From Dictyostelium discoideum (taxonomy: Eukaryota), in contig CM000151.3 in assembly GCA_000004695.1 (NCBI GenBank), positions 864,001 to 928,000 on the forward strand: a stretch of 64,000 nucleotides of DNA, in the 5' to 3' direction. This document shows positions 1-64,000 of this stretch, piece after piece. The notes beneath the pieces were generated by a model. The model saw only the letters and a program-made list of their open reading frames with translations. It was not told the origin of the DNA and did not search any database. The position numbers and the translations under genes were made by a program. Within the stretch, counting starts at the first letter, position 1, and the number at the start of each line of letters is the position of its first letter.

Positions 1-1142
<1,142 letters not shown>

Positions 1143-1156
<14 letters not shown>

Positions 1157-1700
1157 TTTTTATGGATGTATAAATTTTAACTTTACACAAAGAAAAAAAA
1201 AAAAAAAATAATAAAAAAAAAATTATAAAAAAAAAAACAGTGATGATGATTTTTTGGTGGACGTATAAATTTTAAGTTTACAAGCAAAAAATAAAAAAAA
1301 AAAAAAAAATAAAAAATAAAAAACAGTGAAGAATTTTATTTTTTTGAAAAATATTTTGATCAAGATTTGGAAAGCCAAAAAAAAAAAAAAATCTCAAAAA
1401 TCTATTCGTAAAAAAATTGAAAAAAGTTTCAAAAACTATTCACACAATAATTGCGTATTTTTTATTGATTATTAAAATCATTATAATTATTATTGTCATT
1501 ATTATTATTATTATTATTTTCCAGCTTTTTTTTTTTCTTACAATTGATATTTATTTTATTTTTTATATATTTATTTCTATTTACACCATGATTGGATTTT
1601 TTTTTTTTTTTTTTTTTTAATTTTTTTTCATTACTATTTTTGTTTTTTTTCTTTGTTCTTTTTCGTTTCCTCTTCAAATTTTTCGTCTGGCTCTGAGGTA
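1143..1700. repeat. Segmental duplication, copy A (paired with 2259-2780). It carries an ATG plus polyN start, the 5'-flank motif GGATGTATAAATTTTAACTTTAcACAAAG, an oligo-A tract, the ...TTCCAGCTTTTTTTT...TTTACAc(c)ATGATTGGATTTTTTTT block, and the remnant of a gene 3' end.
   Basis: Colinear high-identity blocks are readable by eye: 1150-1192 vs 2266-2308, 1452-1618 vs 2430-2560 and 1640-1690 vs 2600-2650. Confidence 0.6.
1159..1290 (+). promoter_or_regulatory. Two copies of a ~30-bp element, G(G)A(T/C)GTATAAATTTTAA(C/G)TTTACA, each followed by oligo(A). They contain a canonical TATAAA box. A third copy lies at 2277-2308.
   Basis: Direct repeats at 1161-1190, 1257-1288 and 2279-2308. Orientation and spacing relative to the minus-strand ATGs 8-10 nt away are atypical for a core promoter of those genes. 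A plus-strand transcript is possible. Confidence 0.3.
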
Positions 1701-1762
1701 ATTGATCACCAATTAAAACTGTAGCAATAAAGATTTGATTTTTATTTTGTGGAGTTTTATAA

Positions 1763-2270
<508 letters not shown>

Positions 2271-2553
2271 TTTTTAATGGATGTATAAATTTTAACTTTA
2301 TACAAAGAAAAAAAAATAAAGATATAAAAAAAAAAATAGAAAAAAAAAAAACAAAAAAAAAAATAGTGACGAAGGTTTTTTAGTGGAGGGCAAATTTTAG
2401 TTTAAAAATATTTGTATACTATTCACTATAATTGCGGATATTTTATTAATTATAAAATTATTATTTTCCAGCTTTTTTTTTTTTTTTACAATATTATTTT
2501 TGTTGGTTTTATTTCTATTTACACTATGATTGGATTTTTTTTTTTTTTTTTTT

Positions 2554-3057
2554 TTAATTTTTTTCATTATCGCTATTTTTGTTTTTTTCTTCTTTTTCTT
2601 CTTCTTTATTCTTTTTCGTTTCCTCTTCTAATTTTGAATTTAATTTTTTTCTAATTTCTGAATGTGTTTTTCTTTGTTTATTTTTTTTTCTTTGTTCTGC
2701 TTTTTTCTTAACTTTTAATTCTTCTTCTAATTTTTGTTGCTCCCTTCTTTCACTAAACTCGTTATTTGATAGTTCCTAAAAAAAAATTAAAAAAAAAATA
2801 AAAAATGATGGGGTTAGTTGTGAAAAAAAAAAAAAAAAAATAAATAAATAAAGTGTTATTTTAAAATATACTTTTCTATCATTTTTATCCATCTCTTCTA
2901 ATCTTAAAGTTTCCTTTCTTCTTAAATTACGATAAACATGAAAGTCGCCACTTGATGAACCTGCTGTCGAAGATGAAACATGTGCAACAATCTTATATTC
3001 CTCACCAATTGTTGATGTAACTGATGAAGTGTTGTTTTTAGTATTCGATTCTGACAT
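2554..3057 (-). CDS. Small charged nuclear-type protein of about 135 aa, in two exons.
   Basis: Real ATG at 3057 (the track's M at 3063 is a TTG). Exon 1 is 3057..2872: MSESNTKNNTSSVTSTIGEEYKIVAHVSSSTAGSSSGDFHVYRNLRRKETLRLEEMDKNDRK, with donor AAA|GTATAT. The intron is ~96 nt and T-rich, ending TTTTAG. Exon 2 is 2775..2554: ELSNNEFSERREQQKLEEELKVKKKAEQRKKNKQRKTHSEIRKKLNSKLEEETKKNKEEEKEEKNKNSDNEKN*. The intron is phase 0. Confidence 0.45.
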
Positions 3058-3553
3058 TTTCAATCTATATCGACCTATTTATTTTAAAAATAACAATGGT
3101 TTAAAAAAAAAGATATAAATAAGATATAAATAAAATGAAAAAAAAAAAATAAAAAAATGTGAAAATTTAAAAAAAAATAAAAATAAAAAAAATAAATTAA
3201 TATTTTCATTTTTTTTTTTTTTTTTGTATTATTTTCACAACATTACTTTGTTAAATAACCATAAATTTTAATTTCTTGTTTTTTTTTTTTTTTTTTTTTA
3301 AATTGTTTATTTTTTTTTATTTGTTGAGATCATTGATTTAATAAATTAGTGATGATGGAATTTCAAAAAAAAAAATAAAAAAAAAAATAAAAAAAAATTT
3401 ATCAATTTTAAATCAATTATTGATTATTATAAAAATTAAAAACAAAATAAAATAAAATAATTTTGACTCAACAATAATGACATTATTTTTTGATTATTAA
3501 ATATATTTAAAAATAAAAAAATCTAATTTTTATAATTTTTTTAATTTTATTTA

Positions 3554-3584
<31 letters not shown>

Positions 3585-4231
3585 ATTTTTTTTTATTTTT
3601 ATTTTTATTTTTTTTTTTTATAAATTTACTTAATTTTTTTCTTTTTTCCCTACATTGCTGGTTATTAAAAAATAATAATAAAACACTCACCCCCCTCCCA
3701 CATTTTGTGTTTTAAATTCTATTAAAAAATTTATTATTAAGATTTTTTTTTTTTTTAATTAAATAAAATAAAAAAATAAAAAAAATAATAAATAATTTTT
3801 TAAAAATAAAAAAACACACAATTTTTATAGTAAACCACACACTCTTATACCCTATTTTTATAAATATAATTTAAAATATTTTATTTATATAAAATTTTTT
3901 TGTTTTATTTTGTTTTATTTTTTTTTTCTTGGTTTTTTTATTGTCACTACACAACAAACATAATTTAATTAAAGAATAAAGTTTTTTTATTAAAATAATT
4001 TAAAGAAAAAAAAAAAAAAAAAAAAAAAAAAAAGGAAAACCCAAAAAAAAAAATCATTGCAGGTTTGACTGTATAGATTTTTTTTTTTTTTTTTTTTCTA
4101 CACTAAATTTTTTTTTTTTTTTTTTGTAAAGAAAAAAAAAAAAAAAAAATAGAGTAAAAAATAAAAAGAATAATAATAATAATAATAATAATAAATAATA
4201 TATAGATAGATAGATAGAGACATATAGAAGA

Positions 4232-5954
4232 ATGAATTATGTTGAAAAGTTATTTGACGAAGTTCACTATGTTTTTAATTTAAATGCAGCCACTTTAAGT
4301 GGGGCAATTGATATATTGGTAATTCCTCAATTAGATGGTTCATTAAAGTGTACACCATTTCATGTTAGATTTGGTAAACTTCAATTAATTCAAAGTTCAG
4401 CAAAAGTTATAACAATCTATGTGAATGGTCAAAAAACCGATTTACAAATGAAATTGGGACAAGCAGGTGAAGCTTTCTTTGTAGAGGAATCCGATGACCC
4501 AGTACCACCATTATTAGCAACTTCACCAATACCCTCACCAAAATCAACTAGAAGAGCAATATCACCTGCATCAGCTAGTACTTTAACAACCACAACTACA
4601 ACAACCACTACATCTTCATCATCATCTTCATCGTCACCATCATCATCATCGTCAGCAACCACATCACCTGTAAATAATACATCTACAACATCATCATCAT
4701 CATCATCAGCTACAACAACTACATTATTATCACCATCTGTTCAACATATTACCCATACATCATCATCAACAACAACTACATCAACATCTAAAAATTCATC
4801 ACCAATACCATCGACTACAACTAAATTTACACAAAAATCAGGAGGTGGTGTTGGGGGTGGTGGTGATGCATTTGATTCAAAAGAGATGAAACCTTTAACA
4901 TCAGCATTGGAAGAGATGATTATGAATCAAACCATTAATAATAATACTTTTTATAATTATGTTCCACCAACTACACCAACAAAGAACAAGACATCATTAA
5001 ATACATCTACCTCAGCATTAAGTCGTGGTTCATCAAGACCATCTAGTCCCGTTACAATTGATACACAATCACCTATTGGTAGTTTTATAATCGATTGTGG
5101 TAATGATATAAATAGTAATTTAGAGGGTAGTACATTCAGTCCAAGCACCTCACCACCAAAATCTTCAACTACAAATAGTGCTAGTGGTGCTGCTACTACA
5201 ACCACTACCACCTCAACAACAACTACAACAACAACAGCTGCCGCTACTACCACTACTGTAACAGAACCAGTTTCAGATTCTGAAACTGAACCAAAGTTTT
5301 GGAGATGGGGTGGTTTCCCAAAGTTTACTTATCGTAGAAAACAATCACAACCACCACAACCAAACACTACAACTACCACCACTACAACAATAGCAGCAGC
5401 AACAGCAGCAACTTCATTATCAAATACAACCTCACCATCAATATCATTAGCAACATCACAAGATAGTATTACCGATTCTACTATTATACAGCCACCACCA
5501 CCAACCACTACAACTACCACAACTACAAATACAATTATAACAGAAGCAACTACAACAAATATATTACAACCAACACCAACAAATAACAGCGGAAAAATTG
5601 AAGAAATTTTAGATACAGATAATAAAAATGGTGGTGAATCAGAATCACCATTAATCTATTCACCAACTATATCATCAAACGAATCGGATGATGGATTGGG
5701 ATTACCAATAATAAATAAAAATAATAATAATAATAATAAAGGCGCCAATCACTCTATACCAATTCCAACACCGAATAATACACCAATAAATCCATCAATG
5801 TTAACAGAGAATCAACCATTGGATGGTAGTTCATCTTGGACAAGAATGGGTTCATTGTTTAAAATGTTTAAAAAAGATCATTCTGGTGGTAATAATTTAG
5901 ATACTTTATCAACTTCACCTTCAAATTTAATTACACATTATGATAAAAATAATC

Positions 5955-6053
<99 letters not shown>

Positions 6054-8209
6054 TACAACAATTACAACAACCACAACCACAACCAAGTTTTATTGTAAAA
6101 ACTGAAATTAAACCAACTTCAACAAACTTTAATAGCGATAATAATAGAGATGAAATGTTTTTATTAGATGAAGAACAAGAAGAAAGAGAAGAGCAAGAAG
6201 AGGAAGAAGAGGAAGAAGAAGAGGACCAAATAAAACAACAAAATGTACAACAACAACAACAACCACCACAACAAATAATTGACGAAAAATTGGATGATCA
6301 ATCACCAAGACAATTAACCAAATCATTATCATATGCAGATATTGTAAAGGAAGGAGAACATTTAATTTCTACAGGTGCAGATGTTTTATCAATTTCACCA
6401 TCGATTCAACCACAACAACCACAACAATCACCACCAAAAGCTTCAATTAATGCTCTTGGTACAACTGTTATTTCAACTTTAAATTATCCACCAGATTCAA
6501 GTATTTCTGAGTGTTTATCGAAATTAAATTATGAATCTGAATTCCCAGTTTTAAAAACAAATGAAGGTTATCATCATCATCATAATAATAATAATAATAA
6601 TAATATAGGTAATAATAATGATAATAATATAGATAATATAGATAATAATAATAATAATAACTTTATTAAACAAATACCACCATTACAAATGAATAAAGTA
6701 ACTAATAGTAATGGATTAATTGATCATTTTTCAATTAGTTTATCATTATGTGGTCATTTAATTTTGGATAAAGCATTACAATATGAACCAGAAGAAAAGG
6801 ATGCATTTTTTAGAGAATACCTTATAAGTTTTGAACATTTTTGTTCAGATACATCATTATTAAAGAATCCACATTTGGTTGCAAAAATCAATGATCAATA
6901 TTATCCATGGTCAGTCGCTGGTCATATCATTTTAAGTTATTTAATCTATCGTAGACCAATTACTCAAGAAGCATTAAATAATTTAAAGAAAAAAGATACT
7001 GAAGATAGAACAACAAATGTAGATATTATATCAACACCTTTACCACAACCAACTCAACTACTACCACAACAACCAACTCAACTACCACAAGCTAAACAAT
7101 CTTCATATTGGAAGAGTTGGTTATGGAAAAACAATAACAATAATAACAATAACAACCAAACTGTACAAAATCAAATTTCACCATCATCATCACCACCATC
7201 ATCATCACAACATTCACTTTCTAATTTAACTAGATCTGAACCAATTCCATTCAGTAATAATATTAATAATAATACTAATAATAATAATAATTTTAATAAT
7301 TTTGAAAATAATATAATAATTGAAGATTTACCAAAGAAATATACAAAGAAATCATTAAGACCAACATCAGATCAATTAAAATCTTTAGGACTTAAAAAAG
7401 GTATAAATAGAATTACATTTGTAGTATCTAGTACTTTATTAGGTACCAAAGAGGTATCAGCATCAATTTATTATTGGGATAATTCATCAAAGATTGTAAT
7501 CTCTGATATAGATGGAACCATTACTAAATCCGATGTATTTGGTCAAGTTTTACCATTGATTGGTAAAGATTGGTCACATATTGGTGTTGCAGAGTTGTAT
7601 TCCAATATCAAAGAGAATGGTTATCAAATCATTTACCTAACTTCAAGAGCTATTGGTCAAGCAAATTTAACTAGAACCTATATTAGTTCAGTGAAACAAA
7701 CTGGTTCAAATCAAAATACATTGGGCGGCAGTGGAACCACTGGTGGTGCAAATAGTGGTGTCAATGGTTTGAATCAACAACAAAGTATACCATTCACTTT
7801 ACCAGAGGGTCCTGTATTCATGTCACCAAATCGTTTACTAACTTCATTTAATCGTGAAGTTATTAAAAGAAATCCTGAAGAATTTAAAATTGCATGTTTA
7901 CAAGATATTCAAAATATTTTCCCACCAACTATGTCTCCATTTTATGCAGGTTTTGGTAATCGTAATACCGATGCTATCTCTTATAATGCTGTTGGTGTAC
8001 CCAAGGGTAAAACATTTACAATCAATCCATTGGGTGTTATCAATACAACAAATACTACCTACAATAAAACTTATACAAAACTTAATGATTTAGTTCAAGA
8101 TATGTTCCCATGTCAAAATTCAAATAAAAATTCTGTTGATGAACAATGGAATGAATATCATTATTGGAAAAAATCTGTTATACCACTTCATAAATTAGAT
8201 CCTCTTTAG
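4232..8209 (+). CDS. Lipin / phosphatidate phosphatase (PAH1/LPIN family).
   Basis: Single 1325-aa ORF. The N-terminus MNYVEKLFDEV...ATLSGAIDILVIPQLDGSLKCTPFHVRFGKLQLIQSSAKVITIYVNGQKTDLQMKLGQAGEAFFV is the N-LIP domain. The C-terminus has the HAD catalytic motif DIDGTITKSD and FYAGFGNRNTDAISY (C-LIP). In between is a long low-complexity S/T/N/Q-rich region including a polyQ tract encoded by (CAA)n. Confidence 0.9.
5951..6060. repeat. (CAA)n microsatellite encoding a ~36-residue polyQ tract inside the lipin CDS.
   Basis: Direct reading; in frame. Confidence 0.9.
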
Positions 8210-8357
8210 AAAATAATAATAATAATAAAACAAATCAAAAAAAAAAAAAAAAAAAAAAAGTAATAAAATAAAATAAAATAATATATAGGTTGAATTAATA
8301 TATATTAATTTATATATTGGTCATATCATATTAAAATTTTTCTTTTTTTTTTTTTAT

Positions 8358-8718
8358 TTATTTCTTTTTATTTGTTGTTGAAGTTGTGGTTTGTTTTTTT
8401 CTTGCAGAAGATTGATCATTTATTGTTTTTTGAAGTTTTTCATGAGCAACAACATTCTTTTTAGCATCACCATGTTGTTTGAACCAATCAGCTCTAGCTT
8501 GAGCTTTTGCTTTTTCACCACATCCATGAATTTCATAGAGTGCATGTTGAGTACAATATTTATGAGTACAAAATTGACAAATTCTTCCTAAAATTTCAAC
8601 ATTTTTCCCACAACCTTTCATACCACAAATTCTTAAATCAACTTCTCTTAATTCAATTGCTTCAAATTCTTTTAATAATTCGTCAGCAGATTTCTTATCA
8701 ACAGATTTCTTTTTAGTA

Positions 8719-8752
<34 letters not shown>

Positions 8753-11432
8753 TTGGTTTTTTTGCTTTCTTTTTCTTTTTCTTTGTTTTATTTGTAGAAT
8801 TTGTTGTTGTTTTTGTTGTTGTACCATCATTTTCTTTTTGTTCATCTTCATCATTTTCTTCATCTTCATCTTCATCTTGTTCATCTTCATCATTATCATT
8901 TTCATGATTTTTATCAGATTTTTTAATTTTCTTTGAAATTGTTATTACTCTATTTTCACCTTCACCAACTGATTGATGATTTAATTTATTTTTTTCAGCT
9001 AATTCATGAACAACCAATCTTTCAAAAGATGATAATGTTGAAGGAAAACTATGAGATTCCATTGAAGTTTTCATAAATGTATTAACGATTGATTCTAATT
9101 GTAATCTTAATTTTTCTTTTTCTTCTTGTTTCTCTAAATCATCTTTATTTTTTTTCTTTTCTTTTTCTTCAATACTTTTTTTATTCTTTTTATCTTTTAA
9201 CATTTCAATTTTTGATTTTTTATTTGAATCATTATTTGTATTAGTTGTAGTGGTGGTGGTGGTGGTTGTTGAATTATTATTATTATCATCTTTATTTAAA
9301 CTAATATCCCAATTATCAGTATCACTTGGTAAGAATTCATCTTCAATATATTCTAAAGCCGATCTAAATAAACCATTTAATTTAAAATAATCAACCATAC
9401 GTTTTAAAGGTTCATGAGAAGAGATTGTATCAGTATCACAAACTACAACTACATGTTTTCTAGCACGAGTTATAGCAACATTTGTTCTTCTATCTTCAGT
9501 AAGGAAACCAACTTTATGTGGAGCATCAGTATTTGAACGTACCATTGAAATGATGATTACATCTTTTTCTCTACCTTGGAAACCATCTACTGTACCAATT
9601 TCCATTGATGAATATTTTTTAGAGAGATAAGATTTTAAGAGTTTAACTTGACCATTGTATGGAGTGATTACACCGATATCATTTGGTTTTACACCACATT
9701 CTATTAATTTTTCAATATGTCTTTTTACAACGATAACCTCACCATTATTAAATTTTGATTCACCTTCATCATCTTGACTTTCTTCCATATCACAACCACT
9801 TGTATCAATCATTAAAAGAGGACAAGTTGTTGTTAAGGTATTTCTAATTTTTGGTGAATCACCAGTCACCAATAGATGATTTGAAACTGATTTATCAGCA
9901 ATCATTTTTGAATTATAAAATTCCATTGAAGACCAATCCATAATTTTATGATTCATACGATATTGAACATTTAAAAGACGTGAAACTTGATCACCATATT
10001 GTTTAATGATACGCTCGAATAGGGTAATTGATAAACCCATTTTAGCGGCTTCCATTGAATGAATGGTTGGTGGTAATTGTTGATGATCTCCTGCCAACAA
10101 TAGTTTATTACCTTTTTGAATTGGTATCCAACAACTTGCTTCCAATGCTTGAGCACATTCATCTATTACAACCCAGTCAAAATTATCAATACCTTTTAAT
10201 GATGAATCAGATGCACCTGTATTTGTTGAAAGTATTACATTTGAATCGTTTATAACTTGTTGAATTAATGATTTCTCTCTATTCTTTAAATCAATACGTA
10301 ACTCTTTAATAGATGATTGTATAACTCTTCTCTCGGAATGTTGTTTAACTTTTAATAATTGTTTTGATAAACTTTTAATCTCATCTTTAATACCTTTAAT
10401 AATTTGACCACCTTCACTATTCTTTGTTTTATGATCTAATGTATGTTTTAATAATTGTGGTAAAATTCTAGTTGGATGACCAATTCTAGTTGCATTTATT
10501 AAAAAACCATTACAACTACTACTATTTGAATATTCTAATAATTTCTCCAACATATTATCAACAGATAAATTAGATGGACCACAAGCTAATACTTTTTTAC
10601 CAGATTTAATTAATTGGACAATGAATTCAACAACGGTTGTAGTTTTACCAGTACCAGGTGGACCATGAATACATGCTACATCATTTGATGATAATGAAAA
10701 TAATATTGCTTCTTTTTGTGATTGATTTAAACCTTTATTTATTAATTGTTGTTCAAATTTCTCTTTATTAATTTGTTGAAAATAACTATTATTATTTGAT
10801 GGTTGATATCCATCATTTAATAATAAATTGATTAATGAATTCTCGCTATTACCAGTTCTTTTATTTACATTTAATTTTAATTTATCTAATGATTCTCTAA
10901 TTTTCTTATAGGTTACATCATTTGCTAATTTATCGATTGAATATAATGTTTGAAAATATTCATCCAACATTGGTCTATTATTTGGATCACTATCTTCGTA
11001 ATTATCATCGAATGCAATAACTATCTTTCTAGAATCAACTTTATAAACTACACCTTTAAAATAATGATTTGTACCTGGTTTTGATTTTGATGGTCTAATA
11101 CCTACTATATCACCATTTGAAATTTTATGTGGTGGTAAATCAAAATTATCATCTTCATCATCACCATCACTATCTTTATCATTATTTTGCTTTTTATTAT
11201 TATTATTATTGTTTGATCCACCATTATCAACAAACGATGCTCTTGCAAGTTTTATTAAAATTCTACCTGATAAACCTGTTGAAAAATTTAAAATCTTAAC
11301 TTTATTAATTGTAACACCTTTTAATTCTAATTCTTTATTTGATAATGTTGCAAAGTTTTCAATTGCTTCATTAACTTCTGATTCTTTTTCAATATCTAAT
11401 AATTCTAATGTTTTTTTAATATAATTTTCCAT
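8358..11432 (-). CDS. SF1 RNA/DNA helicase of the IGHMBP2 / Smubp-2 type (UPF1-like helicase core plus R3H domain plus AN1-type zinc finger).
   Basis: Single 1024-aa ORF. Helicase motifs present: GPPGTGKTTT (I), DECAQA (II), VDGFQGREKDVIIIS and ITRARKHVVVVC (V/VI). R3H-like segment LSSFERLVVHELAEKNKLNHQSVGEGENRVITISKK. C-terminal AN1 zinc finger CGMKGCGKNVEILGRICQFCTHKYCTQHALYEIHGCG. It is convergent with lipin, 150 bp apart. Confidence 0.9.
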
Positions 11433-11830
11433 TTGAAATTTTATTTTTTATATATTTATTATTTTTTTATTTATTTATTATTATTATTTTTTTTTTTTTG
11501 AAAATGAAATCACTAAAAAAAAAAAAAAATTGAAATAAAAAAAAAAAAATAAAAAAAAAATTTTCTCATCTTTTTAAAAGAAATATATTTGCCAATTTTA
11601 AAAAAAAAATATCCAAAATAATCTTTCCAAATAAAAATTCAAAATCCATAATTTGGAAATTTAAAAAAAAAAAAAAAAAAAAAGACTCGACTTTTTGTAA
11701 TCCAATAAATTCAGTTTGCCAAAAATTATTATCCAAATAAAAAAAATTAGAATTAGATATATTTCATTTATTTTTTGAGTTGTTTTAATTTTTTACCTTT
11801 TTTGTTAATACTTTTATTTTATTTTTTGAT

Positions 11831-11861
<31 letters not shown>

Positions 11862-12004
11862 CAAAAATAGGTAAAAAGTTAAAATGAGTCAAAAAGAAAA
11901 AAAAAAAAATGCTGAATGGTCTGGGACAAAAAAACAATTTTTGAAATAAAAAAAATAAAAAAAAATAAAAAAAAATAAAGTTTATTTTCAAAAAACGCGT
12001 CATT

Positions 12005-12006
<2 letters not shown>

Positions 12007-12045
<39 letters not shown>
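12007..12045. repeat. T(39) homopolymer in the divergent promoter region between the helicase gene and the NUS1-like gene.
   Basis: Direct reading. Confidence 0.9.
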
Positions 12046-12048
<3 letters not shown>

Positions 12049-12348
12049 GATATTGCATTTCTATTATTTTTTTGTATAAAAATAGAAATCAAAAAAAAAA
12101 AAAAAACATTTCAAATCATCAAATAAAGAAAAAAAAAAAAAAAAAACAATAATAATAAATATAAATATAAATAATTATTAGGTGTAGAACTTTTAATAAT
12201 AAAAACATAAAAACCACACCCCTTTTTTTCGTTTTTATTTTTTATTTTTTATTTTTTATTTAATTTTTATATATCTTGTGTTTTTAGATACACACATTAT
12301 TTATTATATCTTTAAAAATATTTATTTAAAAAAAAAAAACCAAACAAA

Positions 12349-12945
12349 ATGATAGAAATTGTGGGAAAGGTTTTATATAATTTTATATTTCAATTTCTTG
12401 TACTTTTAAAATTGATTATCTATTATTATCAATTATTAAGTTTTAAAACAAGATATATAATATCACAAATTTTCATGTATTTATATATAAAAACACCAAA
12501 TGATTATATAGATTATATCAATACAACAATAGATGATAGAATTTCATCACCACCACTCAATTGTAATAACAACAATGATAATAATAATAATAATAATAAT
12601 AATAAACAGCAACAACAACAACAACAACAATCAACTAATACAAAGAATAAACAAGATAACTCGACAACAACAACAGCAACAAAAATATCAACACCAAAAC
12701 ATTTAGCATTAATTTTAAATCATAGAGATCAAATTAAATCTTTAACAAATACAACAGAAACTATAAATTTTTATAATAAAATATCAGATATCTTAATATG
12801 GTCAGTCATAGTTGGTATTAAAAGAATAACGATTTTCGATAATCATGGTTCACTTAAAAAAAATATTTCTGTATTTCAAAATTTATTAGATAATAAAATA
12901 AAACCATTTAATAATATAAATACATCAAATAATAAAAATAATACA

Positions 12946-12996
<51 letters not shown>

Positions 12997-13415
12997 CAAA
13001 CAATATATAAATTTAATTGGTTAAATAATTTAAAAAATATTACACCAATTGGTGGTGATATGACAGATATAAATTCTAGAATATTAAATGTTTCAATTGT
13101 AACAGTTGAAGATGGTAAACAAGAATTAATTAATATTACAAAGAAATATATAAAAGATTCAAAATTAAATCAAGATTTAATTTTAAATGAATCATATGTA
13201 AATTCAAATTTACCAAGTATGTTTTATAAATAAATATATATGTCATTTTTTTTTTTTGATTTAATCTTTATATTAATAACAATATTTAATAAAATTTAGG
13301 TTTCATTGGTGGTAACGATTTTGAACCAGAAGTAGCATTGGATTTTAGTGATAAACATTTATTTTCTGGTTTTTTACCATGGCACATAAAACTAACTGAA
13401 TTCATGTATGTATTT

Positions 13416-13450
<35 letters not shown>

Positions 13451-13583
13451 TTATTATTCTAACAATATTATATTTATAATTTATATATTCAGAAAAATGG
13501 ATCACTTTAATCAATTTTATTTGGAAAGATTCCATCATTTTTTAAAAAAGTATAATTCTGTTCAAAAAAGATGTGGAAAATAA
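12349..13583 (+). CDS. nus1: NUS1 / Nogo-B receptor-like subunit of cis-prenyltransferase (dehydrodolichyl-diphosphate synthase complex); 3 exons.
   Basis: Exons are about 12349..13216, 13300..13405 and 13493..13583, joined by two AT-rich introns (donors A|GTATGT and AT|GTATGT, acceptors ...AAAATTTAG| and ...ATATATTCAG|). The junction phases are consistent with the two ORF-track frames. The N-terminus has hydrophobic TM helices. Exon 2 encodes PEVALDFSDKHLFSGFLPWHIKLTEF. The protein ends ...SVQKRCGK*, matching the C-terminal RxG(K) motif of NgBR/NUS1. Confidence 0.75.
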
Positions 13584-14032
13584 AAAAAATTAAAAAAAAT
13601 AAATAAAAATAAAATATTGATAACATTCAAGTGTTGGATAATAATAATTCAATTGATTTAAAATCAACTTTTTTTTTATAAATAAATAAAAGAAAACTAA
13701 ATTAAACAGGAAAAAAAAAAAAAAATTCTAGAAAATTCATTTAAAAATTTGGAAAAGAAGTTACAATCAAATAGTTTTTCTATTTTTTTTTTTTTTTTTT
13801 TTGGTTTTAAACAATTTTTAAATTACAACACTTATGAATTTATTTATTAGTAATTTGGAATATAAAGTTTTTTTTTTGGTAAACCAAATACCACAATATA
13901 GACCATTGTACAAAATTTTTATTCTTCTTCTGGGACATCTCTCCTGTAAATTTTTAAAAATCATAAAAAAAAAAAGAATATTAGTAATGAATCATTTTTA
14001 ATGATTAATGTTATATAATAATAGATGTATAT

Positions 14033-14267
14033 TTACATTGGTGGAATTGCTGGTGGTGGTGGAAGACCATTCCAGGTAATATTGTTGTTACCAAAGTTAA
14101 TGGATGTTGAATTGGATGAGACTGATTTGGATGAGACTGACTTGCTTCCTCCTAATGATAATTTGGTTAAGGCATCTATAAATATATACATATATTTATA
14201 ATTATTAGTTACAATGTAAAATGTAAATTGTATTTTTATTTTTTGGACGGTAGTTACCAAATAACAT
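14033..14267 (-). CDS. Hypothetical small protein (65-75 aa); P-rich C-terminus ...NGLPPPPAIPPM*.
   Basis: Minus ORF 14033..14260; the track's M is TTG. An alternative model uses ATG at 14267 (exon 1 = 14267..14213, GTAACT donor, 37-nt intron, TATTTATAG acceptor), giving MLFGNYRPKNKNTIYILHYALTKLSLGGSKSVSSKSVSSNSTSINFGNNNITWNGLPPPPAIPPM. There is no recognisable domain. Confidence 0.25.
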
Positions 14268-14270
14268 TTT

Positions 14271-16675
14271 TTTATAATTAAGATTTTTGTTAAAAAAAAA
14301 AAGTAGTAGTATTACAAAGATATAAAGAATTTTTGTAGATATGAGAACAATTTGTTTGGAAAATGTTTAAAAAAAAAAAAACATTTGTTTAAAATGTTTA
14401 ATTTTAAAAATTTATTTATTTAAGTTAATTTATTTTATTTTTTATTATTTTTTTTTTTATTACAAATGATTTCTGAAATTTTAATGGTTTCGCAAACATT
14501 AAATCAACAGCATAATAATAATAAAAATCAAATCTTAATCTCTTTCAGGCGATCATCAAAAATTTTATTTTTACATTTTTTAATTTTTTTTTTTATTTTT
14601 TTTTAAAAAAAAAAGATTAATGAGAGTGGAACAATAAAAGGGACTGGATGGTGTGGGTTTTGTAAAAATCCAGTTAATGACGAAAACTGTGTTGGATATT
14701 AAAAAAAAAAAATTAAAAAAAAAAAAAAATAAAAAATAATCAAAAAATAAAAATTATTATGGTTTTGTTATTGTTATTTTCATTACTAATAATTCAACCA
14801 CCCAGAGAGATTTTGTTTTATTTTTAAATTTTTTTTTGTTTTGTTATTTTTATTTTTATTTTTATTTTTATTTTTTTATTTTTTTTTTGTGTCTGGTGAT
14901 TTTAAATTATTTCATTATTAATCTTTTTTTTTTTTTTTTTTCAATGCAAATTTTTTTTTTTAAAAATAGTCGCAATTTTTTCACAAAATTTTATTTTATA
15001 ATAATAATAAAGCAAAGATCCAATTTTTTTATTTTTTTTCTTTTCATTTTTTTATTTTAATTTTTTATTTTATCTTTTTAAATTTAAAATAAATTCAAAA
15101 TTTAATTTTAAATTGAATGGAGAAAATTTATTAGATATTAATACCTTTTAATATATTGCTACTTTTATTTTCTTTTTATTTTATCCTTTGTTTGTAAGTA
15201 ATTTCTTCTTTTTTTTTATTTTATTTTTTATTTTTTTTTTTCCACAGTCCAAATCCAATTATTTTTTTTTTATTTTTTTTTTTTCAAATAAAAAATTTGT
15301 TTTTACAAAAGTTGGAAATCCAAAGATATTTTAAAATGAAAAGTTATCAACTTTTTTTTAAAATTTTATTTTTGCAAGTTTATCAACGAGACTACCAACA
15401 TTCGAAATGGTGGTATCCATGCAATTACTCTTTTTTTTTTTTAATTATTATTTTATTTTATTTTATTCTATTCTATTTTATTTTATTTTATTTACTTGTT
15501 TATGCTGCGAAAGTAAGAAAAATATTTTTTTATTTCGTTGTTGATATTTGACCTATTTTTTTTTTTTTTTTTTTTTTTTTTATTTTTTTTAAATGTAAAA
15601 TTCGATGAGTTTTCATTCCAATGTCATATTTTTAAATTTTATAAAATTATACAAATTGATTGAAAAAATTTTCGTTGGTGAAAAATAATTTTTTACTAAT
15701 TTCTTTTTGGAAATTAAATAATTTTAATTTTAATTTTAATTTTAAATTTAACTTTAACTTTAATGGTTATATGTGTATATATGTAACATTTATAACATTA
15801 ATAAATATAACTTTTTTTTTATATTTTTTTTATTTTTACTTATTCTCTTTTTTTCTGTTTTTTTTTTTTTTCTTTGGTCATAAAGTATAACCTTTATAAT
15901 CTAAATGAAAAAGTTAGAGTGAAATCAGCGGGTTATTTAACTTTTTTTATTTTTTTTTTTTTTTTTTATTTTTTTTCTTTTTTTTTTTTTTAATTGAGAA
16001 TTTTTTTTTTTTTTTTTTTTTTTATTTTTCATAAAAATTTTATAATAAAACCTCTCGTCCTTTATTTTTACTTTTTCATTCATTTTATTGTAACCAATCA
16101 AAAAAAAAAAAAAAAAAAAAAAGTAAAAAAATACAAATAAAAAAATAAAAACAACTTCTATTAAAGAGATAAATCTATTTATTCATTTCAATTAGATAAC
16201 TCAAATAGAACTTTTTATTTTTTTTATTTTCACTGTACATTATTTAGAAACTCAAATAAGCAATCAAAAAAAAAACAAATCAAATCAAATCAAATCAAAA
16301 TAAAATTTTTTTTTAAAAAAAAAAAAAAAATCAGTGTATTAATAAATTGAAAATAGATATATAAAGGTAATAATATAATAATTGTTAAAAGAAAGTTTTT
16401 TTTTTAAAAAAAATTTTTGCACAAAAAAATATTTGCACAAAAAAAAAAAAAAAAAACCACCAGATCGAAAATTTTTAGATAAGCACATTCAAATAATAGT
16501 AATTTTTAAATAAGTAACAACAGTAATAAGAATAAATAATATTTAGGAAAAAAAAAAAAAAAAAAAAAAATTTGTTTTTGGATTTGTATTTTTGCCAATG
16601 GGCAAAAATTTATTTAAAAAAGATATCTTTTTTTAAATTTTTTTATTTTTTTTTTTATTCCCTCAAAAAAAAAAA

Positions 16676-16708
<33 letters not shown>

Positions 16709-17722
16709 AAAGAAAAAACAAAAAAACCATCAAAATAATTCACTTTTAAATAATTTTGTTAATGACTATGATTTAGAATAATACATTGGATAAATCTTGC
16801 CATATCAATTCTATTTTTTAAAAAAAAAAAAAAAAAAAAAACACCACCCCACATCACACCACACAAATATCTATATTCGAATAAATTCTATAATTGGATT
16901 TTTTTTTTTTTTTTTTTTTTTTTAAGTTAAAGATTAAAAATACGAAAAGGGTACATTCTGCCTATCTATTTATCTATTGTTATTTCTTTTTTTTTTTCCT
17001 TATTGTCATTTTACACTTACATTCTTTTTAATTTGTATAAAAAAAAAAAAATAACCACACAACTCTATAATCATCATCATCATCATAATCATCATCATCA
17101 TCACTATCACTATCACTAGTACACCTTTTTTATTATAATAAATAATAGCATATATATATATAAAAATATATAAATATTTAAATATAAAAATAAAATAAAA
17201 TAAAAATATATATATTTTGTTATGATATTGAAACTAAAAATATATAATAAAATATAAATTTAATAAAATATACCACCTTCACCCTCTTCAACACCATCAA
17301 TTTTTGGTTGAGTTCTATTGCTATTTTAATTGAGAAAAAAAAAAAAAAATAAAAAAAAAAAAAAATAAATAAAAATAATAAAATAAAAATAAAAATAAAA
17401 ATATTAAAAAAAAACACACACAACACCAACAAAAAAAAAAAAAAAAACAACAACATCAACATCATTTGTTAAATAATTAATATATTAAGTTATTTATTTA
17501 TTTATTTATTTATTTATTATATAATTTAACCTTTAAAAAAAAAAAAAAAAAAAAAAAATTACACACTTTACCACCATTCATTCACAACCCACACCATTAC
17601 CACCATTTTAACAACATTACATTACTTTCAAACAATTACATATAGCCACCCAAAATTATTTTTTTTTTTTCCACGCTCACCCCTTTGTTTTTGTTTTTGT
17701 TTTTGTTTTTGTTTTTTTTTTT

Positions 17723-17766
<44 letters not shown>

Positions 17767-18439
17767 TTTTTTTTTTTTTTTTTATTTTTATTTTTTTAAA
17801 TTACTTTTGATATCAAAAGTGTCAACACTCACAAAATATATCCTCCCAAATATATATAATTTTTATATATATCTCCCTTTTTTTTTTTTTTTTTCCTCTT
17901 ATTAAAAACCTAAAAATTTTCCACAATCTCACAATTTCTCCACACAACAAATTATTATTATTATTGTTTTTATAAATCACATATTTTTATTTTTTATTTT
18001 TTTTTGTGTTGTGGGTTTTTTTTTTCAAATATAATCATATTATTATTTTTATTTTTATTTTTATTTTTATCATCATTATTTTTTTATTATTATTTAATTT
18101 TTTTTATTTTTTTTATTATTTTTTTTTAATTTTGGTTTTTCTTTTGGTTTTTTTTTTATTTTTTTTTTTTTTTCTTATATTAAAAAAAATAAAAAAAAAA
18201 ACAACAAGACATCATCATCATCCATTTCAAAATAATCACAAACTTTATCACAAATTTTACTAACCATTAAAAATTAAATTTATTCAAATAATTATTTTTT
18301 AAAAAAAATTTAAAAAAAAAAAAAAAAATAATAAATTCTATTATTTTATAATAAATAATAAATTAAAATAAAAAAAATAAATTAAAAATAATCAAAAAAA
18401 AAAAAACAAAAAAAAAAACAAAAAAATCAAAATACAATC
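14271..18439. other. A 4.2-kb gene-free AT desert (>85% A+T) made of homopolymer runs and microsatellites ((ATC)n at about 17060-17120, (TTTATT)n). It is probably an extended 5' regulatory region of the RapGAP gene.
   Basis: Every ORF in the interval translates to F/I/L/K/N low-complexity junk. Scattered C-rich islands (e.g. 16845-16870, 17560-17700 CCACC/CACAC motifs, 14615-14700) are the only non-AT sequence. Confidence 0.5.
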
Positions 18440-20344
18440 ATGTCAATTTATCATGGTATTATAGGATCATCAGATCACATTCAAAATATTTTCCCACCAC
18501 CATCACCTAGAAAAAATATTTCATTATCAACAAATAATATATCAAGTTTAACAACACCTAAAAATTTTACAGCTATAGTAGTGACAAAACCATTGTCTCA
18601 ATCAACAACATCAACTCAGGAAATGATGAATACATCAGATGTAAGTAATAATTTATTTTTATTTTTATTTTTATAAAAAATTATTAATTAAATTTTTTTT
18701 TTTTTTTTTTTTTTTTAATTTTTGATAGATTTTATTTGACATTCAACAACCATTATCACCACAACATCATTCAAGACAAATACAACAACAACAACATGAA
18801 AAAATTACACCAGAAGAAGAAGAAAGAAGATCAGATGAATTACAAAAGATATTATTAGATACTATACCAATATTAATTAAAGGTGTTGAAACATTAGGAA
18901 TTGAAGTTGAACAAATTTGTAATGGTGATAGTGCAAATGAAAAGAGATCAAATTGTCAAGTATTGGTTGATATTCAAAAAACATTGAGAGAGTATCCACG
19001 TGGTATGGGATATCGTTCAAAGACCATTCCATCCAATATAGTGGGTAAACCAAAACTGATTGCATTTCGTCATAGTATGGACCAATTAGTTTGGGAGAAC
19101 ATTTCAAAATTATCAATTCTAAAGGATTTCGTAGAGTTTACATTAGACTTTCAAAAACTTTGTGTCATTGGTATTAGTATTCGTGATGCTATCAATTCAT
19201 TTGTAAATAATAAATGTGAATACTTGATTAAAGGTTTTGAATTTAACAATACAAATTCAATTTTATCTGGTATAAATATTCATCATCATCTTAATCACCA
19301 ACCTGGTGCATCAACACCAAGACCATCGCATTCATCCTCATCATCGTTATCACATTCATTATCATCATCACCAATGTCACAATCATTACCATCATCATTA
19401 ACATCTGGTGGTGTATCATTATTAAATACAAGTGATGATGCTATCGTACCATCACTATCATCAGGTAATGATGATAGTAGTGGTAGTAGTTTGTCATCAT
19501 CAGATGCAAATGTAATTTCAATTAATATTAGTACAGTAATTCAAAATGGTGTTAGAGATGAAATTAATAATACATCAATCTCTGCTTTAAAGAAATCACA
19601 AAAACAACAACCTGTAGTATTATCTCGTGCTCCAAAACAAGTTATGGAAAGTACTAGAATATTGGTTGATACCGTTGTCAATAGAAAATGTATGTATAGA
19701 GAAGAGAAAGCATCAATCTATAGAGAGATGATGAATGATCGTTTAACACTTTTAAAAGAAGATCCAAAGAAATTTAAACAACAACTTTTACAACAACGTC
19801 GTCAAAAATTAACAAATTCTGATCAACCTCATGAAACTGATTATAATGAGGATTTTAATTTAAACAATAATAGTACTAATAATAATAATAATATAAAAAA
19901 AGAATCAAATGGTTCATCTGTAAATAGTCAAACAACAACAACCACAACTACAACAAATAATAATAATAATAATATTTCACCACAACATTCTGGAACAAGT
20001 GGTTCACCAAGCGATAAAGAAAATTCACCAATATTTAGTCCAGGATATTTATCAACATCACCACCAAAATCACCACCAAAATCACCAGAATTTCTTGGTG
20101 TACCAATTGGTAAGAAAGCTCATTTATTAGGTCATGCACGTTCATTTAGTGCAGATACTCATGCAACTAAGGAGGCAGCAGCTAATCAACATCATCATTC
20201 TCATAATAATATTGGTTCAGTTTTATCACCTCCATTATCTTCTCAAAATGAAAGAATCTTAAGAAATTATAAACTTTTATCATCATCACCATCATCATCT
20301 AGCTCAGCAGTAGTTACCAATCCTGTATCATTAACAACCCAATT

Positions 20345-20378
<34 letters not shown>

Positions 20379-21368
20379 ACGACATCACAACCAACTCAAC
20401 CACCACCATCAGAATATCAATTATTAGATTTAGAATGGGAGGAACCAATCGATAGTGATTTTATATTACCATGTAAAGGTTATAAAATCGATAGTGGTAA
20501 TAGTAAATGTCAACAAGTTAATTATGATGAGTTAATAGTGTTATATACGGATGAGGATGAGTATCATTATTGTGATGATTTTTGTAGTTTAGAACATTTC
20601 AATTTCCTTGGAGTTAATAAAAATCAACCAGATAATCCAATGTGTATATCGGTTGTAGTTCAACATGATACCAATGAACTATTGTATATCATTAGAACCG
20701 GTGAAAAGGATGAAAAGTATAGATTATCATTACCCTATGGTAAGAAGGAAATCTCCTCAAAGGATATGTTAAAGATGATCAAGAAATCACGTTTCAATCA
20801 AATGTCAAACTTTAAATTAAAAGAGGTAAAGTCTGATCAAAATCAACAATTCATCAAACAATTGATTCAATTTGAAGCTAAAAATATTCATAAAACCTTT
20901 AAATTTGGTGTTTTATATTGTTCAGAGAATCAAGGTACCGATGAAAATGAACTCTATAGCAATAGTAGCACCAGTGATGAGTTTCAAGAGTTTTTAAGGA
21001 TTTTGGGTGATCGTGTACAATTACAAGGTTGGACAAAGTATAGAGGTGGCTTAGATATTAAAGATAATACAACTGGAACTCATAGTATCTATAAGAAATG
21101 GAGAGATTTCGAAATTATGTATCATGTTGCCCCTATGATTCCTTGTCGTGCCGCAGATGAACAATCGGTTGAAAGAAAAAGACATTTAGGTAATGATATC
21201 GTTTTAATCATCTATAAAGAAGGTAATACAAAATTATTCGATCCTTCAATCATTAAATCAAACTTTAATCATATCTTTGCTGTCGTTCAAAAAGTTGATC
21301 CAATTCCAAATGTTGATGGAGCTGCTGTTATAAATTTAGGAAATAGTTTCAATAATAATAATAGCAGC

Positions 21369-21413
<45 letters not shown>

Positions 21414-21695
21414 TCTGATTCAAACCTTCCAACTACAAATAATCTTCCAATAATTACAAATGTAAATTATAAAATTTCAATCGGTTGTAAAGAAGAAGTT
21501 CAAAATTTTGGTCCTGCTTTCCCAAAGAATCATATTTTCTCAACTTCAACTGGTGAAAATCTCACTGATTTCCTTTTAACTAGATTGATCAATGGTGAAA
21601 GAGCAACTCTAAAATCACCTGTATTTGCTCAAAAATTAAAAAGAACAAGAAAAGAATTTTTACATTCATTCATTACTGATTTTGGTAGTGAATAA
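18440..21695 (+). CDS. RapGAP-domain protein (Rap GTPase-activating protein); 2 exons.
   Basis: Exon 1 is 18440..18640 (67 aa, ends ...NTSD, GTAAGT donor at 18641). Exon 2 is 18729..21695 (acceptor ...TTTTTGATAG, same phase; the track's M at 18963 is a TTG). The C-terminal region KFGVLYCSENQGTDENELYSN...FQEFLRILGDRVQLQGWTKYRGGLDIKDNTTGTHSIYKKWRDFEIMYHVAPMIPCRAADEQSVERKRHLGNDIVLIIYKEG...FDPSIIKSNFNHIFAVVQKV is a Rap-GAP domain, including the catalytic Asn in RKRHLGND. Confidence 0.85.
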
Positions 21696-22547
21696 ATTAT
21701 TTATTAAAACTTTTTTTTTGGTTTTTTTTTTTTTTTTTTCAATCAACCAATCAAAAAAAAAAAAAAACAAATCCAAACAAAAAAAAAAAAAAAAAACCAA
21801 ATCTAAAAAAAAAAAAAAGGTTTAGAAAAAACATTAAAAAAAAATAAGTAGCGTAATTTGTAACAATATTTAGTAAAAATAAAATAAACAAAAATAAAAT
21901 AAGATAATAAATGTATCAAAAAAAAAAATAAAAAATAAAAAAAAAATAAAATATGAATATATAAACATTACTACATATCCATTAAAAATCTCAAAAAATC
22001 CAATTTTAACAATTAGTCACCAGGTATTTAAGTTAGCTCATTGAAATTATTAGAAACAATTAAACTAACTTTAATGATCAAGAATAATTCTAATCCATTT
22101 ATTCAATAAATCAACTCAATTTAGTAAACAGAAGAAAGTTTTTTATTGGTCTAAAAAAAGAAAAAAAAAATATGTAAAGGAAAAAAAATGATATTTTTTA
22201 TATTAAAAATAAACATAATTTTTTTGGAATATATTGAAAATATTTAGTTTTTATTTTATTCACTATCAAAAGTGGTGAATTGTCTTTTTTTATTTTTATT
22301 ATTTTTTAAAAAAAATGAGGTTATTTATTTTCAAATATTTAAAAAAATAAAATTAATTTTATTAACCTTTTTTTTTCTCTCTATTTTTTTTTTTTTTTTG
22401 CAAACTGATGATATTATTTCACAGTACTTACAATTGATATTTACAACTCATTATTCATTTAGCTAGATAGAATTTGTCTGGTTTCTATGATTTCTCCATC
22501 CAGGTCATTATTGATACCATCAATTATAAATTGGTAAAATTAGACTA

Positions 22548-22730
22548 CATCATTGGTACCAAATGCCATTATTTCTTTTTTTTCAATCTGCTTTACTCTC
22601 AATTTTAACCAACAACAATTATATTTTCAATGGCTAAAAACATTAAACGATGTTATAATTGTTGTTGGTTTAAAAATTGATAGTAAAGCAGATTGCAACA
22701 AAGAAATAATGGCATTTGGTACCAATGATG
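22548..22730. repeat. Near-perfect inverted repeat (hairpin): arms of ~76 bp at 22548..22623 and 22654..22730, ~90% complementary, with a 30-nt loop at 22624..22653. Each arm begins with a GGTACC site.
   Basis: The reverse complement of the right arm (ggtaccaaatgccattatttctttgttgcaatctgctttactatcaatttttaaaccaacaacaattata) aligns with the left arm (ggtaccaaatgccattatttcttttttttcaatctgctttactctcaattttaaccaacaacaattata). The flanking catcattggtacc / ggtaccaatgatg also pair. Confidence 0.8.
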
Positions 22731-23241
22731 AACAAAATTTTGATCGACAGCATTTATTGTCTCTTTGAATTTATTACTTTCAGATGGTTCATCGATTTTT
22801 GTGCTACTAAGATATCCATCAACTCTATATAAATATCTGTTTGTAATTCCATTGGTTTGAGTTGTTGTGGTTTTGGTTGTTTCTCAATTTTCGTCTCTGA
22901 TAATTTATAAAGAGTTACCTTATTTTGATTTAAATCAAAAAAGCAATTAATAAAACTTTGAATTTTCAAATCCCAAAATAACAATAAAATAAATAGATTA
23001 AATAGATTAAATAAAAAAAAAAAAAAAATAAAAAAAAATAACAAAACCTTTGTTTAATAATCTTTGTTTAATTTATTTATTTTTAGTTTTAGTTTTATTT
23101 TTATTTTTAGTTGTGTTTTTTTTTTTTTTTAAATTTTAAAAAAATTCTAAAAATGTCCAAGATCTAGATAGAACAAAATCTTGTTTTTAAGTTCCAAGAA
23201 ATAAAATAAAAATTTTGAGTTATAAAAATCTATAGATTTTA

Positions 23242-23549
23242 TTAATAATCGCCATCATAACTTCTAAAGTCCTCAACTTTATATTTCTTTTGGTAATGTT
23301 GATAATTGCTATCTCTGTTATTGGTTTTATCATTTGGATTAGATTCTTTCAAAAATATGACACTATCATCATTTTCATTATCTCTTTCTCTTCTTCTTGT
23401 TGCAATTTTATTACTATTATTTTTATTACTATTAATGACACTATCATTATTTTCGTTATCCCTCTCTCTTCTTCTCGTTATAATTTTGTTACTATTATTA
23501 ACCGCACCATCATTATTTTCGTTATCCCTTTCTCTTTTTCTTGTTATAA

Positions 23550-23620
<71 letters not shown>

Positions 23621-23863
23621 TTTTTATTTTTATTATTATTATTATTTTTAACTTTATCCAAATCGACCATTGAGTCTATATCATTATCTTTTTCTCTATC
23701 TCTTTCTCTTGTTTTGTGATTTTTATCTTTTTTATCCTTTTCTTTTTCCTTCTCTTGATTACCTTTTTTATTCTTTTTTTTTTTCTTTTTATCGTTTTTT
23801 TCTTCAGATGATTCTTTGTTACTGTTATTGCTATTGTTTTTGTTGTTATTACTACTATTATTA

Positions 23864-23894
<31 letters not shown>

Positions 23895-24855
23895 GAGATG
23901 TTTTTTGTTTTTTTGATTTTCTTGAATAACTATCTTTTACTCTATAATCATTTTGATCATCATCATTGTAATCATCTGAACCATCTTGGTATTTACCAAA
24001 GTCCTTATTATTTTTATGATTATAATTGCTGTAATCATTATATGAATTATTATTATTGTAGTTATTATTATTATTATTATATCTATTATTTTTATTATAT
24101 TTTCCATCGAATCTATTATTTATATTTGTACTATTGTATCTATTACTATTATAATTGAATCTTTCATTTCTATCATATCTATGATAATCTTGATTATATT
24201 GACCATTATTATTACTATGGTCAATATCTTTTGGAAAACCATCTTTATCATATCTATCGTATCTATCATATCTATCATATCTATCATTTCTATCATATCT
24301 ATCATTTCTATCATATCTATTATTATTATTATAATTATCTCTATAACCATCATTATCTCTATCTCTTTCTCTATCTCTATCTCTTCCTCTATCTCTACCT
24401 CTATTTGAACGATCAGAATTTTTAACCTCTTTCTCTTTAAATCTCATACGTTGATGCATTCTACTATGTTTTTCCCTTAGTGAATGATCATCATCATATT
24501 CTCCATCATATAAATTACCTAATTCATGCTCTGACGAATCAATTTCATTGAAATACTTTTGATATTTTGGTAAACATTGCTTTTTTTTTTTTTTTTTTTT
24601 AATTGTTAGTAATTTTAAGTTGAATTAATTTGAATATTTTAATTTTGGAGAGAAAAAAAAAAAAAGCATTAAAATACCTACTCTTGGATAGTGACCATGT
24701 AAACCACATCTAAAACAAACGTAAACTGAACATGAAGCTATTTGATGTCCAAACTCACCACATCTAAAGCAAGGTTTCTCTTCTATATCATGTGGACATT
24801 CAAAACTAAAATGATCATGATCACCACATCTTTCACATTTGATAGACTCTTCCAT
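23242..24855 (-). CDS. Protein with three CCHC zinc knuckles and a long Arg/Asp/Tyr/Asn-rich low-complexity C-terminus; 2 exons.
   Basis: Exon 1 is 24855..24682: MEESIKCERCGDHDHFSFECPHDIEEKPCFRCGEFGHQIASCSVYVCFRCGLHGHYPR (three C-x2-C-x4-H-x4-C knuckles), with donor AGA|GTAGGT. The ~100-nt intron contains an A18 run and the acceptor AAAG|CAATGT. Exon 2 is 24579..23242 in the same frame: QCLPKYQKYFNEIDSSEHELGNLYDGEYDDDHSLREKHSRMHQRMRFKEKE..., then RDRGRDRDRERDRD and (RYD)n repeats. Confidence 0.65.
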
Positions 24856-24937
24856 ATAATATCTCTATAATTTTATTGTTATTATGTTTATTTTCCAAAT
24901 ATTAATATTATAATTATAATTAAATTTGTATATATAT

Positions 24938-25757
24938 CTATAATTTCAAGTTATACTTTACACTTGTTGTAACTGATTGTCTTTTTCTCTTATTATTATT
25001 ATTATTATCATTTCCGTATTTTACATTTATTTTTAAAGAATCTTCCTCTTTTTCAGTTGATTTTATAACAGAACTTGTTGATTGTCTTACACTATTAATG
25101 ATTTCTTCTTTTATTGTCTCTTTTTCCTCAAATTCACCTAAAGCAGCACGTAACATAAATATATCATCATCTTCAATATTCTCTTTTTCATCATACCCAA
25201 TGAATGATTTTAAAATATCCTCTGGCGTTTCAATAGGTTTTGCTTGTTCTAGTTCTTTATTTTCTTCTGCATTCTTATCTTTTTTATCTTTTTTATCTTT
25301 TTTATCTTTTTTTTCTTTTTTATCTTTTTCTTTTTTATCTTTTTTTTCTTTTTTATCTTTTTCTTTTTCTTTTTCTTTTTTATCTTTTTTATCTTTTTTA
25401 TCTTTTTTATCTTTTTTATCTTTTTTATCTTTAATTGTGTTATCTCTATTATTATTATTATTATTATTATTATTAGAAGAAGAAGAAGAAGAAGAAGAAG
25501 AAGAAGATAATTTTAAATTTTCTTGTTTTTGTTCTTTTTTTAATTTATTATATTCTTTTTCAAATTCTTCACTTTGCTCTTCTAAATCTATATAAATTGG
25601 TGTAATAGCACTTTTTGAGCTTTTTTCCTCCTCCTCCCCATCATCTGATAATATTACAATTGGTATCGATGGATTTATTGGAGGTTCTTTCAATGTTAAC
25701 TTTTTTCTCTTCAACTGAGGAAATCCATTCGTTTGTGTATCAATGGCTGTGGATTCC

Positions 25758-25759
<2 letters not shown>
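24938..25759 (-). CDS. Hypothetical acidic/basic repeat protein with (KDKK)n repeats, polyS/polyN, and two SUMO-interaction-motif-like segments.
   Basis: Single 273-aa ORF with A-rich context before the ATG. The segments PIVILSDDGEEEE and ITPIYIDLEEQSEE are hydrophobic cores followed by acidic/Ser runs, which is a SIM-like pattern. The KDKK repeats are encoded by the (TTTATCTTT)n repeat at about 25262-25435. Confidence 0.6.
25262..25435. repeat. Tandem 9-bp repeat (TTATCTTTT)n-like; on the minus strand it encodes (KDKK)n.
   Basis: Direct reading. Confidence 0.7.
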
Positions 25760-25794
<35 letters not shown>

Positions 25795-26517
25795 TTTTAT
25801 AATATTTTATTAAGTATAAATTTATACATTTATTGATTTTTGATATAAGAGGAAAAAATGGTAATGATAATAATAAAGGAGAAAATAAAAATAAAAATAA
25901 AAATAAAAATAATATTAAAAAAAAAAATAAAAAAAAAATAAAATTAAAAAAATAAAAATAATTTTGATAAAAAAAACGAAAAAAAAACTTTGAAAATTTT
26001 TGAGAAAAAAAAAAAATAAAAATAAAAAATAAAGGGGGTGTCTGAACACAACTCTTTAAATTTAAAAAAAAAAATAATAAAATCTCTATATTTTATTTTT
26101 AATAATAATTTATTTTACTGCTGTGTTTATTTTTAATTTTAAAATATTTTGTTTTTATTTTTAATTATTATTTTTTTTTGTAAAAATGTATATTAAAAAA
26201 ATGATTAAGAAAAAAAAAAAAAATCAAAAAATCATAAAATAATGGTTTATTTAATAAATATATATATATATATTTAATTATATTAAATATCGTAAAATGA
26301 GATGAATGAACTTCTTTTTTTTTTATTTTATTTTTTTTTTTTATTTGTTTTTTTTTTTTTTAACGACAAAGAAAAAAAATGAAAATTTTCAATTTTTTTA
26401 TTTTTTTTTATTTTTTTTTTTTTTTATTTTTTTTTGTTTTTTTTTTTTTTTTTTTTTTTTTTTTTCATTTAAATCATATCATATTACTCCACAAATATAA
26501 TATTATAAATTTCGATA

Positions 26518-26966
26518 ATGCAAACCAGTGAATGTAAAGTTAAAGGTCCAATCCAAGAAGGTTGTGCCTCTGGATGTGAAAAAAGCTGGAGTGCCTACCA
26601 AGCATGTTCAGGTCGTGTTGCCAAATTAGAGCATGACGAAAAAGCAAACTGTTTAGGTCAATTTTTAGAACATGTTCAATGTATTGATAAATGTGTATGT
26701 ATTTTATATCCTTTTTTTTATTTTTTTTTGTTTTTTTTTTTTTTTAATTAAAAAAATTAAAAAACTTTATTTTTTCATTTTTTCTTTTAATTGTTTTGTT
26801 TTGCGTGTGTGTTTTTTTTATTTTTTATTTTTTTTTTTTTGTGTTTCGATTTGGTAAAAATGTTTTTATTTTATTTTTATTTTTATTTTATTTGGTTATT
26901 CAAATAATTAAATTCGTTTTGTAAAAACAAAAATAGAATTTCTTCATTTATGGTATTGTTACAGTT

Positions 26967-27013
<47 letters not shown>

Positions 27014-27041
27014 TTGCCACCATTGCCACCACTTAGTATCA

Positions 27042-27130
<89 letters not shown>

Positions 27131-27375
27131 TTTGATTATTATGAATAATGGTAGCAGCATTGTTTGTAGTATTATTACTACTAATTTTAAATTTAAATAA
27201 TGAAACTTTTAATAATATTATTGCAACAATTATTATAATATCAAAATAATGATCATAAGCAGAAAGATTATTGCTATCATCCATTTTATTTGTTTATTTA
27301 TTTTATATTTATATGATATTCAGATTTGTTATTTTTATTACTATAATAATTTAAATTTAAATTTTTAAATTATTT

Positions 27376-27412
<37 letters not shown>

Positions 27413-39706: not shown

Positions 39707-40077
39707 TAAAATAAACTAATAAATTTTTTTTTTTTTTTTTTTTTGGTGGGATTAGATTAGATTTAATTCTTTGCCTATATCTTTTATTTTTTTTTTTTTT
39801 TTAAGACAATGACTTATTTTTTTTTTGTTTTTATATTTTTTTTTTTTTTTTTTCAATCTTTAAAAATTTTTTTTTTTTTTTTTTTTTTTGGTCATTGTAA
39901 ATTTTTTTTTTTTTTTTTTTTTTTTTTCTTCAAGCTTTCGAGGCAGAAAATCCACGTGGCCATTAAATTAAATTTTCAAAATAATATTCAGATTAAAAAA
40001 AAAAAAAAAATTAAAATGAAATTCATCCTTTTCTTGGAAAAAATAAAATAAAATAAAAATAAAATTAAATTATTTTA

Positions 40078-40695
40078 TTATTTATTATTAAATCTATTTG
40101 CCCAGTGCCAGATTAAAGATTTTTTTTCATGGCACTTTATCCAAAGATTTTTTCCTTCCCAATAATCATCGATTGAGTTTGGAAACTTTGAAGCCAATTC
40201 ACTCTTTAAGTTTGCATATTGGTCAAGTATGATTGGATGAGCAATGAGATAATCTCTAAAGGTTAAATGTCTTTCAATATCTGTAATGTTATCAAATTGA
40301 AATGCATGCATATTAACCCAAATATGATTTGGTATACGTTTTGTAAAGAATCTTCTACCTGCAATACCATTTTCACCTCTGATTTGGTAATTAGATGATT
40401 CGAATCTTTCATTCATTTCATCTAGTTCACTAATGTCACCATTAACAACTAATAAAATATCAATGACTGGTTTTGCTTTTAATCCTGGCACTGATGTTGA
40501 ACCACAATGAAATACATTCACTGTCAATAGTGGTGGTTGTGCTGCTGATGATGATGGTGTATCATCATATTCATTAAATTTTTTACATTTATAATCTTTA
40601 AAAATAACTTCCTTAATTTGTTTTTCCTCTTCTAAAAATAATTCTTTCCATCTTGGATCATGTTCTACTACTGTAACTGATTTAAGATTCATCAT
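40078..40695 (-). CDS. GrpB / UPF0157-family protein (bacterial-type nucleotidyltransferase-like fold).
   Basis: True start MMNLKSVTVVEHDPRWKELFLEEEKQIKEVI... at 40695; the track ORF is extended upstream through AT-rich junk. The segment ...TVNVFHCGSTSVPGLKAKPVIDILLVVNG... is the GrpB signature (H-x-GSTAVPGL-x-AKP-x-IDI). Confidence 0.7.
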   Translation of the reverse strand: MMNLKSVTVVEHDPRWKELFLEEEKQIKEVIFKDYKCKKFNEYDDTPSSSAAQPPLLTVNVFHCGSTSVPGLKAKPVIDILLVVNGDISELDEMNERFESSNYQIRGENGIAGRRFFTKRIPNHIWVNMHAFQFDNITDIERHLTFRDYLIAHPIILDQYANLKSELASKFPNSIDDYWEGKNLWIKCHEKKSLIWHWANRFNNK

Positions 40696-41141
40696 TAATT
40701 TATGAAAGAGAAAAATATTTAAAAAAAAAAAATAAAAAATAAAAAAAATAAAAAAAATAAAAAAAATAAAAAACTTTGGTATTATTTTTTCAAGATATTT
40801 TCTCACAAAAAATAATTTAATATTTTTTTTTTTCCATTCATTAGTTATTCCTTTTTTATTTCTATTTAGGTTTAACGCTATCTATAAATGAAATCATTAC
40901 AATAAAATTTTAATATGAAATTATTTTTTTATTTTTCTTTTTTATTCATTAGTTTATTTTATTTTTTTATTTTTTTTTTGTATTTATTTATTTATTTATT
41001 ATTTATTTTGTCTATTTAAATAAATCTTTTGTTTTTATTTAGTTGTTTTTTTTAAATGGTTTTAATCTCTCCCAATCTACATAGTATTTTTTAAGTAATT
41101 TATCACATCTTTCGTTTAACTGATTAATAGTTATAATAATA

Positions 41142-42328
41142 TTAATAATAATAATAATAAAAGATTAGTAAATTAATTTTTTTTTTTTTTTTTATTATTA
41201 AAATTCTAAAACATACCAATTTAGATTGATCAGTTGTAAGATTATTTCTCCAATCCCAATAATCATTAAAATCGTTTGTTGGATTTAATATTTGAATTGA
41301 TTCCAATGTTTTATTGGTATTTTTCTTTTTCAAAATTAAACAATTTAAAAAGATTGAATGAGCTTGATCTTTTAATACTTCTTCAAAGAATTTCATTATT
41401 TGTGCATTATTTAATAAAGAATTTAAACAATCTACAATGATTTTAAATTCTTCAGAGTTTGACTCTACTGATAAAAGATACTTTAATAATGAAACACTAA
41501 TAATTTGAAATTGATGAATACACATTCTAAAGAATTCACCTTTATCTTGTATTGGTGAAGCCAAGCTATTCTTTGGAGATATAACTGTTTCTGTGGCAGT
41601 GTTATTTATTTCTGTTGCCGTTGTTGTTGTTGCTGTTGTTGTTGTATCAATTTCTTTTTCTTTTTCTTTTTCTTGATTTTGTTGTTCTTGTTGTTCTTGT
41701 TTTTCTTGTTGTTGTTTAGTATAAGCTTTAATAATTTCAATATAAAGTTCTTTAAATTCTCTAATGACTTCAATATAACCTTTAGATACTCTTTTTACAA
41801 TTGAACCTATTAAACCAGTCTTGAAAAATTCTTTACTAAATTCTTCATTAAATACAATATTTTTTGCTATTCTAATGATTAAAACTTGAAGATTTTCATC
41901 AATTAATATTGTCATTAATTTAGATAGCAATGCCACTAAATGAACGCCTTCTTTAATTAACCAACCAATTTTCAAAGCCATTGCATTAACAACATTTTGA
42001 TTAGATGTAATTAAACTTAATGAAATCAATATATTTTCAGTTGCATAATATAAATCATTTGGGAAATGACCAAATATAATCATTTTTAAATAATTTAAAT
42101 GTACCATTATACCATTTAATTCAGAGTACTAAATAATAATAATTAATAATTTATAATTAATTAATAATTAATTAAAAATAAAATTAAAAAAACTTACATA
42201 AATTTCGAAATTAACATCATTATGTGGTACTGCTGTTAAATACTTTGAAATAACATTAATCATTTTACTGTCAGTTACATATTTAGTATTATTCTTATCG
42301 TCTTGGTCAATCACTAAATTTATACTCA
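41142..42328 (-). CDS. Hypothetical protein of about 373 aa, 2 exons; it has an internal Q/E-rich low-complexity region and a polyT tract.
   Basis: Exon 1 is 42328..42197: MSINLVIDQDDKNNTKYVTDSKMINVISKYLTAVPHNDVNFEIY|GTAAGT. The ~68-nt intron ends ...TATTTAG. Exon 2 is 42128..41142: YSELNGIMVHLNYLKMIIFGHFP... in the same frame, phase 0. Confidence 0.6.
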
Positions 42329-42487
42329 TGTTTAAAAATGTTAGAATATATTCATTAATATGAGTTTTAAATAAATTTTTAAATAAATCTTGGTCCTATT
42401 AAATTTTAAAAAAAAAAGAAAAAAAAAAAAAAAAAAAAGAAAAGTATTAATATTGAAATGAATAAAACTATATTATATTATTTATAA

Positions 42488-45261
<2,774 letters not shown>

Positions 45262-45592
45262 TTTTTTTTTTTTTTATTTTTATTTTTTTTTGATAGTTTT
45301 TTTTTTTTTTTAACTTAAATATCTTTTTTTTTTTTTGACAAAAAAAAAAAAAAATTGAAATCGAATAACTCGATTACTGAGGAAAAAAAAAAAAAAAATT
45401 GAAATTGGACAACTCGATTACTGACAAAGAAAATTAAAAAAAAGTAGTGAGTATTGGTAAACAAATTTCCAATTCTTATTTTTACTTTTACTTTTTTTTT
45501 TTTATTTTTGTTTTTGTTTAATTTTTTTTTTTTATTTATTATTTTTTTTTTTTTTTTTTTATTTATTTTTATTTTTATTTTTTTTTTTAAAT

Positions 45593-46039
45593 CTAATCAA
45601 CACCTAAAGAGAAATCTTTCATTTTCTCTTGGCCTTTAATATGTTCAAATTTTGGAGCAGTTCTCTTACTTTCTTCAACCAATCTTCTATAATCTTCTTT
45701 TAGTTCACCAACAGTTTTCATTTGGTTATTGTGTTTAGTAATATGTGGAAAGATTGGTTTATTATCAAAACTATCATGATGCTTCCATTCATTCTTATTG
45801 TGATACATTCTATATCTGTAGTAATCGGATTTACCTTTATAACCATCACCATTATTACTAAGAGAAGATGCAACTTGATATTTCATTTTCTTTTGATTTA
45901 ATAAATCATTAGAAGCTTTGGTTTCATGATAAAATGGATAGGTCCTAAAGTTATATGTTGTATAAGTTCTTTGTATTGATTTATTGGCTACATTATTATT
46001 TGAAAAGCAAAGATAACTTTTTATGGTTTTATTAACCAT
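45593..46039 (-). CDS. Hypothetical small basic protein (148 aa).
   Basis: Single ORF MVNKTIKSYLCFSNNNVANKSIQRTYTTYNFRTYPFYHETK...; real ATG with AAAATAAT context. There is no recognisable domain. Confidence 0.5.
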   Translation of the reverse strand: MVNKTIKSYLCFSNNNVANKSIQRTYTTYNFRTYPFYHETKASNDLLNQKKMKYQVASSLSNNGDGYKGKSDYYRYRMYHNKNEWKHHDSFDNKPIFPHITKHNNQMKTVGELKEDYRRLVEESKRTAPKFEHIKGQEKMKDFSLGVD

Positions 46040-46217
46040 ATTATTTTCTTTAATTAAACGATTCTAAATAAGGATAGAAAATAAAAAAAATAAAAAAATA
46101 AAAAAATGATATTTTGTTAATACAAAAGGAATTATTAATTTTATAATTTTTAATTTCAAAGAAAATAAATAAAAATGAAAAAAATAAAAATTTTGGTTAG
46201 TTAAGGTTATCTATTGG

Positions 46218-46262
<45 letters not shown>

Positions 46263-46930
46263 TTTTTTTTTTTTTGGTATTACCATTAGGAAAAAAGGTT
46301 ATTTTTTTTTTTTTTTTTTTTTTTGAAATGTATGTGATGATTTCTTATTTGTTTATTGTTTTAATATAATAAAAAATAATTAATGAAAGTATTTAAATCG
46401 TGTTAACACTATGGAAAAATTAAAAAATAAAAAAAAAAATAAAAAATAAAAAATAAAAAATAAAAAATTAAATTAAAAATAAAAAAAATATTAAAAAAAA
46501 AAGAAAAATTCTAAAAAAAGTAAAAAAAACTTTTAAAGATTCAATTCTTCTGTTTGCGAAGATCTTTATTTTCACATTTTCATTACCATAATATTTATTT
46601 ATTTTTTTATTTTTTTTTTTTTCATATAATTTTATTTTTATTTAATTTTTTTTTATTTTAAAATACCAGGCTCACCAAAAAATTCCCTTTTGTGGAACTA
46701 ATAATAATATATTAGGGTCCTCTAAACATTTGCAAATAAATAAATAAAAATATAAGTTTATATTTTTTTTTTTAGAAAAAAAAAATAAAAAAAAAAAGAA
46801 AAAAGACAGTGCTATATGATTTATTTTAAAAATCATAAAAGTTTCTTTTTTTATTTTTAATAAATTTATAATTTATTTTATTTTATTTTTTTTTATTTAT
46901 TTATTTTATTATTATTTTTTTTATACTTAA

Positions 46931-47581
46931 TTATACATGTCTAACATTTTGATTTGAACCCACTGCTTTTAACATTTGATTACATGAATCAACAACAAAT
47001 TTATTTTGAAAGTAACGAGTTACAGGATAACCCAATTGAGATAACCAATAGCTTGGTTCTGAAAAGGATAACATTTCATAATAAACAGCACCTTTGTCAG
47101 GGGCACCATCAGGATCACGTACCCATTCAATGACGAATCTTTCTTCACCTTTTTCAACATGATCCTTTAGTGTACCATATGAATAACCAAATTTAATTGA
47201 ACCATCTTCTTGATCACCATCGTAAAGATAATTGATACGAGCAAATGATAGAATCCAAAAACCAACTTGCTTTGACAAGATTCCAACGGTTTCACCCACT
47301 GCAATAGGTGTATTTTTAAAGTAAAAATCTACCCAATCTAAATCAAAGTGTTTCCATTGTTTGAGTGCTGCAACTGCTTTTTGAAAACATTCAACACCTG
47401 TACCCAATTGAATCTTTACTTGATCAACATCGAAATTACTATACTTTGGGTCCATTTCATATTCCTCTTTAGTTGCATAATCTTGTGTACCATATAAATT
47501 ACTATATGCAAATTGTTCCTCTCTTCTATCATTTATATATTGTTTAATATCACTATCACTTGGTTTTCTAAAACAAAACAT
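46931..47581 (-). CDS. Conserved hypothetical globular protein (216 aa), possibly of the DUF1990/UPF0548 type.
   Basis: Single ORF with non-low-complexity composition (…WKHFDLDWVDFYFKNTPIAVGETVGILSKQVGFWILSFARINYLYDGDQEDGSIKFGYSYGTLKDHVEKGEERFVIEWVRDPDG…). The family assignment is tentative. Confidence 0.55.
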   Translation of the reverse strand: MFCFRKPSDSDIKQYINDRREEQFAYSNLYGTQDYATKEEYEMDPKYSNFDVDQVKIQLGTGVECFQKAVAALKQWKHFDLDWVDFYFKNTPIAVGETVGILSKQVGFWILSFARINYLYDGDQEDGSIKFGYSYGTLKDHVEKGEERFVIEWVRDPDGAPDKGAVYYEMLSFSEPSYWLSQLGYPVTRYFQNKFVVDSCNQMLKAVGSNQNVRHV

Positions 47582-47772
47582 TATTATATTATTTTTATAT
47601 TATTATATTTTTATTATTATTATATTATTATTAATATTTATTTATTTTTTTTTTTTTATATTTATTTTATTTTTATTTTTTTTTTTTATATATATTTTTT
47701 TTGGTTTTAAATTGTATTTTTAGATTTTTAGATTTTATAAAACTATAATTATTATTGCCGCGCTTAATAATA

Positions 47773-47808
<36 letters not shown>

Positions 47809-48467
47809 ATATAATTTTAAGTATAGGTTTATAGTTTATTTGTAATAGCAATAAAATGAGATTATTGTTATTATAGTACAATATAGTTATGACAACTTGG
47901 TGAGATATATTTGGGTTTAATTTTTTTTTTTTTTTTTTTTTGGTTTTTAAATTTTTTTTTTTTTTTTAATTTTTATTTTTATTTTTTTTTATTTTTTATT
48001 TTTTTTTTTTTTTTTCTTTTTTTGATTATTTGAGTATGAAAATTAAAAATAAAATTAAAATTAAAAATGAAAAAATAAAAATAAAAATAATTATAGTACT
48101 ATTTTAGGCATTTTGATTGAAATTATATAATAAAAAAAAAAAAAAAAAGTAAAAAAATAAAAATAAAAATAAAAATAAAAAAAAAAAAAAAAAATTAATT
48201 AATTAAAAATTAATTAAATAAGATTTTTTATTCAGGGTCGAGATGTTTTTTAAAAAAAAAAAAAAAATAAATAATTAAATAAAGCGAAACAAAAAAATTA
48301 TTATAAAAATAAAAGAAAAAAAAGAAATAAAAGCTTTTTTTTAAAATAATAAAATAAAGAAATATAATAAAAATAAAGAATATAATATATAATTTTTAAT
48401 TGGATTTCATGTTCGACAACCCGTTAATTAATATAATCAAATTAATTTTTTAAATTTACACTGGCGA

Positions 48468-48502
<35 letters not shown>

Positions 48503-48629
48503 CAAAACCAAAAATTTTCAAATTTTAATTTTTTTTAATTTTTTTTTTTTTTCATTTTTTTTTTTTTTTTTTAAAAAGGCTCAGTCGATTGACTTTTGAT
48601 CATATAAAACAGGTATATAGAAAAAAAAA

Positions 48630-50082
48630 ATGTTGTCAAATATTGTTAAAAAGACAATTCAATCAAGTAAGAATTTAAAAAGTTTAGTATTAAATAAATC
48701 AACATCATCATTGGTTTATCAAAAGAGATTTTTAAATGTTCACGAATATCAAGCACAAAAAATGATGAAATCATATGGTATCAATTGTCCAGTTGGTAAT
48801 GTTGCAGAGACACCAGAAGAAGCTGAAAAGATCGCAGAAGTTATGAACACACAAGATTTAGTAGTCAAAGCACAAGTTTTAGCAGGTGGTAGAGGTAAAG
48901 GTATTTTCACAAGTGGACTTAAAGGTGGTGTTCAATTATGTTCATCAGCAGAGGACGTAAAGAAATTTGCATCAAAAATGTTAGGTCATACATTGGTAAC
49001 CAAACAAACCGGTGAAGATGGTAAAGTAGTTCATCAAGTTTACGTCACTGAACGTCATTTCCTTCGTAAGGAAATGTATTTCGCAATTCTTATGGATCGT
49101 AAAGCTGGTGGTCCAGTTATGGTTGCTTCACCAGAGGGTGGTGTCGATATTGAAGGTGTTGCTCGTGATAATCCATCTGCAATCTTCAAAGAACCAATCG
49201 ATATCATGATTGGTGTTCAACCAGAACAAACTAAAAGATTAGCTGAAAAATTAGGTTTCTCAAAAAAAAATATTTCAATGGTAAGTAATCAATATATATA
49301 TATATATTAATATTAAATTTATAAATATATTTAGATAGATATTTGATTCTAATTATTTTTATTTTTATTTTTTTTCTTTTTTAAATTTTTAATAGGCTCA
49401 AGATCAAATGAAAAAATTATATGACTTTTTCATTAAGAATGATTGTACATTAGTAGAGATTAACCCATTAGCAGAGACAGCATCTGGTGATGTATTATGT
49501 ATGGATGCCAAATTGAATTTCGATGATAATGCTGCATTCCGTCATCCAGATATTTTCAAATTAAGAGATAAATCTCAAGAGGATCCACGTGAAGTTAAAG
49601 CAGCAGAGTTTGATTTGAACTACATTGGTTTGGATGGCAATATTGGTTGTTTAGTAAATGGTGCAGGTTTAGCAATGGCATCAATGGATATCATTAAACT
49701 CTATGGCGGTAGCCCAGCAAACTTTTTAGATGTTGGTGGTGGTGCCACTCAGAAACAAGTCACTGAAGCAATCAAACTCATCAGTAGCGATAAAAAAGTT
49801 AAATCAATTTTAGTCAATATTTTCGGTGGTATCATGAAATGTGATGTCATTGCTTTAGGTATCATCGCTGCTTTGAAGGAGTTATCAATCGCCACCCCAT
49901 TAGTAGTTCGTCTCCAAGGTACCAACGTTGAAGCTGCAAAGAAAATCATGGAAGACTCTGGTCTTCGTCTCATTGCTGCTGATAATCTCGATGATGCTGC
50001 TCAAAAATCTGTAAGAATCGCTGAAATCGTTTCACTTGCCGAAAAGAGTGATCTCGAAATTTCTTTTAAATTACCATTATAA
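48630..50082 (+). CDS. Succinyl-CoA ligase (succinate--CoA ligase) beta subunit, mitochondrial; 2 exons.
   Basis: Exon 1 is 48630..49280 (mitochondrial presequence [19 protein letters not shown]..., ATP-grasp region [33 protein letters not shown]...[14 protein letters not shown]...), ending ...NISM|GTAAGT. The ~115-nt intron ends TTAATAG|. Exon 2 is 49396..50082 ([49 protein letters not shown]...[38 protein letters not shown]... CoA-ligase domain). Both junctions are anchored to the track ORFs. Confidence 0.9.
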
Positions 50083-50485
50083 GATAATCTTTTTATCAAA
50101 ATTTATTTATATAAAATATATTAAAAAAAAAAAAAAAAAACATTGGAATAATAATAATAATTAAAAAAAAAAAAACAAATAAAAAAAAAAAAATAAAAAT
50201 AAAAAAACAAATAAAATTGCGTATTAATAATAATAATAATAGTAATAAAAAAAACAAATACTGTAATGATATCATTAAAAGAATAAAACACTTAAAAAAA
50301 AAAAAAAAAAAAAATTAAAATTAGATCAAAGGTTGTTTAAACTATTTTTAATTATCTATTTTTTTAATAATTAAAAACAATTTTTTAAACTAATTTTAAT
50401 TATTTAAACAATTGTTTAAATAATTAAAAAAAAAAAAAAAGAAACTTACTTTTTTTATTTTAATAATTAATAATATTTGCATTTA

Positions 50486-50594
<109 letters not shown>

Positions 50595-50752
50595 TTTAAA
50601 ATTTAAATTTCATAAATAAATTAATTTATAATAAAATATAAAAAATAAACAAAAAAATTGAATAGGTAAATTTATAGTTTTTATAATAATTTATAAAAAA
50701 AAAAAAAAAATTAAACAAAAGTATTTTTTATTATATTAAATACTTTTTTTTT

Positions 50753-51603
50753 TTATGGTTGAAATAAAGGATTTTCAATTTCTTCGGGTTTATCATTATT
50801 TGAATCATTCGTATTATTATTATTATTTATATTATTTATATTATTAGCACCATTACTATTATTATTATTGTTATTATTATTATTATTATTGTTATTATTG
50901 TTATTATTATTTAAACGCAGTAATAGTTTTTTACCTTCTTTAAGATCAAATGAAAGATCTTTGGAAGACTCTAAAACAGTAGAGGGACTATCCCAAGATT
51001 GAATTGGTAATAATTGTTCATTGGTTGATTGTTTCAAGATATCATCATCGAAATGATCTACGCCATTGGTACCTAAACTACTACTATTTCCAATGCTATA
51101 GTTACTATTGACACTACCAACACTTGAACTTAAAATCTCTACATCTCCACTTATAATACTATTACCATTTGCATCGACACTACCCAAACTACTATTGGCT
51201 CCATTATTTGAGGATGGTTTTCTTCCGTGTTTCTTTGGAGAAAATTCAATCAAGGAAGCAGTCTTTTCATCGATACCTAGTTTTTGCATAATTTTAGCTT
51301 TTGATGGATCATATTCTTTTGGTTTCTTTTTTCCACTCATATAGGCATTATATTCGTCTGGATCGATTTTCAATTGTTTGGCATCGATATTCTCTAAAAA
51401 GGTAACGGCAATACCAAAAGTTGTTAAATAGTAGTATCTCTCCATTTTCAATTGGTCTTGACTACAAAACTTTGATATAAATTCGAAATTACTACACAGA
51501 TTTGGTACATTTGCATGAATTACAACATAAATTAAATGTGGTAAGAAATCATCTGCACCACCTGGACTATCAGAATTTGATAATAAAACTATTTAATTAC
51601 AAA

Positions 51604-51660
<57 letters not shown>

Positions 51661-52476
51661 GTAAATTAATAATCTAAACAAATTTAAATATTTCTTTTCT
51701 TTTTTTTTTTTAAAAACTTACATAAAATAATTTTACAACATTTTAAAACACATTCTAATTTTTGAGAAGGTGAATAAAGTTCATTTAAAGCTTGTAACTC
51801 TTGTTGAGCAGTAAACCAAAGATCTTTATCACAATGAATGGGCGAAATTTCCAAATGTTTTGGTTCGACAAATACTAATTTACTCATACGTTCAGAGAGG
51901 AGAGTATCACGTTCCAAAGTATCAGGCGTTGAGAATACGATTTTGTAAACGGTTTGATATAGATAATTTTCAATTTCAGCCAAAGGTGGAGCGGTTATAT
52001 CCTCTTCAATATTTGAATCCATTAAAAGATTTGATGGTATTGAACTATAGATTTGATTACTTTGAATCTTTGTTTTCATTTCCCTCATAAATGATAGGAT
52101 CATCTCTGCTAAAGCATCCTGACTTTGTGATTTCTTTTTTAAAAAACCTTTAATAAAATCATCAACTGATGATTTCTTTAACTTTTCAACTAATGAATTA
52201 ACTTGTGCTTCTGGTATTCTAATTTGTTGTCTAATTGTTGCTGGTGATGGTGGTGATACAGATTGTTGTTGTTGTTGTTGATTATTATTATCATTTGATG
52301 ATGTTAAACTCTTTGTATTATTATTATCATTTGAACTTGATAAATTATTTGTTATTTCATTATTATCAATGGTTGAGCTACTTTTAGAACTTGCAGCTGT
52401 AGCATTTGTACTACTACTAAAAATAATTATGGAACCTCTTTTTGGTGCTACTAATGAACCATTATTATTATTATTG

Positions 52477-52514
<38 letters not shown>

Positions 52515-52683
52515 TTGTGAAAGTGAAAAATAACCTTCAATTAACCTATCTCTTTCTGGTTTATCCATTTTTGCTAATTCTAAATTCCAACTTTGTCTTA
52601 ATTCTGATCTTGAACCAAGTGATGATGAACTAGATGATACCCATTTTGAATTAGTAGGTGAAGTACTACTACTATTATTGTTA

Positions 52684-52763
<80 letters not shown>

Positions 52764-52955
52764 TGTTTGTGATTTTCCTTTTGATGGTGATTTTTGTATA
52801 TTTGTACCAGGTGTTGAAAATGATAATGTTGATTTTGATTTACCACTTGGAATTCTATTTCTAATATGCATACTTCTTGATTTATTCTTTATTGGTAGTG
52901 TTGGTGTAGTTGAAGGTGATGTTACTTTATTCTCTTTCTCTGTTAACATTTCCAT
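50753..52955 (-). CDS. VPS9-domain protein (Rab5-family GEF-like); 2 exons as annotated here. It may have further 5' exons; see the PX gene.
   Basis: Exon 1 is 52955..51722 (MEMLTEKENKV... polyN/polyS ... EIENYLYQTVYKIVFSTPDTLERDTLLSERMSKLVFVEPKHLEISP...YSPSQKLECVLKCCKIIL|T-GTAAGT). The 133-nt intron contains (ATT)n and ends AAATAG|. Exon 2 is 51588..50753 (TT TTA TTA TCA... = FLLSNSDSPGGADDFLPHLIYVVIHANVPNLCSNFEFISKFCSQDQLKMERYYYLTTFGIAVTFLENID...). It has the VPS9 signature ADDFLP.LIYVV...L.SN..FI..F......GE.GYY.T....A..F. The phase-1 junction is verified against both track ORFs. Confidence 0.8.
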
Positions 52956-53153
52956 AGTTTTTTCAATATCACCACTCCAACTTGATAATGCTCCGAATAA
53001 ATAATCATTTGAATAAAATGGATAAATCTTTGATAAGAAATTAATATTAATTTCATATTTATTCTTTTTAATTTCTATATTAAATAAAAAAAAATAATAA
53101 TTAGTAAAATATAATAAATATTAATAAATAAATATAATAAATATTAATAAATA

Positions 53154-55787
<2,634 letters not shown>

Positions 55788-56288
55788 TTTTTTTTTTTTA
55801 TTATTATTTATTATTATTATTAAATATTATTATTAATTATTAAATATTATTATTTTTATTATTATTTATAATATTATAGTTAAAATTAAATGAGTAGGTG
55901 ATAACTATAACATAATAATATATTTGGGAATATAGATTTATATATCCAAATTTATTATTTTATATATTTTTTTTTTTTTGTAATATTTTATATTTTTTTT
56001 TTTTTATTTTTTATTTTTTATTTTTTATTTTTTATTTTTTAATTTTTTTAAGTGGTCTATTGAAAAAAAAAAAAAAAAAAAAAAAAAAATTAAAAAAAAA
56101 AAAAAATTAAAAAATCAAAAATAAAAAAAAAAAAAAATCAAAAATAAAAAAAGAAAATTTTAATAAACGAATACCTAGTTTTTCGAATTAGCACAATCCA
56201 AAAATACATAATCTTATTTCTTACTTTTTTATTAATAGCAATAAAATAAAATAATAAAATAAGTATATAAAAAAAAAAATAAAAAAAC

Positions 56289-56290
<2 letters not shown>

Positions 56291-56339
<49 letters not shown>
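56291..56339. repeat. A(49) homopolymer in the divergent promoter region.
   Basis: Direct reading. Confidence 0.9.
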
Positions 56340-56341
<2 letters not shown>

Positions 56342-56600
56342 ATCAAATTTTTTTTTTTTTTTTTTTAATCTAATAAAAATCTTTTTTTTTTTAAAAAGAT
56401 ACAAAATTATTCAAATATATTTAGTAATCTAAATAAATAAATAAAAAAAATTATAATTATTATAATTAAAATAAAAAAAAAAAAAATAAAAAAAAAATTA
56501 AAAAAAAATTTTCAAAAAAAAAAAAAAAAAAAATTCACAAAGCTAAAAAAAAAAAAAAAATACTAAGTATAAAAAAATAACATATATAAAAATAACTAGT

Positions 56601-57372
56601 ATGAACATACCAATAATTGAATCGCCTACAGATGAAAATAATAACAATAATATAAATAGTAAAGGAAATATATCTATAAATAATGAACAAGATATAAATA
56701 ATAATAATAATAATAATAAAAATAAAGATAATGATAGTAATAGTAATGGTGATGATAATAATAATAATAATTCCAACAACAAAATAATGGAAGCACAATC
56801 ACAACAATATGTTGATAATAATGAAATAATAAATAAAATAATAAATAAAGAAGAACCTATAGAAACAGTAACCACTACAACAACAACCACCACAACAGCA
56901 GCAGTAGCATTTAAAAATTCACAATCACCATCACAATCACCATCACAATCACCATCACAATCACCATCACAATCACCATCACAATCACCATCACAATCAC
57001 CATCACAATCGCCATCACAATCACCTCAAATAGCAGGAAGAGGTGATAGTGGTGGTGGTGGAGGTGGTACTACTACCACCAACACAGATAGCTCCATTCC
57101 AAGAATTTTAACATCAAATGATGATGGTGATGATTATGAAGATGATGAAGAGGAGGAAGAGGAGGATATTCAAGAGGATGAGCATAATCACAATGACTAT
57201 GAAGGCAATGATAATGATGGTATTAATGAAAACTATGATGAAGAATATAATGAACAAGAATATCATGACAATTATGATGATTATCAAAATAGTTCAGAGG
57301 TTTATCTTGTAAAAATGAATGAAATTGAACAACAATTAGATAGTGTTAGAAGGTATGGAGTAACTGCCATAG

Positions 57373-57424
<52 letters not shown>

Positions 57425-57445
57425 CATTGTATTTATTAATTCATA

Positions 57446-57481
<36 letters not shown>

Positions 57482-59348
57482 AGTGAATATGAGCAATTAC
57501 AAACTATTTCATCGATAATATCAGAGAAGCAACCAATGTCAAGAACTCATGTTTATGCAACAAGTGAAATAGATAGTAGTAGTCTACATGAACTAAATGA
57601 ATATGATGAATATGATATAGTGGATGAAGAATCTTATCATCGTTATGGTCATGATATTCCATATCAACAACAAAATCAAATATACCATTTACAGCGTCAA
57701 CATCAACAACATCATCAACAACAACAACAACAACAACAAAAACAACAACACCATCACCATCACCACTATAATAATCATAATCAATTAGCAAATTACAGTG
57801 AGAGTGATAACTTTGGATCAACAAGCGAAAGCCGTTATAATCATCATAATGATGCACGTTATTATCATGATGAAGATGAAGAAGATGAGGAAGAAGAAGA
57901 AGAAGAAGAAGAGGACCAAGAGGAAGAAGAAGAGGAGGAGGAAGAAGAAGAAGAGGAGGAAGAAAGAGATGAAGGATATGACGGTGATATTTCAGATCGT
58001 ATACATTGGTTACCACAAACTCAAATTAGTATTGGAAGTAGTATAAATAATAGTAGTATTACAAGCAATAATAATAGTAGTAGTGTTAAATCACCAATAT
58101 CAACCTTTAGAAAAGCAGTATTATTAAAGAAAATTGATAAGGCCTTAAATTCAATGCAAAAAACCACTGGTGGAACTAATCCTTATCCATTGGTTGGCTA
58201 TGAAAATACTGATGATGAGGATGAAGATAAAAGTTTTGCAACATGGGAGCAAAATTTACCTAACCCACCATCAAGCTATAACCAAAAACCACTTCCTGAA
58301 CAACCCCAAGCAATTAGAGCAACAACACCAAATTCAGTATCACCAACTCAAAATGTAACATCACCAACCCAAAATCCAATATCGCCACCACCAACTACTA
58401 CAACAACAACCACCACCACTACTACCACTGCCACAATAACTAATAAAAACGATGGTAACAACATCAATGAAAATAAGAGATCAACACCATCACCACTATC
58501 AATTCAACAAACACCAAAAAGAGTTACACCTAAAAAAGATAACGGAAATCATTCAGCAAAAAAAACATTAAGTTCTGGATATATTACAAATTTGGTTACA
58601 CCAAATAAAAAACAATATCAACAACAACAACAACAACAACATCACCATGGTGATAATGAGTCTTCAGGATTATCAGTTAGTAGAGAGATTGAACAGTCAA
58701 TAGAATCTTCACTTTTAATGGGACAGGCAACTCCATCAAGAATAAGATTCCAACAATATCAACAATCACCTTCATCTTTACACCACCACCACCACCATCA
58801 CAACCAACATATCCGTTATCAAGATAGTAACACTCATAATTATCACCAAACTCCTCCACCACCTCAACCATCATCTTTAGTATACCAACCAGAGACTCTA
58901 TATGATCCATACTATCAACCACAACCAACACCAACCCAAAATACACCAACACCAACTATTTTTGAAAACTTTCAACAGTATGGTTCATTCTTTCCACCTC
59001 AATCTCCATCACCAGCTACACCTTTACACAACAACAATAACAACTACAATATTAATAATAACCACAACAACAACAACAATAATAATAATCAACAGTACCA
59101 AGAGAGTCCAGAACAAAAAAGTCAAGCCATTCGATTATTGGAGAGTAAAAAACTCTTATTACAAGTTTACAAGTTTTTAGAAGATAGCACCAACATTCAA
59201 GACTTAACATTTATGAACCTAATATTTAAAGAATTGGCCAATATTAATTCATCCTCATTGTGGGAAAAATCATTCCACTCTATTAACGAATTGGTACAAA
59301 ATGACAAGATTGAAAGGATTTTACAATTGCATATTCAAAGACAACAGC

Positions 59349-59394
<46 letters not shown>

Positions 59395-59588
59395 GCAACA
59401 ACAACAACAACAACAACAACAACAACTTCAACAACAGCAAAATTTAATGTTCCAACAACAAAACTTACATCAACACAACCAACACCCACATCAACACAAC
59501 CAACCATACTCATCACTACCTCACTATGAGTCATTTCAACCAACACAACAACAACACCAATCATACCACCAACCAATATCACAGCAGC

Positions 59589-59629
<41 letters not shown>

Positions 59630-60098
59630 CCAGATGCAGTGAACTTTGATATAAATAATATTAGTAGTATTGATAATATAAATGGTAGTAATAATTATCT
59701 CCATCAATCTATAAACCACAACCAACCTCCTCCATTCTATGGTCAACAAGCAACTTCATCATCATCACAAGCATCTTCATACAAAACACCATTAAAATCA
59801 AGACAACCACAGCAGCAACAACACCATAAACTCCCTCAAACACCACAAACACCACTCCAATATCAACCAAAAATTATTTATAAAACTCCAATGAAAACAC
59901 CATCCAGAGAGAATGAAAGAATATATTCACCAACAACACAAATTAAAAAAGGTAGACCTTATTCTCATACTTTCCATGCAGAAATGTCAACAGAGGAAGA
60001 GGATAATGAAATTGACAAAGAGTTTTATAGAACAAGAAGAGGTCGTAATATTAATAATAATTTAAACACTATTGTAAATGAACAACACATTAATAATG

Positions 60099-60192
<94 letters not shown>

Positions 60193-60283
60193 TATTAATA
60201 ATAATAATAATAATAATGATATTAATAATAATAATAATAATAATAGTTTTGAAAATAAAAATTTGGAAATGACTCATAGTGAG
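56601..60283 (+). CDS. Large low-complexity protein (polyN, polyQ, acidic E/D runs, SPSQ repeats, polyH); 2 exons. The 3' end is lost in the assembly gap.
   Basis: Exon 1 is 56601..57352 (ends ...LDSVR-AG|GTATGG). The 131-nt intron contains an A(57) run and (ATT)n and ends TTATTAAAG|. Exon 2 starts at 57484 (AG+T = S, then EYEQLQTISSIISEKQPMSRTHVYATSEID...). It is in frame with track ORF 57536..60406, which reads into the N run. Confidence 0.6.
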
Positions 60284-60383
60284 NNNNNNNNNNNNNNNNN
60301 NNNNNNNNNNNNNNNNNNNNNNNNNNNNNNNNNNNNNNNNNNNNNNNNNNNNNNNNNNNNNNNNNNNNNNNNNNNNNNNNNNN
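60284..60383. other. Assembly gap: a run of 100 N.
   Basis: Direct reading. It interrupts the preceding CDS. Confidence 1.
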
Positions 60384-61395
60384 TAATAAATTATTTATTA
60401 TCGTAAAATCATTGTTAATTTTTGTTTATTGTAAATTAGTCTAATTTTTAATATTATAATATATATAAAATAATCTATTCATTATCATTGAAACATTTAT
60501 CATTTTTGTTAATTGTAAATTAATATTTCATTAAATTCTATTTATTGTATCTAATCACTGTTATTGTTAAACAATTATTTTCTAATTTTTTAAATAATTT
60601 TTTAAGATTAAAATAAAACTTTTTTTAAATTATACAAATTATTTCATTATTTTTATTTATTCAGACTTATTTCACCATGTTGATATTTTATAAGGTTTGC
60701 CGGATATTAAAATTTCAGCAGAGTGAAGAAAATCAATTTATCTGGGGCTTGTGGGTTCGTCGCCTCTAAAATAATACTAATAATATGGTTTTTTTTAAAA
60801 AACTATAATATTATAGTTTTAATATATATATCAATGTATAAAATAAAACCTATTATAATAAAAACACATTATTTTGTTTATTATATATTGATATTTAAAT
60901 CAGAAAAGGGTTAATATTTTAAAAATTAAAGTTTAAATGCAGACATATCATAAAATCATTTATTAATTTTGTTAAGTGGTTGTGGTATTAATAAACAATA
61001 ATGTAATTTATCAAAATCTACAATAAATTATTAATTATCACATAAAACTTTTTTTTAATGAATAATAAAAAAATAAAAACATTTATTATTAATTCTGTTT
61101 AAATAATATAAATACTATTCATTAATCTTAATAATTAAAAAAGTTTATTGTTTTTAAAACTATAAAATTATAGTTATCAAAAATGATACATATTCAATAT
61201 CATTATAAAAAAAATTTTTTTTTTTTTTTTTATTTTTTTTTTTCTTTTTTTTTTTTATTTTCTAGTTATGTACTTAATACCAAAAAAAGGTTATTTAAAT
61301 AATTAATTCTAAGGATCCTTGATTTTTTTTTTTTTTTTTTTTCTAAACAATATTTTATTTTATTTTTAGTTTTAGTTTTAAACACATTTAAAAAT

Positions 61396-61842
61396 CTAGA
61401 TTTTATTTTCATTTTTAAAAACACATTTTACAGATATACCTTTGTTTGTATAAACATATACCATTAATGGTGAAGTTACAGTTCTACGTGGCCATATTAT
61501 TTTTCTTTTATTATTGTAGTATTCCGATAAACCATCTGTTTCATTGATTGCATGTTTTAATAATTTTAAAAGAGATTTCGTTGTAATATTCAAAACTTTT
61601 GCTGCATCTGTTTGTTTTAACGAAAGTAGTTCTTCAGTAAATATTATTTCTTTATAATTCTTCAAGCCACCACAATTTTCATAATAATGGTTTAAATAAA
61701 AAACATTTTGTTTTAAAAAATCCTCTATTGGTTTTTCAGGGTACTTTGGTGCTATTTTTCTAATTACCATTGGTAATTTTTTTTCCATCTTTAATTCTTT
61801 ATTTTCTTTTTTGCAATAGATTTTATTTTTCATTTTATACAT
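61396..61842 (-). CDS. Small RWP-RK-like putative DNA-binding protein (148 aa), copy 1 of a tandem pair.
   Basis: MYKMKNKIYCKKENKELKMEKKLPMVIRKIAPKYPEKPIEDFLKQNVFYLNHYYENCGGLKNYKEIIFTEELLSLKQTDAAKVLNITTKSLLKLLKHAINETDGLSEYYNNKRKIIWPRRTV.... The segment LSLKQTDAAKVLNITTKSLLKLLK matches the RWP-RK HTH (LSLED..EAAKKLGI..T.LKK.CR), followed after a ~15-aa insertion by IWPRR (compare RWPHRK). Confidence 0.5.
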   Translation of the reverse strand: MYKMKNKIYCKKENKELKMEKKLPMVIRKIAPKYPEKPIEDFLKQNVFYLNHYYENCGGLKNYKEIIFTEELLSLKQTDAAKVLNITTKSLLKLLKHAINETDGLSEYYNNKRKIIWPRRTVTSPLMVYVYTNKGISVKCVFKNENKI

Positions 61843-62094
61843 ATGGCACTGATGTTATTGTAATCATTTTTCCTTTTTATATTTTTTTTTTTAAAATTTT
61901 TTTCCTTAATATTTTTTTTTTTAAAATTTTTTTTTTTTTTTTCAAACAAACCTTTTTGTTTTTGAGAGGTCAATTAATCATTAATGAGATTTTTTGCAGT
62001 TTATTGTGTATTGTTTTAAGCAAGAAGATTTCAAAACATCACTTAAAAAAATAAGAAAAAAATAAAAAAAAAAATAAAAATAAAAATAAAAAAA

Positions 62095-62134
<40 letters not shown>

Positions 62135-62404
62135 TGGGTACTTTATAAAAATAATTAATATTAATGTTTAAAAAAACTAACTGGGAGCTTTTGTCGTATT
62201 ATAAGTTAATAAAAAAAAAAAAAATTTTTTATTTTTTTTTTTATTTTTTTATTTCTTTTTATTATTTTTTGTTATTTACCAAAGTGGATAATTTAAATAA
62301 ATCCTAACTTCTTTTATTTTTTTTTTTTTAAAAACATTTTTTTTTTTTTTTTTTTTTAAAAATATTTTTTCTTTTTTTTTTCTACACAATGATTTTTTTT
62401 ATTT

Positions 62405-62842
62405 TCAGTTTTGTTCATTTTTAAAAACGCATTCTACAGATATGCCTTTGTTTGTATAAACATATACCATTAATGGCGAGGTTACAGTTCTACGTGGCCA
62501 TATTATTTTTCTTTTATTATTATTATAATAGTATTTCGATAAACCTTTTTCATTGATTGCATGTTTTAATAATTTTAAAAGAGATTTCGTTGTAATATTC
62601 AAAACTTTTGCTGCATCTGTTTGTTTTAACGAAAGTAGTTCTTCAGTAAATATTATTTTTTTATAATTCTTCAAGCCACCACAATTTTCATAATAATGGT
62701 TTAAATAAAAAACATTTTGTTTTAAAAAATCCTCTATTGGTTTTTCAGGGTACTTTGGTGCTATTTTTCTAATTACCATTGGTAATTTTTTTTCCATCTT
62801 TAATTCTTTATTTTCTTTTTTATAAGAGATTTTATTTTTCAT
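62405..62842 (-). CDS. Small RWP-RK-like protein (145 aa), copy 2 of the tandem pair (~90% identical to copy 1).
   Basis: MKNKISYKKENKELKMEKKLPMVIRKIAPKYPEKPIEDFLKQNVFYLNHYYENCGGLKNYKKIIFTEELLSLKQTDAAKVLNITTKSLLKLLKHAINEKGLSKYYYNNNKRKIIWPRRTV... Confidence 0.5.
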   Translation of the reverse strand: MKNKISYKKENKELKMEKKLPMVIRKIAPKYPEKPIEDFLKQNVFYLNHYYENCGGLKNYKKIIFTEELLSLKQTDAAKVLNITTKSLLKLLKHAINEKGLSKYYYNNNKRKIIWPRRTVTSPLMVYVYTNKGISVECVFKNEQN

Positions 62843-64000
62843 TTTATATATATATTTAATTTGGAAATGATTCTATTGTAATTATTTTTTCCTTTGCATA
62901 TTTTTTTTTTAAAATTTTTTTTTTTTTTTTTAATTTTTTTCCTTTGTATATTTTTTTTTAAAATATTTTTTTTTTTTTAAAATTTTTTTTTTTTTTTTTC
63001 AAAGGTGCCTTTTTGTTTTTTAATATTCAATGGTTGATTGAGATTTTATGCAGGTGCACAAAACATAATCAGATAAAACCCTTTTTTTTTAAAAAAAAAA
63101 ATTTAAAAAAAAAAAAAAAAATTGAATTTTTTTTATTTTCGCAAGTTGGTTAAAAAAATCAAAAAATATTTTCGAAACACAATAAAACTCGCATCTCAAA
63201 AAACCATTTAATTATAGATATTTTGAAAAAAAAAAGAAAAATTATTTTGTTTTTTTATTTTTTTGAATTTACAATTTTTCAAATTTTAATCAAATTTTTA
63301 GATAAAAATTTTTTGATTATTTTTTTATTTTTTTTTACTTTTTTTATGAAAGGGCGCCAGTAAATTATCCAAATAATTTTTTCAATAATTTTTTTTTTAT
63401 TTTTTTTTTTCAAATTAATTCAAATAAAACACCCAAAAATCAAACTCATATATTTCAGATTATTAAATTCAGAATATTTTTATTATTAATTAATTGGTCG
63501 ATTTGTTTTTTTCATTTAATAAAAAAATTTTAAACCAAAATTTTTGGACATTTTTTTTCTGTGTATGGTTATAAATAAAAAAAAATCTAAATTTATTTAT
63601 ATTTTTAAAAACATTTTGCAGAAAAAAATAAATACGTTACATTTTCCCCCAATTTTTAGATTTTAATTTTTTACAAAAACTATAAAATATATTTTATAAC
63701 TCGATCTTTTTCAAAATAACTTTTTTTGTTCAGAATTAATTCAATTATTCACAGAAAGGTCCAATATTTTTTATTTATTTAAAATTTTTTTTATTTATTT
63801 TAAAAAATATTTCACGCTTTTGTAAGTTTCATAAATTTTCACAAAATTCTTTAAATATAAACAGAATATTCTCTTTTTATTTCATTCTATAATATCATTA
63901 TTTAGAAAATCCCTTCACCAATAAAATCTAAATCTTCATTAGCAGACTACACCTTATATCGACATTGATTATATAGTATTTTTAGGGCATATGGGGACAA

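Follow-up and report, generated by a model that had tools for sequence, protein, structure and literature searches.

A near-perfect 183-nt hairpin in an intergenic spacer of Dictyostelium discoideum very probably corresponds to the precursor of ddi-mir-7098

MicroRNA genes of Dictyostelium discoideum

Liao et al. 2018 (PMC6161686) described the primary microRNA transcripts (pri-miRNAs) of Dictyostelium discoideum as capped transcripts of RNA polymerase II (Pol II) with a G as their start site, and found this G to be preceded by up to 26 nt that are heavily enriched in T. In two model genes the start sites lay 116 and 281 nt upstream of miR-5p. Both 5' RACE and cap pull-down have been applied to pri-mir-1176, 1177 and 7097. 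Their Table S3 lists 14 intergenic pri-miRNAs. The same paper reports that every one of the 17 miRNAs of Avesson et al. 2012 (RNA 18:1771) is dramatically reduced in drnB- cells (17/17, with mir-7098 not named individually), and longer transcripts from intergenic miRNA loci build up in these cells. Some hairpins of this organism, those of mir-1180, mir-7102 and mir-1185, yield several adjacent duplexes. Read-through into the downstream gene has been reported for pri-mir-1177.

The subject of this report is a 183-nt hairpin in a 64-kb stretch of D. discoideum DNA, which we call the window. Its closest described relative is ddi-mir-7098, with which it shares orientation and an upstream T-rich motif ending in G, the two sets of coordinates being separated by the round offset of 864000; there is no known difference between them. 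The model loci mir-1176 and mir-1177 resemble it in being intergenic, in having a G after a run of T and in placing the hairpin one to three hundred nucleotides downstream of the start. Their transcripts are known to be made by Pol II, capped (m7G) and processed by DrnB, properties that are predicted for the present locus; they differ from it in sequence, to which ours has no similarity, and the present hairpin is both longer, at 183 nt, and close to perfect in its pairing. A second comparison is with long-hairpin MIR genes of the plant type and with young miRNAs born of inverted duplication. They too have a long, highly complementary foldback and use a single Dicer-like enzyme without Drosha (a prediction in our case), but the Rfam matches of our hairpin to plant-type genes fall far below threshold, and it has no parent gene within the 64-kb window. 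Finally, the multicopy thug-S miRNA loci and MITEs are small-RNA-producing hairpins or inverted repeats of the same genome, whereas the present locus is apparently single-copy, lacks a target-site duplication and has been analysed in the literature with the non-repeat intergenic loci.

The hairpin and its surroundings

Direct reading, alignment of the arms and folding all confirm an inverted repeat of 183 nt at 22548-22730 (Table 1). It had been picked out in a first-pass annotation as a near-perfect 183-bp intergenic hairpin with 76-bp arms, and that description holds up well. In a global alignment of one arm with the reverse complement of the other, 71 of 78 columns match (~91%, where ~90% had been estimated), leaving three mismatches and two internal indel sites. 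Read upwards from its base, the 70-bp stem opens with a perfect 31-bp helix, after which come a 5x4 internal loop and 14 bp, then a 1x1 mismatch and 8 bp, and finally a 2-nt bulge and 17 bp. It is therefore interrupted three times, one more than the two indel/mismatch clusters that had been described. GC content is 27.9% (~72% AT, in keeping with the ~70% first given). The GGTACC sites that had been said to bracket the arms are in fact inside them, at 22555-22560 and 22718-22723, 7 nt from the ends. Each is the core of a 10-bp palindrome, TTGGTACCAA (a KpnI site), which occurs near the stem base at 22553-22562 and again at 22716-22725.

Table 1. Features of the hairpin locus and its neighbourhood, in window coordinates
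Feature	Coordinates	Strand	Description and basis
Rap-GAP gene	18963-21695	+	One of the convergent pair flanking the spacer; ends at 21695
T-rich motif ending in G, TTTCTCTCTA(T)16G	22374..22400	+	Putative RNA polymerase II start site; direct reading and likeness to the Liao 2018 motif
GC island, ~530 bp, without a credible ORF	22400..22930	.	Composition profile, ORF list and Pfam scan
Predicted pri-mir-7098 transcript, 424 nt	22400..22823	+	DDB0232429:886400-886823 mapped at offset 864000; poly(A) reads in Liao 2018
5' arm of hairpin	22548..22623	+	76 nt; source of any miR-5p species; alignment and fold
Terminal loop of hairpin	22624..22654	+	31 nt, self-paired in part; fold
3' arm of hairpin	22655..22730	+	76 nt; source of any miR-3p species; alignment and fold
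Zinc-knuckle gene	stop codon at 23242	-	The other convergent neighbour

The stability of the fold sets it apart from everything around it. Folding 22540-22740, the check that the first-pass annotation had proposed, gave a strong hairpin with an RNA minimum free energy (MFE) of -99.7 kcal/mol, where 200 dinucleotide shuffles averaged -28.9 +/- 3.5 (z = -20); the 183-mer by itself reaches -98.6 kcal/mol, or -0.54 kcal/mol/nt. When every 200-nt segment of the 64-kb sequence was folded in steps of 50 nt (1277 overlapping segments), the hairpin locus was an extreme outlier at -94.7, the mean being -23.0 (sd 10.3) and the runner-up -64.1. That second most stable fold (-64 kcal/mol) comes from a repeat region at 56930-57030, yet its z against shuffles is only -4.3. 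The region is coding: within the ORF at 56601-57518 (+), a tandem 12-nt repeat, CACAATCACCAT, is followed by a GGT-rich stretch. Opposite strands of the hairpin fold alike (-98.6 versus -100.7 kcal/mol). Because they fold equally well, the assignment of the locus to the plus strand rests on the start-site motif and the published orientation, both described below.

The window's other long inverted repeats consist of runs of A/T or of trinucleotides that face one another, and are not comparable structures. One of them, an apparent 107-nt inverted repeat with 83% complementarity (50486-50592 and 50790-50896), is no more than an (AAT)n tract set opposite one of (ATT/GTT)n, and the second of these tracts lies within the ORF at 50753-51451 (-). 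The window also contains a run of exactly 100 N at 60284-60383, presumably an assembly-gap placeholder.

The hairpin occupies a 1.5-kb spacer that separates two convergent genes, one encoding a Rap-GAP protein and the other a zinc-knuckle protein. It lies 512 bp beyond the stop codon of the latter (23242, minus strand), as the earlier figure of 500 bp downstream had indicated. Among the 5.8 billion sequences of the protein database that was searched, the closest relative of the Rap-GAP gene comes from Acytostelium subglobosum, at 44% identity, the source species and its close relatives being seemingly absent from that database. Exact look-ups of two neighbouring ORFs in the search collections, from which the source species likewise seems to be absent, returned no match.

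Most of the spacer is extremely poor in GC (12-19%). The hairpin itself belongs to an island with sharp borders, from about 22400 to about 22930, in which GC rises to 27-31%. Such a pattern, a GC-richer stretch without a credible ORF, is what a non-coding RNA gene leaves in the composition of a genome of this kind. Only short ORFs overlap the hairpin (71, 44 and 32 aa); the first-pass annotation had called them junk. The 71-aa and 44-aa ORFs, together with a nearby one of 96 aa (22754-23044, -), were the three that were scanned against Pfam, and none had a match. The longest of the overlapping ORFs, at 22553-22768 (+) with a TTG start, stays open across both arms and the loop. An open frame of this kind might hint that a coding origin of the arms is conceivable.

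Correspondence with ddi-mir-7098

Upstream of the hairpin lies the feature that Liao et al. described for pri-miRNA starts: an intergenic G that follows a T-rich tract. It is found at 22374-22400, where the 27-mer reads TTTCTCTCTATTTTTTTTTTTTTTTTG, a string that occurs exactly once in the window. Its final G, at 22400, marks the start of the GC island and is 148 nt upstream of the stem base. Motifs of this general kind, defined as a G with 12 or more T before it and with T at 22 or more of the 26 preceding positions, are frequent in this AT-rich DNA: there are 24 in the 64 kb, 13 on the plus strand and 11 on the minus. The class alone is therefore a weak predictor, and we give weight only to the exact string and to the arithmetic of its coordinates.

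That arithmetic is what ties the locus to a name. [quoted passage not shown] The motif printed for it is 'TTTCTCTATTTTTTTTTTTTTTTG', at 886374-886400, and the first poly(A) read lies at distance 0 from this motif. Subtracting 22400 from 886400 leaves 864000, which is 27 x 32000, a round tiling step that would arise by chance about once in 32000. On this offset the window very probably covers chromosome 2 from 864001 to 928000. Orientation agrees as well: the window motif and the mir-7098 entry are both on the plus strand. Folded as a whole, the 424-nt span forms a single major stem-loop, the long hairpin (MFE -140.3, z = -14).

One discrepancy deserves comment. The motif printed for mir-7098 has 24 letters, whereas its coordinates span 27 nt; its start and end are the same as those of the 27-mer in the window. 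In the machine-read Table S3, all of the motifs are 1-4 letters short of the expected 27 nt, and two rows have inconsistent coordinate spans. Since every motif in the table has lost letters, we regard the mismatch between the two strings as an artefact of text extraction. Allowing for those dropped letters, the window carries the mir-7098 motif at the mir-7098 location, over a 27-nt span and at an offset of 864000.

Taken together, coordinates and motif make it very probable that the hairpin is the precursor stem-loop of ddi-mir-7098, a catalogued miRNA gene on chromosome 2 of D. discoideum AX4. The locus is almost certainly already in the D. discoideum miRNA catalogue and is thus not new. We also infer, from its miRBase number and from the fact that Table S3 lists previously reported loci, that mir-7098 is one of the 17 miRNAs of Avesson et al. 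2012. Among the guesses first offered for this hairpin, that of a small-RNA precursor and substrate of Dicer-like processing is the one that has prospered: the locus maps onto the published pri-mir-7098 and carries the published start-site motif. The first-pass annotation had not recognised it as one already catalogued.

Some of the searches weigh against the identification. None of the 13-mers of the arms occurs in the supplementary files of Liao 2018, Edelbroek 2024 or Meier 2016; across full texts they matched unrelated primers only, and the name 'mir-7098' had no match in the searchable main texts. A stringent re-annotation of 2024 does not include mir-7098, and its authors state that not all earlier miRNAs were recovered; its strict criteria reject duplexes that have no unpaired bases. 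Three candidates that failed in the 2024 study (ddis_Cluster_1065, 1680 and 1861) were compared with our hairpin in length and in energy per nucleotide at 21-37 °C, and none matched. With up to 3 mismatches allowed, the window holds none of the published mature sequences of miR-1176, miR-1177, miR-7097 and D1-D4.

How does the hairpin measure up as a miRNA precursor? In the form used by Liao 2018, the miRBase criteria for high confidence call for a hairpin free energy below -0.2 kcal/mol/nt and for at least 60% of the duplex bases to be paired; the further ones concern small-RNA reads, of which there should be 10 or more per arm, 50% or more of them with a common 5' end, and an overhang of 2 nt at the 3' end. 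Our value is -0.54 kcal/mol/nt. In any 21-nt register of the stem, no more than 6 of the 21 bases are unpaired on either strand, so that at least 71% are paired. Rfam was less forthcoming: over the whole window no family reached its gathering score, the top sub-threshold match, to MIR4208, scoring 45.7 bits where the gathering score is 140. We do not take the plant MIR models as homologues, since matches so far under their gathering scores reflect shape and AT-richness, the generic properties of long AT-rich stems.

If the identification is right, the route from gene to small RNA can be sketched. Pol II would start at G 22400, immediately after the T-rich tract, and make a transcript of at least ~424 nt in which the 183-nt stem-loop would form 148 nt downstream of the start. 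The nuclear microprocessor, comprising the Dicer-like RNase III DrnB and the dsRNA-binding protein RbdB, would then cut the stem into duplexes of ~21 nt with 2-nt 3' overhangs, a single strand of which would be loaded into an Argonaute. Both transcription by Pol II and the m7G cap are extrapolated to this locus from the model loci mir-1176 and mir-1177. The predicted pri-miRNA and the zinc-knuckle gene converge (22823-23242), and it is tempting to speculate that read-through would generate an antisense RNA to that gene's 3' end.

Alternative origins and significance

The alternative that survives best is one that refines the mir-7098 annotation and does not contradict it. It holds that the hairpin is a hairpin RNA, or proto-miRNA, that arose when part of a protein-coding gene was recently duplicated in inverted orientation, and that imprecise or phased dicing yields siRNA-like species acting on the parent gene. 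We consider this quite unlikely, and yet several features speak for it. The stem is of great length and close to perfect, its basal helix running for 31 bp free of mismatches, and at 183 nt the hairpin exceeds the spans of 105-153 nt given for miRNA hairpins in the available part of Table S1 of Liao 2018. The GC content of the island is exon-like, and one frame, of 71 aa, is open through the entire hairpin. There are precedents in D. discoideum, where other hairpins give two adjacent duplexes and mir-1184 lies in a pseudogene exon. The locus is also missing from the 2024 set, under criteria strict enough to reject duplexes without unpaired bases.

Against all this stands the lack of a parent sequence: nothing in the 64-kb window resembles either the arms or their flanks, and the ORFs that were scanned (71, 44 and 96 aa) have no Pfam match. 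A blastn search of the island against the window for a local parent or target returned only low-complexity chance matches. Arm 21-mers, allowed up to 4 mismatches, matched the window 167 times compared with 94 for shuffled queries, all of these matches involving runs of T or A. A more specific version of the idea is that the gene is a non-canonical miRNA, a young hairpin-RNA gene formed by inverted duplication, whose perfect basal helix of 31 bp would, like the helices above it, be diced by DrnB to give two or three 21-nt duplexes in phase; these would silence the parent gene in trans. We put this forward as a speculation, with roughly one chance in its favour for many against.

Returning to the precursor of ddi-mir-7098 as our preferred reading, two further proposals made for this hairpin in the first-pass annotation have not fared well. 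The first is a recombinogenic palindrome, which we weigh here as a functionless local DNA palindrome, perhaps capable of forming a cruciform, that would have come about by an accident of replication or recombination and would yield no small RNAs. Its fold as single-stranded DNA is indeed strong (-70.2 kcal/mol, z = -17), and nothing else speaks for a recombinogenic palindrome beyond cruciform extrusion being possible in principle. An inert palindrome is very hard to reconcile with a position inside a transcribed unit that is covered by poly(A) reads, has a defined start motif and already figures among the catalogued miRNA loci, and the GC island points instead to a constrained RNA gene. We therefore hold it to be highly improbable.

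The second, that the hairpin is a MITE or another non-autonomous DNA transposon with the arms as its terminal inverted repeats, we find scarcely credible, even though the element is small, AT-rich, non-coding and made up wholly of inverted repeat, and even though repeat-borne miRNA loci exist in the thug-S family of D. discoideum: the sequences that adjoin it (...TTAGACTA before the hairpin and AACAAAAT... after it) hold neither a target-site duplication of at least 4 bp, at the ends or up to 3 nt away, nor a TA/TA pair, so that the duplication sought at 22548/22730 comes down to chance matches of 2-3 nt; the arm has no second copy in the 64 kb, where it is found only as the hairpin's own two arms; a 28-mer from it had no match in a metagenome collection; and Liao et al. 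2018 (PMC6161686) had explicitly set aside the multicopy thug-S loci by the time they drew up Table S3, in which mir-7098 still appears, grouped with the non-repeat intergenic miRNAs. The flanks within the 424-nt transcript, moreover, are as GC-rich as the hairpin itself, which makes it look unlike an insertion into an AT-rich spacer.

What, then, does the locus tell us? Because it is almost certainly in the D. discoideum miRNA catalogue already, it adds nothing new by itself. If a young origin by inverted duplication were true, it would explain the unusual length and near-perfection of the stem, its exon-like composition and its absence from the stringent 2024 set. On the reading we prefer, as the precursor of ddi-mir-7098, a raw reading of the sequence alone was enough to pick out a genuine miRNA gene. 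A GC island, a T-rich start motif that ends in G and an exceptional hairpin would together make up a recognisable signature of a miRNA gene in an AT-rich amoebozoan genome.

Follow-up and report, generated by a model that had tools for sequence, protein, structure and literature searches.

A probable three-exon gene for a PX, pseudoGTPase and VPS9 protein in Dictyostelium discoideum, with a candidate CUE-like module

Results

Gene structure

The window (the whole 64-kb stretch of Dictyostelium discoideum DNA that was analysed) was extremely AT-rich and carried long poly-Asn/Gln coding tracts. The list of open reading frames (ORFs) placed two neighbouring ORFs on its minus strand, namely a PX ORF at 55787..53154 (877 aa) and a VPS9 ORF opening at ATG 52955. 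The initial annotation had proposed that both belong to one spliced gene, and its description of the interval between them proved accurate in most respects: the two ORFs lie in one frame (both codon tops congruent to 2 mod 3), two in-frame TAA codons separate them (53156-53154 and 53123-53121), and exactly 55 stop-free codons lead from the second TAA to ATG 52955. Its hand translation of the open stretch contained a few wrong residues, the correct reading being YLLYFTNYYFFLFNIEIKK... rather than YLYYLTNYYFFFINIEIKK.

We consider it highly probable that 55787..50753 (-) is one three-exon gene with 53164..53075 as its U2-type GT-AG intron, and infer from the sequence that this intron is spliced in D. 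discoideum itself. The exons 55787-53165, 53074-51722 and 51588-50753 (-) would encode 1603 aa, including the stretches SVFKYEIKKNKYE and CKIILFLLSNSDSPGGADD. Exon 1 (53165..55787) runs from ATG 55787 through aa 1-874 to the first base of the split Glu875 codon, a G at 53165, and encodes the PX domain, an F-box-like region and a Rho-like pseudoGTPase. Exon 2 (51722..53074), placed by the gene model and by conservation in the alignment, contains a CUE-like domain, low-complexity linkers, the helical region preceding VPS9 and the N-terminal part of the VPS9 domain itself. Exon 3 (50753..51588) supplies the remaining VPS9 domain and the C-terminal tail, and ends with a TAA stop at 50753-50755. 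Intron 2 (51589..51721 on the minus strand; 133 nt, phase 1, TTAT/GTAAGT...(ATT)n...AAATAG/TT, the slashes marking splice sites) interrupts the VPS9 domain between KIIL and FLLSNSDSPGGADD, and its removal links ...CKIIL to FLLSNSDSPGGADDFLP..., giving a full-length VPS9 domain. A naive ORF reading cuts the PX-VPS9 gene in two, and two short AT-rich introns are needed for the correct model. Exact look-ups of the fused 1603-aa protein, the 877-aa PX ORF, a 689-aa spliced VPS9-only model and the 423-aa raw ORF returned no match in the protein collection.

Intron 1 (53075..53164 on the minus strand; 90 nt, phase 1) has the anatomy that the initial annotation ascribed to it. Its boundaries are TATG/GTATTT...TATAG/AA, both TAA stops lie inside and are removed with the frame preserved, and the joined product reads ...SVFKY-E-IKKNKYEIN..., as had been proposed. 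The branch A of an ACTAAT hexamer at 53100-53105 (-) is 26 nt distant from the 3' splice site, and between the two, about 12-20 nt from the acceptor, lies a T9 run. The AT content is 96.7% in the intron, compared with 80% in the 119 nt between the intron and the ATG and 69-70% in clear flanking exon sequence. In D. discoideum introns, the median length is 103 nt, the AT content is 89%, ACTAAT is the commonest branch-point hexamer and polyT peaks 15-40 nt from the acceptor (Irimia & Roy 2008, PMC2483917). Because its size, AT content, ACTAAT and polyT fit these figures, 53164..53075 would be a textbook intron for this genome. Most of it (53077-53163) consists of about eight imperfect copies of a 10-nt AT unit, ATATTAATAA (+ strand), and both in-frame TAA stops fall within these repeat units. 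The donor GTATTT agrees with the GTAAGT consensus only at +1 to +3 and +6, together with a G at -1.

The open frame upstream of ATG 52955 was less informative by itself than had been supposed. The 55 open codons had been called unlikely by chance, which holds against mononucleotide-shuffled versions of the 165 nt (0.24% of trials remain open) and fails against real 165-nt windows of 82-90% AT in the same 64 kb, where simple repeats leave 5.7% open in a given frame. The open frame alone is therefore not decisive, and we set it aside as stand-alone evidence.

Two neighbouring features were recorded. A 305-aa ORF at 56601-57518 (+), acidic and of low complexity with (SPSQ)n and poly-Thr tracts, is divergent from the PX-VPS9 gene and starts about 810 nt past its ATG, across an extremely AT-rich spacer. 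On the other side, a succinyl-CoA ligase beta-subunit gene at 48630-50082 (+), with its own GTAAGT...AG intron at about 49281-49396, faces the PX-VPS9 gene tail to tail. The succinyl-CoA ligase beta-subunit gene also adjoins the PX-VPS9 gene in P. violaceum (L002, 1-791), but on the same strand; this neighbourhood is kept between the two, with a local inversion.

Domain composition of the predicted protein

From the N to the C terminus, the predicted protein comprises the PX domain, the F-box-like region, the Rho-like pseudoGTPase, a CUE/UBA-like three-helix module, the helical region and the VPS9 domain. The PX domain (55233..55430 (-), aa 120-185), already called in the initial annotation, matched Pfam PF00787 with E 4.3e-15 (56.5 bits vs. 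a cutoff of 21.6), and its motif RRYSEF at aa 127-132 (55392-55409 (-)) fits R(R/K)(Y/F)S(D/E)F. The F-box-like call corresponded only to a sub-threshold match. The region at 54819..54914 (-) (aa 292-323, LLDLPSLLSLSATCNYLFNTISSYSDLWKILY) is conserved, and PF12937 matches seven of nine orthologue segments (best E 0.0019), whereas the window protein itself stays below the Pfam threshold (E 0.011, 15.9 bits vs. a cutoff of 24.3).

The GTPase-like domain (53166..54053 (-)) is interrupted by a long poly-Asn insert. Its best PDB sequence matches were to Rac1 (E 7e-9), and the Pfam Ras match covered aa 761-841 with E 5.2e-8 and only profile positions 68-141. At G4, ILVGLHRD aligns to ILVGTKLD of Rac1, so that LHRD (53364-53375) replaces [NT]KxD. 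At G1, the P-loop pattern GxxxxGK[ST] is replaced by GITDTPKS (53904-53927), in which the second Gly is Pro, and the orthologues (GTPETPTS, GIDNNGTS and GPPNLSQS) do not conserve the P-loop Lys. The Rac1 likeness, the partial Ras match and the loss of the G1 and G4 motifs agree with the earlier description of a degenerate Rho-like domain, which by these sequence features we classify as a Rho-derived pseudoGTPase.

The VPS9 domain (51383..51818 (-), spanning intron 2; aa 1294-1394) matched PF02204 with E 1.1e-34, in line with the earlier call, and the match is full length (profile 1-103 of 104) only once intron 2 is spliced. It contains GGADDFLP at aa 1335-1342 (51539-51562 (-)), which, following structural work on Rabex-5, we take to be the motif holding the catalytic Asp. 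The helical region before it gave a weak DUF5601 match at aa 1178-1220 (E 0.0034, 17.9 bits vs. a cutoff of 23).

Conservation of the fusion among dictyostelids

When a collection of 5.8 billion proteins was searched for homologues, eight dictyostelid proteins were obtained: one each from D. purpureum, P. violaceum, T. lacteum and C. fasciculata, two paralogues from A. subglobosum, an entry of EukProt and an environmental protein from JGI; no D. discoideum protein was among the eight. Comparison with orthologues, one of the checks suggested for the fusion, supported a single gene: in all eight homologues, one polypeptide carries the Pfam domains PX, Ras and VPS9. Single PX+Ras+VPS9 genes include CYY_002602 in P. 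violaceum and those annotated in T. lacteum and C. fasciculata as 'Phox domain-containing proteins'. D. purpureum DICPUDRAFT_159036 showed 56% identity in a best local alignment covering 51% of the query, and identity of the eight orthologues to the window protein was 44-58% in a 280-column alignment of the junction region. The window protein is longer (1603 aa vs. 1170-1391 aa in the orthologues), and the poly-Asn/Gln inserts of the window gene are much longer.

The codons upstream of ATG 52955 are conserved in all eight orthologues, with the consensus KKNKYEIKISFLSKIFPKYPxExxxxxLSSYEGDxEKTIELL and 10 invariant columns among nine sequences in a 54-column alignment. The spliced junction is identical in length to that of D. 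purpureum (SVFKY-E-IKKNKYE vs. SVFTF-D-FKKNKYE). When 40 of these codons were compared with D. purpureum DNA, 21 were identical, 9 synonymous and 10 amino-acid-changing, and the nucleotide differences were distributed 8/7/16 over the three codon positions, a pattern that marks the stretch as apparent coding sequence under purifying selection.

Intron positions were obtained by mapping annotated exons at the orthologous genomic loci, and the position of intron 1 is conserved. D. purpureum (L001, 4212-4283, TTTG/GTAAAT...TTTACTAAC...AAAG/AC, at the homologous Asp) and P. violaceum (L002, 4149-4219, TATG/GTATGT...ACAG/AA, at the homologous Glu) each have a phase 1 intron there as the sole intron of the gene. 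T. lacteum (L003, 3054-3136, AAAG/GTATGC...ACAG/AA) has a phase 1 intron at the homologous Glu, and that of C. fasciculata (L004, 3353-3453, ACTC/GTAAGT...ATAG/AC), also in phase 1, lies one codon upstream. Both A. subglobosum paralogues (L005 and L007) have no intron at the junction: single exons covering aa 219-917 and 289-1036, respectively, start ahead of the F-box-like region, cross the pseudoGTPase and the junction and reach into the VPS9 domain. The JGI contig (L006) likewise has no intron there within an uninterrupted 1374-aa ORF, and its junction sequence equals the spliced P. violaceum product exactly. The initial annotation had cautioned that GTATTT deviates from the strongest donor consensus; this carries little weight, because the donor of the junction intron differs between species (GTAAAT, GTATGT, GTATGC and GTAAGT).

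The JGI contig (3300028160, Ga0256900_1002779, 4885 nt) holds its intron-free PX-Ras-VPS9 ORF of 1374 aa downstream of 695 nt of stop-rich sequence, and the encoded protein is approximately 75% identical to that of P. violaceum. It could be an assembled mRNA or come from a lineage that lost the intron; no poly(A) tail is present, and we do not count it as transcript evidence.

Intron 2 (after KIIL, phase 1) also occurs in C. fasciculata (L004, 4375-4465) and both A. subglobosum paralogues (L005, 3823-3930; L007, 4175-4248), whereas D. purpureum, P. violaceum and T. lacteum lack it. This distribution reads as patchy loss or retention of an old intron. The conserved residues CILNCCKIIL, which precede FLLSNS(D/E)SPGGADD, are missing from both the annotated A. 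subglobosum model P0008 and protein P0007 of EukProt, whereas the L005 DNA (3823-3930, DF837586.1) encodes CILNCCKIIL followed by T/GTAAGT; the annotated donor T/GTATAT, 30 nt upstream, is probably a mis-call that removes part of the VPS9 domain.

A three-helix module spanning the former start codon

The conserved segment upstream of ATG 52955 belongs to a predicted CUE/UBA-like three-helix bundle at 52923..53066 (-) (aa 878-925), which spans the former VPS9 start. In the fused protein, this ATG (52953..52955 (-)) is an internal Met at aa 915. The orthologues have an internal Ile or Met opposite it; Met occurs in the two group-4 species, with D. purpureum also having Met at this position. Pfam CUE (PF02845) matched seven of nine orthologue segments (best E 1.4e-4) and the related motif DMA (PF03474) matched eight of nine; the window's own segment, which is slightly diverged, matched neither PF02845 nor PF03474.

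A confident AlphaFold2 model (pLDDT 85) of window 52911-53072 (-), from exon 2 alone and with the orthologue alignment, showed a bundle of three helices (residues 3-16, 22-31 and 36-50). Residue 40 of this model, within helix 3, corresponds to the Met of ATG 52955, so that a VPS9-only protein would start partway through a conserved, folded module. The best Foldseek match in the PDB was the CUE domain of CUEDC1 (probability 0.97, TM 0.68), followed by UBE2K UBA, SMARCAD1 CUE1, Tollip CUE and gp78 CUE, all with E-values >0.1, not significant, as expected for 54 residues. A search of the CUE-like alignment profile against PDB sequences gave only a spurious repeat-protein match (E 0.017) and was less informative than the fold comparison. 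By the model, the segment is predicted to be a compact three-helix bundle like solved CUE/UBA domains.

In structures of the Vps9p CUE domain, ubiquitin contacts are made by an (M/I)-F-P motif that follows helix 1 and by a di-Leu with which helix 3 ends. At the first motif, I/L-F-P is present in the six non-Dictyostelium orthologues and I-Y-P in D. purpureum and the window protein; at the second, LL is present in most orthologues and M-L in the window protein. That the segment is a genuine ubiquitin-binding CUE-type domain, conserved in dictyostelids and representing a further acquisition by a Rabex-like Rab5 GEF, seems to us plausible, though somewhat short of probable.

Alternative readings of the junction

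A single gene might in addition yield short products. Retention of intron 1 would halt translation after 5 codons and give a PX-pseudoGTPase protein ending ...KYGIY-stop, and initiation at Met915 would give a GEF-only protein; the moderate strength of the donor and the Met at 52955 in both group-4 species are compatible with such forms. In a Met915 product, however, two and a half helices would be missing from a conserved domain, and A. subglobosum, having no intron, is unable to make the retention isoform. We regard these additional products as unlikely.

Much less probable still are two separate genes, one for a PX-pseudoGTPase protein ending at TAA 53154 and one transcribed from its own promoter and translated from ATG 52955, with the 55 codons being a 5'UTR that is open by chance. 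Each ORF does have its own ATG and stop, GTATTT is below the strongest consensus, D. purpureum also has Met at the ATG position, and the 5.7% of equally AT-rich 165-nt windows that are open in the 64 kb make an accidental open frame conceivable. Against this, the supposed 5'UTR is conserved as protein in eight of eight orthologues and, according to the AlphaFold2 model, completes a three-helix domain that the ATG cuts within helix 3. Four other species conserve the intron position and the A. subglobosum junction lies within one exon, whereas two genes would have only about 200 bp, 90 of it intron-like repeat, for a terminator and a promoter; moreover, the fused architecture already appears in a published D. 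discoideum table.

Joining of the ORFs by another splice pair, such as 53177/53064 or 53198/53064, is the least probable reading, since eight GT..AG pairs excise both stops in frame and, of these, 53164/53075 alone retains every conserved residue and matches the orthologue junction residue for residue, whereas the other seven lose sequence that every orthologue has kept (VF.., KKNKYE or part of the CUE-like module) and use poor donors (GTTTTT, GTTCAT or GTCTTC) or acceptors within conserved coding sequence.

Discussion

The three-exon gene with intron 1 at 53164..53075 can be related to an entry in a survey of Vps9 proteins (Herman et al. 2018, Traffic 19:546, PMC6032885). Table S1 of that survey gives the CDD domains of D. 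discoideum DDB0233291 ('DdRabexA') as 'PX, P-loop NTPase, Vps9' and places the protein in the Rabex+GAPVD1 clade. Matched by domain architecture, DDB0233291 is most probably the window gene, the tabulated architecture being that of the window gene once 53164..53075 is spliced out; the entry lists no CUE-like or F-box-like region. Our literature search on DDB0233291 found nothing beyond this supplementary table. Because the annotations of sister species and Table S1 have the PX/NTPase/VPS9 architecture, the fused model is already public; the fusion of PX, pseudo-Rho and VPS9 domains is known rather than new, and nothing changes for the field in this respect.

Like mammalian Rabex-5 and yeast Vps9p, the window protein has a VPS9 domain with the GGADDFLP motif after a helical region, here one with a weak DUF5601 match, whereas its PX, F-box-like and pseudo-Rho domains are absent from both. 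Its putative ubiquitin-binding module has counterparts in the two proteins; it lies N-terminal to VPS9, in contrast to the CUE domain of yeast Vps9p, which is C-terminal. The corresponding modules are the CUE domain in yeast Vps9p and a zinc finger/MIU in Rabex-5 (PMC6032885). PX and a C-terminal VPS9 domain are also combined in the PDZ-PX-Vps9 proteins of ochrophyte stramenopiles (Herman et al. 2018, PMC6032885). As these differ from the window protein in lineage and accessory domains, the ochrophyte and dictyostelid PX-VPS9 proteins are probably independent fusions.

From the known properties of its domain families, the window protein is predicted to act on Rab5-family GTPases as a Rabex-like guanine-nucleotide exchange factor. 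Its PX domain would target it to PI3P-rich endosomal, macropinosomal or phagosomal membranes, and the CUE-like module may recruit it to ubiquitinated cargo, in analogy with the CUE domain of yeast Vps9p and the zinc finger/MIU of Rabex-5. The nucleotide-dead Rho-like domain could serve as a scaffold or as a regulatory or protein-interaction surface, and the F-box-like region as a protein-interaction surface.

The CUE-like module is a small possible addition and would be only a modestly new detail. Herman et al. (2018, PMC6032885) discussed ubiquitin-binding modules gained by Rabex-like proteins, namely CUE in fungi, a zinc finger in holozoans and a UBA-like module in Sexangularia, and listed none for the Dictyostelium protein. 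If genuine, the module would be a previously untabulated one alongside these three, and would bring PI3P recognition through PX, a dead Rho domain and ubiquitin binding together in one polypeptide. It would fit the recurring theme that Rabex/Vps9-type GEFs gain ubiquitin-binding domains, and suggests that coincidence detection of PI3P and ubiquitinated cargo may operate in the activation of Rab5-family GTPases on Dictyostelium macropinosomes and phagosomes.

Follow-up and report, generated by a model that had tools for sequence, protein, structure and literature searches.

Gene pair and flanking features

The window analysed is a 64,000-nt stretch of chromosome 2 of Dictyostelium discoideum AX4, and positions are counted from its first letter. 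Two annotated hypothetical genes, DDB_G0271878 and DDB_G0271872, lie near its end, beyond an assembly gap, arranged head-to-tail on the minus strand with a tandem period of 1009 bp. The features of the gene pair are as follows.

61322–61963, minus strand: duplicated unit, copy A; the CDS, extended by ~75 bp on its 3′ side and by ~120 bp on its 5′ side (putative promoter)
61396–61833, minus strand: gene copy A, DDB_G0271878 (Q55AI0); ORF with 100% identity to the annotated protein, under purifying selection
61420–61656, minus strand: RWP-RK-like helix-turn-helix (HTH) domain of copy A (aa 60–138)
62336–63020, minus strand: duplicated unit, copy B, from the alignment with the copy A unit
62405–62842, minus strand: gene copy B, DDB_G0271872 (Q55AH9); protein of 145 aa with 94% identity to that of copy A
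62429–62665, minus strand: RWP-RK-like HTH domain of copy B, assigned by alignment with copy A

The reading frame of copy A has 145 codons and a stop; starting from an in-frame ATG further upstream, at 61842, it would give 148 aa (ORF 61396–61842). An earlier reading, made from the sequence alone, had described a tandem duplication of ~1 kb at this place, and this was borne out both in the period and in the two ORFs, of 148 aa (annotated as 145) and 145 aa; all of the features in that sequence-only reading were present, with coordinates slightly offset. The duplicated core (61322–61903 vs. 62336–62921) is 89% identical and has long identical stretches within its coding part; a second aligned part of the units (61867–61963 vs. 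62920–63020) is 81% identical. Both proteins carry DAAKVLNITTKSLLKLLK and, further along, IIWPRR. The CDS of copy A has a GC content of 24%, compared with 13–15% in its flanks. A literature search for the two genes and for their AX4 paralogue DDB_G0292158 (see below) found no mention of them, and no reports of expression, localisation or DNA binding.

Assembly gap and spacer

The DNA between the gap and copy A contains the following features.

60284–60383: assembly gap of 100 N; sequence resumes at 60384
60384–61395: post-gap block; proximal end of a 6.9-kb non-coding spacer and 3′ flank of copy A
60385–60541, plus strand: two copies of a 73-nt direct repeat (60385–60457 and 60469–60541), 84-bp spacing, 73% identical
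60744–60766: isolated GC-rich 23-mer, GGGGCTTGTGGGTTCGTCGCCTC (given in the sequence-only reading as 60741–60763)
60801–60818: perfect 18-nt palindrome, AACTATAATATTATAGTT, placed by exact-match search (given earlier as ~60793)
61158–61175: near-palindrome, AACTATAAAATTATAGTT, a diverged direct copy of AACTATAATATTATAGTT 357 nt away

The gap-free assembly GCA_054883475.1 (L005) matches the window at 99.94% over 58717–60272 and at 99.86% over 60384–64000. Positions 12459–18871 of L005 lie between the two matched parts, and the AX4 chromosome 2 reference is thereby corrected: its 100-N gap stands for ~6.4 kb, of which ~0.5 kb completes the upstream poly-N/Q gene at its 3′ end and ~5.9 kb is AT-rich spacer without ORFs. 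Since the hidden stretch holds the missing 3′ end of the poly-N/Q gene plus spacer, the apparent ORF running through the gap is an artefact. The gap exists in the reference because AX4 sequencing failed to cross the AT-rich spacer.

The post-gap block has a GC content of 14.5% and is poor in homopolymers until ~61200. Over 60385–61200, A/T runs of 8 or more account for 2% of bases (the longest being 8), compared with a median of 15% in same-size low-GC windows, in agreement with the observation that this DNA lacks long homopolymers; beyond 61200 homopolymers are back at a normal level, 34%. The interval 60765–61230 aligns at 84–85% with the syntenic spacer of the genome assembly L001, and the spacer is collinear over its full length in L001, L002 and L003; it is syntenic in four genomes other than AX4. 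No second copy of the block was found in the 64-kb window, in 85 kb of related loci, or in L001–L003 outside the syntenic position, and searches of the block for ORFs of at least 64 aa, tRNAs and Rfam matches gave none. The post-gap DNA would then be the gene-side kilobase of a long AT-rich spacer that evolves neutrally, and not a mobile element.

Repeats, palindromes and the GC-rich island

The direct repeats and palindromes that had been described for the post-gap block do exist, but the block is no richer in them than other intergenic DNA. The repeats that had been quoted, at 60409–60438 and 60500–60523, lie inside the 73-nt repeat, which has a third, partial copy at 60946–60978. The best 60-nt repeat window scored 45 matches, above all 200 dinucleotide shuffles (maximum 42); the same score in 13 other non-coding blocks of the window ranged from 38 to 60, so the post-gap block is no more repeat-rich than its surroundings. 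The palindrome count of the block was attained in 11 of 200 shuffles. The sites of AACTATAATATTATAGTT and AACTATAAAATTATAGTT are the only exact matches to these sequences in the window. Conserved binding sites were considered for the palindromes and rejected: in L001 the orthologous sites are no longer symmetrical.

The isolated GC-rich island is real, and lies 3 positions from where it was first placed; three related genomes lack it or have it in degenerate form (absent from L001, not conserved in L002). On its minus strand, 60756–60749, the octamer ACCCACAA fits the DUSE consensus, [AT]CCCA[CT]AA. In Dictyostelium the DUSE is found ~60 nt upstream of ncRNA genes, and a Class I RNA is recognised by its length of ~60 nt, its terminal stem, an 11-nt motif and a final CUGU (PMC7919456). 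That the island is a DUSE promoter for a Class I-like RNA ~60 nt downstream is scarcely credible, despite the fit of the octamer to the consensus: DUSE-like matches occur in the window at chance frequency (7 found vs. 9.35 expected), the motif is not kept in L002 and is missing from L001, and none of the Class I hallmarks (stem, 11-nt motif, CUGU) is present downstream. At E≤1, Rfam matched nothing on 58000–64000 or in the sequence of the gap; on L001–L003 no match attained the gathering score.

Two other readings of the island were set aside. One was a tRNA or tRNA-like origin, for which there is a B-box-like GGTTCGTCGCC; ARAGORN found nothing in the window or in L001–L003. A frame of 30–34 codons across the island (60665–60769, read by eye) was considered as an exon; L002 keeps its first ~12 codons, followed by a stop, and it is absent from L001 and L003.

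Distribution and evolution of the array

Protein searches restrict the family to the D. discoideum species group, where D. citrinum, D. dimigraforme and D. firmibasis retain the domain core; exhaustive searches found, in each genome, this array and one other paralogous locus, and no dispersed copies. The array keeps its position in five assemblies, with the poly-N/Q gene and the long spacer as its neighbours in each. It varies from 2 to 5 copies between genomes, one of them (in L002) a pseudogene.

The sequence-only reading had proposed that the stretch 60384–61400 was repeat-structured and associated with a transposon. This was not upheld, as the DNA is single-copy in the window and in 85 kb of related loci, is orthologous spacer in other strains, and has repeats of an ordinary kind; no dispersed copies, terminal repeats or ORFs of at least 64 aa were found in it. 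Transposon sequences do occur in the neighbourhood of the genes. A solo terminal inverted repeat of a DDE_Tnp_4 (Harbinger-like) element lies at 63696–63771, ~850 bp upstream of copy B; this is the only transposon trace, on the far side of the genes and outside the range first described. Likewise, an intact DDE_Tnp_4 element and a short derivative adjoin the array in L002, a derivative of ~0.6 kb lies just past the window end in L005, and in L001 a gene model with a weak rve (integrase) Pfam flag adjoins the array. We nevertheless regard it as very unlikely that the genes and the post-gap block belong to, or came with, a transposable element: the array stays at one site in the five assemblies, its units are not bracketed by terminal repeats, the family has no copies elsewhere beyond the single paralogous locus, and the 60384–61400 block is syntenic and free of transposon ORFs.

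The relationship between copies was assessed from coding divergence and from the flanks. Between AX4 copies A and B the identity is 96.5% and dS is 0.08, and AX4 compared with L001 gives 89–91% with dS of 0.23–0.24; the flanks are nevertheless positionally orthologous, A with L001 copy a and B with L001 copy b. The genes are thus a head-to-tail pair in orthologous position whose paralogues are more alike than their orthologues, as found for tandem pairs that evolve in concert. The array arose before the cryptic species of D. discoideum diverged. In our reading it evolves by unequal crossing-over (the 2 to 5 copies and the pseudogene), and through gene conversion the copies of one genome resemble each other more closely than they resemble their positional orthologues.

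The coding sequence is under moderate purifying selection. The dN/dS values of the copies are about 0.28–0.6, and dN was significantly below dS in 3 of 4 cross-genome pairs (Fisher test, p=2.7e-5 to 0.002). These data also bear on whether the ORFs could be chance open frames or decaying pseudogenes without function, which we hold to be a very improbable explanation. It would fit with the annotation of both genes as merely hypothetical or uncharacterized, with the finding of no Pfam domain and no literature mention, with the pseudogene copy in L002, and with dN/dS being fairly high; against this, 10 copies from 5 assemblies are intact despite silent-site divergence of up to ~0.4, dN is significantly lower than dS, the GC content of the CDS is 24% vs. 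13% in the flanks, the domain core is kept in the three other species named above, and the AlphaFold model has a confident fold of the domain. The locus had also been called fast-evolving and lineage-specific, which holds good in view of the species-group restriction, the varying copy number with one pseudogene, dN/dS of 0.3–0.6, and gene conversion.

Protein architecture and predicted fold

The window proteins have a lysine-rich N-terminus of ~55 aa, probably disordered, followed by an 80-aa domain built around an HTH. The predicted order of elements in copy A is a strand, a three-helix HTH (aa 67–98), an insertion of ~11 aa with a short helix, IIWPRR (aa 112–117), a helix and a strand. Few columns of the family alignment are invariant, and W114 and P115 are two of them. 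An AlphaFold model from 9 sequences had pLDDT of 68–85 over aa 60–138 with three helices at 67–98; a model from only 5 near-identical sequences had pLDDT of 40.8 and was unusable. With the predicted model, Foldseek gave no match in the PDB at E<2, and searching the PDB with an HMM of the family returned a sole, spurious match (IF6, E=0.65); no RWP-RK structure was found in the PDB for comparison.

Relationship to RWP-RK proteins

The proteins had been proposed to carry a diverged RWP-RK signature. Taken literally, this was refuted by the profile search proposed with it, as the window proteins gave no match to Pfam PF02042 even at E≤10; remote homology was supported by profile-profile comparison (Prob 85–87%, P ~5e-6) and by paralogy to DDB_G0292158 (Q54DR5), whose UniProt name is “RWP-RK domain-containing protein”. 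The latter is a clear AX4 paralogue of the window proteins (BLASTP, 45% identity over 77 aa, E=4e-17), encoded on a different sequence record, and among family members it is the top match to PF02042, with 17.2 bits and E=0.0049 over profile positions 9–34 of 49 only. Four members of the longer subfamily to which it belongs give sub-threshold PF02042 matches of 11–17 bits (E 0.005–0.3), and no family member attains the gathering score of 29.3 bits.

An HMM built from a reference set of 120 RWP-RK proteins, every one carrying PF02042, gave at most 9.5 bits in hmmsearch against the family; this is too weak when taken alone, and profile-profile comparison was needed. With hhalign, the family domain matched the 120-protein profile with Prob 86.8% and P=4.3e-6, collinearly, the HTH followed by WPxR; an independent second profile-profile run gave Prob 85.1% and P=6.1e-6. 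The real hhalign score was 32.4; 300 column-shuffled controls had a mean of 10.7 and a maximum of 25.2, so that none of the 300 reached the real score, and the reversed-profile control scored 10.9. When the subfamilies were taken separately, the longer (sister) subfamily alone gave Prob 94.3% and P=1.1e-7, and the window proteins’ own subfamily alone only 49% and P=1.7e-4. Each half of the domain matched by itself, at P=1.3e-4 for the HTH half and P=6.2e-5 for the RWPxRK half, in collinear order.

The motif is IIWPRRT in the window proteins and I(I/M)WPHRN in their relatives, or (I/L/M)WPxR(T/N/C) across the family. Compared with RWPxRK, the family keeps W and P without exception and the R after x almost always, but the leading R and the trailing K are replaced. 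In the alignment that we propose, ‘LKQxDAAKxLNI(T/S)xKSxLKLLK’ of the family would correspond to ‘FxxPIxEAAKELGVxxTxLKKxCR’ of RWP-RK, and the invariant ‘IIWPxR’ to ‘RWPxRK’. In the family the domain is split by an insertion of ~11 residues between the HTH and the WP motif, and it is because of this separation that the Pfam model misses it.

The proteins could instead have an HTH of other or independent origin (e.g., LuxR/GerE-like, or like sigma-70 region 4), with the WPxR resemblance arising by chance. The weak Pfam matches in the family are to PhyR_sigma-like, HTH_37 and HTH_31: PhyR_sigma-like is the top match of the window proteins (E=0.23; 0.0095–0.014 for orthologues), the generic HTH_37 (E=0.0014) scores slightly above RWP-RK for DDB_G0292158, and, as stated, the PF02042 threshold is reached by no member. 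Such HTH matches are, however, compatible with an RWP-RK origin, RWP-RK being itself of HTH type; and the RWPxRK half matches the IIWPxR segment alone, downstream of the HTH as in true RWP-RK proteins. In view of this, of the invariant W and P, of a real hhalign score unmatched by shuffled or reversed profiles, and of the UniProt label of the paralogue, we judge a separate origin unlikely, if still to be reckoned with. For the bacterial-type tetra-helical HTH proteins in particular (GerE/NarL/LuxR, sigma-70 region 4, PhyR sigma-like), all scores were below significance; these are bacterial families with other partner domains, and they have no WPxR motif.

From these comparisons, we take the window domain to be, most likely, an RWP-RK domain that has diverged strongly, and whole-domain homology of the family to bona fide RWP-RK proteins is probable, short of proven. 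By analogy with RWP-RK factors, the proteins would be expected to be nuclear, sequence-specific DNA-binding regulators. Taken jointly, we favour as reasonably probable that the locus consists of tandem, diverged RWP-RK HTH genes in an array evolving in concert, with the post-gap block an ordinary non-mobile spacer.

Comparison with known systems

The family shares with the RWP-RK factors (PF02042 / PROSITE PS51519: NIN, NLPs, RKDs, Chlamydomonas MID, NIT2) an HTH with an AAKxL(G/N)(V/I) core followed by W-P-x-R, and the profile-profile similarity (94% for the sister subfamily). It differs in that the window family falls below the Pfam threshold, has the ~11-residue insertion between HTH and WP, has I/L/M in place of the first R and T/N/C in place of the final K, carries no PB1 or nitrate-responsive domain, and is limited to the D. 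discoideum species group. The window proteins, small and nearly single-domain, would in this resemble MID and the RKDs.

DDB_G0292158 and its orthologues (P0008, P0009, P0135 and the N-terminus of P0010) have in common with the window proteins the 80-aa domain and the insertion; their motif is IIWPHRN. They are longer (192–253 aa), with an acidic low-complexity N-terminal extension. They are nearer than the window proteins to the RWP-RK consensus, as seen in their WPHR and in their PF02042 scores of 11–17 bits.

Only two Pfam-detectable RWP-RK domains have been reported for D. discoideum, and these are thought to be horizontally acquired (PMC7399023). A further group missed by Pfam, consisting of the two tandem genes and of DDB_G0292158 with its orthologues, would widen the dictyostelid RWP-RK repertoire, and two ‘uncharacterized’ AX4 genes gain an annotation as candidate HTH DNA-binding proteins. 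The overall result is a useful, ordinary improvement of annotation, which holds no surprise for specialists; its general point is that a known domain can be hidden from its model by an internal insertion.

It is conceivable, but a long shot, that the array represents a young, copy-number-variable family of RWP-RK-derived regulators specific to the D. discoideum complex. Its rapid evolution might then stem from acting in a process that itself evolves fast, such as the sexual (macrocyst) cycle or strain or species recognition, as might be suggested by the relationship of the domain, the smallness of the proteins and their evolutionary dynamics. If true, such a role would extend the gamete or mating-type function of small RWP-RK proteins (MID, RKDs) from the green lineage to Amoebozoa.

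As a tandem array, the locus resembles others undergoing concerted evolution in its head-to-tail copies, in a copy number that varies between genomes (2 to 5), in the presence of a pseudogene, and in the greater likeness of same-genome paralogues than of positional orthologues. It differs from them in being very small, and in having a conversion tract confined to the coding region and short flanks.

The tandem gene pair

Two small genes had been read beyond the assembly gap as a tandem duplication of a unit of about 1 kb, and the duplication is real: the array has a period of 1009 bp, and its duplicated core (61322–61903 versus 62336–62921) is 89% identical between the copies.

Coding regions of the tandem pair
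61396–61842, minus strand: copy A, DDB_G0271878; ORF, 100% identical to the annotated protein
62405–62842, minus strand: copy B, DDB_G0271872; ORF

Long identical stretches without a mismatch lie within the 5' two-thirds of the CDS, differences between the copies falling in its 3' third, and a weaker similarity reaches about 120 bp upstream of either start codon. GC content is 24% in the CDS versus 13–15% in the flanks. The window comes from chromosome 2 of D. discoideum AX4; both genes are on one record of 8,484,197 bp, and UniProt labels their products (Q55AI0 and Q55AH9) 'Uncharacterized protein'. Intact gene copies numbered ten across five assemblies. Copies A and B are real genes, two intact tandem paralogues under selection; in the comparisons across genomes dN was significantly lower than dS in three of four. 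A literature search found no mention of DDB_G0271878, DDB_G0271872 or DDB_G0292158, the last being a longer paralogue.

Range of the family and evolution of the array

An HMMER profile was run exhaustively against 1.84 billion representative proteins, and two word-index scans were added; family members came only from the D. discoideum group (discoideum, cf. discoideum, citrinum, dimigraforme and firmibasis). The family comprises the tandem genes (126–148 aa) and a paralogue of 192–253 aa, whose AX4 member, DDB_G0292158 (Q54DR5), is named 'RWP-RK domain-containing protein' in UniProt. The suggestion that these are lineage-specific, fast-evolving genes was borne out by this restricted range, by variable copy number, and by dN/dS values of 0.28–0.6 across genomes.

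The array occupied a constant position in all five assemblies, between the same spacer and the same poly-N/Q gene. Two intact copies were found in the window (the same two proteins being called on a gap-free AX4-like contig), two each at L001 (D. discoideum GCA_054859385.1) and L003 (D. cf. discoideum), and four at L002 (also D. cf. discoideum), together with one pseudogene carrying stop codons. AX4 copies A and B have flanks that correspond, as positional orthologues, to the flanks of the L001 pair, yet each coding region is closer to its neighbour in the same genome than to its counterparts in another: AX4 A and B are 96.5% identical (dS 0.08) and the two L003 copies 98.9%, whereas AX4 and L001 coding regions are 89–91% identical (dS 0.23–0.24). 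Orthologous flanks around coding regions that resemble each other within a genome point to gene conversion acting on an old duplication, and to unequal crossing-over, as the signature carried by the array.

Some gene models in the newer assemblies looked chimeric (L002 10001–14199 and 2580–6618, and the predicted protein P0010). Another predicted protein, P0002 (214 aa), was spliced from pieces of several array copies; at L002 a gene model with a DDE_1 Pfam match ran into the first array copy; and in P0010, from D. dimigraforme, an RWP-RK-like domain was fused to the condensin subunit Cnd2.

The protein domain and its probable relationship to RWP-RK

The proteins have a domain of about 80 aa that contains a helix-turn-helix (HTH) and a conserved WPxR motif; W114 and P115 are two of the few columns that never vary within the family. 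One AlphaFold model, built from the sequences of nine family members, was confident over aa 60–138 (pLDDT 68–85), in the order strand, three helices (67–98), short helix, WP motif, helix and strand; the first ~58 residues are K-rich and were modelled with low confidence. Foldseek gave no significant match with the predicted fold, and the PDB, looked through for an RWP-RK structure, held none.

We examined if this domain is related to RWP-RK, as the sequence-only reading had proposed. Both proteins failed the profile search against PF02042, with no match even at E≤10; the sole Pfam match for the window proteins was to PhyR_sigma-like (E=0.23, aa 77–101). Copy A matched DDB_G0292158 at 45% identity over 77 residues (E=4e-17), and members of that longer subfamily scored 11–17 bits against PF02042, below the gathering score of 29.3 and over the first half of the profile only. 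The family domain was then compared, profile to profile, with a reference built from 120 proteins, every one carrying PF02042, giving Prob 86.8%, P=4.3e-6 and a score of 32.4; 300 column-shuffled RWP-RK alignments scored 10.7 on average and 25.2 at most, and the reversed profile 10.9. A second hhalign run on independent alignments gave 85.1% (P=6.1e-6). When the profiles were split, both parts matched separately and in the correct order, the helix-turn-helix half with P=1.3e-4 and the RWPxRK half with P=6.2e-5. The longer subfamily by itself reached 94.3% (P=1.1e-7), and the subfamily of the window proteins only 49% (P=1.7e-4).

In the alignment 'LKQTDAAKVLNITTKSLLKLLK' falls on RWP-RK 'FxxPIxEAAKELxVGLTVLKKKCR', and 'IIWPRR' on 'PRWPHRK'. 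The Dictyostelium family differs from RWP-RK by an insertion of about 11 residues between the HTH segment and the WP motif, and the 49-position PF02042 model would miss the domain because this insertion splits the two. The domain is probably a strongly diverged RWP-RK-type HTH: the profile–profile comparisons (85.1–86.8%) speak for remote homology, but PF02042 itself gave no match. By analogy with what is assumed for RWP-RK factors, the proteins would enter the nucleus, with which the K-rich N-terminus is consistent, would bind DNA through the HTH with a contribution from the WPxR segment, and would regulate transcription. Copies A and B, already annotated as hypothetical genes, would carry a divergent version of a known kind of domain, a finding that helps annotation and whose wider interest is modest.

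The assembly gap and the 6.9-kb spacer

Features at the gap
57536–60406, plus strand: poly-N/Q-rich ORF, 956 aa as read, running into the gap
60284–60383: N gap, exactly 100 N

A gap-free contig from a second D. discoideum assembly, GCA_054883475.1 (loci L004 and L005), encodes proteins identical to those of AX4. Window 58717–60272 matched L005 20438–18883 at 99.94%, and window 60384–64000 matched L005 12458–8843 at 99.86%; because L005 12459–18871 falls between these two near-identical matches, the 100 N correspond, by alignment, to about 6.4 kb. Some 0.5 kb of this hidden stretch supplies the 3' part that the poly-N/Q ORF lacks in the window; the ORF extends about 120 further residues in the gap-free contig, ending ...NCIDLVSILYLFNYSQK* (gene model 1315 aa). 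The ORF that the window shows continuing across the Ns to 60406 is a gap artefact. The other ~5.9 kb has 7–19% GC, is full of poly-A tracts, and contains low-complexity tandem repeats (150 bp x1.9, 77 bp x2.4 and 175 bp x2.7); it held no ORF of at least 82 aa, and the hidden gap sequence matched no Rfam family.

The 175-bp unit (x2.7) lies at L005 17093–17566, inside the AX4 gap, the window plus strand being the L005 minus strand. Each unit holds a conserved, GC-richer core of about 45 nt, TTTTATCATGATAGTGAAGGAGGATATACCAAAACACTTGATGAAAAA; the repeat region was also seen in the spacers of L001, L002 and L003, without an Rfam match.

Between the same two genes the spacer was collinear, at about 75–87% identity, in three more diverged assemblies (L001, L002 and L003), roughly the level expected from silent sites of the adjoining genes (dS 0.15–0.4).

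The post-gap block and its GC island

The block 60384–61400 is simply the kilobase of this 6.9-kb spacer nearest the genes. It contained no tRNA gene, no Rfam match and no ORF >63 aa. The sequence-only reading had called it poor in homopolymers and repeat-structured. The former was correct: A/T runs of 8 or more covered 2% of bases in 60385–61200, against a median of 15% in same-size low-GC windows and 15–34% in adjacent intergenic stretches. The repeats, palindromes and GC island it had listed are all present, at slightly shifted coordinates.

Features of the block
60409–60438 and 60500–60523: quoted direct repeats, part of a 73-nt repeat with 84-bp spacing, 73% identical
60744–60766: GC island (previously 60741–60763)
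60749–60756, minus strand: DUSE-like octamer ACCCACAA, within the GC island
60801–60818: first palindrome (previously about 60793)
61158–61175: second palindrome

Repeats and palindromes did not exceed the local background. The best direct repeat (45 matches in 60 nt) was above all 200 dinucleotide shuffles (maximum 42), and 13 other non-coding blocks in the window scored 38–60 on the same measure; the palindrome count was matched by 11 of 200 shuffles, was inside the control-block range, and the symmetry was lost in orthologous DNA of another strain.

Segment 60765–61230 aligned with the corresponding L001 site at 84–85%. Just left of the GC island, a patch at 60672–60709, TTTCACCATGTTGATATTTTATAAGGTTTGCCGGATAT, was well conserved in L002 (15603–15685, minus strand); the DNA around it and the island itself were not. 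The patch overlaps an open frame of 30–34 codons, read by eye, whose length is not conserved.

A DUSE-driven ncRNA gene at the island was considered. The DUSE consensus sits about 60 nt ahead of Dictyostelium ncRNA genes (PMC7919456), and ACCCACAA fits it. Such octamers are no commoner in the window than chance predicts (7 found versus 9.35 expected), the island is missing or degenerate in related genomes, and the octamer is not conserved; downstream of it, Class I RNA hallmarks were sought and were missing, with no recognisable RNA, and Rfam gave no match at the island. This candidate was rejected, and we take the island to be a peculiarity that is not conserved.

Transposon traces

The earlier reading was half right overall: its diverged RWP-RK-like tandem genes are supported as probable remote homologues, and its transposon-associated repeat block is not supported. 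The analysis gave no evidence that the block is a mobile element; no additional copy turned up elsewhere in the window or, in the related loci, away from the syntenic site, and the spacer is syntenic in other assemblies. The sole transposon trace was a terminal inverted repeat of a DDE_Tnp_4 element, present as a solo copy outside the range of that reading and lying about 850 bp upstream of copy B, on its promoter side.

Sites of the terminal repeat
63696–63771, plus strand: window
600–2417 and 4118–4793: L002
3121–3195: L001
7601–8176: L005

This terminal inverted repeat, about 75 nt long with a sharp end at ...TTATTCACAGAAAGGTCCAATA, belongs to a DNA transposon. At L002 one inverted pair encloses an ORF with a Pfam DDE_Tnp_4 match (E=1.3e-11) and a second bounds a derivative of about 0.7 kb; a complete derivative of about 0.6 kb lies just past the window end on the gap-free AX4-like contig. 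An ORF at L001 4865–5272, which by itself had no Pfam match, has a cysteine-rich start (…CDYCQRDK…) and lies within a gene model weakly flagged as rve; it may be what is left of a retrotransposon integrase adjoining the array in that strain.
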